Origin: Hamiltosporidium tvaerminnensis FI-OER-3-3
Taxonomy: Eukaryota > Fungi > Microsporidia
Direction: 5' to 3'
Length of the DNA: 64,000 nt
Assembly: GCA_022605425.2 (NCBI GenBank)
Contig: JAKIMF020000007.1
Span: 1,054,001-1,118,000 of the forward strand
Positions 1 through 64,000 of this stretch are shown in pieces (positions within the stretch are counted from its first letter, which is position 1; every line of letters starts with the position of its first letter). A model generated the notes under the pieces. The model worked only from the letters and a program-made list of their open reading frames with translations, searched no databases and was not told the origin of the DNA. The position numbers were made by a program, and so were the translations under genes.

Positions 1-295
1 ATAACAAAAATTATAGATAAGTTTTTTTATATTACATTTTTTGTTTATTTTGTCTGATTCTTGATTTCGCTTGTAAAATGGCACACTAAAATATATTTTA
101 TAGATTTCTCGGTGTGTTGGATTCGAAATATTTTATTTGATAAACTTTTACTCATTTTATATAGCGATTCAAGATCGAGGGAATTTTAAATTCAAAAATT
201 ATACATTGTGCTCTTTTCTAACATAACAGAATTTAATTAATTAGTCATTTATAATTGTTAATTTGTTCTTTCTTAGATTCCTTTATACATTTTCA

Positions 296-510
296 GATTA
301 CTGCCTTGTACGAGCCTTGGTTTCCCCTAGTAATACAGCTCACCGGTGTTTTTTATGTGGGTTTTTTACTTTTTCGGGTTTCGTTACAAGGTAATTTTAA
401 AGGGTTTGTTATTAGCCCTACACCCTAACTCTAACATAGAGGACTAATCCCTTCAAGTCGCCTCTTACGACAAGCAGAGAATACCCAAGCTAATTCTGCC
501 TCTGATAGGG
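296..510 (-). mobile_element. Decayed non-autonomous RTE-derived SINE (5' UTR fused to 3' end)
   Basis: The minus strand has the RTE-type 5' motif CTGCTTGTCGTAAGAGGCGACT (GTCG/CGAC hairpin) and a GGGTGTAGGGCTAATAAC segment. It ends in a CCAAGGCTCGTACAAGGCAGTAATC 3' end resembling RTE termini. It is a GC-richer island with no ORF. Confidence 0.55.
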
Positions 511-1964
511 TGAGAGATTCTTTCTTAGATATTTGAATATTTTTTTTGTTTATCTTATTGGGTAAGATATAATCAGAATAGATTTATTCTTTAATAAACC
601 AAACATTTCAGATTTTTAGTCTATAACCCAAACATCCAAATATTTTTTATAAAAAGAATTAGCTTATTACTTTTTTTGAAACTGCCCTTCCAGTATAACA
701 TACATTTTTCTATTGATTTAAATTGTTAATTTTACTTCATACTTTAAACCAATCGATACTGAAGTTTTTTTTAGAAGTAGTAGTTTAATATTTTTTATAA
801 ATGTTATCATGTAACGGTTTTTGTCATAAACCAAGGTCTTAGCTTTTGTTAGCTAATTTGCTAAAAATTTACACGCCCTAAGTTACGCGTTTATATGATT
901 TTAATGTGTTTTTTTAATCAACTCTTACTTCTATAAATATATTGATTGCCTTCATTGTTTATATTTTTCTCGAATCTGAAATACGAATTCAAACAAGTAT
1001 TTATATTTACATTTACAGTTATATTCATCAATGAATTTTGGAATCTCTTGAATAAATCTAATCCTAATTGTTCTTAAACACATGTCTTTATTTATTTTGA
1101 AAGGCTTTTTATATTAAAATCCTGCCGATTAATTTAATAATTACATAAAGTAATTTGAAACAACATGCATATCGGGGTTTAAGAACGGCTGATAGATTCG
1201 AATTTTTTTTTTCCTTTATCTATAAACATATTTTTCTCTCTTCACACGACAAATGTACAGCTTTTTATTGATTTTAATTTTTTTTAGTATATTTACAAAT
1301 TTCAGTGAAGCTTTGTCCACTTGTTTAATATATAATTTAACATTTATTATCACATTTTTTTTATGAAAATTTATTGAGGTACATCTGAACATTAAATGAT
1401 TGTAACTTTTTAACCACAGCTTTAACATAATTCTTTTAAAATTATATTGTCAGTAAGATAGGTTTTTTAATAGCTATTGCCTGAATGATTCTTTTCACTT
1501 TTTTTGTATTCTTCTCCGAAAATCTAATGTGTGGAAAAGCATATGTATGTTTCATATTCGCTGTATATAGGCCTCTTAAAAATTATATCAAAATACATAG
1601 AATTGATTTAGATTTGTCAGTCAGGTATGCTTTTCTTATTAACTCCATTCAATCGATGAAATTTACTCAAGGAAATCACCCAGCAAGTCAAGTCATCTTA
1701 CTCAATAGGCTATCAACAAGCCTTTATATTGAATAATTACGAAAATACATTTTTGGCATATTATTGTAAAAAGGTTTATAACTTCTAACATGATTTTCCC
1801 CATAAAAATAGATTTTCGTTGTCTCCTTTTCTATCCTCTACTATCTTACTTACCAACTTATTCCTTCCCTCTTTTAACTCTCGGTTTCAAGGATGAACAA
1901 ATGGAGGTTTCCATTTTTTCTTTTAATCTGTTGTAACTGGGATTATAAGAAATCAACATTTGAT

Positions 1965-2068
1965 CCATTATGGTTTATATCCCACCAAAATGTTAACAAT
2001 GATTTCCCATCGATTTCATACACACATTGCCAACCAGATAGTTTTTTATGTGATTACCCATCCTCCAA
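1965..2068 (-). repeat. Head-only (~100 nt) copy of the ~720-nt dispersed structured element
   Basis: Aligns by eye to 44060-44163 and 24315-24420 (CCCACCAAAA...ACAATGAT...CATTGCCAA...GTTTTTTATGTG.TTA.C..CCTCC). The leftward sequence is unrelated to the body of the long copies. Confidence 0.75.
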
Positions 2069-4461
2069 CTATCTTCTACTATCACAGAGTAATAATAACT
2101 TAAAAATCTTCCAATTATGTACACTTGCTCTGTACATATATCATTTACTCATAGTTGTACTTGCTAATAAATTAGTGTATTGTTTATAGAATGGTTTACA
2201 TTTATTTGTCACAAAGATTCTTTTTAAAAATATATCATAGCACTAGATTTTTGCAACTTTAGATAATACGCGAATAACATATTAGTAATTATTTTGGTTA
2301 ATGGAAAATTTATAAAAGTATTTATAAAGTAGACCTTATGATAATACAATTGCTATATTATGGTGTTGTTACTCACAAAGTTATATTAATTTATAATATA
2401 GTTCTTTTATAGGTATATAATAGATATGGGGCAAGAAATAATTAAATTTCATTAGGCTTACATATATCTAAATAGAATTATGAATATATACGAAAAACAT
2501 TATAAATTTTTACATATCATTATATTTTACGGTCCAAGATATTCCTCTCGTATTTATAAGCTGCCTTTTATTCTCAAAAACCTTTTCGAGTTAGATATGA
2601 TCTTTGTTTTTCTTAGATTTCTTTTATTGCATTGTTCTTATGCTTATTCCTTTCCTTTAATCCTATATATCTCCTTGATAATACACTCCTTTATGCTATT
2701 TCAGTATTCGGACCATCATATAATTGCTTTACGGAGAATAAAATAAATATGCTAAATAAGAAGTTAAACAATTTAACTTTATTATTATTTCTACTTTTTT
2801 TTGCAGTTTTGTGTTCTTGTTTTGCTATTCCTTTAAAATCGAAAGAATAAACAATAAAAACCTTTAGATACTTCCTCTGTAGATAAAAATCAATGATTCT
2901 ATTTATAGCTTTCGCTTCTTCATTTATATTTCTTCTCTTTTTAAACTTTAATTGAATGTATATAAATGAATAGTAACTGCAATACTAATAATATGTAATT
3001 TATAAAAATAGAAAAGAAAAAGATGTCTTGAAACCAAATATAATGATAATGCGATATACAATATTGTATAGATTATACGGATCTTTCGCATTTCCGTATT
3101 CGAATGACACCTAAACAAACATATTTTAATATTTTATATTACCAGAAAGACTCCCAATTAAGTAAAAATTCTTTGCAAATTCTATTTGACAACTTTAATG
3201 ATCGGCAAGAAATTCAATTTCATAACAGCGATGTTTAGAAATCTAGTTTTTAGTTCTCTCAACTGAGCTAATATTCAGGCTTATATGAAATACTACATTC
3301 CAAAAAAGTGTATAAACAGTCCAATGTTCAAATCGAATTATAAATAGGGTTAAAAGAAAGTATTTGGGATAAGAATATAAGGATTTGCCCGTTTTAACCT
3401 GGTTTTTTATGCACTAATGAAGCCAGACTTTGTCCGAGGAATAAATAATCTTTTATTCTTTTATTTGACAGACAGACAGGCTTGAATAATTCACTTCCAA
3501 AGGCATAATTAATAGGAAATAGTGGGTATAATAGTGTTTTGTTGAAGTATGTTCCGTTAATTTATCTGAAATTAAACCGCAATAAATTACTTTAGAGTCG
3601 AATACTGAATCTAATCTATTCGAATAATAAACTACACTACAAACACATCAAATATTATAATGACTGATGATGTAGTTTGCTATAGAAAATTTGCTGCTGA
3701 GTAAGCACATTAACTTCGAAATTATATTTTAAGAATAATAAACGGAAAATCCAACCATTTTCGACTTCTTGTCTTTTAGAGATAAAGTTTAAACATAAAA
3801 ATTTTGACTTAAATAAAAAGTTTAAAGCGTAATTTGAACTTTTTTTTATTATTAAGTGCATTTTTATTGCTGAGTTATCTTGATGACCTGCACATTTTAA
3901 GTTAAATAATAGAATTTACTGTTTAAATGATCTTAATCTCACTATAAAGCGTCTTAAATTTATTTTTTTAAAAAAGATTGTTTGATAATTTTTTTATACT
4001 GTTCAGATATTTTTTTGAAATTTAAAAAAAATCGAAGCAAATTGAAATATGTAACTCTTTTGCAATTTTAAGCTTGACTAATTGAATTTAGAAAAGGAAT
4101 CATTTCCTGCCTAAATATCTTTGATATTAAGGATGCGTATGAGAAATATTGGCGGTAAAAAAATTATAAGAAATAAGGGGGGTGTAATATAAATAACATC
4201 CTGTGGCATATTGGACATGAAGGCGTTTGGACCGTGACGATATACGATTAAAACTTAGAATTAAACACATACCACTTTTGATAGATTGGGAAGTACTTGT
4301 AATTAATATTTTGAAGCAAATATTATATAACAGCAAAAGATATTCTGAATATAACTCTAAGAAAAATTTAAATGTTAAACTAGATTCGTGAAAGTGATAA
4401 AAATGAAAATATATTTGACAAAAAAATTAAATAGCAACAATAAAAAAAAACCACCTTACCT

Positions 4462-7229
4462 TTACTGATTGAAATATATAGCGATTCCATTTCTTCTGAA
4501 ATACTTTAAAGTTTCCTTATCAACCGTAGAAATATTCGTATCTATTAAACTAATACGATGTAGTTGAATAAGCATTCTTCGCAAATCTCTTGGGAATGAC
4601 CCCGTTTTTATTTCACAGTTATAAAAATAAAGATTAACTAAATTCAAATGAAGCATGATTAGTTTCAAAATGAAAGCATCAACAATTGTAAAAGAAAAGG
4701 TTAAAGATTTTAGGTTTTCACATAAGGGCAATTGATTATTGTCAAAATATCTCACAAAAACATTGGAAACTAATGTAATACAAAGATCTTCAAGATTTTC
4801 GAATTCGCTTAATACAAAAAAATCCATTATTTCAACTTTGCTTCTAGGCAACATCAATCTTTCTTAAAGATTTTTTCAAAACATCGACTGACTTTATATA
4901 AACTAAAAAACCCGCATCAAAATTACATTCTGGTGCTATAAATTCTTCTAGATTATTAAAGCGACTTAAAATAGATAAAAATTTGTTTCCTGAGCGGCTT
5001 CGCGAGATGTTTAATTTTTTTAGAGAATCTTCAAATAGAAAAACATCTTTTGGATTACCAAAGAAATCTATAGAAGAATCTGATAAAATTAAGTTGCTCA
5101 TACCATAAAATTTTCTAATTTGAGTTAACATAGTTGAGGTTATCTTGTTACCGCTTAAATCTAATGTTTCTACAGACATATGTAATGATTTACAAGATAA
5201 TATTTTTTTTACGTCATCAAAATATTTTGAGTTTTGCATTATAAATGTGTTAACAAATAAATTGGTGGAAAAAAATTTTAAATATGATTTGGAAAACTGG
5301 CAGCCAGAAATATCAAGAAAATCGAATGACTTTTGAAATCCTGTAAAATTTCTTGCATTAATATATCCTTCGAAATCAACGTTTCTTATACTTAGGCTTC
5401 TTAAACATCTATTTTTTAAGAAAAATGTAACTATCTGATGATTGAGTTTTGAATAGTCTAGTTTAAGACTTTTCAAATTATTTAAAGAACCGTTTAGATC
5501 AAGATCTTCGCCATAATCAATATACTCGCAACATGACAAATCTAAAACCTCAATTAAAGAGTTTGTAATACTTTGAAAGAAAATATTAGATAACGAAAAA
5601 CAAATTATCCTCAACTCTTTACATTTAGAAAAATATACAGGTATTTCGCCTAATAACGTCGAAGACAATGGAAGGACGCATCTTACTAGAATCAAAGATT
5701 CCAGATTAATAAATTTCTTTAAATAAGAAACATCTATTTCAGATAGTACTATATTATCGAGTTCAATGCTTTTTAAATCCAAATATATTTGATTTGTAGC
5801 AAAAACATTGAACAGACCATCTGTTTGTCTTCGAATATCCGAATGTATACCTTTTTTGAGTAAAAGTTCACACGCGTTATCTGAATCTTTTGTTTCGGTG
5901 AAATAAGTATTATCAGCAGATACTATTATTCCTTTTATAGTGTATAACCAGAGAAGCCAAAATATTGTCAGAATTTTGGGTCTAGAACCATCATGGTGTA
6001 GAACCGAATATACATCGGCGTGAATGCGAAATTTAATTTCTTTGAGATATGAAAAATCGAGCAAATCTGATTTATTCGGTGTATTCACTTTCAGAAAAAC
6101 CAATTCTTCTTTTGTAGCATCAAAGCATATATCAATTGAATCAAAAACTGTATTTATAAATGGTAAAAAAAGTTTGTTAAAATTCAATATAGCATTATCA
6201 CCTATATCATCCGCAAAATCCGACGAAATAAGATATTTCTGACTAAGTAGTAAAGGGAGTAAATGTTCATATAATTTATTCAAAATATTTGATGTTGAAT
6301 AACAACCCAAATCGCGCAGTAGAGTTACGAAACACAAAACATCTGATTTTTTCAATCCTATTCTTTTGGGATCCAACGCATAACGGCATGTTCTAAGAAA
6401 CAAACAAAACTGTTTTCTATCTACTGATTCTTTCGTGATATCTTCAATGTTAACTTTAACTTCAGTTTCTTCGGAATCGATGTGTTTATCAAAATAATCC
6501 GATCGGATAATGAAATCGTTAGTGTATTCGAAGGAAACGGTTGGTATAGATTCTTGTATCGCATCGTGACACTTTATGTCTATTAAAACAGTTTGATCCC
6601 CAAATTTCTTGGAAATATCATTCTCTGATGCGAGAGCATCTGGAACTTTCATTGAAACATTTTGAAACTGCTTAGAAAGGGATTTTTCAGATAATGCTTC
6701 TGAAGATATAATAGCATCTTGTGAATTTGCAGAAAACCGCAGCGGTTCTTTTATAGTATCAGGGTCTAATTGCTTCTTCTTCTGTAAACTCTGTTAATAC
6801 ATTGTGAATAGCAGCATCTCTATTAATTTTTTTTTCAGATCTTTGGCCTGTTATGACATGAGTTTGATAACACGTTTCTTTACTGCTTGGTTTATTAGAA
6901 GCGTCTTCTTCAGCAGGTGGAATAGAGTGCGATTGCTCTGATATCTCCAATGAAGCCCTATTTGGTTCATTAAGAGTAATTAAAAAAGGCTTATCCAATT
7001 CAAAATACAAACGGCCACTCATACAATCCGAAAAAGATTCATTCTTGAATATAACTTCTACTTTAATACAACCATAACATTTTATTAAGCAAATAAGTAA
7101 AAATGCAATTTTAATATATTTTGCTAACGAATCTACACAAAAGAAATTCTTGTTCGTGAAAACTTGAGGACATAAAATCTTGGCTTCACTCGATGGTATG
7201 TAAAACATAAATATACCCATGTTAGACAT
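4462..7229 (-). CDS. Leucine-rich-repeat protein (~920 aa reconstructed), interrupted by two +1 frameshifts (pseudogene or assembly indels)
   Basis: ORFs 6759-7229, 4844-6652 and 4462-4857 join with single-base shifts near 6770 and 4860. The bridging frame LDPDTIKEPL...NVSMKVPD is open. LRR motifs include LESLILVRC, IEVLDLSCC, LKSLKLDYS, VETLDLSGN and LKKLNISRS. There is a hydrophobic N-terminal segment, IAFLLICLIKCYGC. Confidence 0.8.
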
Positions 7230-10136
7230 TTTTTTCCATTATTTTATATAGTATCTTAAATAAAAATCAATGAAAATCCGATTAAAATGTTTTTTTTTGT
7301 TCTTAGAAGATATTTACGAATATTTCTGATAAAAAAACTTTTTAAATAATTTATCTAAATAATATTTTAATAAATTTGAAAAAACTTTCAATTAAATCCT
7401 ATATAAATATATTATATAAAGATTAATATATATTTTTATCATAGTTATAGATTATATATAAATAATTGTACTTTAATTCGAATTATTTATAAAAATTAAT
7501 TTAAACAATTTACTACTTTTAGACAAACTCTTTCTTCGGTTTAGAAATTTTTTAGGACGTTTTTTTCAATATATATGTAAAAATGAGTTCAATTTTCAAC
7601 TAGAAGTAAATGTTGGCTTCATAGTATTAAATTGAAATGAATATTTACATACCTACCTTGCTATTTTATGTTATAAAAATATAATGAATTCTTTATTTGA
7701 AAGTATTTTACGCCTTATTAAACCTTTTTTGTATCCTATACATTTCTAATAAATTTCACGTCTTTTCTGCCGAAGTGTTTAATTATCATATGTTTCGGAA
7801 AATAGACCTGATAATGTAATTCGCTTTAGTTACTCGATGAAATTGTGACTTATTAGAAGCGTAAACCCCATATACACTAGCTTATACGATTCACGATACA
7901 GTGCCGTATTTCTTATGATATGAAAAGTTGTAAAATCTATTTTTTATAGAAAATCATATTCGGATATATATGATACGTGTCATGAATACACTGCCTATTT
8001 TCTCAAACAAGTTATTTTTATTAATTATCAGAATCAATAGAATATGTATGTGTTTAAATGTCAGACAGTTGACTTGGAAGATAATAACGAAGCTATTAAT
8101 AGTAATCAAAAAAACTAGATGCATCAGACCAAATGTAAGAAAGTTTTCTAATCTGATTAAGAAACATATAGTATTATTAATAGCTTATAAAAGAAAGTAC
8201 TTTTACTAGAAAAAAAATATTTTTCTGAGTTATATGAAATTATGTGCGCGACACCAATATGAAAGAAGATATATTCTATAACAAGATTTTTCATATATTT
8301 GTATCTATCTAAAACAGAGTTTTTGAGAGAGTTGCTCGTATGTAAGTTAAAAAATTGGTTTAAGTGCAATTTAAATATTACCAATTCCTTATTATATAGT
8401 TGGAATGATATCAATACAGAATACAAACAGATTTACATAAAAATGATTCACCTGTAAAAAAAGATTAAGATCTGAACACTACCCGATGGATCTATAAAAA
8501 TTTCGAAAAAAATTTATTTAGAGATAAAAAACGTTAGGATTTGAATAGATTTCGAAAAGATTTCACAGAATACTAATCGTAGTCGAAAGACGCGCGTAAC
8601 TCATAATTTATTAAAAATATTCATCAATTTACGAAAGAAGTCGACTAATGAAGAAGTAAAATATTGAAACCTAATTATAAATGGTGCAACTCCTGAAAAT
8701 AATTTATCGCAAACTTTAAAATTTGAGAAGATATGAAACAAAACTTGAAACCGTAATAAAGGTGATTTATGCAGAAAATAAAATACGCATAGCATTAAAA
8801 CCAGCAGTTTTAAAATATTTCGATCAATTAAAGTATTTTCTAGCATTCATTCAAATGTTTAACTAAAAAAATTAGATTTAGGATTTTTTACAAATTATAG
8901 ATTATTTAAAATATGGTATAAAGGATTATTTAATGTGTAATTAAAGCTAGTAAAAATATATAGAAATAGTATATAGTGGAGGAAGCTTCATTTTTAATCG
9001 AATTTTTTTATTCAATCAAAAATGCTAAAAACCGTAGGTTATATTTCTTATATAATTGGATGTACAAGAACATCTTTAGATTGAGTTTCTAAGTAAACAA
9101 TTTAGATAGTGTGTCTTTTAAATGTTCTCGCCAATACCATGAATTATCCGCTCAGAAGGAAACCATTTTTGTCAAAATTAGAAACTGAAAAGAAATTATA
9201 GCATAGGTGAGATATGTAACATATAAGTCTAAAATGTAAAGAAGTTAGAAAAATACAGTAGAAAACAAGATCAAATATCCTAATTAAAATAAGAATTTTA
9301 TTTTTTTGTCAAAGCAATAGAAAAATAATAGTACAAATATAAAATATGTTGAACAATATAAAATTAGATTTTGACCTACTTTTTTGCAAAGCAGCAAAAT
9401 GAATTTTTTTTGAATAAAGCGTAATTTGAAGCAATAAATAATATAAGAAAATGCAGAGTTAAATATTATTTCCCATTTATATAAAATAAAAAGAAAAGCA
9501 AGTAGCAATGCTCCCAATAGATTATTGAAATACGGACTATGTGTTTGGCCATGTTACTCTGTAATTTCTGCTGTATAATTTTAGACTTTTGATTTCTGTG
9601 GTTTGTTTAGTTTTTTTTTTTGAGTTTTGCAATCTTCAAGTTTTATCAAAATAAATATTTTCTTTGATTCATTGAAATAGCCAAAAGATAATGCTGTATT
9701 AAAAATACATCACATCTATAATTTCTCTGATATTTATAAGCTTTGTAGTTATTTGATTTTTTATTATCATAGTGAATTCAGAAGCCTGTGAATATATTTG
9801 ATTGGATAAATTTTTCAATCTCGTAAATTCATTTTTCTCTTTTAACCGTTTGGCTGCTAAGCAATTATTGCAAGAACGCACGAAAACTGCGGGACTTATT
9901 TTCAATTGATGTTGTCAATTTTTTTTTTTTTATATATATATATTGTTTCGCACAACTACAATGTAACAAGTGTTATTGATAACATAGAAAAACAAGTGGT
10001 CGTTAAAAATTAAAATTTATAAAAAGATAACTTAAAGTTTATTGATTTTCTCTTATGATCAGCACGTGAATCAATGATTTCGAATGATTCCGGCGTAGGC
10101 ACTAGGTGATACATGATAACAATTACTATCGATAAT

Positions 10137-10186
10137 ACACTAGGTAGTATCACAAAATAATATTATTATGTGATACTACCTAGTGT
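10137..10186. repeat. 50-bp near-perfect palindrome in the piggyBac subterminal region
   Basis: ACACTAGGTAGTATCACA (10137-10154) and TGTGATACTACCTAGTGT (10169-10186) flank the self-complementary AATAATATTATT, with one A/A mismatch. Confidence 0.95.
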
Positions 10187-10248
10187 TTTTCCGAACGTAA
10201 AGGATCGTTTTCATGAGAGTGAAAAATTCTGACTCTTACTTAAAAAAT

Positions 10249-11926
10249 TTATGTATTACAACTATGTTTTGCCGCACAAATAGCGTGAAGGCCTTTTTTA
10301 CAACAAGCGCAAATAAGGTGGGATCGCTTGATCCCGCTCCTTCCGTTGCTACACACCGCACATTTTCGTAAGTTACGACCCGGTAATTTTTCAAGCGCAA
10401 ATTTATTAGTTGATGAAGATGGTTGTGTTGACACGCTATTTTTATGGTACATCCACTCCTTTTCGATGTCGTCAATAATTTTCGATGTAAATTTGAGCCG
10501 GTTCATTTTTTTTCAGTAGTGTTTGAAACATATAAAATATATGAGTTCAGCACCATTCTTCCAAATACGTTGAATACTACTTTCTTCCAATACTTGAGGG
10601 TTCTTCGCTCGTCTAAATACACGTATAGCATTTTGTCGCACACGTCCACACCACCCATGTATTTATTGTAGTCATGAATCATGCTTGGTTTCATCTTTTC
10701 GTATTCAAAATTCCCTTTCTTTTTCTTGATCGTCACACTATTAGTATCCGAATTTGATGAAATCAGTATGACTGGGTTTGATTTGGACTTTTTGTCCCTG
10801 AAAGAGCACATCAATACATTTTCATGTGCCATGTATTTCGCTTCTCCTACGATTGCTTTCTTAGCTTCTGGAGGAATCTCTTTTCTGTTACGTCTAATTG
10901 TTCCAGTTAGATAAGTATTTTGTTTCAAAAGGGCTTTGGCCAAGCGTAAGCTTGTGTAAAAATTATCTGTAAACAGATGATAGCCCTTGAACAGATAATT
11001 GCCAGTTAAAAGCAATTTTCGCGCAACCGTAAATCCAAGGCCATATTTTTGTACTAAATCTCTGTCATCTGTATTTTTAGCTCCTTTGTAGCAAAAAAAC
11101 CCAAGCAATATTTAGAAATCGAGTCGCACAACATCCAAAATTTTATCCCCCATTTATGGTGTTTTTTGTTTGGGATGTATTGTTTTATGGCAGAATGACA
11201 GTGAGTACCAACTAACGACTCGTCGATAGATAATTGTTGATTTGGTATATAATGCCGCTGAAATACAGTATTTGCATGTTTGACAAGCATATCAAATCTG
11301 CCGCATGGGTCATAATTCGGATGTCCTGGTTCAAATAATGACGTATTGTCAATCAAGTGAAAAAACTTCAAAATCAGTTGAAACCTATCCCTTGAAAACA
11401 TTGTCCTAAACCATGGTAATTGCCGGGAACCTGTTGCCCAATAACTATCAATTGTTGGCCTTCTCGTAATCCCCATTTCGAGTAAGACTGCAATAAAGGC
11501 TTTGATTTCGTATATCGTTGTCGGCGTCCACTTTTTTGCTCGAGAATTATTCAAAACAGTGTGCGAGGCAAAAAACTGGGTAGCATATCGATTTGTTTCC
11601 CTTACAATGGTTTCAAGGAGTGATGTGGTAAAAAATAAATTGAAATATGTTACCGGTGAAGCATCGGGGGGAGGCGCACATCTAGGTCAGAGAGTCTCGA
11701 AAAAATTATTTGTTGCTTTGGAAAACACATTAGTCGGAGGAATATTCGTAAAAGTTGGTGTTTCCTCTGCTTCTGAAGATGAGATAGAAGACTCACTTTC
11801 AATCCTCAGTCTTTTTCTTCGATGAGTTATAATAATGCTATCATCACTACTTGTGTCACCACCAATTTCACCATCCTCAGAATCGCTAGCAATCGAATCA
11901 ACGTCCAAAATAATAGTCCGTGACAT
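10249..11926 (-). pseudogene. piggyBac (PGBD4-like) transposase, ~559 aa reconstructed; one in-frame TGA and two homopolymer -1 shifts
   Basis: Acidic N-terminus; DDD triad in SIDESLV, LFTDNFYTS and MGGVDVCD; C-terminal Cys-rich domain CAVC..CACC..H..C..H. TGA at 11687-11689, and frameshifts in homopolymer runs near 11095 and 10510. Confidence 0.9.
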
Positions 11927-14900
11927 GGTTATATTTTTTAAATAATATATAAAAATGGTAAAAAGTTAGTTTAGAATACACTCGTGTTACAAAGTACTCG
12001 CGAGGTCAGACTACGTTCAATTCCATGGAGCAAAAAGACACACTGTGACTGGCAGCGCGAAAGCGCTGCGTCGCTGTTTTCGAGACAAATGAACGAAGCG
12101 CATTCGCGCCGCGTAGCAGTCAAACGGTTAAACAACAACACTGTGTATAAAACTATATTCCGAGTGTTCATAATAAAGTATTTTGTCTTTGATTTCTATT
12201 TTGTTTCCATTAGTTATAGTCTCAAACAAAGTCTTATAAATCTGAAAAACAAAAAAAGAAACACCTAAAAAACATTAAAAAACGCATGAAGAAGCGCCAT
12301 AGTGGCTGTTGTTCTTTTAAATGAATCGCATTATAAACATTTATAAAGTAAATTATGCATGTCTTCTGCACTATATTTGGGTTCTATTCTTCTATCTGTA
12401 TAAAGATAGCGGGAAAAAATGCAAATCTATGAATATCAGAAATAGATCGATGAACTTGAATACCTTTATCTTTAAGCGCTAGACATAAATGCAGAGGTCT
12501 TTGTTTCTACTGGTTCGATGTAATTATCATCAAATCAAATATATTGGTTTGTTTGAAAATGTGCGATCAAAAAATCAGTTACTTTCAATCTTAAATCATC
12601 TTCTATTGTTTAATTATCCAGTTTGAAATCAGAATACTATGATTTCTTTGTAGAAAATTTAAAATATCCAACATTTATTTCCTTATAAATTTAAATTTTT
12701 TAAGATTTCTCCTATTTATAGCAAATGACGATCTATTTTTCAGGTGATAACAACAAAAAGATAAATATTTGCACGATTCTCTCGGTATGCGTAGAATTTG
12801 ACAATTTTTCGTGTTTTAAGTATTTTTAAACAATTTTGCTGCTTTCAAATCTTCTTCCTCACCTTTATCTTGCATTTTTAAGCCATAGAAAATTTTGGTT
12901 GCGAATCTCTAGAACCAAAAAAACATCTTCTTGAACTCAATGTCTCAAGTATTTTAATAACCGGAATCTTTCAGATACGCCGCTCTTGATTATATTATAA
13001 ATCCGCTTGATTCATATTATACTCTTCTCACCAAATGACAATATTCTAAGCATAAGTAGTATAAAAGTAGATTTTATAAAATTTTTAGGCAATTGATGCA
13101 TTTATAGTTGATACAAACATTTTATTAATAAAAAATGATTCATATTGAATTTACGATAAAATATATTTGTATGTAAATATCAAAATACTTTGATATATAT
13201 GCACCAGATTTCCATTTAATTTCTTTTTGATTCATTCAACTATCAAATCTATGTTAAAAAAATTTAACACATTTCTTATGAATAATTTTTCTTTTTACGA
13301 TCATTATCAGAAAAATATATTAAACGTTTTTTTAGATAAATTTTGAGTTAGTTTCGATCAAAAAAACAAAAATTCTAAAATTAATGAATTATAAATACAT
13401 TCGGTATCAATAGAAGATTTATTATAAATAAAATATAAAATTGAAGAAATTATGAAAAAAAACACGATTAAAAAATTTAAAATCGAAACCAGAGTAAAAA
13501 GTTAATCTGAAATATACATATAGGAGAGATTATATTTCTATAATTGTCTTACTGGATTATGTTTTAAGAAACGATAATTTAAATCACAGAGAAGCTATTT
13601 TTTTTCAAGACTATTTTTTAATATATTTGGGTGTACTGAAGAAAATGATTTATATGTAGAAACTCGATAAAAATGAAATTGAATCACAAAATTTAGTAAG
13701 AAACCTGAAAAAATACACATGAAGACCATAATAGTCGATTGAATGAGAATTTTTAGTGAATTAATTTGCCTTCCAAATAAATTCATTTATATAATTCAGT
13801 AATGTCTCGACAACAGCAACGAATCACTTCGAAATGTTTAATTGGTTAGAAAAATACAAGGCACCAACGAGAATATTTTGATTAAGAATATAAATCTTAT
13901 AATTTGTTTACAAATATTACATAATCATTAATAGTGGGCAGAAGTAGAACATGAAATATGTAGAAAGATTTTATGCTCAAAAAAATATATACACTAACTA
14001 TTGTTAAAAGTCTTTCTGGATTGTAGTACATCATAGATTGCCATTAAGAAATAAATTTCTGATATTTTTATAAGGATATAATATAAATCACTTTCATTGA
14101 TATTTTTTCAAATAATTTTTCACCTGAAACTATAATTATAGTAGTAGAGACAAGATAATTCATTTAAATCTTTTTTTTAGCAATTTATTTAAGTTCTTAT
14201 CAATGATAGCATAAAACAAATATTGCTCGCATATTCTCCTGTAATTTTATAGCTCTTAAATTAAAAGATTTTTAATAAAAGTAATTAAAAATTAAACAAC
14301 TAAGATTCAACTAATACAGCATATTGCTAAGAAAAATGCTTCGATCGAATAAATTTCAACGAGAGAGAAGAAACAATGGAATAAAAATGGATGTTAAAAT
14401 GTATATTATAAATAGAAAATTCAGAGTTGGTAATCCAGAAAAACCAGGGACAGGTAGATCAGAAGATGGACAATATGGTAATAAAAATGAACTTAAAACT
14501 TTAAAGAAATTTGTAAAGTAGCAAAAAAAAATTATGAAATAGTAAAAAAAATTTAAAATAAACAGATTAAGTGAAAATATAAAATCTCAATTACTGGATT
14601 GAAAAATCTTAGCACAACTAAAACGTCTAAGAAAATTAGTAAACATATTTCGTTTATAATTTTCTCCCAAATCTAAAATTAAGGTCGTTTTCAAGAGCTT
14701 AACCGCTAGAAAAATTTATTCTAAAAAATCAGTAGGCATTCTCTGGCTTTGAAATTTCCGAAAAATATGTATGGATAAATAGAAATTAAAAGGGATAAAT
14801 TCGATGTAAATTTTTGAATAAATGCTTATAGTCAATTCTAGATAAAATTTTTTTATAAAATATCGCTTGTTGTGGTCGAGATTATTTTTCGAGATTCGTT

Positions 14901-15058
14901 TCAAATTTTTTAAATCGATAAATAAGGTAGCAAATATTTGCAAACAGTTTATTTCATCATGTATTTAGTAGTATAGAAAGTATAAAAGTTGGCTAATATG
15001 TTACTTTTTCTACAACAGTTCAAAATGTATCTGAAAAAGGTTATTAATTAGATTAAGA

Positions 15059-16228
15059 GGTCTGCATTATAATGAAGACTAGAGGAAATTTTTTTATTTT
15101 TATCTTTAAATAACGTGTTTGACATCAGTAGATTAAAATATTATAAAATATATACGATTTAAATAGATATTTAAATTTCACATTAAAATTATCTGACTTG
15201 AAAGTAAATGAATTTTCCAGTCATAGGACTCTTCGGAGAGTGGAGAGCTATTTATCAAAATCTCTAAAATGCAAAAAAACGGCAGTAGTTAAGAGATGAA
15301 TTTTCTATTAGAATAAATCGATTAATTTAAGTCATGTTCAGTCTGTAATAGAACACCAAACAGTTCAATTCTTACTCTAGGAAAGATTCATTCCCGCTGT
15401 TCGTTTTGTGATAGAAACATACCGAATATTTTTCAATAAATTGAAAACATTAAAATTGGAATTAATGATATATTACAATCATTTTGGAGTTCACATTGAA
15501 ACATATGAAAGCCATTTAAAGCAATGCATAGTTTCTCAGATGCAATGATAGCAGACTTTATATAAGACCTGATATCGCTAATAAAAAACAATTGATTGTA
15601 TTTTAAATAATAAATTTACGGATTTGGAGAAATATTTGAAATAGACGAAACATTTATAGGCAATGAAAATATAATGAAGGCCTCGTTATTGGTTAACGAT
15701 GGGTATTTAGAGCTATTTCGGGAACAACAAAGAAGTTCTGAATGCAAATTGTTCCAAATAGAACGTTAAGTGTTTTGAAAACTACTATTTATAATTCTAT
15801 ATCTTTAAGAAACACAATATACACCGATCACACATGCTCCTACCTACTAATAGTTAGAAGGAATCAACTTTTTCTCATGGCTGTGAAATATTCAACAAAT
15901 TTTGTATCAGAATCAGGTATTACTACAAGTACAATTCAAAATACTATAAAGAGATTTAAAAGGGTTAAAACGAAACATAATCTTAACACTAGGCTCAAAT
16001 TGCATGATTATATTTACGAATTTTTTTTTAGGATGAATCATCAATGTAAAGCTCGAAGTACTTCCGTATTAAAAATTTTTAAAACTTTATACTGACTAAA
16101 GTGAATTTATTCAAGATCATTATATTCAAATATAAATATTATACCAATTTGTTATTTAAAGGTGGAAATAAAACGAATACTTTCTTCTTAAAATTTTTTC
16201 CCCTATGGTCTTCATATAAAGTCCAACC
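15059..16228 (+). mobile_element. Degraded Merlin / IS1595 (ISXO2-like) DNA transposon
   Basis: Broken transposase reading GEIFEIDETFIG..KYNEG...RWVF...QIVPNRT...TIYTD...NFVSESGITTSTIQN...YIYEFFFR. Degenerate GG-start TIRs: GGTCTGCATTATAATGAAGAC (15059) and the reverse complement GGTTGGACTTTATATGAAGAC (ending 16228). No clear TSD. Confidence 0.75.
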
Positions 16229-17692
16229 GAGATAAATTAGATGTATATGTTTATTCGATTATGTACAAAAAGACATTCAAGCTCATTTCTTATGATAGAC
16301 GAATGAATTTGGTTCATCACCAAAAACCTAGTACGGTTTGTAAGAGCATCATTAAATTCCATAGTGAGCCGAAAGATCAGATCAACTTATATTTTTTTAT
16401 AAAATATTTACCAAAGTGAGAAAGTATTAAGACAGTAAAGAAGCAAAATATAAGATCGTTTATTTAGAAGTAAGATCATCGAAAAAGATCTAACCAAAAA
16501 TTGCATATCTTCTTAGTCTATTATAGTAAAAAATATCAAATTTATGTAAAAACTATCTATAATGTTAAGAAAAAGACAAAATACTTAACTCGACATTTAA
16601 AAAAATCTACAATCAATTTCTTCTAAACATATATTTAAAGAAATAGTAGATCCGCTTATAAGGTTGCACTAATATACAATTTTTTAATTTATCTAATAAT
16701 TTTTAATTTAATTTTTTACCAATAATATTAGATTAAATATTTTTTAATTTATCTAATAATTTTAATATTATTTTTTCAAATCATTTTGCTACCAATAATA
16801 GTAGATTTGATATTTTTTAAGATAAATCATTAAATATATTGGCTGAAACGACAATAAAGTATCAATAAGATATGTAAGAATAATTTTAAGTAGAATATTA
16901 TATTTTGTTTGTATGAAAAGAAATAAGTTCAAATTTACTTTTTAATTTTAAATTGGGTAAAAAAGAATATAATCGTAACACATTTTAGGCCTAAAATGAT
17001 TTTTTTTAGATTCAAATATTTTAATGGTTAACATGGTGATTCAAATTTTAAACTTTGAATTTTATTTGATAAAAATCACATCATTTTATAAATATAATAA
17101 ATATTATATTATTCTTATGTATTAATCAGATCATGGTAATAGATAGATAACTGCACTCTAACATTCGAATTACCTCATACGATACCTATATATCAAAGAT
17201 TTTCAAATAAACGGTATGTAGAGCTCATTTTTTAGGTGAAATCGGTTCCTTTGATTCATAAATATTCTTTTGCCGTAGTCTGACTGAATATTGATTACCC
17301 TCAGACTGACACAATACCAGTACCACGCCGAGTTACTCTGCACTTTCAGGGCTAAATAACTTTCACCTAAAATATATGTAAGCGGCTCACATGAGTTCAT
17401 TTAGATATTGAGATTCTATACCAACAAATACAGCCATCTACTTAGCTTTCTTGTCTTTTTAATTAGGTGTGTTTTTTTTGCATCACCAGGTTCATGTTCG
17501 TTATAGGCGAGCAAGTAAGACTAGAGTTTCCATGTTTTAGCATAGTAATCACCTACAGGCTTGGTTGTGGTTTCCAATCTAGTTACATTGTAATCTATAA
17601 AATAATTTTATAAAAAAATTGCCTGCTTCGTAGATGTTTTCATTCTTAAAGATTCCATTAATACAACCAACAAAAACGCCGTGTTATTTTTA

Positions 17693-17882
17693 CGAATCTA
17701 AATGGCGCTACAGCTCTTAAAGAGCCCGAGCGGAAGACACTTTTTTTCTAATTTTCTTATTTCGTTTCAATTTGTATCAATATGGTTTGTAACAAAGGCG
17801 GTTTAGAGTTATGCCCAATACTCCTCTTTTATCCGGGCTTGAAACCGACAGAGCAGAACTCATCGTATCTCTGGCAGAGTCT
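17693..17882 (-). mobile_element. 190-bp RTE-type SINE with a twister-ribozyme 5' end
   Basis: The 3' end GGGCTCTTTAAGAGCTGTAGCGCCA (hairpin + CTGTAGCGCCA) is typical of RTE termini. Imperfect TSD GTGTTATTTTTA (17681-17692) / GTGTTTTTTA (17883-17892). Confidence 0.7.
17815..17882 (-). ncRNA. Degenerate type-P1 twister ribozyme (3' cleavage-product portion)
   Basis: The sense strand reads AGACUCUGCC-AGAG..CUCU-GUCGGUUUCAAGCCCGGAUAAAAGAGGAGUA. It matches 26/32 to the canonical twister core as recalled (UGCCGGUCCCAAGCCCGGAUAAAAGUGGAGGG). P2 (CUCU/AGAG), P3 (AGAG/CUCU) and P4 (UCG/CGG) can form; pseudoknot T1 is mutated. Confidence 0.7.
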
Positions 17883-17970
17883 GTGTTTTTTATACTCCCA
17901 AAAAGTAAACAATGTATTTTTCGCAAATTTTTTGTTTTATTCTCCATCCTTCACCAAAGATTAAAAAAAC

Positions 17971-18143
17971 AAAAAATAGACTCTAAATATAAGAAAAAAG
18001 TAAATTTAGTATAAAAAAATAAGTTTCTCTACTCAAATACATTTTTATAATCAAAAAATAGACTCTAAATATAATAAAAAAGTAAATTTAGTATAAAACA
18101 ATAAGTTTCTCTACTCAAATACATTTTTATAATCAAAAAATAG
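17971..18143. repeat. 82-bp tandem duplication (~2.1 copies)
   Basis: The unit AAAAAATAGACTCTAAATAT...CATTTTTATAATC starts at 17971 and 18053. Confidence 0.9.
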
Positions 18144-18420
18144 AAAAATAGCAAAAATAAACTACAATTTTTTTAATAAATTATTAACTAACAGAGATAC
18201 TAGTAAAACCAAGCCATTTAAATTGATTAAAAAAATAATTTCAAAATTATTTATTTCCCCAAATAAATCATTTTTCTTGGGATAAAATTTCCTTTTAAAA
18301 ACCAAAAAATCTCTGTTTTATAATAAATATATTTCTCTTTTAAGTAAATTCTTTCAAAATAAATTTATAATCAAACAAAACTTCCTAGAAATAAATATTC
18401 TAAATTTAACTTCAAATTCT

Positions 18421-21400
18421 TTAAACTACGAAATATAATCCAGAACCAATTAAACTTAAAATAAATGTACAGAAAGCAGATACTTTAAGATATATACCCA
18501 CATTATCTTTTTTTACTGGTTCTACTTCATTATTAGAGTTATCATTTGGTTTAAGATCATAATTGGTGGAATTAGTACTTAAACTACAAAAGAAACTACT
18601 TATTTCCTCCGATTCAATTCTATCTTTAAATTGGCTTATACAACTTTCATATTCTGATGTTACTTCAGAACTGCTACATACGGTTTCTTGAAAAGAATAA
18701 AACTGATCATTCACAATGAAATTATTGATATCCTTGAAGACATGTTCCAATTTACTTAAAAAAAATTCATTCGAAATTTTTTTATTTCTTAAAATTTCTT
18801 TTTTAAAAATATTTTTAATTTTTATAAAATATTCTTCTTTTTCTAAAATCTTTCTTAAATCTTTATCTTCACAATTCCTATTTAAAAAATTTAAAACATC
18901 TCTTCTTGAAACAATTTTTGCTTCGCTACTGTCTGAATTAACTTCATCAAATTCTGAATTTATTTCAGATGCTTCATTGGTTGATTCGCCTGAATCATAA
19001 GGTGTATCTTTAAAAAAACACATACCTTTCTTCAAAAAAAAGGCTGGAAGATAACAAAAATTTATGTATTTTTCTTTGATTTTCTTAAAAGCTCGAACCA
19101 AATAATTGTCAGTCTTTTTAATATCATCCGGTGATGTCAAAACCACCTCTACAATATTTTTTCCTTTTTCTACTTTCTTTGACCGTTCTGAACCACTCGT
19201 ACAACTAAGAAATTCACTGTTCGATTCACAAGAAATTTCACATTCACTTTCCGTTGATTCCCCAGGCAATGGAATGGGTTTTGGATTCTTCAAAATTCGG
19301 TTTTTTCGCTCCGCTCGCTGCTTTAAAACTTCATAATTTCTCACAAAAGGATTTAAATTTTCAGAAGAAATCGACACAAATTCTTCTCGATCACTAAATT
19401 CATCACCAGATAGTAGTTCTTTAAAAATTTTAATATCTTCTTCTATTTCTCTCAATGCTTTTCTATCCTTTCGTTGCTTTCTTTTTTCCTTCATCTCTTC
19501 TGTCACAAAAGACTCTTCCTTCTCTTTCGATTCAGAAGTTATCTCGAAAATAGAATCAGAAGTTGATTCAATGGTCGACTCTAACCCTTTGTTATGTTGT
19601 TCGTTTCTTATATTTTTTAGAGATGGATTTTCCGAGGAACTCAAAGACGACAAATATATAGAAAAATCAGAACTATCGTCATGGCTCAAGTCATTACACG
19701 TGAGATAGTCAACTGATTCGCATAGAGTATCTTCATCTTCTATATCGGTTGAATCACCTTCGTTTTCAACTTTATCTATACCTCCATCTTTGATTTCATC
19801 TTCAATTTCATTTCTATCTTTAACTAAGACTTTACTCTCACCTTCAAATTCTTCTTCATTTTTATCCTCTTCTTCGTTTTCATCCTCTTCTTTACTTGCA
19901 TTCCTTTTATTATTACCGACTCCATTCTCACCTTCAATTTCATCTTCTATTATACGGGTTTTTTCAGGAGAAATTGCCTTTCCATCAAGAAAATTTTCAA
20001 AAGCCGAAGTAAAATTTATTGTTTTGTTCAAATCAAAAGGCGTTTTTATGGTATCTTCTGAGGTTACAAAAGAGCCATGGTTAAGTGTAGAATTTATTGG
20101 AGTGTTGGTTGAAAAGTGAATAGATTTGCAACGTGAAATTCGTGATTCTGAACGGATTTTGTTTCTATGTTTCGTTTTAAAGAGTCTTGGGTTTCTGAAA
20201 TTACGGTTTACTAGAGAAGAAGGATTTTTACTTTTACTACTTGAAATTCGACTCGTATGGCTTCTTGGTGTCAAAAAACCCGTGGTTTCTATATCTGATT
20301 CGCTTGGTGTCTCTGTACTTGGAATTTGACTCGTATGGCTTCTTGGCGTCAAAAAACCCGTGGTTTCTATATCTGATTCGCATAGTGTCTCTGTACTTGA
20401 AATTTGACTCGTATGGCTTCTTGGCGTCAAAAAACCCGTGGTTTCTATATCTGATTCGCATAGTGTCTCTGTACTTGAAATTCGACTCGTATGGCTTCTT
20501 GGCGTCAAAAAACCCGTGGTTTCTATATCTGATTCGCATAGTGTCTCTGTACTTGAAATTTGACTCGTATGGCTTCTTGGCGTCAAAAAACCCGTGGTTT
20601 CTATATCTGATTCGCATAGTGTCTCTGTACTTGGAATTTGACTCGTATGGCTTCTTGGCGTCAAAAAACCCGTGGTTTCTATATCTGATTCGCTTGGTGT
20701 CTCTGTACTTGAAATTTGACTCGTATGGCTTCTTGGTGTCAAAAAACCCGTGGTTTCTATATCTGATTCGCTTGGTGTCTCTGTACTTGAAATTTGACTC
20801 GTATGGCTTCTTGGTGTTAAGCAGATAGAAACTCCTGTGTTTGATTCGCTTATGGCGTCTTGTGACATGTATTCTATATCTTTACTGTTTGAAGTATATT
20901 GGTCTTTAGTTTCAAACTCTGATTCGATTGAAATATCAAAAGAAGAATATTCGCTCATTTGACTTCTTACTGTATATTGATCTAAACTCTGATAATCTGA
21001 TTCATATGAACTTTTCGTACCTTGAATTTCATTGGGACCGGTTTTTGCGGATTCCTCAAGTGGAGTCTGATAATCTGATTCATATGAACTTTTCGTACCT
21101 TGAAATTCATTGGGACCGGTTTTTGCGGATTCCTCAAGTGGAGTCTGATAATCTGATTCACAAGAACTTTTCGTACCTTGAATTTCATTGGGACCGGTTT
21201 TTACAAATTCATCAACTGGAGTCTGATAATCCGATTCATATGAACTTTTCGTACCTTGAAATTCATTGGGACCGGTTTTTGCGGATTCCTCAACTGGAGT
21301 CTGATAATCTGATTCATTCAAGTTTTCTGTGCTCGAAGTCTCTTTTGCAGGACTTATAGGTGTCAAATAAACGAGGTTTTCAATGTCTGTTTCGCTTGAA

Positions 21401-22527
21401 GTCTTCGTATTACAGATTTCACTTGACTGTCCTCCTGAGATAGTCTGGTTCAAAATGTCATTTTTTGATCGAATTAGAGTATCCAATGATATATATTCAC
21501 TCACCGAACTTCTTGAAGTATCTTGGATTAATATTTCATCATTTGACTTACTTGAAGTCTTCATAATCGACATTTCACTTGTATGGGTTTTTGGTGAATC
21601 TTGTCCCTTGTTTTCATTTTCTGTTTCCATAAAACTCTTAGAAGATATATTTTTACTGACATTGCTTCTTGTGCCATCTTGCTCTGTGATTTCATGTGTA
21701 AGATCCTTTGGAGTCTCTCGTGAGACATATTTACTCGCAGGACTGCTTGAGTCATCAACTTGACCTTCACTCTCATCTTTTGATTCACCCGGTGTCTTAA
21801 TACTAGATATTTCATTCATTTGTTCTCTTGGTAGTGAGATATTCCGAGTCTTCATTCTCTCCAACCTTCCCTTCCTCATTATCCCCATCTGGTATTATAT
21901 CAGTAATACTTTCCATTCCCCTAATCATTAAGTTTCTCATGTCACTTTTATTTCCATCATCTCTTATTCTGACCATCTTTCTATATTTATATTAACATCA
22001 ACTTCAAAGCATTTTCTGTCACCCGATTGATCAATTTCTTCAAAAATTTCTTTAATACATATTTTTTGAACACCGTTTTCTAAACATTCTTTAATCCTTT
22101 CACCGTTCATAGAAATAGCGACTTTTGGTATGGAAATATTATCTTCTGTATTAAATGCTTCTTTTAATTCTTCATTCGTTTCATTCTCTGGATTTACACT
22201 GTCTTTTTGATCATTTTTTACCAATAATGGAGCCTCTCTATCATTCAATTCTTCATTCGTTTCATTCTCCGTATTTACACTGTCTTTTTTATCATTTTTT
22301 ACCAATAATGGAGCCTCTCTATCATTAAATTCTTCATTCGGTTCATTCTCTGTATTTACATAACCAACATTTCCTTCTGTGCCTTTACCAACCTTTCCTT
22401 TAATGTATTCACTTCCATTTACATCAGACTCAAACAACCTCTTAAATATTTCATCAGAAAAGGTACTTGAATAACTGCTGTGTTCGGATTCACTTTTTAT
22501 TAGAAATATAAACAGTAAGAGAATCAT
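18421..22527 (-). CDS. Large Ser/Thr/Glu-rich repeat-containing, signal-peptide, C-terminally anchored (putative surface/spore) protein, ~1368 aa reconstructed
   Basis: ATG at 22527 is preceded by a CCC motif (GGG at 22544-22546 on +) and starts the signal-like MILLLFIFLIKS. ORFs 21964-22557 and 18421-21888 are bridged by an open alternative frame (KMVRIRDDGN...EDSEYLT) via a -1 shift (~21979) and a +1 shift (~21832). C-terminal TM IYLKVSAFCTFILSLIGSGLYFVV. Confidence 0.75.
20239..20822 (-). repeat. Coding minisatellite, 78 bp x ~7.5 (FLTPRSHTSQISSTETxxESDIETTG)
   Basis: AAAAAACCCGTGGTTTCT recurs every 78 bp; 26-aa unit in the ORF. Confidence 0.95.
20989..21315 (-). repeat. Coding minisatellite, 78 bp x ~4 (ESDYQTPxEESAKTGPNExQGTKSSY)
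   Basis: CATTGGGACCGGTTTTT recurs every 78 bp; 26-aa unit. Confidence 0.95.
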
Positions 22528-22740
22528 GTTTTTATATATGAAAGGGTCTTTTTTCAAAGATAAATATATATTTTTTGTAACGAATAACTGAAAAAAAAAG
22601 AGATAAAACAGATATAAAAAAATTATTAGTAATATAAAAATAAATATTTCTTTAATGTAAGGTAGAAGTATTTTAAGGGAAATTACATGAAAGAATATAT
22701 AAATGATTTAGATCATAGTTATTTTTTTTTAAATAAAATC

Positions 22741-22894
22741 AAAATGATAAATTAAAATCTTAAGAGAGAATTTTAAAATGATAAATTAAAATCTTAAGAG
22801 AGAATTTCAAAATGATAAATTAAAATCTTAAGAGAGAATTTTAAAATGATAAATTAAAATCTTAAGAGAGAATTTCAAAATGATAAATTAAAAT
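22741..22894. repeat. 34-bp tandem repeat x ~4.5 upstream of the surface-protein gene
   Basis: AAAATGATAAATTAAAATCTTAAGAGAGAATTT(T/C), with the last base alternating T,C,T,C. Confidence 0.95.
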
Positions 22895-23696
22895 TTTTTT
22901 ATTTAAAATATATTTTGTTATTTGGAATATAATTTAATCTTTTCTATTAAATTTTATCAGATTTCATTTAAATCATTTTTAGTGTGAATTTTTTATTTCC
23001 TTTTATATATTTATATCACTTAAATGAAAAAAGATCTTAAATATGTTTTATCATTGTGGAATAGTTGCGATATGAGCTTTTCTTATCATCACTTAAGTGA
23101 AAAAAGATCTTAACTCTGTTCTATCTTTCTAATGTATTATCTAGTTAATTTAAATATTTTTTATCACTTAAATGAAAAATAATCTTAACTCTGTTCTATC
23201 TTTCTAATGTATTATTTAGTTAATTTAAATATTTTTTAACACTTAAATGTAAAATATTCTTTTGGATTTTTAAATTAAATACCTTATCATTTCACTAATT
23301 TGTAAAGATAAAGATATATTTTACCCTTAGAAAGCATATTATAAAATATTTTATCGTTCATAAATATATTTCAACATTTAAATCTTGCAATTACTTTTTT
23401 TAGAAATATTTTTTGTACGACACAAATATTCAAATACAAATTCATGAAAATAGTAGAACATAATCACAGGAAGTAATTATAAAATCAGATGAGAGAAATA
23501 GCAAAGTAATCCTTTAAATTAGAAGAGGAATAGTGTTTTGCTACATTTGAATAAAATTATATTCAAAAAATTAAAAGACACGTATCCGAGACATACATTT
23601 AATGTTTAAAATATTTTTTTTTGTACTTAGGCTATAAATCATGATTTTATAATAAAAATATAAGTATATAGATTACCGAGCAGTTAATACTATACT

Positions 23697-24420
23697 TTTA
23701 TTTATAATATTACATCTTTTTTTAAACAAAGGCGAGTTTAATATTTGTTTTCCTGACATTACCGTAGTTCTAGGTTTAACATAAATAACTGCTACCCCAA
23801 CACTCCATTAGTACCCCCTCCGAAACCTAAGTCCCAAAGCCTTTCATTTACCAGGTGTGTAGAACCTAATTAATAGACGAGATAGTTACTTGCAATTCGT
23901 AAATGTCCGTTGCATGGAGTGTGATCGAAGGCCGAAGCTCATTCTGTGGCTCTCAAGACCATGCGGATTCCTTCTTACTCTAAACTGTCTAACCTGATAA
24001 GCTTCCGGTAAAATATATCTCGGAGACTATTGTGAGTTTACCTATATAGGAAAAGTCATACCAACAGGTATTACATGCTACTTAGCTTCCGCGTTATAAA
24101 GGTTTTTAAATTTATATCTCTAAGGCGTTGAGTATTCTAACCCGAGTCAGCAAGGGTAGGTTTCCATGCTTTTACATGGTAATTACCTACATGTTCAGCT
24201 GCGGTCTGCAATCTAGTTACATAAAATACTACAAATAAATTTGTAGAAAAAGTTTCGTCGTTTCGTAGACCTCTCCTCCTCATACAAACTTCCATGAAAC
24301 AACCGAAGATGTATGTGTGGTTGTATTCCCACCAAATCATCCAAACAATGATCCTCACACCCGTTTCACTGACTCATTGCCAAGCAGGAAGTTTTTTATG
24401 TGGTTATCTTCCCTCTTCTA
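23697..24420 (-). repeat. Full-length copy A of the ~720-nt dispersed structured non-coding element
   Basis: Colinear end to end with 43434-44163, with long identical blocks; no shared long ORF; GC-rich island. Confidence 0.9.
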
Positions 24421-24499
24421 AACAATTTATAAATGAAAATTTAAATGATTTATAAAATTTAGAAGCATAGAACAGTTTATGTTGACATTAATATAATAG

Positions 24500-25375
24500 G
24501 TCATAGATATAAAATAAATAACTTAGAAACGCTATTACGAAAAGTAGGAACTTATTCGTAAGAATATCTGTATAACAGAAAAATTTACTTGTTATTCTAT
24601 ACCGATAGCAGTCATATCATAGCAAAAAAGACTGATGACCATTGAGATCATTGTCGAAAAGATCGACAATGAAGCCCGAAAATAAAGTCTCCTTATGCAT
24701 GAAATAAGCCAAAGTAGATTATGACCTCGAGAAACAAGGAAATATTCTATCATGTTTTAAAGTAGTTTAGCATTGCGTCTAAAGAATATTACTTTGTAAG
24801 TACTAGATATTCTTTTTAAAAATAATCATGAAATAACGCGGAAATAAATGGAGAAAATTAAAGCAGGACATAAAGGATATTTTAGCTTTCAAGAAGTTCT
24901 ACAATCTCGACTATATAAGCTGGAATGTAACAAAAAAGCATAAAAGACCCTTTCTTGGATCTAATAGTTATGTACAACTGTTAAAAATACATATTGATAA
25001 TGTGTAATGAAGCGATACTAGGTATATGAAAACTAAAGATTCTCCGAAGAATATACGAAAACAAATGAGGGGTACGAATTCATTATAATCTCGAGCTCCA
25101 AAATTTATGTAGAAATTCAAGATTTGGGAAAGAGTTAAACGAACCAGACTTCGAAAGCCGAGTCATTTTAAATCAATGCCAGAAAGCAGATTTCCGAAAA
25201 CGGTGAACATATATTTAGAAGATTGAACATTTCATGTTCACCGCAAAATTTGATGTCTAGATGATATTAAAGTAAATCATAGTAATTTTGTATTAGATGA
25301 ATGGAAAAAGAAGCGCTTGATCCGAAAGCCGAAATTTGACAGTAAATGAGGCCAGAGCTCCTGAGTAACTATAAT
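24500..25375 (+). mobile_element. Degraded 5'-truncated RTE-clade LINE (RT C-terminal half)
   Basis: Broken reading frame giving LYNRKIYLLFYTDS (YADD-like), EKIKAGHKGYFSFQEVLQSRL, KILRRIY, RIHYNLELQNL, RLRKPSH..MPESRFPK, LDDIK and VNEARA, in RTE order. Confidence 0.7.
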
Positions 25376-25964
25376 TTCATTTAGACAGTATGTAAATAAC
25401 CCTATATAAACACAAAAAATATAAATATAGTAATAAAAAGAACAGACAGAAGACTTTTAAAGTATAAATAATGATTCAAAAACAAAAACATAATTCATCA
25501 GACAATTATTCTTTAAAATTTTTAGAGTTTTTTTTAAAGTTAAAAAAAAAGAAGGTAAATTTTCCCATGACACAAATTTAGAATTATAAACGTAAATCGT
25601 TATTTATCCTCTAAAAGCTTTTATTATTCATTTTTAAATTCTTCTTTTTTCTTTCCTTCTTCAAATATTTTTTATATTCTTATTTATATTCTTTTATATA
25701 TGTATTTTATCGTTTAATTATTTTTTAAATTCATTTATTTAATTATTTCTTTCTTTGATTTTTTTATATTCTTTTATATATAATCTCCTCCTTTAATTAT
25801 TTTTTAAATTCATTTATTTAATTATTTCCTCTTCAAATATTTTTTTAATTCATTTTATATGTATTTTATCGTTTATTAATATTTAATTCAATTATTTAAA
25901 ATTTAGATTTATCTTTTATTTTTTACTTATTTATTTTAAAACTGTTAATTTTTAAAAGTATTGA

Positions 25965-26226
25965 TTTGTATTTCTAATCTTTAGTTCTTCTTACAACTAA
26001 TAATATTTAGACATTATATGTAGATTTTTTAAATATTTGTCATATCTAATCTTAAATTATTCCAACAAATAATAATATTTTTACTAATAATCTATAAGAG
26101 TATTAATTTGTAAGTATCTCTAATCTGTAGTTCTTCAAACAAATAATAATATTTTTATTAATAATCTATAAGAGTATTAATTTGTAGTATCTCTAATCTG
26201 TAGTTCTTCCAACAAATAATAATATT
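25965..26226. repeat. Imperfect ~72-bp tandem repeats upstream of PS synthase
   Basis: Repeated AACAAATAATAATATTT...TAATAATCTATAAGAGTATTAATTTGTA...CTCTAATCTGTAGTTCTTC blocks. Confidence 0.75.
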
Positions 26227-26306
26227 TAAAAATTACATTTTTTTATATGTTGATTAGATAATTTATAAGAAAATTTATTTATTTCCTTTTTTATAAATTT
26301 ATTACA

Positions 26307-26309
26307 CCC
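26307..26309 (+). promoter_or_regulatory. CCC motif upstream of ATG (microsporidian-type initiation signal)
   Basis: An AT-rich run followed by ACACCCTAAGGCGTATG. The same arrangement occurs at 45948-45951, 56517-56519 and (minus strand) 22544-22546. Confidence 0.6.
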
Positions 26310-26317
26310 TAAGGCGT

Positions 26318-27448
26318 ATGTCGATAAAGAAATCAAAAAAGAACAAAAGCATGCGGTTTCTTACCTCAACTGCACACACGGATTCTCTTCTGTTTTCTAT
26401 ATTCAGAAAACCACACACAATTTCTGTATTAATGGCAATGTTAAGTATGTTGATATATTTGGCTTTTTTCTATCGCTGTAAATCGAATGTGGTGACGGGA
26501 CTTTTGGTTTCGTTTATTGTTTTTGTAGTTGTTGGTACTTTGTTCTATACGGATGGAATATTTGAAAGGCCACATCCTGTTTTGTGGAGAGGTGTAAAGG
26601 CATGTAGTGTTTATTATTTAATGGTTATGGTTTTTCTTTTATTTCAAGATAAACATAATGTACGACTTTGGTTGAAATATATAGATCCTTCTTTGGGTGT
26701 GCCACTGCCTGAACGTAGTTACGCTACTCACTGTGATCTTACATTTACAAATTTGTACAACCAGATGGACATTTTTGTGGTGGCGCATATTTTTGGATGG
26801 TATTTCAAAGCAATAATATTCAGAGATTATTTTTTATGTTGGATTTTAAGCGTGATGTTTGAGGTTATGGAATATTCGTTGCAGCACCAATTGCCGAATT
26901 TTGCGGAGTGTTGGTGGGACCATTGGATTTTGGATGTGTTTACGTGTAATGCGTTGGGGATACACCTGGGTATAAAAACATGTCAGTATTTTAATGCAAA
27001 GCTATATAGATGGCGTGGTAATGTAGATCCGGGATTTGTTATTTATGAATGGCTTAAAGGTGCTACTACTTTTAAAAACTATATTGGGATTTTAATATTG
27101 GTTATTATTAATATAGCGATAGAATTAAATACTTTTTATTTAAAGGCGCTTTTATATCTGCCGCCATCGCATTTTTTAAATGTAATACGATTGGTTATTC
27201 ATGTTTTGATGGGAGCAGTGGCATTACGAGAGGGGTATTCGTACTTTAGTGATAGGAGTGTTAAGACATTTGGGTCGCAAGTATGGATATGTTTGGCTTG
27301 TACTCTTGTCGAGACACTCGTGTGTTTCAAATATGGTAAAGGAGAGTTTAGTAATCCGTTTCCGAGGAATGTTATAATATTTTGGAGTTTTTTAATGGCG
27401 GCTGTGATTGTGTATCCGATTTTACGGTATAAAATGCGGATAATTTAA
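26318..27448 (+). CDS. PTDSS: Phosphatidylserine synthase, base-exchange (PTDSS1/2, PSS family) type
   Basis: Multi-TM 376-aa ORF with family motifs DGIFERPHPVLWR, DPSLGVPLPERSYA, DIFVVAHIFGW, FEVMEYSLQHQLPNFAECWWDHWILDV and ELNTFYLK. Confidence 0.95.
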   Translation: MSIKKSKKNKSMRFLTSTAHTDSLLFSIFRKPHTISVLMAMLSMLIYLAFFYRCKSNVVTGLLVSFIVFVVVGTLFYTDGIFERPHPVLWRGVKACSVYYLMVMVFLLFQDKHNVRLWLKYIDPSLGVPLPERSYATHCDLTFTNLYNQMDIFVVAHIFGWYFKAIIFRDYFLCWILSVMFEVMEYSLQHQLPNFAECWWDHWILDVFTCNALGIHLGIKTCQYFNAKLYRWRGNVDPGFVIYEWLKGATTFKNYIGILILVIINIAIELNTFYLKALLYLPPSHFLNVIRLVIHVLMGAVALREGYSYFSDRSVKTFGSQVWICLACTLVETLVCFKYGKGEFSNPFPRNVIIFWSFLMAAVIVYPILRYKMRII

Positions 27449-27648
27449 GAATGCTAAGTCGCTGCAGTTTATCTTTAATCTTAATTAAATAAATTTTTCG
27501 ATAAGACATTTGCTTAAAATAATTTTTTAACCAATCAAAATATGATATAGCATAAATTTATTCTATTTGTTATTTTTGCATAAAGTAACCAATAAAAATA
27601 TATTAGATAAATTAAAAAAATATATTAATTAAAATTTACTTACAAATT

Positions 27649-29337
27649 ATGAGAAAAATTAAACTCAAAGTATACGATAAATTTAACAAATCGCATATTT
27701 TAAACACATATAAGAATATGACTGTGGGAGAAACATTAAATGAAGCATTTCCAGAATCTGATACATTAGTAATAAAAATGGTTACTAAAGAAAAAAAATT
27801 TAGATTAGATATGGAAGAAAATGGCGAGTTTGGCAAAAATATAAGGAATAAAAAGCCAATGATTTTCGATTCGAACGATGAAGAACTTAAAAAAACATTT
27901 AAAAAAGTTTCTAAGAATTATAAAAAAAGAAAAACGTCTTCGAAATATATTTACAAATTCAAAATAATAGAAAGGAATACACGTATAGAAGAAATTCTCA
28001 AGGAAATAATATTTTCCGGATATAAATTTAGATTTTATTTGGTAGATACAGAAGAATTCATAGAAATATATGTAAATACATGTGTAAGATATTATAGCGG
28101 AGGAAACAGAAGCTATAAAATATATTGTTCTGAAAATACAACAGTAGACGACATAGAAAACGAAATAGCGATGGTTTTTAATGTTGAAAAAGTTTTCGGA
28201 TTATTTGGATATAACCATCTTGGTTTATTTAAGTTAAAAAAGAACGAAAAAGTGTTGGTAATAAAAGAACTTTACTGTATCGCCGAATCAAATTTTAATT
28301 TTTTCCAGCTTCAATTTAAAAATGTAAATGATGCTTTGTTGCAAATGAAACCAATTTATAGCGCACGTTTTTATAAATTACAGACGAAAAATGATATTTT
28401 ATTGTTTAAATGTATGAAAGAATACGGTCTGGTAGAGAACGCATTATTTAAAATTTACGATAATGATAGAAAACTTGTGTTACAAAATATTGATCAATGC
28501 AAAGTTTTTCTAGAAAAGTACTACGGCAAATTTTTATTAATTATTGAAGATGGTTTGAATGAACTAATTCTTTGTAACTACGATGAAGAGATATGCGAGC
28601 AGATGTATTTCAGTTTGCTAGGGTGCAAAAACAAAAGTCTTATTAGAGAAATAGCTGGAAATGAAATTAAAAACGTTTCTTTCGAAAACTCAAACTATCT
28701 CGAAACCAGTGACAAATTTGATCTCAGTTTCCAAAATAGCAATAGTTTTGTTAAAAATGTTTCTCAGGATACAAGCCGTGATGAATTTTGTAAAAGAGAA
28801 GCTACTAAAGTAAAAGAATTTCAAGAAAATAAAACTAATAATGAAAATGAAAGCATATCTAAAATTCTTAATGAAATGAATTCATTTTTAGAAAGCACAT
28901 ATTCTACAGAAGGAACACTTAAAAGCAGTAAAAGAAACTCTGATATCACCTTAAATACTTCTCAACAAAATCTAGACAATGATTTTGTTGATAAACATAC
29001 CGTGACATTCCAAAACAACGATTTAAATGAGATATCTTCACTTATAAAATTAAATCCTATCACTAAAACTGAAACCAAAAGAGATAAGAAAAAAAGCTAT
29101 AAAAGAAATAAAATTAAAAAAGTATTTCAAAATATAAATCACAAAAAAACAGAAAAAGAAACTTCTAGTACTTCAGAATCAAATAAACTAGAAAATTCAA
29201 TTTACTTTAAAAACCAACCTAAAAATAATGTACCAAGAAATTTTACAGAAAATTCATCTGATTATAGTTTTTTATTAGAAGAAACAGAAAGTTCACAAAA
29301 TACAGAAGAGTTTATTCATTCATATTTCTGTAATTAA
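27649..29337 (+). CDS. Hypothetical 562-aa protein (globular N-terminal half, possibly PH-like; low-complexity C-terminus)
   Basis: Long intact ORF in AT-rich DNA, ~200 bp downstream of PSS; no family recognised. Confidence 0.8.
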   Translation: MRKIKLKVYDKFNKSHILNTYKNMTVGETLNEAFPESDTLVIKMVTKEKKFRLDMEENGEFGKNIRNKKPMIFDSNDEELKKTFKKVSKNYKKRKTSSKYIYKFKIIERNTRIEEILKEIIFSGYKFRFYLVDTEEFIEIYVNTCVRYYSGGNRSYKIYCSENTTVDDIENEIAMVFNVEKVFGLFGYNHLGLFKLKKNEKVLVIKELYCIAESNFNFFQLQFKNVNDALLQMKPIYSARFYKLQTKNDILLFKCMKEYGLVENALFKIYDNDRKLVLQNIDQCKVFLEKYYGKFLLIIEDGLNELILCNYDEEICEQMYFSLLGCKNKSLIREIAGNEIKNVSFENSNYLETSDKFDLSFQNSNSFVKNVSQDTSRDEFCKREATKVKEFQENKTNNENESISKILNEMNSFLESTYSTEGTLKSSKRNSDITLNTSQQNLDNDFVDKHTVTFQNNDLNEISSLIKLNPITKTETKRDKKKSYKRNKIKKVFQNINHKKTEKETSSTSESNKLENSIYFKNQPKNNVPRNFTENSSDYSFLLEETESSQNTEEFIHSYFCN

Positions 29338-32300
29338 AATTTTATATTTTTAATAACATTTACAAAAATAACTAAAAATTATATCTTAAAGATAAATATT
29401 ATATTTTCTATACTTTTATAGGTTAAAAACATTAAAAAATCTTTCTTTAAAAAAATATTTTTTCTTGGTTAAATTCGGAATTGTCTGTTCAATATTATTC
29501 CGAAATGTGTTTAATTAAAACATAAGTTATAAGAAAATAAAATATATTTTAAAATTTGAGAAGTAAATGTGTTAAATAAAAATCATTTCATTAAAATACG
29601 ATTTGAAAATAAATTTTTGGCACAAAAATATCACTTTATTTGCTTTTAAAAATAAAAATTATCTAAACTTAGTATAAATTCAATTATTTTGACAAATTTA
29701 AGCATTGGTTTTTTGAGTTGTAAAAATGTTATTCGTTCAATAAAAAAACATAGTTTAATAAAGGTACCACTTTTTATGTTCTTCCCATAATAATAACTCT
29801 GTTCTAGGTATTATATGGATAAATACTTACCATACTCTATTTGTATCTCTTAAATATTTAACTTTTGAAACTTTATATCTACTTGGTGTATAGAACCTTA
29901 TTATGGATAGGAATTTAGCGTAAAGTTTGTTTGTGTTGTGTAGTGTATGATTGCAAGCTAAATCTACTCGGGATTTTATAATATTCAGAATTGTAGACTT
30001 TTAAAAATATTTTTTTTCTCTAAGTAAGGAATATTTCTCCTCGTTTTAGAAAACTTAGGTTTCTCTGCTTTTAATGGCAATAAACTATACGTCGATCGTG
30101 TTTTTGATTAATTTATATAAAAAACTTGATAATAACCATTGGAGAAATTTTTAAAATTTTGTAGCTCTTTTCATTCTTATAATAATTCATAAAAAAAACA
30201 ATAGGTTTTTGTGTGAAATAATACGATTAGAATTACAAATAATTAGATACACTTGAATAGATGATTTTTAGTCAGCAATCTGTAACTCGGAAACATAAAA
30301 CATATTTTTATAGCTACAATGTTTATCGGTATTTTTTCGAACCAATATCTTACATAGTAGAAAACCATAACTATATTTGTAAATATGAAAATAATTTTAA
30401 ATTAATTAAATTAATTAAATTAAAATGTTTTTTTTCAAAAGACAAGCCTGATAAAGACAATATATGTTTATATAATAAAATACTGATTTATTTAGTTCGA
30501 TTCATTTTTAAAAATCATTTCCGAAACAAAATATTATGGTAAATCTTATTAATCTTGAATTTTTTATGAATTGATTAATGATAGTAAAATGTATAAGATT
30601 TAATATAAGCTATGGATGGTTAGATTATTTAAGGGAATATCAGAAAGAAAAGCCATCTGAGATAAATACTCGTATTTGAATGAACATACAAGAGAAAAAC
30701 TTTGAAATAAATTCAAAATGTTTAAAATAGAAAATTTTAGAATTTTTAAATATTATGAGATATGAAAGATATTGAATTTTTAATTATTACAATATTTTTA
30801 GAAATATTAGAAAATAAAGATAGATTGTTGCAATTAAGGAACATCCACTCTAAATATTTCTATAATATAAATGTATGAGTTCGCAATATTATATTTTTGC
30901 TAAAATATAAGAATTTAAATGTGTTTGGGGTGAGCTTAATACTAGAATTAGGCAGTTAAAATATAGGGTAAATAGGAATTAAGATAAATTAACCTTTACA
31001 CAATTTATATACTTACCTTTTTTCGTTGTACAAGATCTTTAAAACTGTAATCTCAAGCAACTCTACATATGAATAATTAAAAATTCAAATAAACTTCATC
31101 ATTTTTAAGGTTTTATTAGGGAAAAAATGTTTTTTCTGTCTTGAAAGTCATTTGATTATTTTCAAAACTTAAAAAGCTTTAAAAACACATTTCTAATAAG
31201 AATTCATTGATTTTTTTATAAATATAAAGCGAAATGTATCCAACCTTAAACACAAAAGCACAAAAAAACGGCTTTGAATATTCATATAAATTAATATACT
31301 CTTTTAAACTGGTATTAAGAACAAATTTTAGCTAATAAATTTACTATAAAACACATATCTAAAAATGATATAGAGAGAATTAAAAAAAAATCAAATTTTA
31401 TTTGAATACTTTTAATGAAAAAAAATAATTGATATAGAAGATAAGAAGTTATAAATATGATGATAATAAAGACAATAATTCTGAATAAAAGATAATTACA
31501 TGAAAAAATATAGCAAGGCTAATCCTGACATAAAATCAATAGAAAGATTTAGAACCAATAATAAACTATAAATAATGATTAGTGACGACTAAAATGAAGA
31601 ACTTGGATGTAAAAGGCCCTATAGAGTAAGATTTATGACAAAACTTTGCAGTATTGAAGCCTAATGTAAAATAAAATACCGGTGTGAAGCGGTTTCCGCA
31701 AATGTGATAAGTTTATAAGTTATTCTTAAAACATAAAAAAATATCGGTATGCCATTAAGAGCTCAGACACTAATTTAGTGCAATTGATGTTACTTTAAAA
31801 CTGAAAAATGGCTTGTCTAGAGGAAAACAAGAAGTAAAATAAGAAATACAGCAAAGATGAATTTAAAAAATTGTACTCAATATTGGATGGAATGTATAGA
31901 GTACTACTTTTCGAGGAATACAATAGTTCTGTTATATTTGAATATACCGCGGGTATGGCTTCTGTTTATATTTTTTTATAATTCAAGAAGGAAAGACACA
32001 AATATTGATACTTTTATAGGATTACAAGATATTATAATGCATATCAAAGCAGCTAAACAAAATATTTTTAGTAGGTATATCTCTCAAATATGATTAATAT
32101 AATATTTATTGATTATTTCAAAGCCGATGATTCTTATGATTGCAAATTTATAGTTGTGTAATCCCGAACTACAAAATTAGTTATGGTTAAAATACTTTTT
32201 AGTAGCTTAAATTGTTTAAGGAAGTACCTCAAAACATTTCAAATGACGTTTATCGCTTGATTTTGAATTTAGAATGAGTTGAGATATATTTAGATACAAA

Positions 32301-35113
32301 ACCAGGCAAACTTAGTGCTTTTCACAAAAAATAAAAATTAGATTTACATTTAGATGATACTATTGTAGGAATCAGTAAGCTTTAGTTTTAAAATGGTCTT
32401 CGATAAGGCATATGGAAAACAAATTAAGGCGAAATCATGATCTAAACAACAAGTAAAAATTTCAATTTATATGGAATGCAAGCTTCGTACGGCAGGTTCC
32501 TAGTCTAGCATTAAAAGTTGCGTGTTTAAAATTTTTACTTTTATATAATATTATCAGATAATATGCAATTTTATACCCAAATATTTAGTCAAATCTAATA
32601 ACGATTTCTGTAGGAGTTTCTAAAAAATTTCCTCATTTCTTTTTTAAAAATCATCTATAATAATTTTTCCACCATAATCAAAGCAGATCTAAACGACGAA
32701 GGTTAAAAAAGTTTGTATTATTTAAAAAAAGCTTAAAAAAAACATAATTTTATAGGAGTTGTTTTGTAATTACAGAATAATAAATTAAAAGCTTCTGCTT
32801 CGTAATTATCGAATTAAACTGGTGTAAAAATATTTGTTTGGCTTTTTACTGGAATGAAAAATATATTAAAATTTCAGTTGCTTCAAGAGAATTTGTATGG
32901 AAGAAAGGTCTGCAAAATGGCTAAAGCTTTTCTACAAACTTACATTGATGTCTTTTCTGTATTGGATTTGACTCCGTATTCTAATTGATATATTATCATT
33001 TAAAAGCATAATACTTAGCCTTGATCAGTTGAGTTAGAATATATAGTACCGGAAAATACAAAAAAATACATCTAAAAATCCCTGAAAACCGATTGAAAGT
33101 ATATACTTGTTGGCATCACATCGCTTGTATCGATAGATATGTGTAAATGATTGGATATATCTAGGCCGGATGTGCATCTTGATCCAAATTATAGATTAAA
33201 TGAAGATTTTACTTATCTTGGAAAGTCACAGAAGCTTTCAAATTTTTGTTTATGTTCTTAAAACAGAATTTGCAAAATAAGATTAGTGGATTTACATTAC
33301 ATGGGTTCTCTCAAGTTTTAGATGATTGCCTCAAAATAAATGATCCTGGAAATACTGATGGTGTCTTGGAGAGTAGTTATCTTGTTAAACACAGAAAATA
33401 TGCATATTCATGAACTAAAATATCACTTAATATTTTTATAAAAGATTATCTTTTGAATAATGAAAATTAATCCACATCATCTATGCAGATTACTAAGCTA
33501 AACAAGCTAGAAAATACAACCTTTCTGAAAAAGACAATGTTATATATTTTTTCAAATAAGAATTTTCAGTTTCGATACTCCGGATAGAATTGATAATTAA
33601 AATAACAAAATGGGTGAATAGCAGTAGGATAAAACAGAACACAAGATATGTAACAATTATAAATATAAGATAAAATGAAATTATTTTTTTTTAGTAACCC
33701 ATTTAAGCATATTCACATTCGATATATCACTAGAAATATCGATGGAAAAACCAGAGATAGATTTTTCCTTTATAAAATTAGCTTTGACTAATTGGGTAAT
33801 TAAAATAATAATTTATATGATTTAGTAATGCCACAACGACTTGCCTCAAAATTTTTAATTGCTGGAAAAAATGTAAGAAAGCAAAAATAGTGTTTCGATT
33901 GAAAGTATGAATCTTTTGATTTGTCTATAAATGTAACCAACCAATCATACTGTGTAGAAGTAGGGTATGAAATAGAACAAAGCGTATAATTAACTCAAAA
34001 AACATATGCACTAAATATTGTGGTAAATCTTTTCAAAATAGTATATTATGTGTAAGAATAGCTTTATAAATATTGTTTTTTTTTAAAAATGATGTTTTTA
34101 TTAAATCTCCTTGTCAAAATATTATTTCGAAATATTGTATTGATTTATAAAATATGGTAGAATTTAATGTTTCAAAGCCTTTAGTGATTTAATTTTTTTG
34201 TATTATGAGCATTAGTATCCAAAATATTTGCTCAGAACAATATGAAATAATTATACTTGATTAAATTACATTTTTTTCAATGGAAATAACTAGGTAGTTA
34301 TAAAACAAATGAATTAACTAGTACCGCCGCATACGCTAATAAAAAGTTTCAATCGAATAAATCTTAACCAGAAGAAAAATAGAATGAGATAGAAATAGCT
34401 GGCAAACTAAACCGAATAAGTCCAGGCCTGAGCTAAAGTTCCAATATAATTTAACCAAGTAGAACAGAAGAGGGAATTTCGCTAATTAAAAAGATTTTGG
34501 AATTTTACTGAGAAATGTCTAAAGACGACTAAAAATTATATTATGAAATATTAAAAAACAAACTAAAAAACCGACCAAATTAGATTATAAAAGCCTAAAT
34601 GATAAAAATAGGAAATTTTAGTAGATAAATGGGGTCAAAAACCAATCTACTTGATTTTTTTGAATGTAAAATTAAGTTCGATTTATTGAATTTAGCGGCT
34701 AGTTATATTATAACTGAAGTTTTATTTATTATAAAGTTGAGTTTGTGATGAAATACACAGAGAAATTAAAAATATGATCGAAGAAAAGCCAAGAAGATAT
34801 CTCAAACAGAAATCTTCTAATACTGGAGCAAAATACAAATTCAAAAACCATCTGCACTTAAAATACAGTGAAAAAATCTTGAACATTTGTTTTAAGAATG
34901 TCTACTTCGTTAAAATAAAAATAAAACACTTTTTTGTTGAAATGATAAGTCCAAGTAATAAATAGAAAATAAATTAAGCAAAGTTTAATGTCATAATTTT
35001 CTTTCGATCGAAAGAGGACAAAACCCAGGGCCCTATAATAGAAAAAAGAATTCGAACGTCAACCGTTTATCATACTATATCATTATACAGGTGGGCCTGA
35101 TATTAGTTGCCTT

Positions 35114-36397
35114 TTAATGATTTAGTCGTCTCTTCTGTGGTTCTTTCGGTGTTTTTGTATCAGGATTTTGCCTTTTCTTTTGAGTTTGTTTGGTTTTGTA
35201 ATTTTCGGGTTTGATCGCATTAAATATATTCTTAAGTTCGTTATAATAACTAAAAGTTAGATGCTGTATCGGTAAAACTGCATCGCCTATAATAGCTCTA
35301 AATTCGGCAAGTTCTTTTGTTCTTTCGTTTGCTATCTTCATACTGTAATCTGTACACTGCATATTTATTTGATCGACGGAATATTTAAACTTTGTGAATT
35401 CTTTCTTGTCTTCTGAACAACAACATTGTAGTGCAAAACTATATTCCGGATGTTCATAAAAAAGTACCTTGTTCATTATTTTTATTTTAGTCTCTTCATT
35501 TGAAATCTCAAAGTTTTCTAAATCTGCAAAACAAATGACAAACGAATATAAAACATTAAAAAGAGGATGAAGAAGCGCGACATCGGCAGAAATTCGCACA
35601 TTCGGATCATTTTCTAAACATATATTGAGTAAATCATTTATACCATCATTATTATTTATAAAGTTTGATTCGGATTTTGTTAAAAATTTTCGGAAAACAA
35701 ACGCAAAGCTATAAATATCCGAATTAGATTTATAAACACGTCCGTTTCTTATCTCCGGTGCTATATATGAAAATCGACCCCTGTTGTTCTTACCAGTTCG
35801 GATATCGTTATCAGTAAACCAAATATATTGGTAGTTTTCAAAATGTGCAATTCCAAAATCTATAAGTTTAACCTTTAAATTATTTTCTAACATCACATTG
35901 TCAAATTTAAAATCGCCTAACACTATATTCCGAGTTTTTAGAAAATTAAAAGCATCCAAAATTTGTTTCATAATAAATATAAAATTTAGAAAAGTTTTTT
36001 TTTTCGATGCTAAATATTTTTCTAGTGTTATAGGTAGATATTCAAATAAAAGATAATAATTTGTAGAATCTTCTTTGAAATTGTAAAATTTGACAATATT
36101 TTCGTGTTTTAAGTAATTTTTAAATAAATTCAATGTTATTAATACTCTTCGATTACGTTTTACTTGTACTTTTAAGGCATATAATTCATCAGTTCCATTT
36201 TTTTGAACCAAATAAACATTTCCTTGAACACCAAATCCTAAATGTTTGATTGGCAAAAATGCTTCAGATACACCATTTTTAATGAATGTTATGGATTCTG
36301 TAAAATTTATGTTTGAACAATCTATTATACATACTAATATTTTATAAATTAGTAATTTGCAAATAAATTTCATAAAACTTTTGTTCAATAAATGCAT
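35114..36397 (-). CDS. Ser/Thr protein kinase-like protein with putative signal peptide (start may be ATG 36373)
   Basis: LGFGVQGNVY, YALK, VLGDFKFDNV, DFG, YIAPE, SDIYSF and RISADVALLHP motifs; hydrophobic N-terminus MKFICKLLIYKILVCIIDC; basic C-terminal tail. Confidence 0.9.
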   Translation of the reverse strand: MHLLNKSFMKFICKLLIYKILVCIIDCSNINFTESITFIKNGVSEAFLPIKHLGFGVQGNVYLVQKNGTDELYALKVQVKRNRRVLITLNLFKNYLKHENIVKFYNFKEDSTNYYLLFEYLPITLEKYLASKKKTFLNFIFIMKQILDAFNFLKTRNIVLGDFKFDNVMLENNLKVKLIDFGIAHFENYQYIWFTDNDIRTGKNNRGRFSYIAPEIRNGRVYKSNSDIYSFAFVFRKFLTKSESNFINNNDGINDLLNICLENDPNVRISADVALLHPLFNVLYSFVICFADLENFEISNEETKIKIMNKVLFYEHPEYSFALQCCCSEDKKEFTKFKYSVDQINMQCTDYSMKIANERTKELAEFRAIIGDAVLPIQHLTFSYYNELKNIFNAIKPENYKTKQTQKKRQNPDTKTPKEPQKRRLNH

Positions 36398-39300
36398 AGG
36401 AATTAATGCAACGATTTATTTATAGAAAAAGAATTTATATTATAATTTACTATAGATGTATTGAGATGTAAAGATTTTAATATTTTGACGTATATTTATC
36501 CAAAAAATTTTGATATCTTTTGATTTATTTTTTATCAACATTTACTTTGAATCTTAACTATACCTCCAATTAGATGGTTTTTCTTCTTTTTTTTTGGTAA
36601 TTTTTGCTTACAAATAAAGTCAGATATTGATTTAAAATATGTTCTGCGTTAGTTCATTTAAAACCAAAATTTACAAGTTAAAGAATAATACATGTTCGTA
36701 GCATTGATAAGTACACTTAAACTTATTTATACATAAAAAACCATTTTTACAACTTTGAACTCAAGAAGACTCAATAATGATTTATAGAACAAAGTAGACT
36801 ACAAAAAAATTAAATAACGGTATACATAAGATAATTAACAATTTACACTTTAGAAAATCATTGGATTTATGGATAAGAAAAAACTTTTAACCAACAATAA
36901 AACGGTATTCTTAAGCATTCAGGATACAATTTATTTAAAGTTGCAGAACGAAAATATTTAATTTGTAAGAAACTTTTTAGCGTCGGTAGATTTTTACATA
37001 CTAGGAGATAAAAAATATTCAGACAGTTCTATAATAAATGCAGTTTTTATCAAATCATGTCTTCGAGTACATCCTAAAACCAAAATAAATTCAAGTTGGC
37101 AAAAAAATTAAAAGATTTTTTTTTCAAGAAAGTCTTAAAAATTTATGATTAATAAAAATTTCGAAATAGAATTAAAAACTATGTCATAATTCAGAATAAC
37201 CTTTTCAACCTTTTTTTTACTTAGATAGAAAGAAAATACCGTTTAAATTCACTTAGCTTAAATAACTTCGAACTACTCGAGTAGAATCATTTAAAACACA
37301 AGAGAATGGCTTATCGGAAAAAAATATATGCCTTAGCTACAAATTTATTCTTGTTATTCTATTTTTTTTAATAAATTGAGATAGTATTGTGTGATTTTTT
37401 TTTAAGAATCTACATACCAATAATACCGAAGTAAAGTGTTGGAAAAAAATGAACACAAACTATATTTTTTATAATTAATGCTGTAAAATATATAAAATTA
37501 TCCATTTTAATGTATGTATGTATGTATTGTCGAACATATGAATGTACTTACACCATATAGGAAACAATTTTTTTTCATAATAGATTTATAATATATTTTT
37601 TTAAAAAAGATTCTAACCAGATGATGCTTTTTTTTTATCGCAAACTGATGTTTGTAATTATTTGGTATTACTTTATATAGTTTTAAAGAAACTTGGGCTA
37701 AGTGTTTAATCTCATGAAATTTATTTAAATAATATAGAATTTATCAGTATAAAATTATACTAACAAATAGAAATAAAGCGCAGGTCGTATTATCGTAATA
37801 GAAAAATTAAAATATTATAAAAAACAAAAAAAAAGATTGTGTGAATAAATCTCAATCTATTCAATGCCGTTCTTCATTCTATAACTCTAAAAATATTTCC
37901 GTAAAACCTATAAAGCTTTAAATTCAAGCAAATTGATAAATAAATTATTTTATTACAGAACTCTCTTTCTCAATGAATTTTAGTTTTCTGTTCCATATGT
38001 TTTTAATTTTAGGAAATGCAAAAAAAAACGGATAAAAAAGAATACAGTCACTAAAAAATATATATTTAAGAAAGCCATGGAGATTTCTACTCTCAAAGGT
38101 AGAAATAACTATATTAGAGAATTTCGTTTTAGTCATTCATATTGCACTAAGGATAAGAAATTTCATTTACTACTTCTTGAGGCGATTTCGATAATAAAAT
38201 TAATTTTTTTGTTGCAATATATTAAAAGTCTATAATTTTCACGACTTTAAATACGTATTCCGCATTTTTCTTCACAAAAGCCGATTATCATGCTTTTTTT
38301 ATCTTTTAAAGGTGGTGCTAATATCTCGAAAAAACACTGTATATTTAAGAAAAAAAATCATATGATTTAGTCTATTTCTAAGTAAATGTTTAAATAACAC
38401 ATGTATCCTTTTCAATATATAATTGAGATTGTTTAGAAAATATATATATCATTACCTCCTAAAGCCCTAGATCTGACCCATCTTCTTTAAATAGCATGAC
38501 CGTGTCTTGAGCTGTATTTTACAGTTTCTTTTTGCCTATGAGCTTGAAAAGTGTTTTATAAGACTTTTATTTTCTTTATATCATGCAGACCCTTTCAGTA
38601 TATGGTTTTTAAACCCATGTATATGCGTTCTGTTAATGTGGCCTGTTTAAATCTTTTTAAGCTAGACTGATTTGCTTATATAAACCGATTAAGTGTTTTC
38701 GTGGCACAATATTTTTGGATTTATACCGAGCATGTCTATATTTTTTTAAATGTATCTCTCGAATTATCTTTGATTTCATGAATGTCATGTCTCTGTAATA
38801 AAAACATCTTGGTTTGGAAATATTTGTTAAATCATTATTTTAAATATTAGGTAATTGTCTGCATTTTAAAGCACCGGTCGCATTTCAAGGAAAAAAATTT
38901 TAACCTTGTTTTCAACACATACTGTTGAGTTTTTTTGCCATATTAAACACAAGTATAATCCGTTTATACATCTAAAACCTGTAAAATACATTACAAATCC
39001 GGCAATATGTTAAGTGATACTAAACAAAAAACTATATTTGCATTCTATTTACAAAATTGTACCTATAATCTGAATTACACCTATAAGCTTTAATAACTTG
39101 TGATTTGTACATACCCTATAAATAGTTCATTCTTTATTAACTTAAACTCGAAGTATTTCCTGATGATACCAGATGCCTTCTCGTTCGTTAAAATGACATA
39201 GAAGATTTTGAGGGGCATAAACCTCGGCTTTGGCTATCATATTATAATTTGTTATTGGTTCTCTAAGATTTTTTTCAAAATCCATAGTCATATATCGTAC

Positions 39301-40636
39301 CTTTTTGTATGTATATAGTATTTCTTGTTAGGAAAAAAATATTTCCAATTATCATTTTGTGTTTAAATAGAAGTTTTTTAAAATTAAAGTTTTAAAGGTC
39401 AATAATTACAAAATTGCCAAATCGTTTATGTTAAACAAAAACTCTTCAAACTAAAAATACAACCCGTTTTTTTATTTAAATATTACCAAAAAGAAAAAAT
39501 GAAACTCTAAAGTAGCTTTATTTAGTTTAGCTAGAAAATTGATTTATAAATTCTTTTTATTTTGTAGGAATTTAGTCAGTAAATTGGCAATTGTTGTAGA
39601 AAAGGTTCGAATATAAAAGCTTTTTAAAATAAAGAAAATGAAAGACATTTATTAAAAAGCAGTTCACATATTGTGCCATAGAAAGACATATGAATATTTA
39701 ACATTAAATCAAACCTATAAAAAGGAAACCAAGGTAATATAGAAAAACTATAAAACAAAATCAAGGTATAAAAAATAGATATAAAAAGAATATGTCTAAA
39801 CAATTACTAACCATCGGAACTTCAGTCGAAGTACCCAGATAGAAGGTATCGTAAATAGAGACAGGCTTTATATTTAAATAAAAGAACAAGGAAACCTAAT
39901 ATAACTTATGGATTTTTTTTAATAAAAAGAGACCTCTTTTTTACTATTTTTTCTCGATGTATTTATTAGATTCCCTTTCTTACAAATTTAGGGTTTAAAT
40001 AAAAGTATATTTTATATTTTATAAGAGAATACAATAACCCACTATTATGCTAGTAGAATAATACAGCTAAAAAAGATATTAACCTTAAACCGAATCCTTT
40101 AAGTAAAATCAAACATTTTACTGCATGAGTAGCATACCATTCAAAATGAATTTATTGATAAAAGAAACTATGCATTATATGGCAAATTGGGTGGATTCCA
40201 ATTTTCAATATCGTTATATATTTATTTTTTCGTTTTCCTCTGTAAATAAAATAACAGAATAAATTTTATTTGCTATTCAAGTGCTAGAATATGAAGGGTA
40301 TTTATTATATGACATGCTCTTCGACTTTTCAGTTCCTTACAATTGAAGACTTTAGCAACCTATAAGGTGCTGTCTAAATTAGAATGATACCTCTTATGGG
40401 TTTCCTCTACCTAATATAACTTTTCACCAAATGAAAAACCTAGAAAATCTTTACCTTTTCTATTATACAGGGGTAGAAAAAAAAATTATATTTATGCTTT
40501 TTTTAGCGGGAAATAACTGTTTTAGAGACAAAACAAGAAATATCAATAAATCAACACTAATATGAAGTTGGAAAATATATTCAGAACAAGTTAGAAAAAA
40601 TAAAAAAAAATATTTTGTTAATTTATTTTATTTATA

Positions 40637-40789
40637 TTCATTTACATTGTTTTTTTCTCCATGGGTTTCTTATGATTCCTCTATATCCGACACTTCTTCT
40701 ATATTTTAGTTAAATTCATTTACATTGTTTTTTCTCCATGGGTTTCTTATGATTCCTCTATATCCGACACTAGTTTATATTTTAGTTAA
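40637..40789. repeat. ~78-bp tandem duplication
   Basis: TTCATTTACATTG...CTCCATGGGTTTCTTATGATTCCTCTATATCCGACAC...TTTTAGTTAAA occurs at 40637 and 40715. Confidence 0.9.
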
Positions 40790-43433
40790 AAAATATACAA
40801 AAAGCAACAGCTAAGTAATTAAAATTTATCTTAAAAAATACAAAGAATTTAAAAATAACTAGTTTATTATTCTTTTCATAGTATGGTTTACTTAAAATTG
40901 TGTAATATAACACTATAAAGTATAACAGAAACGTTCTAACATAATAAGTACAATATTTGTTGTCAAACTTTAACTGATTTTATTGGGTGTCTTCTTTTAG
41001 AATACCGAAAAAAAATGTCTAAGAAATAATACCGAGACAAATAATAAACTTCAAATGAATGGCAATGAAGAAATCGGTTTTTAATATATTTAAGATATTT
41101 TAATCGTTGGTGGTTCTGAATTTTTTCCTGTATATTTTAGACCCTTTCGTTCTTATATGGAAATTAAAAAGAGTTGTAAGACATAAGACAATTATTTTAT
41201 AAGAAAATATATATTTGCAAATAAAATTTCAATTGATGAAATCCTTAATGTTTTGATTTTAAGTTGTTGAGAGAAGGCAATAGCAAATAATTTAAAGAAA
41301 AAATCAAACATTTATTAGACTGCGAATATATCTTGGAAGATTTTTTTCTTAAAAATTATGTTAAAATGCATCCGAATTCCCAGAATTATTGAATGCTATC
41401 GGTAGATATTTAAAAGGAACAATCCTAAACATCTTGCGTTCTTCAGTCGCTGAGAGCAATACAAAAAAGGATTTAAATTAACAGAATATAATTAGCCATT
41501 TAAAGCCATATGTATTTAAGAAGAAACATAATATATACCTGTTAATGATAATATGAAACTCATGTAATCATTTTTTTGTTTAAGTTTGATAGATATAATA
41601 GAGGCACTTTTATTTCGAGAATAATTACACATACCAATATCCACACCGCGATTCTGCCTCAAAACTAAGAATCATGGTACTTATGAAAAATAAATTTCAC
41701 AATAAATATTTTGTTAAAAAAAGCAAAAAAGATGGTTTTTATTAAGAAAGAAAGTGTATAATAAAAAAGAATTTATTGTAAAAATTCTGGATTTCATAGC
41801 TAGAATACCCGGTAGAAAAAAAGCTTTAATTTAAACAGAGTATAAAGACATGAAAATCAATTCGGTTCTTAGTAAAATTTATTTTTGCGTTTTTTAGCAT
41901 ATAAGCAACTTTTCTTCTGTAAAGATGTGTTTCTATACTTGATACAACAATTATAATACTTTTAAATAACCACATACCAGATACAAATTAATACATTGAT
42001 ATATTCATCTTATGAGATAAAATTTTTCAATGATCAGCAAGGAGTGACAATATTTAACATTTCTAGATTATTTTTAATATATATTATAAAATAGATTATA
42101 AGTATAAAATTGCTATAGATATATATCTTTGTACAGTTAATTTTAATCCATAAAGAAAAATTGAAAAATATTTAAAATCACTACATTTTAAAACAAACAC
42201 CGGCTCTATAAAACTATTGGAGTAGAAATTTATAAAAAAAAATAATATAATTTTAAACCGAATAAATTTCTATTTATTCAAAAAACATCCACCAACAGTC
42301 AAACGAAAGAAAGCAATACCACGTATCTAAACAAATAACTGAGTAAGACGCGGAACATTAAATAAAATTCATAATTTCTATTATCTATATTTCTGTTTTC
42401 GTGCTAAGCAAAGAATCACTATCTGAAATTTCCACAGTATTTCAGAAAAATTGGTAAGCTTAAACTACAATACACTTATATTAAAGAACTCTACAGAAAC
42501 ATATAATCACACTAGAAAGACAAGTTAATATAAGTAATGCAATGAATGCGTATATTAATGATAATGTAAATATTTTGATGAAAAATTGATGTAATGTTCA
42601 CCAATTTCATCGCGTTTTCCACAGGTAAGTAATCTTTTTCAAATGAGATACCAAAGAATATACTCTTTCTAACAAAAATTTGTCTAATAAAGGTTCTTAA
42701 AAAGTACCAATTTTGACTTCATATCATGTCACTCATGATTAAGCATACAAAGGGAATCTACTTAAAATTAAACAATTTAAAAGTATGTTGTTTTAGAGAT
42801 GAAACCCAAACCGATTTTATACTAACGGGATGCAATATACGGTAAATTAGAAGTTATGAACAGGATCAAATTTTAATTTCGTTATCATAATTTTTAATTT
42901 ATAAGAGATTTGTAATAGTATGGTAAGTATGCAATATTAAAATGTTGAAGGAAAGATTTTTATTGATCAAAAAATGAGCTCTTTTATTGTATTAAAGGGT
43001 ATTTCTCAAAACTTGATGGCTTCCTTTAGAATTTGTGATTCTCTAAATTTTATCTTCAAAAACAAATATTGTAAATATGATATAAATAATCAAAAATTAT
43101 AGAATTAAATCTCAGAATTGCATGAGATAACCAAAAAAATCATTCTTAATCAGCAAAAAAAATATTTATGTTATTATTAAAGAAAAGATGGGCGTAATAC
43201 GTCATAAATGATCGATAGTTGTATATAGATACTAACATGAAAGTGTAATATCATAAAAAACGGTATCATAATTCAGTATATTCTGGACTCGAAATATTGA
43301 AGTGACTTTTAGAGCTTTTCTTTAGTATACTAAATACAAAATGAAGATTATTTTTTTTTACTATTTTATTAATTAATGATTCCCTGAAAAATTTTAATCT
43401 TTTTACAGTTTTATATTAATAATGAGTAATACA

Positions 43434-44163
43434 TTTATTTAAAAGTATCACATCTTTTTTAAAACAGTGGCAAGTGTTATATTTGTTTTCATGACATTAA
43501 CGCAGTTCTAGGTTTAACATAAATAACTGCTACTCCAACACTCCATCGGTAACCCCTGCGATACCTACGTGCCAAAGCCTTTCATCTACCAGGTGTGTAG
43601 AACCTAATGTACTAGGCGAGGCAGTTGCCCGGAGTTCGTTAATGTCAGTTGCATGGAGTGTGATCGAAGGCCGAAGCCCCCCCTGGGCTCCCCCAAGACT
43701 ATGCAGCATTCCCACTTACTCTACACTTTCTGAACCCAATAAACTTCTAGCTAAGATATATTTCAGAGATTTACATGAGGTCCACCTAGATAGTGCAATG
43801 TCATACCAACAGGTATAACCTGCTACTTAGCCTTCCTGGCTTTAAATGATTTTTTGCTTTGTATCTCACAGGCGCTAAGTCTTCTAACCCGAGTGACTAA
43901 GGCTAGGTTTCCATGCTTTTACATGGCAATTACCTACATGTTCAGCTGCGGTCGGCAATCTGGTTACATAAAAAACTACAAATAAATTTGTAGAAAAAGT
44001 TTTTCCATCTCTTAGACCTCCCTTCCTCATAACAACACCCATGGAACAACCAAAGATGTAGTGTGGTTTTATTCCCACCAAAAATCCAAACAATGATCTT
44101 CACACCAGTTTCACACACTCATTGCCAAGCAGAAAGTTTTTTATGTGGTTATCCTCCCTCCAC
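43434..44163 (-). repeat. Full-length, best-preserved copy B of the ~720-nt structured element
   Basis: Colinear with 23697-24420. Multiple stems, a cUUCGg hairpin on the minus strand (43666-43681) and an AATAAA-containing 3' tail on the minus strand. Confidence 0.9.
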
Positions 44164-45583
44164 TTTAATGAGTAATATTATATTAAAAATAAAATTATCA
44201 GAAATAAATAACAGTTTAAATTTTACACAGGAACTACTTTTTCTAAAAATTCAATGTAAATATTTTAACTTACAATATAAAGTACATAGTACTCAAAAAT
44301 ATAACTGATATAAAAATTGATGAAATCTAGAAAGATTTTGATGTAAAAAATAAGAAGAAACTGGAAATAAAAATGTTTGATAATTTAATTGATCAAATCA
44401 TAAAGTTTATATTTTAATTGCAATAAATTTAAATTAGAAAGTAGATATCGGAAAAAAAAATTAGAATTTTTAGAACTCTAGATTTGAAAACAGAAAACCA
44501 TGTATCAACCAAAATATTTCCAAGGAGTCAAATAAAGAAAGCATGCTTAACAAAAATATGAAAGGAATAGAATATAGCAACAAGTCATACATATTAAAAG
44601 GATTAAAATGTGTTTACATCAGAATCATAATTCCTCGTACGCAAGAGAATTTTTTTTCTAACTAATCCAAATAATAGATTGCTCTTTGATTTTAATAATT
44701 GATATTTTTTTAAGTAAGCAAACAAAATTTAAATTTTTTAAAATATTATAATATTGTATATAAGAATTCAGGTATCTACTGTAAAACCATAAACAAAGTA
44801 TTTGATCTATGAATTAATATAATGATATTTAGAAATATTAAGAAATAATTTATACAAAGTAAAAATGCTCTTATAATTAAGATTAAAAGAACAAATGAAC
44901 GAACAAGATATAATCTAACTTTATCTAATTTTATAAAACAAGCTTCTTCAGTACAAACATGTATATTTTAAAAGCTTTTTGTTTATTTATTTCCCCCCGA
45001 ATGTAACACAATCTAATTATGATTTAGAGCTTTGCAATATCACAGGCGTTGAAAATTTATTTTTATTTTGATTGATTGGGATATTCGACTATATAATTAT
45101 TGTAAAAATCTACTCATTTTTTAAAAAAAACGTTTTTTTATATTTTGTTTCGAAGTAAGAAAACAAAATAGCCAATATAATAGTATGTTTTAAATAGATT
45201 GCAATGATATTCAAATGATAAAGACTTTTTTAAAATATCATTTATTTCGTCTCTCATACAAAATAATTATTAAATATTTTAAAGAAAATTTTCATTCAAT
45301 TTTTCATTTACTTATGAAACCAATATAAGTCCTCGGAATGTAAGTAAGTAGCATTTTATATTTTATATATTTTAAAGTATTTTTTTTTGTAGATTTAAAT
45401 ATATTTACAACCTTAAAAATTATGTGTTTACATTCTTTACAATTTATTTAAAATTTTCAATTTATTTTAAACTTTGTTTCACATATAATATTTATAGATT
45501 GAAACTCCATTTTATTTTTTGTTTAGATCTCAGATATAAAACTTTTTTTTGACATTTTTTAAGGAATAATAAAAAAATATAAA

Positions 45584-45902
45584 TTCAACACAAATTTATT
45601 GTTTAATTTTCATAGTCAAAACAAATTTATTGTTTAATTTTCATATTCAAAACAAATTTATTGTTTAATTTTCATATTCAAAACAAATTTATTGTTTAAT
45701 TTTCATATTCAACACAAATTTATTGTTTAATTTTCATATTCAAAACAAATTTATTGTTTAATTCTCATAGTCAAAACAAATTTATTGTTTAATTTTCATA
45801 TTCAAAACAAATTTATTGTTTAATTTTCATATTCAAAACAAATTTGTTATTTAATTTTCATATTCAAAACAAATTTATTGTTTAATTTTCATATTCAAAA
45901 CA
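45584..45902. repeat. 31-bp tandem repeat x ~10.3
   Basis: Unit TTCAAAACAAATTTATTGTTTAATTTTCATA, head to tail with no spacers. Confidence 0.95.
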
Positions 45903-45956
45903 TTTTATTTTGTATTTTTTTTTATAAATAAAATAAAAAAAATAACACCCCTTAAT

Positions 45957-46103
45957 ATGTGTAATGAGGATAACGTATCTGAAGGTAAACTTAGTTATCT
46001 GATAAAAGAAATGGAGAAATTTTCTGAGGAACTCGATCAATTAATAAATATTGGCACGGAATTATCTACTGTATCTGTCAATACAGACAAAATGGAAAAA
46101 TAA
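45957..46103 (+). CDS. 48-aa micro-protein, DASH/Dam1-complex Dad1-like
   Basis: MCNEDNVSEGKLSYLIKEMEKFSEELDQLINIGTELSTVSVNTDKMEK. CCCC lies just upstream of the ATG and AATAAA ~10 nt after the stop. The helical heptad pattern resembles the Dad1 motif L..SI.VG.EF.SVS. Confidence 0.65.
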   Translation: MCNEDNVSEGKLSYLIKEMEKFSEELDQLINIGTELSTVSVNTDKMEK

Positions 46104-47873
46104 AACAATTGCAAATAAATTTATATTTGTTTTCTTTCGCTCTCTATTTATATCCTCATTGTTTTTTTTTGATTGTGTATTCTTGTCATAGTTTGTAGCT
46201 ATGAATTTTACTTTTTACTTTTATTCGTTGGAATTCTATCTCCGGTGAAAAATTACTTGAAAAAAAAGGCGCAAAAATCAAAATAAACTGAACTTCTGTA
46301 AATTTTAAAATATATTATTTATATCTCATTGTACTAAAAAAAAATACAAGAAGTCTTATTTTTTGAATAAAATAAATCCTGTATTTAAATATTTGTAACT
46401 TTTATCTGCCCAATCTTTTTAGTCATACATATTTAAAGAAGTAATTATGTTTCATTTCCTGCAATACAAAATTTAATTATAAAATATATTTTTGAGTCCC
46501 AAAAAAGGTTAATAAACCTCTAAGATTTATATTTGATTCAATAAAATAGTGAACCAAAATCAATTAGAGTAACTATTGTACTCTAAAATGCAGTGAATAG
46601 TATATTTATTTTAGAAATACAAATAGAAATAATGAAATTAGAGAGAAATATAAGAAGGATTTTCGATATATGTATTTATTTTGAAAATAGAAATAGCAAT
46701 AATGAAATTAGAGAGAAATTTAAGATGAATTTTCGAAATATGTGTTTATTTTAGAAATTTCTATTTTTGTAAAATAAAGAGTGAAAACCCGACTATTAAA
46801 ATGGAAAAATATTATCTAAAAGATGGAAAAAAATAATATTCTTTCAAGCAAACAAAATTACAGTTTAAATACACGTATGAGTTAAATATTTGCATGAAAT
46901 ATGAATATTATAATAGAAGAGGTTTTTAAATATAAATGGTAAATTAAATGGGATTTCCATGTTTAATTAAAGCAATTTAACCCAATATGGCTTATTTATG
47001 AGCAAAAACAACAATTACATGTATTTAATAGATGAAGGCATACTTATTTAAGATATGATAAAACATACAATGGATATGTTTTATATCGAACGGGCGTAAA
47101 ATAATAGATATTCCATTATTTTTATTGTAGGATCTAATATATGTAAGAATGGAATTTATTTACTTAAATGTTTTTTTTTAGAAAAGAAATTGGTCAACGA
47201 TTTATTTTTTTACACAAATAATTTTACTTATATTTATAAACCAAAAAGAAAATATACAATATTTGCTTAGGATAACTGGATTGTATTTTAGATGTAAGAA
47301 CGGGTCTCTATGATACTTAAAATTAAAGGTATTTTTATATTCGATTTTTTTCATTTTCATTAAGATTGGGAATTTATTGCACCAATAATTGGAATATAAA
47401 TAACAACTTATTCTTAAAAAGATTTGAATATGATTATTTAATTACCTTCTCTATATTAAATATCTTTAAAGGCTTATTACCTTGTGTAATTTTACATTAC
47501 CTCTAAATTCAGAAAAAATAGAGATAGATATAGATAGTTATTGAAGAGAACAAACCTTTATAATTTAAAATTTATACTTTGGTATTTTCTTCTTTTTATT
47601 TTATAGGTTTCTACTACTTATATATATTGCGAGATATTAACAGTATTAAACCATGTATATGACATAAAATACAACATAGCATTGTAAAAATCTACATGAA
47701 TATTGTATCGCTTCGTTCTTTTTTTTATACATATATTTTAAATGTTTAAAAAAAATAATAATTTAAAAGGCTAAATTTAGTTCTCTAAACCGATATAAAA
47801 AGGTTGGCACTATTTAAATATTAACTCCATACAATTTATACATAAAAAATAGAAATTTATTTCCAAAAACCAC

Positions 47874-49650
47874 CTACTACTACTAAGTGGGGACAAATAA
47901 CTTGAAGAGCAGGTCTTCTTAACGATTTTTCTCCATTCTTCCCCATATTGTGGCTTTGTCTTCTATTGCTTCACATTAAACATCATTAGGTTTTTTCTTG
48001 CAAAATCCAGTCATATTTTTCGTGATCTACATCTTCTTCTCTTTCTATTAGTCTTATAAACGTAGACTTGGCTTACCCCTCGATCAGATGGCATTCTTAC
48101 CACATGGCTTAGCCATATTATCCTTCCTTTTTTATTTCGGTAACTAAATTTAAATCAAAAAAATGTCATGAGTGCTTACTTCGTTCTTATTTCCACATAT
48201 TTTTTATGTGTTGAACCTATATATTTTACGGTGTATCTTTTTTTCTCAACATTGAGTGTTTAATCTCTTTTTGTCATCGCCCTAGTCTCAGATCCATACA
48301 TTTCACCGGATTTTATGATGGTTCTATATATACGTGATTTTTGTATTTCCTCTTATATTCTTTGACATAATTTAGTTATGCCGCGGAAAGTAGTCTTGTT
48401 TCTCGCCTTCATTCATTGCTTTATTTCTTCATTATTTTTGTTATTTTCATTTATAAGGTTACCTAAAAATGTAAACTTGATACTTTTATGAGTGTAAATA
48501 AGATGATTCCTAACTCATACATTATGTTTCTATTTGGGTATTTTATTTCAATGAACTTTGTTTTGTTCTCATTTATCTTACATCCGACCTCGAACAATTC
48601 TGTTGCTATGGCACTAAATAAAGATTTTATATCTTCTTCATTTCTGCAAATAATACTTAAGTTGTCTGCATACTCTATATAATAAAGTTTTTATGTCAAA
48701 AAGTACATTTCCTTTATTAGATTTTACCTTACGAATAGATGATTTTATTGTTAGATTAAATAGCACGCACAATAATTATCTCTTTGTCTAAGAACTTAGC
48801 TTATTCCAAAATTATTTGATTGTATTATTTGCTAATAATCTTTCGTTTTGCAATAACCAATGTTATTTTTAACATTCATATTAAATTCGATGGGATTTTA
48901 GAATCTTCAAAAGCCTTGAAAGAGTATTTATAATCATTTTTATCGTATACTTGCTTTTAATTTAGAAAAAGTGTGTGCCTCAAAATATTATATACATCGC
49001 ATTATTCAAAGATAATTCTTATTATACATACTTGTTCTGTTATTAATCTGCCTTTAAGAAATCCACATTTATAGTCTCAATGATCTTTTCTGCGGATTCC
49101 TCAAATCTATTCACAACTATTTTGCAAAGAAATTTATAGCCTATATTTAAAAGAGACTTCTCTATGTAATCCGTACATTGCTTTGTTAAGCTTTTTGAAT
49201 TGAGAAAATTAAACTTACGTTTCAAAATTCGAGTATTTTTTCCTTATTCGATATTATTTGCATTAATTTGTTAATGTCTTCTATTAGCTCATTGCCTTCA
49301 TATTTTATAAGTTCTGCCGTGATTTTATCTCACTTAGTGACCTATGATTTCCCAAGCTCAAAATAGCAGTTATTGTTTCCTTAAAGGTTGGATTCGAGGT
49401 AGTTTTTTTATCTTCAATTTCTAATTTCTTATTTGCTGTATAATGATCAGGACATTCCTCTTCTTCTAATTATCTTCTTCGATGCCATTTAGAAGGGTTT
49501 TAAAATATTGGGCCCGTTTTTTAAAATTTCTTTGTGTTCCGAAATGATTTTGTCTCTATTCTTTCTATCACACAATTTTTGGTTAGAAACCCTCGCGTTT
49601 TTAATTTTTAATAAATCATACAGTCGTCTTAATTTTTTCAGTCTCTGCCA
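47874..49650 (-). mobile_element. Degraded RTE-clade LINE with (TAG)n tail
   Basis: Fragments EDKITAELIKYEG, CTDYIEKSLLNIGYKFLCKI, EYADN (48661-48675), YRTIIKS..MYGSET, WLSHVVRM and EEWRKIV in RTE order. The 3' tail is TAGTAGTAGTAG at 47874-47885. Confidence 0.8.
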
Positions 49651-51054
49651 TTTTTTATAATCTTTAAATTATATCAAGTCCTCTTTTTCTCTTTATTTCC
49701 GCCTTATAATATGGATGGAATTATTTTTCTTTACATGCGATAATTATTGTGTTATGCATGTTATTTCGGTTCGAAACACCTTCTTTATAGTTTTAAAATA
49801 TAATATACTAAAAGCAAAAACTAAAAATTATTTAATATCTGAGATAACAAATGAATCCCGGTATATAAGTTATAAGCAAATATTGCCAATACGTCTACAC
49901 AGGCAAACACATATTTTTTTTAACTTTATACCGATAATTCTTTGATCTAAATTTAACCTTGAATATATAATTTAGACAGTTGATCTTTTCACATGTTAAG
50001 AAATGATTCTAATTTTCAATAACACTTATAATAATACCAAATATGAATACAGAGAGCGTTTCATTTACGCAAATTTCATATTGTAGCATTTCAAAGTTAT
50101 TTTCCGACCTTTAACTTGTTTCCCAATCGTAATATTTAATTAAGATAGGACAATCAATCACTGTAAAAAATTAAAATATGGTTGGGAATTGTAATAAAAT
50201 GAGATATAAATATTAGATTTAGTCATATTATAATAAATATCCCAGAAAATTCCACATCTAATGAGTATAAAAATACAACAAGAAAAAAAATTGAACCAAA
50301 TTTTGATCAAAAATTTAAGTGGTTTTTTTTAAGAAAATATAAAATGAATTCATTTTTTTGATATAAAAAGTCAAATAAAGATCGTTATAAGCAATATTGA
50401 TAACTTAATTTCGTTCAAATTTAAATCGATAAAGTATTAAGTAAGGAGTAACACTCAAAATTAATTTTAAAAATAAAACAAAGCTTATCATAATTTGCTT
50501 CAAATAGATTAAACTCAGTAATTGTTCTACTCAAGAAGTGAGCTCACATTATAACATCTTTATACATTAACATTTAGAAAAATACCTGTTTGGGCAAAGA
50601 ATGTATTTAAATATAGAATTATTTCTTTTGAGATTGGCGTTTGAAAACTTTAATCAGCCAAATATAACATTAATAATGTATAAAAATGTGAACCGCGTAT
50701 GTAAATAATTACAATATTTTATTTCTTCTCTAAATTATCCTTGGTTACTTAGTTATTTCAGTTATTTAATACCTATTAGTTCTCGGATTAACAGACAGAA
50801 TACCAAAGTATTCTTTTGCCGGCCAATGTTCCAACATTTCTTAAGTTTATTTTTTTTCAAGAAAAGAGGGTTTGGACGAGTAAAACCTTCTCAACAATAT
50901 ATTCTTCCATATTCTCGCTAAAAACTCTTAGTTTTAAGTCTATGTGCTATAGTCGGACTTCCATACTAATTAATTGATTTCTGAGGCAGTCTTTTTTCGC
51001 CTTTAGTTCTTTTAATCGAGTGAAATTCGTGATTGTAGAAGATTTCCCATATAT

Positions 51055-51155
51055 CCGGTGTGGTTTTTATCTTATATTCCCACCAAAAGACCAAAAAAGA
51101 TATCACATGAATTTCGCATACTAATTTTATTGGCAATAGTTTTTAATGTGATTAT
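51055..51155 (-). repeat. Decayed head-only copy of the structured element
   Basis: GTGTGGTTTT..TATTCCCACCAAAAGACCAAA..ATTTCGCATACT..AGTTTTTAATGTGATTAT matches the head of copies A and B. Confidence 0.6.
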
Positions 51156-51290
51156 TTTAATGCTATACCAAATTTAAATTAAGAACAGATTTAAAACAGA
51201 TTAATTTTATTTTAATGAATAGTGTATTTAAGATAAAATATTTTTTGATAAGTAATATATATATTTTCTGCTTAAAAAATATAAAAAAGT

Positions 51291-51758
51291 ATGGATTTAA
51301 TAGGCAGTTTAGACGAACTTGCAGAAACTTCATTTATTGAAATGCAACCTACAGTACTTGACATCAATAAAATAGATAAAAATAAATCGAATAGAAAAAT
51401 ATCAACTGAAAATAATATTTCTTTGGTTAATTCCGAGGCTTGCTTAATAGATATCTCTCTTGATGAGGTTATATGTAACGCAGGAGATTCAACAGAAAAT
51501 ATAATTTCATCCGAGAACCCTAGGGCATTTATTCTAGATATTTCTCTAGATGACTCTATATCTGATAAAAAAAATCCTGAGAAAGAGATGGATCTACAAA
51601 CAAATGAGATTTCAAAATATAAAAAAATCTATAAAAAGGTTTATATCGAAGAAGAATCATGTATATCGGAATATAAATTTCCTATAACATGCATTTGTCT
51701 TATCACTATTACGGCTATAATTATTACAGTCATTCTTGTTGTGAAAAACGAATATTAA
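51291..51758 (+). CDS. Hypothetical tail-anchored membrane protein (155 aa)
   Basis: Acidic body with an internal duplication (ENNISL..LIDISLDE / ENIISS..ILDISLDD) and C-terminal TM ITCICLITITAIIITVILVV. Confidence 0.7.
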   Translation: MDLIGSLDELAETSFIEMQPTVLDINKIDKNKSNRKISTENNISLVNSEACLIDISLDEVICNAGDSTENIISSENPRAFILDISLDDSISDKKNPEKEMDLQTNEISKYKKIYKKVYIEEESCISEYKFPITCICLITITAIIITVILVVKNEY

Positions 51759-52659
51759 AAATAAAAATTATATTCTTTCTTTTCAACCTCACAAAGTTGA
51801 TGAAAATATTTTTTTGAAAGTTGTTATAATTTTAGTCAAAATGAAACATTTAATTTTCAAATCTCTATTAATTTTATTGAAAAATTGTTATTTAGTGTTG
51901 TATAATACGTTAACTAATCATAATATGTCTGATTAAAACATAAATTTGAATATAATATAATACACGTAGATTTTACAATTTGGTATTTGAATTCTTTTTT
52001 ATAGCAATTAAACCTTGCAGTTAAGTAATTAGCTTGAATATTATATTTCATTTTTACAAAATCAAAAGAATTTATACTAAAAAATAAAATTACATTGATT
52101 TTAAATTAATTAAAAGAATTAAATTTACAAAAAAAATTGAAAAATACATAGATTCTATAATTCAAACGTATCTAAAATATTAAAATTATACGATTGTAAA
52201 TTTTAGGAATATTTTATAAATATAAAGGCTAAATTTATATTTAAGAAAAAATAAATAATTTTTACTCGAAATAATAATGTTATGGATATTAAAATTCGTA
52301 TAATAAGTGTAAATTAATTCATTAACTATAATATTCTGTTATTTATTGTAAAATTTCTCTTTCCTACCTTCTTTTTCTGTATTATTCTTACTACTTATAT
52401 CCGTTCATTGGTAATTTTTTAAACAATAAACGTTTTTTTCGTTTTAAATTATATAAATAGACTCTACAGGTGAAATTTTGTTCTTTAATTAGATTTATAT
52501 GATTTTCATCTTTAATCTATTAAAATCGTAGAAATAATATTAAATTCTCCTGATTTAATAATTGAATTTTTTTTGTTTTCTATTGAATCCAAAACATATA
52601 GCTTGACGAGATTAGCTGAATAAAGTAGAAAAATAATAATTTTTCATTTAAATATATTT

Positions 52660-55600
52660 TATTTAATAAAATTCTGGGTTAACAAATTTTCTCTCGTTTA
52701 ACTAATTTCTTCCATCACTTTAACCACTTTATCTTCTTTTTCTACATCAGAATTATCATTAATTTCTATCGTCGGTTCCTCTGGTCTGGTTACGTCATCT
52801 AAAATAAGGGGTAAAATATTTTTTGAATTTACTTGTTTAACACTATCTTCCTCGTTCTTCACTTCTTTTAAGGGGGGTGTTGGTTGTTTATACATCTCAG
52901 CTCCTATAATAACACTTAATGACGCTCACTCCCAGCTCTCTTCGGCACATGGTCCTGACTCAATTCCTCTTCGTCGATCGAAGGAAATCATTTCGACTGT
53001 TTTCTTAAGTACTATAGACTGAATGTATGCCTCTACATTTATGAGTATTTGTAATCTTTAAAGATAAGTCTTATCGTATTTTGTCACAATACCGACCCAT
53101 GTTATCACATAAGGAATTATCTATCACTACATTTGTAAATAAGACCCAGCTCATTTGCTAATAAGTCATACTTCCTAAGTTTCTCTGTTTCAATATTTGA
53201 AGTGAGTCTTGGGAGGTTATTCCTACTTCAATGAGGGTAATCTTATTTTTTCTCTTGTCTAAAACGAATATATCTGGCCTATTATTTCGAATTTTGACAT
53301 CAGTTTTTATTATGGTGTCACTCTTATCTCTGCATACTCATTATCAAGAATGTCTTGAACTGAGTGGCTTCTGATTCGTTTTGAGGACTTGAATTTATAT
53401 TTATTTAAGAAGAGCAAATGTTTACACCGTACCACTTCATTGTGTCGTCTAGTATAGTCATGACCAAGCATTTTTTCACATCTCGTTGCTAAATGGTCTA
53501 CTGTTTTTCTAGACGTGTTGCAGTGTTGACACACCCCTTCTGCTCCCCAAAATACGTTTCTATCCTGGATATAGCAGAACACTGCTTCATCACGTGGTTT
53601 TACACTTCCTTTCTTTAACCATCTTGAGGAGTCATTTACACTTACTAGCTCGTTGTTTCTAGCATTATATAACTTTGAATGTAGTTTTCGTTTTTCTATT
53701 TCGTTATATAAGTTAGCTAGTTGAGCTTCATCTAATTTATTTTTAGTGACCTCCTCTGCCATCCCGTATTTTACTTGTAAAAAGTCTTTTATTAGTGCAA
53801 GATGGGTTTTGTTATCATTCTCCACCTTAAGGATTGCTGCTCTTCTGGTCGATGTTTCTTTAGATTTTTCCAGACAATCCAAGAGTTGCAAAAGGATATG
53901 TTCGCTTTTGAACTCAACACTATGAAGACCTCTCCTAAGTTCTGTTCTGAAAAGGTACAGACGCTCTTTACATCCTGGGCGAAGATGTATCTTGTTCTTT
54001 ACTAAAACTGCACGTACTGCGTCATCCAACTTTGAGAAGTCGCCAGGTTCAAGTCGAAGTACACCTATATGATAGTTTATTAGAGATATCGCATGTTGAT
54101 TGATAGCTTGAAATAAATTTCTTGCATTCAATCTCGTGCGGCAAAGTCTCTCTACCCTCGCTATCAGTTTGGTTTGTACTTCCTCAAACGACTTACGTGT
54201 TGGAATTCCTCTGCTATCTTCTATTATTCCGAGGTATTTGTAAACACCTATTCCTTCAAGAAGAGTAGCAGTATTCTCACAACACGAATCATTTGTGGCC
54301 TACTTCACTCTGTTTATTTCTAATCCTATATTTTTCATAAACATTTTTACCTCCTCCGTCATCTTTTCAAGCGTTGTTCCATCTTTGGCAAGGAGCTTAA
54401 GATCATCAATGAACACGAGATGATTGGTAGAGTGGGATGCATCCTCCGTTTGTATTGTCACCTTTGCGTATTTTTCATTGAATTTACGGCTCAATGGATC
54501 CATACACAGCACAAACAATAGGGGTGACAAACTATCTCCCTTTAGAATCCCCTTATCAATCTTATTGTTCATAATTTTTTCAGACCCTACCGAAATATCA
54601 ATTTTATTTTGATATTGTTACCTTAATAAATTTCAGAATCCAATCTGGTAAATTAAGGTTTTCGATGACTTGTGTCAAATAAGCATGATCTATTGAATTA
54701 TACGCGCTTTTGACATCAATCCACGTTGCATTCGGATTGTTTCCATACTCTTTATTAAGAGCAACATTTAGCAGGGCCTGCTCTTTCGCTCCTTGCACAC
54801 CTCTCACTGCACCCAATTGATTATCTGCTTGTTACCCTCGCCTCTCTACCTCAAGCTGAACAACTTTTGTAACACACTTTGTTGTCAGCTTTTAAAGGTT
54901 TGACATACAAATTAGTTGGCCTATAGTCGGAGCCTTTTTGTGGTACGCTTTTTGGAATGAGATACGGTAGCCCATGATAAAACCAATTAGCTTGTGGTGT
55001 TCCTTCAAAACATATGGCTTTCACAATATCATAAAGATATTTGTGAAGAGTCGTAAGTTTCTTGATATAAAAATTGTAGATCCCATCAATTCCGGCGGCT
55101 TTCCAGTTAGGAAGCCAATTGATAATATCTACAAATTCATCAAGTGAAGGAAACGTGGCCTGGTGAGTATCCGAAACGAAAAGAATCAGATACTCATCAT
55201 ACGTAAACATTTCATTATTTTTGTTCACCATTGGGGACCAAAAACTTACAATTTCGTCACGATTAACCACATGCTCGGATTCCACACGCTCAGACAGGCC
55301 ACGATAATATCTACCTCGGAACAGCTCAAACATACGATTCTCTTTTCGGAATTGCTTCCTACTTTCGTACATCGTAAGTTTTTTTTTCGTAAACATTTAT
55401 CAGCTCATTCTTCTTAACTAAAGCCTCCGATAGATCATTTGTTTTGTTTAGGTCTAAATTAAACTCTCGCATAATTTTTTTAAGACTTTTAGTTTGAGAA
55501 GAGGAGAGTTCTTCCCGTCTACGCGCTTTCTCGAGGATATCTTTTGAAAGTTTTAACACTCAAATTTTACTCTCAATGCTTTCTTTCCACGCTGATATTG

Positions 55601-56465
55601 GCCTCTCTTTACGTGTTTCATGGCCATAACATACCTGGGCTGTCTGGATAATACGGGCAATGTCTGTTATCGTTATAGGTACATGAGAGTCAGCATATTC
55701 CCCAACTATTCGATTAATAAGATCAAGAACTGTACTGTCAACCAATTCATTTGGAGGCTTTCGAGTTCGGACTACTACTTTTCCGATTTTCTCCTACGAG
55801 GTTTTTTTGATATTACTCAAGTATTTTTCTCTCAGGCTTATAAATCGAGTAGTATCGGTCAAGGAACATGGCTCGGCGAGACAAGTGGCGATTCCAAGTC
55901 GCTTCTCCTATTCTCTTCCTGCCTAATTTCCTCTTCCGTCTTATTATGTGCCATTCTTTTTAGCACATCGATAGTGTGGGTACTGGAGAACTTCTCATTA
56001 TAGTAGCTCTGTTTCTCTTTTCATCCATTTCTAGGCATTCGGTCAAACCTTGTTTGTACTGCAAAAAGAACAACATCGAATGAATTCTTGACGCTCGGCC
56101 TCTATAGATCGGAGTATAGATCGGAGGACAACGAGCCTTTCAGAAATAGGTATGGTATAAAGGTTTGGCCCACTAGCAGCTATATCTGGCCTAGGGGTTA
56201 CAGTGCTTGAATGCATAGGGTTATATGGCGAGGGTATAGTCTTAAGCAAGCATACCTTTGTGTTTGTGTTTGCTTCGCTTGGTGGTATAGAAGTGTTATT
56301 TATGATGGTGGATGGTGTGTATGAGCTTGGCTGTGGAATTTGCTGGTCGTTTTTACACTCTCTAATTACCTCATCCACTTCACTTGCCCTGTTTGCAGCC
56401 TTTATAATTTTTTCTTTTTGTTTTCGCTGCCTACATATTTTCTTATACCCATTTGATTTTTCATA
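52660..56465 (-). mobile_element. Non-LTR retrotransposon with restriction-like endonuclease (R4/Dong-like), multiply disrupted
   Basis: RT motifs WKAAGIDGI, DYRP, IDVKSAYNSIDH, GILKGDSLSPLLF, FIDDLKL and YKYLG; zinc knuckle CQHC..DHLATRC followed by RRHN; RLE motif RPDIFVLD..LIEVGI..EKLRKYD (~53150-53290). Many stops and frameshifts. Confidence 0.92.
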
Positions 56466-56524
56466 ATAGATATTTTATTATGAATACATTTCAAAAATAG
56501 AAACTAATTATTACATCCCTCAGA

Positions 56525-57707
56525 ATGAATTCTTTCCGTTACAAACTTCCATTTATCCATTATAGCATTGAAAACTTTCTAAATCCAGTAGAATATAAAA
56601 AAATCAGTGATTTTTACAACAAACTAAACTTCTCTTTAAAATATACAGATCTATATAAATTCTACCAAACTGATGAACTAACGGAAAACAAAAATATTTT
56701 ATTTTTTAAAAAAAAGGTTTTAAAAATCTGCAAAGAAATAGAGAAACACGAGAATATTCATACTTTAGACGAATCGGAAGATATAATGGCAGTAAATTTG
56801 AAAATAAATGGATTCAGAAATGATAAGAAACAATTTGGATATTTTTGGATCATTTTATCGTGCGGATAATTACTTATTGTGTCATGATGATTGTTTAGAA
56901 AATAGAAAATATGCATTTTCATATTATTTAGAGGATTATGAAACAGGTGAACTTGCATTATATGATAATACAGCCACTACCGAATGTAAAAGAATAAAAG
57001 TGACCAAGAATTTATTGATAGTTTTTAAAGTATCTAAAATATCCTTTCATGAGGTATTATATTGTGTGAAAGATGGAAGGAAAGCATTTACTGGTTGGTT
57101 TCACGAAATACAATCATCAGATTACAAATCAGATAATCAATCTAATATAAACGTTTTAGAAGGTATAAACTACTTAGATTCAAGTATTTTTGACCTAAAA
57201 TGTTTAGAGATTCAAGTGAAGTATAAAGATTATTACGTAAAAAATTTTACCTTGGAAAAAAACCGGGATATATTTTATACGGCCAAAACACACCTTAATG
57301 TTCCGAAGTTGAAAGAAAAAGATATCAAACCTACACTTTATAACAGAAAGCTTATAGAAATGGAATTTTTAGATCTTTTTGAAATTATTTTTGACAAAAA
57401 AATCTTACATTTAAACGATAAAAATCTTAAATGTGAAAAACATTCTTTTAAGATACAAAAAGAAGATTATATTCTGATAAATGACACCTTAAACAATCCT
57501 AAAAATATATTTTATTTCGTTTATTTTTATAATTGTGAAACAATAAAAGATAATCTTTCAATAGTAAACAATAAAGGAGATATCAGTTACAATATTCCTA
57601 TTGATAATGATCGTTTATACTTTTTACCAAGAAATAATATCTCATTATTTCTAGAAAGAACACAAAGTACATTTAATATGATTATTTTCTCATATTTCAT
57701 ACTATAA
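56525..57707 (+). CDS. TPA1: 2OG-Fe(II) prolyl hydroxylase Tpa1/OGFOD1 (~393 aa), one +1 frameshift near 56810-56850
   Basis: DLYKFYQTDEL in the first ORF; YLLCHDD, RKYAFSYYL, GELALY, SFHEV and RKAFTGWFH (HxD...H triad) in the second; CCC motif before the ATG. Confidence 0.85.
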
Positions 57708-58271
57708 GTTTTTAATCAAATTATCTTAAAATCGAGGTATAGGGAAAGAATAGAATAATTAAGTAAATGGATTAACTATGTTGGTCATATATCAAAGATT
57801 CTAAGAAATAAGAAAATTTTATTAAAGCACTAAATTATCTACAAAAGCAGTAAATTATATTTTAAATTTAAATAATTAAGTTTAAATCATTTATAGATAT
57901 ATATGTTTCAAAATTTTATTTTATATCACTTTAGTAATAATAATGTGCTTCAAAATATTTTGTTTTTCACAAGATTTTGTAACTTTATAAATAAAATTAT
58001 TCGTAATTATATTTAGCTGGTTGATGGAATATGAGGTTGATTATAAAATAGGAATTAGAGGAAACAAAAAAAGTAGAAAAAACCAAAATCTATAAATAAA
58101 TATCATAGTTTTAGATATTTTCTTCATAGACTTATCAATATAATATTTAACTATTTAGTAAAACCAAAAGTTTTTTGAAAGATAACGATTTTATATTTAT
58201 TTATTCAATTAATTAATTAATTTTAATCTACACAATTGAAACTTGTATATAATAGGAAATAAAAACTGATG

Positions 58272-58980
58272 ATGAAGGAAGAATAATCTCATTAACAACT
58301 TCATCTTGGAAATATGTGTATAAAATTGATGTTAAAAACAGTGTTTATATTTTTTTGACATTCAAAACACACTATATTTTTTGTTTTTCATATTAACTTG
58401 TAAAAAGAAGAAAAAAATCAACAAATAATATATTTTTTTATAAATCCAGGCAATGGTTCTTTATGAAACACATTTAAATAATAGTGATTAAATTGTTGAT
58501 AAATGTTATGTGAAATCCTGGAAACATAACCTTTCCCACTTAGAAATGAAGACTAATATATTTAAGATAAAAATAAAATACTTTTTAAACAGTGATTATT
58601 GCTTTGTAGGAGGTAATACTGGTTGGTATGATGCTGAAAAGTCTAGTTAAGTTACATAGAATTCAGCAAGGAATAACCTTTCTAGATGTCTATTGGGGTT
58701 CGAAAATAGATGAGTAAATGTAATACCAAGGTCGCACGATGGGTTAAAATGTTTTTCCTACCGTGATCACTCATTATGCAACAAACATTATCGGATCTTA
58801 TAGGACTTCATAGGTTAATTACAGCCTTCATAACTTCATTGTATGTAAATGTTTTGTATGTAGGAACCTAAAAACGCTACAAAGGCCCTGAGAAATAATT
58901 AGACATATAAAAACCAGAATCCCAGCCAAGACAATTTTAAATTTATGAGGCCTTGAATAGAGAAGACAATTCTGTAAAAT
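58272..58980 (+). repeat. Old, AT-decayed, oppositely oriented copy of the ~720-nt element
   Basis: Colinear with the reverse complement of copy B: CTTGG.AAT..GTGT.T.AAA.TG.TGT, ACACTA.AT, TGGAAAC, GAAGACT, GTAG.AGGT.ATAC..GTTGGTATGA, CTAGA.GT.TATTGGG, GATCAC..ATGCAAC..ACATTA. The right end is approximate. Confidence 0.65.
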
Positions 58981-60744
58981 ATATTTTATGAAGATATTAA
59001 ACAATCAAATATGAATATTTTATGTAAAATTTAAATTATAAATTAGAAAAAATTTATTTTTATTTTAATATCGAGCATCTCAATATTCCAAATCCGATGT
59101 AAGGAATTATAGTACTCATTCAAAAAGAAATCACAAAAATTACTTTATTATAAACTATCACACCTTCTTTACTATCTAAAAGATTAATTCTCAAAATAAC
59201 TTTAGAATTTTACTTATATAATCTTTAGAAATATAATATGTGTAAAAAAGAAGCTTTTCGTATTCACAAATTATTTACTTTGAAATAGAACTCATTTAAA
59301 ATATAAGTTTAAAGAATATTGAATTTAAGTGTAATAGTTATTGAATATGTGTATTTATAATTTATCGCTTTAATAATATTGGCGCCTTTGAAATCAAAAC
59401 AAGTTTGTTCTATTGATAATTACTCAAATTTATAAATTTACATACAAATAATTTGATTCGCTATTATGAATAGAATTATTAAAGTATTTACACAATATAG
59501 ACAATATATATTCTATTGAATTTTTATTAAAGGAATTAAATGTGGATACTATTTGAAAAAGGAAATTTATCTTTCAAGGCAGAGCAGAAAAATAATGCCT
59601 AAAATATTTATAAAATACTGAGTTGGTAGATGATTAAAGATACAAACATTCAAAATAAATAAATATTCGATTATATAAAAAAATTTCTTAATTTATAGGA
59701 AAATTAAATTTTAGAACAAAAAATCTAGAAGCCAGAAATATAATCATAGATTTTAGATGTTTAAAAACGAATTTTAATCATATAATATATAGTAATGATA
59801 TAAACTTCACAGAAGTCATTATAAGAAACGATGAATGTATTAAAAACTTCGGTGTGCTTTTTTTTCATCCGAAGAATTTAATCGATAAGAACCTACATAG
59901 AATTGAAAAATAAAGATTTTCTTATTGAAAAAAAGATAATTACTATCATGAGAAAATAAAAAAAACTCTACCTTTTTTCAATTTCTTAATCTATTAGTGA
60001 TTTTTGTTCGTTCAAAACATAAAATAAGCTCAGATCATGGTAAAATAAAATGTATTAAAAGATCTAAAAGAACACATTAGATAATTTAAGATGATGATTT
60101 TCATATTTATGTCTCGTTGAATATTTCAATCTAAGGTTTATTGAAAAAGAAACAAGTTAAGATAAGATGCAAAGCTTTATCTAAGAAACCAAAATTATCA
60201 AAATATTTTTCTAATTTATAAAGAATAGCTGATAAAAATTAAACATACAAATAAAATAAATCAATAAAAACGCGAGGAAATTTCATATGGAACAAATATT
60301 AAACATAAATATTTGCCAAATCGTATGTATATTGTAAATAATATACATTTAAAATTTCTGTTGTAATTGGATAAATTAGAAGATACAGGTATAAAATAAG
60401 AAAAAAGTAAGACATATAATATAATTGGTAAAACTCTTTAAACTAAGCAATTTGAATAATTATTTAGATAGGGTACTTACGCCAGTACACTTTAAAAGCT
60501 ATATGTGCCAAAAAAATAATGATTACAAAAGAACCAAACAATTTGAGTTTCAATATCTATAATGTATTTTTATAATAGCTTATGAAATATCTAAGAAGAT
60601 AAATATAAAAATTGATTTAAGAATAATCAAATTTCCGTATAATTCAGCTAAAATTCATGCCAAAAATTATTAGCTTTGTATCAATTCTCAACTAACATAA
60701 AGAAATATAGGTTTACTTCACAATATTCAATCATTTGTTTGGAT

Positions 60745-61505
60745 CAGGGGTCTCCAAAATTCGGCTTGCGGACACTTTTAATTCAGCCCGATGCCACATT
60801 TTTCCGGGTTGCCAATTTGTTTTATTGAGTAGATTTTTTTCAAATAAGGTAATAAAAGAAAAAAAACAAAGTTAAATCATATAAAAAGAATTGCAATTAT
60901 AGATAATTTAGGCCTGGACTTGTAATACAAAGAAGATTCCTAGAGTTTTCATTATTTTTTCAAACTAGCAATTATTTTATACTAAAAAATCAAAAGTAAA
61001 TAACAAAAAAATATATGGCGCAATTAATTATTAATGAGATTGATATAGTTGTGATTTTTAGGTGATAATTCTTAGAAATATTAGGTTTTATTAACAGTTT
61101 GAATTTACTAGAAACGAATTCTATTACTTATCTATTAATTGCGATCTATAAATGTTTTTTTAAAATTTATTTTAGAGAATGTTCCTTCGCACAACTACGT
61201 AGAGCAGAAAGCGGAAATGAAAACACTGAGAGAATGTATGAACGCAATTTTATTGCGTGACTGGAAGACTCTTATAAAATTCCAATAACTAATCTATTCA
61301 TTTTTTATAAAAATATTGTTTATAGATATGTTCGATTTCATGAACATCTATATGAACTCTAAAAATTTGATTTAAAATATTCATAATTAAAATCGCAGAA
61401 ACATTTTTGTAGTATGGTGGCATAAAAAGCAATGATTTCATGGCCCGCTGGATTTTTTTTAGATGTCAATGTGGCCCCCGAACAATGAACGTTTAGATAC
61501 CCTTG
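60745..61505. mobile_element. Non-autonomous hAT (Buster/Charlie-type) element, 761 bp
   Basis: Termini CAGGGGTCTCCAAA and reverse complement CAAGGGTATCTAAA; subterminal GGCCC/GCCCG motifs; degenerate 8-bp TSD GTTTGGAT / GTTCAAAT; no transposase. Confidence 0.65.
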
Positions 61506-64000
61506 GTTCAAATAAACCAAAAATAATCGATTTATTTCAACTTGGCTTGAAATAATTCTAAATAAATCACAATTACATCAATATTTTCTATTCTAAATCA
61601 TAAATATATTTGAATTTCTTAAAATACGGATTATAAAAAATGTAATATTCTTTATCAAAAAACAGTGAAATAATTCTATTTTTAAACAGTGAAGATAATT
61701 GGTTATAAAACCTTTAAATTTTTAATTGAACCAAACTAGTCAGGAGAAAAAATGATATCTAAACTTAAAAAGCATTAACTACAAGAAGAGCTATAATGTG
61801 AAGTCAAATGGTTTATAACTCAATTGATAACCATATATCAGAATGTTTAAAAAAACCTTTTACAAATAATTAAAAGTTGTTAAAATGCAGCTGAATTAGA
61901 AACATATTTTTAACAGATTGATAAAAATTGACCATATGACATTAAAAAACCAAGAAATTGGCATTTTTATAATATAATGAATAATATAATCCGAAATAAT
62001 CCCAGAAATCCCATTTATTATAATCGAACGAAACAATGCTCTAATTTATGACTACAGGACCAACCCTCCTAAAATGGCTTCGTATCTTTCTAAAAATTTT
62101 AACTAAAGACATGTGTTTTAGTTCCTAGCCGCATCGTTTTTATTCTTCGTGCGTTTGGCAAATTTTAAATGCTTTTCATTGTTTAAAATAATTAGAAATC
62201 TTCAAATGAATAAAGATAATCAGGATTGAACTGAAAAAAGATACTTAAATATTCTAAATCATCTATTGATTTATAGGCGAAAGATGTATATATAATATAT
62301 GGCTTCAAAGTTAAAATTTCAAGAAATTTAAGATTATTTACGATCGAAAATACATCTAATCATAATAGAACTATTGTGGTTTCTGTTTATATATAACTTC
62401 TCATTACAAAACCAATCAAGACCGCTTAATAATAACAATAAGATTCCTTATTTACATTAATAATCATATAATAACATAAATACATTAAAAATAATATAAT
62501 TGTAGCAAAAAAACAATTGTAGTCATTTCTACAAAAACGGGTTTAAAATTCTTTTGAAGTAAAACCTGAGATTCATTCATTTAACGATATTATGAATAAT
62601 TTAGAATTACCAACGCTAATCTTTGAATAGCCAGACACAACTAAGAGCCTAGGCTAATTACTAGCGATTAAAAACTGACAATAAAAAATTAAATCGTTTA
62701 AAATATTGTTTAGTAAATCATCTACTGTTAAGATTTAAACATATGATAACCAAGTATTTAGTGAGAATCTCTTCAAACGACATATTTTATAAGAAAAGAG
62801 AAGATCATTGTTAGTATTACGCTGGATTCAGACATGAAAATAAATGTTAAAATATCATTTATATATTAAGCCTTTTGGAAAAAATCTAGCATATTTGAAT
62901 TCATACTGCAAGTAAAAAAGCTAATTTCAGACATTTTTTTACAATTTAAAGTTCTCTAAAGAAAACTTTTTTGGTAAAATTACAAAATTAATCTTTTTAG
63001 ATTTTTTGTTTAATTTTAATTTTGTCCTATGTTTTCATTCAGATTTGCCTTTGGATTGCTTTTTTTAAGAAATTTTCTAATTTTTTTGTTTCATTGTGTG
63101 TTAGAACTTTAATTGTATTTATTTCGCATCAATATTTAACCGAAAGAAAATAAATTAAGCAAAAAAAATGTCTAAAGCCGATTAATATGCTTCTGCGAGT
63201 ATTTCTACGAAAGGAATAAAACAATATGAGAATTTTTTACGTACTTCATAGATTTCCTATGATTAAAAAGGTTAAAAACCAGCAATTTGAATATTTCTTT
63301 TTATTGTAAGTACTGTTGTGTGTTAAAAGAAGGTCATTGGATATCATTAATGGTAAATCTATAGACTACACGGAAACCTATTCGTTAATGCTTGATGATG
63401 CACACGGGAAGTATCATATTCAAAGTATATTCATTAGCCTATATAAATTCTGATATATTTTGAATAGCAGCGAGACATAAGTTGATTAAAAACGATATAA
63501 AAAATCCAAATTTTTATCGATAAGAAATTTCAGTCTTAAGCGATTAGTTAATACCGAGGAAGTAAAAGAGGCGTTCATCTCTCAAGATCAAACTTCGTAA
63601 TATTTCATAAATTGGAAAAGTGAAATAGTAGGACATTTTTTTAGATAAATATTTTTATAATTCAATGTTAAAACACTTTTTTTTCATTCTTTAAATCTCT
63701 TCTTATCTGTTTTTCAACTTTGAATCTAATCAAGTTAGATATTTTTTTCTCTGCTTTATATTTCTGCAATTGGGAACTATCGCAAAAATTATATATAAGA
63801 ATATTTTAGTATCGAAGACGTAAAACTGTACGTTTAAGAAATTCTTGCTTATTCATTCTCAAATTGAGATGTGGCAGTCATGTTTGCACGCCGAAATGTA
63901 TTTTATTCAAAAAATAAATGTGCAGACAAACTACATATTAAAATATTTTAAAATAATGGCTAAAACGAATAATATTGATTATAAATGATTTTTACTTTAT

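What the first reader, a model, noticed from the sequence alone, without database searches (positions are those of the whole stretch)
17693..17882. Twister-ribozyme SINE whose 5' end sits at the self-cleavage site, nested in the 720-nt element
Seen: a 190-bp insertion splits one copy of the structured element and has an RTE-type 3' end and an imperfect TSD. Its 5' end begins (A)GACUCUGCC followed by a twister core, with a compensatory P2 (CUCU/AGAG rather than CACU/AGUG). Known: twister cleaves U^A just before the A-P2 strand, and twisters occur at the 5' ends of some RTE elements. Inference: the upstream P1 strand is absent because the reverse-transcribed RNA was the ribozyme's 3' cleavage product. 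This copy has T1 mutations (GUUUC, GAGUA) and is probably inactive. I am not aware of twister SINEs described from microsporidia; arthropod-host origin is plausible.
Basis: partly seen in the sequence, partly recalled or inferred. Interest (0 to 1): 0.8.

Follow-up and report, generated by a model that had tools for sequence, protein, structure and literature searches.

The report
Twister-capped mini retrotransposon in a microsporidian
This 190-bp insertion is an old, dead copy of a short retrotransposon whose first base lies where a twister self-cleaving ribozyme would cut; it is a deletion derivative of a 3-kb LINE with the same ribozyme, an arrangement so far published only for a schistosome LINE.

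Summary

- **The element.** Window 17693-17882 (minus strand) is a 190-nt retroposed element. It is flanked by a 12-bp target-site duplication (10 of 12 identical) and sits inside a diverged copy of a ~730-nt repeat.
- **The ribozyme.** Its first 66 nt match Rfam twister-P1 at 43.3 bits, with E 2.6e-7 for the whole 21.6-Mb genome. This is below the curated cut-off of 67.2, mainly because helix P1 is missing.
- **The family.** A family model finds 49 such ribozymes in this microsporidian genome (relatives are named Hamiltosporidium). About 28 head ~185-nt elements. About 21 head degenerate ~3.07-kb endonuclease/reverse-transcriptase LINEs of RTE-like layout.
- **Origin of the short element.** It equals the LINE's 5' UTR plus its last ~45 nt (a hairpin and a (GTA)n tail). 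It is therefore an internally deleted LINE, not a Pol III SINE.
- **The 5' end.** Across 32 copies, conservation starts exactly at the predicted cleavage site. Duplications end within -4 to +1 nt of it in 12 of 14 cases.
- **Age.** Copies are ~82% identical to their consensus, and no LINE copy has an intact reading frame. Base pairs decay neutrally, so the family looks extinct.
- **Limits.** Cleavage itself was not tested. The one RNA run gave no reads.
- **Precedent.** The closest is the P1-less twister on Perere-3 in Schistosoma (PMC8501958). This is a new member of that kind.
- **Earlier notes.** First-stage notes had already flagged this family elsewhere in the same genome.

The parts
17693..17882 (-). 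Whole short non-autonomous element (190 nt): twister core, LINE 5'UTR remainder and LINE 3' module
   Evidence: 26 genomic relatives at 70-76% identity. Alignment of the copies. 79.6% identity to the family majority consensus of 185 nt.
17817..17882 (-). P1-less twister ribozyme core. The predicted scissile bond is between 17882 and 17881. P2 is 17879-17876 with 17827-17824. P3 is 17873-17869 with 17853-17849. P4 is 17848-17846 with 17835-17833. T2 is 17875-17874 with 17838-17837. T1 is 17843-17841 with 17821-17819 (one U.U mismatch).
   Evidence: Rfam twister-P1 43.3 bits, E 3.5e-8 and 2.6e-7 genome-wide. Family model R1 scores 82.8 bits (this copy was in the training set). Column mapping from A2.
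17741..17816 (-). Remainder of the LINE 5' UTR, which in the LINE lies between the ribozyme and the ORF start
   Evidence: Collinear with L028:563-643, the 5' UTR of the ~3.07-kb LINE. The LINE's ATG is at element position ~150.
17693..17740 (-). 3' module shared with the LINE: a hairpin (17706-17732, CGCU..GGCUCU-UUA-AGAGCU..AGCG), then GCGCCAUUUAG and a degraded tail. This is the presumed recognition site for the reverse transcriptase.
   Evidence: The same module ends LINE copies L026/L030, L028, L042 and L043 and all short copies, followed by (GTA)n. The hairpin appears in the MFE fold.
17883..17894 (.). Target-site duplication, copy next to the element's 5' end (+ strand GTGTTTTTTATA)
   Evidence: 10 of 12 identical to 17681-17692, read. 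It corresponds to the single site gtgtggttttat in intact copies of the host repeat.
17681..17692 (.). Target-site duplication, copy next to the element's 3' end (+ strand GTGTTATTTTTA)
   Evidence: Read. See the partner copy at 17883-17894.
17059..17954 (+). Old, diverged copy of the ~730-nt interspersed repeat that was split by the insertion (17059-17692 and 17895-17954)
   Evidence: BLAST core 17333-17618 at ~70% identity to copies elsewhere. Global alignment without the insert is collinear across the junction at 64% identity.

Best explanation
The feature is a fossil copy of a short internally deleted derivative of an RTE-like LINE. It resembles the SIDE elements of R2. Both the LINE and its short derivative begin with a twister ribozyme that lacks helix P1.

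**Proposed life cycle**
1. The element has no promoter of its own and is transcribed as part of a longer host or neighbouring transcript (inferred).
2. The twister core folds and cuts between the flanking nucleotide and the first A. This releases an RNA that starts A-A-CUCC-GCC (inferred from homology; not assayed here).
3. The LINE's endonuclease/reverse-transcriptase recognises the shared 3' hairpin and (GUA)n tail. It copies the RNA into a nicked AT-rich target by target-primed reverse transcription (inferred from the shared module).
4. Copying runs to the cleaved 5' end. Every full-length insertion therefore starts at the cleavage site and is flanked by an 8-17-bp duplication (shown).
5. 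Because the ribozyme needs nothing conserved upstream, each new copy is in principle cleavable again.

The short element kept only the two cis modules: the ribozyme-containing 5' UTR and the 3' terminal ~45 nt. It rode on the LINE's protein in trans.

The family is now extinct in this genome. The window copy carries a weakened T1 pseudoknot and is most likely inert.
For: **Ribozyme identity**
- Genome-wide Rfam twister-P1 search gave 31 matches at E<10, 14 of them at E<=0.01. Every one checked heads this repeat family (alignments).
- The 32-copy majority consensus reproduces the twister core: UAA, P2, GCC, P3, GC.GGUCCCAAGCCCGGAUAAA, P2', GAGGG.
- 77% of cells pair in register, against 41-47% when partners are slid.

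**Family size**
- Model R1 finds 49 hits at E<0.01.

**5' end at the cut**
- Relative entropy is <=0.14 at position -1 and at all but one position further upstream (0.32 at -12), and 0.86 at +1 and high thereafter.
- 12 of 14 duplications end at -4 to +1.
- The full-length LINE L028:500-3568 has its own duplication, TATATGTAACCA(A), at the same site.

**Partner LINE**
- 40 DNA matches, ~3.07 kb long.
- It is collinear with an intact 989-aa endonuclease + RVT_1 protein, P0014.
- The endonuclease piece has 3704 relatives and an Atlas score of 0.97 to Exo_endo_phos clusters.

**Shared ends**
- The deletion junction lies in an AAAATC microhomology just upstream of the LINE's ATG (read).

**Precedent**
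- Perere-3 T-variants cleave in vitro and in reporter constructs, and their duplications abut the cut (PMC8501958).
Against: - No copy reaches Rfam's gathering score (best 43.9 against 67.2).
- Self-cleavage was not assayed, and no RNA evidence exists: the one RNA run laid 0 reads, which is no test.
- Within the family, pairing and covariation do not exceed column shuffles. Structure is therefore supported by homology to twister, not by independent covariation.
- All LINE copies are degenerate (longest open stretch 184 aa), so activity cannot be shown.
- Pfam did not recognise the degenerate protein pieces directly.
- Assignment to the RTE clade rests on size, layout, C-terminal motif and hit names, not on a phylogeny.
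Confidence: 0.85

Rival explanations
1. The 5' end is set by transcription initiation (an internal promoter in the 5' UTR) or by some other processing. The twister-like sequence would then be a non-functional or differently used structure, for example an IRES-like or protein-binding fold, that merely sits at the start.
For: Cleavage was never observed here. Pairing in the copies decays neutrally. HDV-like ribozymes of R2 and L1Tc are also proposed to aid translation (review PMC6765202).
Against: The boundary of homology coincides to the nucleotide with the twister scissile bond. All catalytic-core positions are present in the consensus. The same layout was shown to cleave in Schistosoma. A transcription start would not explain why exactly the P1 5' strand is missing.
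Confidence: 0.07
2. The twister resemblance is a chance or convergent motif in a GC-richer repeat, and the element is an ordinary 5'-complete LINE derivative.
For: All scores are below Rfam's curated threshold. The same search produced sub-threshold matches in 10 of 14 control genomes.
Against: E is 1.7e-7 to 1e-3 for eleven independent copies in a 21.6-Mb genome, all at the same place in one family. Full-length model alignments (1-68) have both pseudoknot partners complementary.
Confidence: 0.03
3. It is a classical Pol III SINE, or a retrozyme-like circular-RNA element, that uses a twister.
For: Short length (~185 nt), high copy number relative to the LINE, and presence of a ribozyme.
Against: No tRNA-like head. 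The head is the LINE's own 5' UTR. There is a single ribozyme per unit, no terminal direct repeats and no tandem arrays. The duplications and (GTA)n tail are typical of target-primed reverse transcription.
Confidence: 0.03
4. The element is foreign (arthropod-host) DNA, either recently transferred or an assembly contaminant.
For: Relatives of the endonuclease include insect proteins (Rhodnius, Nilaparvata). The consensus GC is 45% against 26% for the genome.
Against: There are 49 copies spread over 16 of the 17 contigs of a genome with microsporidian rRNA. The copies are old (18% from consensus). The window copy is fixed in DNA contigs of three organism labels at 98-100% identity. The best relatives outside Hamiltosporidium are only ~45% identical. 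An ancient transfer cannot be excluded.
Confidence: 0.02

Closest known systems
T-variant twister ribozymes at the 5' end of Perere-3 / SR3 (RTE clade) in Schistosoma mansoni (Liu et al. 2021, PMC8501958; SR3: PMC1291365)
   Same: A P1-less twister sits at the extreme 5' end of a ~3.1-3.2-kb single-ORF endonuclease/RT LINE. The duplication lies directly next to the AA of the cleavage site. The 3' tail is a short-repeat microsatellite ((GTAA)n or (TAAG)n there, (GTA)n here). Insertion is not site-specific and favours AT-rich DNA.
   Different: The host is a microsporidian, not a flatworm. The family here is extinct and all ORFs are broken. A discrete, amplified ~185-nt ORF-less derivative (about 28 copies) is documented here, whereas the schistosome paper only notes ribozymes with no conserved domain downstream. 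Activity was shown there and not here.
R2 SIDEs (short internally deleted elements) with the R2 HDV-like ribozyme (Eickbush and Eickbush 2012, cited in PMC6765202)
   Same: A non-autonomous element made by internal deletion of the LINE. It keeps the 5' ribozyme and the 3' RT-binding end and is mobilised in trans.
   Different: The ribozyme class is HDV-like rather than twister. R2 is specific to rDNA sites and is co-transcribed with 28S, whereas this family inserts at dispersed sites.
L1Tc / NARTc of Trypanosoma cruzi, and HDV-like ribozymes on RTE and baggins elements (PMC6765202)
   Same: A 5'-terminal self-cleaving ribozyme frees a promoterless LINE and its short partner from read-through transcripts. 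The insertions are dispersed and carry ~12-bp duplications.
   Different: Different ribozyme fold. L1Tc has RNase H and a poly(A) tail.
Canonical type-P1 twister (Rfam RF03160; env22 and Osa-1-4 structures)
   Same: P2, P3 and P4, the T1 and T2 pseudoknots, and the conserved loops are all present.
   Different: There is no P1 helix, because the upstream strand is random flank. Scores therefore stay ~24 bits under the gathering cut-off.

Membership tests
Twister ribozyme, type P1 (RF03160) | Conserved core: UAA cleavage loop, P2, GCC, P4 with the GUCCCAAGCC loop, UAAA, GAGGG | tested here: met
   Full-length cmscan alignments 1-68. The majority consensus of 32 copies reproduces every block.
Twister ribozyme, type P1 (RF03160) | Pseudoknots T1 (CCC with GGG) and T2 (GC with GC) | tested here: met
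   77% (T1) and 88% (T2) of cells pair across 32 copies. In the window copy T2 is intact and T1 has 2 of 3 pairs.
Twister ribozyme, type P1 (RF03160) | Closing helix P1 | tested here: not met
   There is no conservation upstream of +1. cmscan marks non-standard P1 pairs in the copies whose alignments were shown. The same holds for the active schistosome T-variants.
Twister ribozyme, type P1 (RF03160) | Score at or above Rfam's gathering threshold (67.2 bits) | tested here: not met
   The best copies score 43.9, 43.3 and 41.3 bits.
Twister ribozyme, type P1 (RF03160) | Covariation supporting the helices | tested here: inconclusive
   Pairing equals the column-shuffle expectation (77.0 against 77.3%). 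This is expected for neutrally decaying dead copies.
Twister ribozyme, type P1 (RF03160) | Site-specific self-cleavage giving 2',3'-cyclic phosphate and 5'-OH ends | not testable with these tools
   The RNA run gave no reads.
Ribozyme-capped non-LTR retrotransposon (Perere-3 type) | Ribozyme cleavage site coincides with the element's 5' end and the duplication junction | tested here: met
   For the LINE L028.
Ribozyme-capped non-LTR retrotransposon (Perere-3 type) | Partner encodes an AP-endonuclease and a reverse transcriptase in one ORF | tested here: met
   tblastn of the intact relative P0014 (Exo_endo_phos + RVT_1) is collinear over L028, L041, L043 and L049. All copies carry stops.
RTE clade of LINEs | Placement inside the RTE clade in an RT phylogeny | not tested
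   Only indirect evidence is available: ~3.07 kb length, a single ORF, a microsatellite tail, the C-terminal ...RWLD..DL...W..AQDR motif, and hits named 'craniofacial development protein 2-like'.
SINE (Pol III-type) | Head derived from tRNA, 7SL or 5S with an internal promoter | tested here: not met
   ARAGORN finds nothing. Positions 1-146 are the LINE's 5' UTR.
SIDE-type internally deleted LINE | Both termini collinear with the autonomous element, and the ORF missing | tested here: met
   The 5' 146 nt and the 3' ~45 nt match the LINE. A second, independent deletion derivative of ~335 nt lies at L027:467-800.
Retrozyme / viroid-like circular RNA element | Two ribozyme copies in terminal repeats or tandem units that allow excision of a circle | tested here: not met
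   There is one ribozyme per unit, and the flanks are unique and bounded by duplications.

The most novel reading that the evidence does not exclude
The twister/RTE partnership would not be a schistosome peculiarity. It would be an old, possibly horizontally spreading module that also colonised Microsporidia. The amplified mini-element would be a natural deletion experiment showing that a P1-less twister 5' UTR plus a ~45-nt 3' hairpin and tail are the only cis requirements for mobilisation. That would define a minimal ribozyme-processed retrotransposition cassette.
Probability: 0.35. Interest if true: 0.6.

Novelty: new member of a known kind. Interest (0 to 1): 0.45.

Why it matters
The biological role of eukaryotic twisters has one published case, Perere-3 in Schistosoma. 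Finding the same architecture in a microsporidian extends that role to a second, very distant lineage. The shared features are the ribozyme at +1, a duplication at the cut, an RTE-like body and a microsatellite tail.

The ORF-less derivative kept the ribozyme. This argues that the ribozyme is needed in cis. That is the expectation if it frees promoterless elements from read-through transcripts.

The finding also explains why standard Rfam annotation misses these ribozymes: without P1 they score below the gathering threshold. It gives a ready covariance model for screening other microsporidia and their hosts.

The practical impact is modest, because the family is extinct in this genome.

Tried and rejected
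- **Rfam at gathering threshold on the window:** nothing. The hit appears only in E-value mode.
- **Pfam and PDB sequence search on degenerate LINE pieces:** no hits. Homology was recovered only through the Atlas, the exhaustive HMMER search and tblastn with an intact relative.
- **Intact RT ORFs elsewhere in the genome (L053-L056):** no tblastn hit at E<=1e-3 to the twister-LINE copies. They belong to other retroelement families.
- **Covariation test:** no excess over shuffles. I do not count the CUCU/AGAG P2 of this copy as compensatory evidence.
- **Expression and cleavage:** the one transcriptomic run laid 0 reads on 16900-18400, which is no test. DNA contigs only show that the insertion is fixed.
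- **Twister in four related 3.0-3.3-kb endonuclease/RT contigs from other samples (L058-L061):** none found with Rfam or R1. Their 5' ends may be incomplete.
- **Literature:** no paper joins twister with microsporidia, apart from an unrelated Rfam database paper. None describes a twister-bearing short non-LTR derivative.
- **Automatic search for a duplication around the window copy:** failed because of the two mismatches. It was found by reading the sequence.

Full report
**What is at the coordinates**

Read on the minus strand, window 17882 to 17693 begins A-G-A-CUCU-GCC. It continues through a sequence that cmscan aligns end to end with Rfam's type-P1 twister model. That hit is 17815-17886(-), 43.3 bits, E 3.5e-8 in a 700-nt scan and E 2.6e-7 against the whole 21.6-Mb genome. 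The score is below the curated gathering value of 67.2, so a threshold scan of the window reports nothing.

In this copy:
- P2 is CUCU with AGAG.
- P3 is CAGAG with CUCUG.
- P4 is UCG with CGG.
- The T2 pseudoknot (GC with GC) is intact.
- T1 reads UUC with GUA instead of CCC with GGG. That gives one retained C-G, one doubly changed U-A and one broken U.U.

The four model positions of P1 fall on flanking DNA, and two of them do not pair.

**It is an insertion, and it is nested**

On the plus strand, GTGTTATTTTTA (17681-17692) and GTGTTTTTTATA (17883-17894) flank the element and agree at 10 of 12 positions.

The surrounding DNA is a diverged copy of a ~730-nt interspersed repeat. That repeat gave more than 249 first-look candidates genome-wide, and its young copies are 94-95% identical to one another. 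When the 190 nt and one copy of the duplication are removed, the window aligns collinearly with an intact repeat across the junction and up to the repeat's end near 17954, at 64% identity. Intact repeats have a single gtgtggttttat at that place.

DNA contigs from three differently labelled organisms span the insertion at 98-100% identity. The insertion is therefore old and fixed.

**The family**

BLAST finds 26 relatives of the 190-nt element in the genome at 70-76% identity. Their alignment shows:
- a ~185-nt unit;
- a 5' end (T)AACTCCGCCAGAG...;
- a 3' end ...GGGCTCTTTAAGAGCTGTAGCGCCAATTA followed by (GTA)n;
- unrelated flanks.

I built a covariance model from 32 non-identical copies (A2, R1). 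It retrieves 49 instances at E<0.01. From the loci I fetched, about 28 head short elements and about 21 head LINE copies.

The short copies are on average 82% identical to their majority consensus, and the window copy 79.6%.

**The partner LINE**

Three 'relatives' shared only the first ~146 nt and then ran into coding-like sequence.

The best example is L028:500-3568, about 3.07 kb. It is flanked by its own duplication, TATATGTAACCA(A), and ends in the same hairpin/GTAGCGC/(GTA)n module. Forty DNA matches to it exist. All are riddled with stops, and the longest open stretch is 184 aa.

Pfam did not recognise the fragments. Other searches did:
- The 184-aa piece scores 0.97 to Exo_endo_phos clusters in the Atlas.
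- It has 3704 HMMER relatives. The second-ranked hit (75% identical; the top hit is this piece's own cluster) is named as a reverse transcriptase of Hamiltosporidium tvaerminnensis. Others are named 'craniofacial development protein 2-like' insect proteins.
- Intact relatives of 926-999 aa carry Exo_endo_phos plus RVT_1.
- One of them, P0014, aligns collinearly by tblastn over the endonuclease, RT and C-terminal regions of L028, L041, L043 and L049.

Size, the single ORF, the microsatellite tail and the C-terminal ...RWLD..DL...W..AQDR motif fit the RTE clade, to which Perere-3 and SR3 belong. I ran no phylogeny, so RTE membership remains an inference.

The genome is microsporidian. A 1303-nt SSU matches the microsporidian model end to end at 1208 bits and wins the clan competition.

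**How the short element relates to the LINE**

Its first ~146 nt are the LINE's complete 5' UTR; the LINE's ATG is at element position ~150. Its last ~45 nt are the LINE's 3' terminus. The junction lies in an AAAATC motif present at both LINE sites (read).

It has no tRNA-like head. It is therefore an internally deleted LINE, the same logic as the R2 SIDEs, rather than a Pol III SINE. A second, independent deletion derivative of ~335 nt exists at L027:467-800.

**Does the 5' end sit at the cleavage site?**

- In the 32-copy alignment the information content is at background level upstream. Relative entropy is <=0.14 at position -1 and at all but one position further upstream (0.32 at -12). It jumps to 0.86 at +1, the first A of the UAA loop, and stays high.
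- cmscan aligns the model's U|AA to flank|AACUCC in independent LINE heads.
- Among 14 short copies with a detectable duplication, 12 have it ending between -4 and +1 of the predicted bond. The +1 cases are ambiguous because the target also ends in A.
- In the window copy the duplication abuts A17882, one nucleotide upstream of the bond predicted by the model. Schistosome T-variants likewise vary in the number of A residues at the cleavage site.
- T at -1 is mildly enriched (56% against 35% in the flanks).

**What the structure tests do and do not show**

The named structure pairs in 77% of cells, against 41-47% when partners are slid. It does no better than column shuffles, and it shows no excess of double changes.

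This is what neutral decay of dead copies predicts. It means the CUCU/AGAG P2 of the window copy should not be read as selection. Support for the fold comes from homology to the twister family, not from independent covariation.

**Mechanism**

The most economical reading is the one demonstrated for Perere-3 in Schistosoma mansoni. There, P1-less twister variants at the LINE's 5' end cleave in vitro and in reporter constructs, and duplications lie next to the AA of the cut (PMC8501958).

Here the shown steps are:
- the ribozyme homology;
- its position at +1;
- the duplications;
- the shared 5' and 3' modules.

The inferred steps are:
- co-transcription;
- self-cleavage;
- recognition of the 3' hairpin and tail by the RT;
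- trans-mobilisation of the short element.

No RNA evidence could be obtained. The one transcriptomic run laid no reads.

**Novelty**

No paper in the searchable library links twister to microsporidia or describes a twister-bearing short non-LTR derivative. Four related endonuclease/RT elements from other samples show no twister, though their 5' ends may be incomplete.

The finding is a new member of a known kind: the second lineage with twister-capped RTE-like LINEs, plus a SIDE-like derivative. First-stage notes of this scan had already flagged the same family on other pieces of this genome. Those notes agree with what I tested here.

The arthropod-origin idea is neither supported nor excluded. 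The nearest relatives outside Hamiltosporidium are only ~34-46% identical in the endonuclease.

Noticed in passing
window 17970-18144: An 82-bp unit is tandemly duplicated (2.1 copies, 97% identical) just beyond the end of the host repeat.
   Followed up: partly
window 17059-17954; L032, L034-L040: A ~730-nt interspersed repeat gave more than 249 first-look candidates genome-wide. Its young subfamily is 94-95% identical, and the window copy belongs to a much older layer at 64-70% identity. No coding capacity was examined.
   Followed up: partly
L068 (G000:C15:992650-993650); L063 (G000:C11:239900-240900): A twister-LINE 5' fragment is cut off by an inverted copy of the ~730-nt repeat. A short twister element is split by an unrelated ~180-nt insertion. 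Nesting therefore goes both ways.
   Followed up: no
G000 genome-wide (e.g. C13:59462-60142, C1:621414-622157): There are at least 150 RVT_1 matches, many inside intact ORFs of ~850-1300 aa. Other retroelement families therefore look young or active, and the four sampled ORFs gave no tblastn hit to the twister-LINE copies.
   Followed up: partly
L022/L023 (C12:551k and 505k); L018/L019/L020; L008/L013: Several copies share their flanks as well (98% identity between the C12 pair, in inverted orientation). These are segmental duplications, not separate insertions.
   Followed up: no
A1 column 16 (position -1 of 32 copies): T is at -1 in 56% of copies, against 35% T in the flanks. This may reflect target preference or a bias for cleavable insertions.
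   Followed up: no
L027:467-800 (G000:C15:230266-230600): A second, independent internal-deletion derivative of the twister-LINE (~335 nt). It retains the first ~75 nt of the endonuclease ORF and has its own duplication, TTATGGA.
   Followed up: partly
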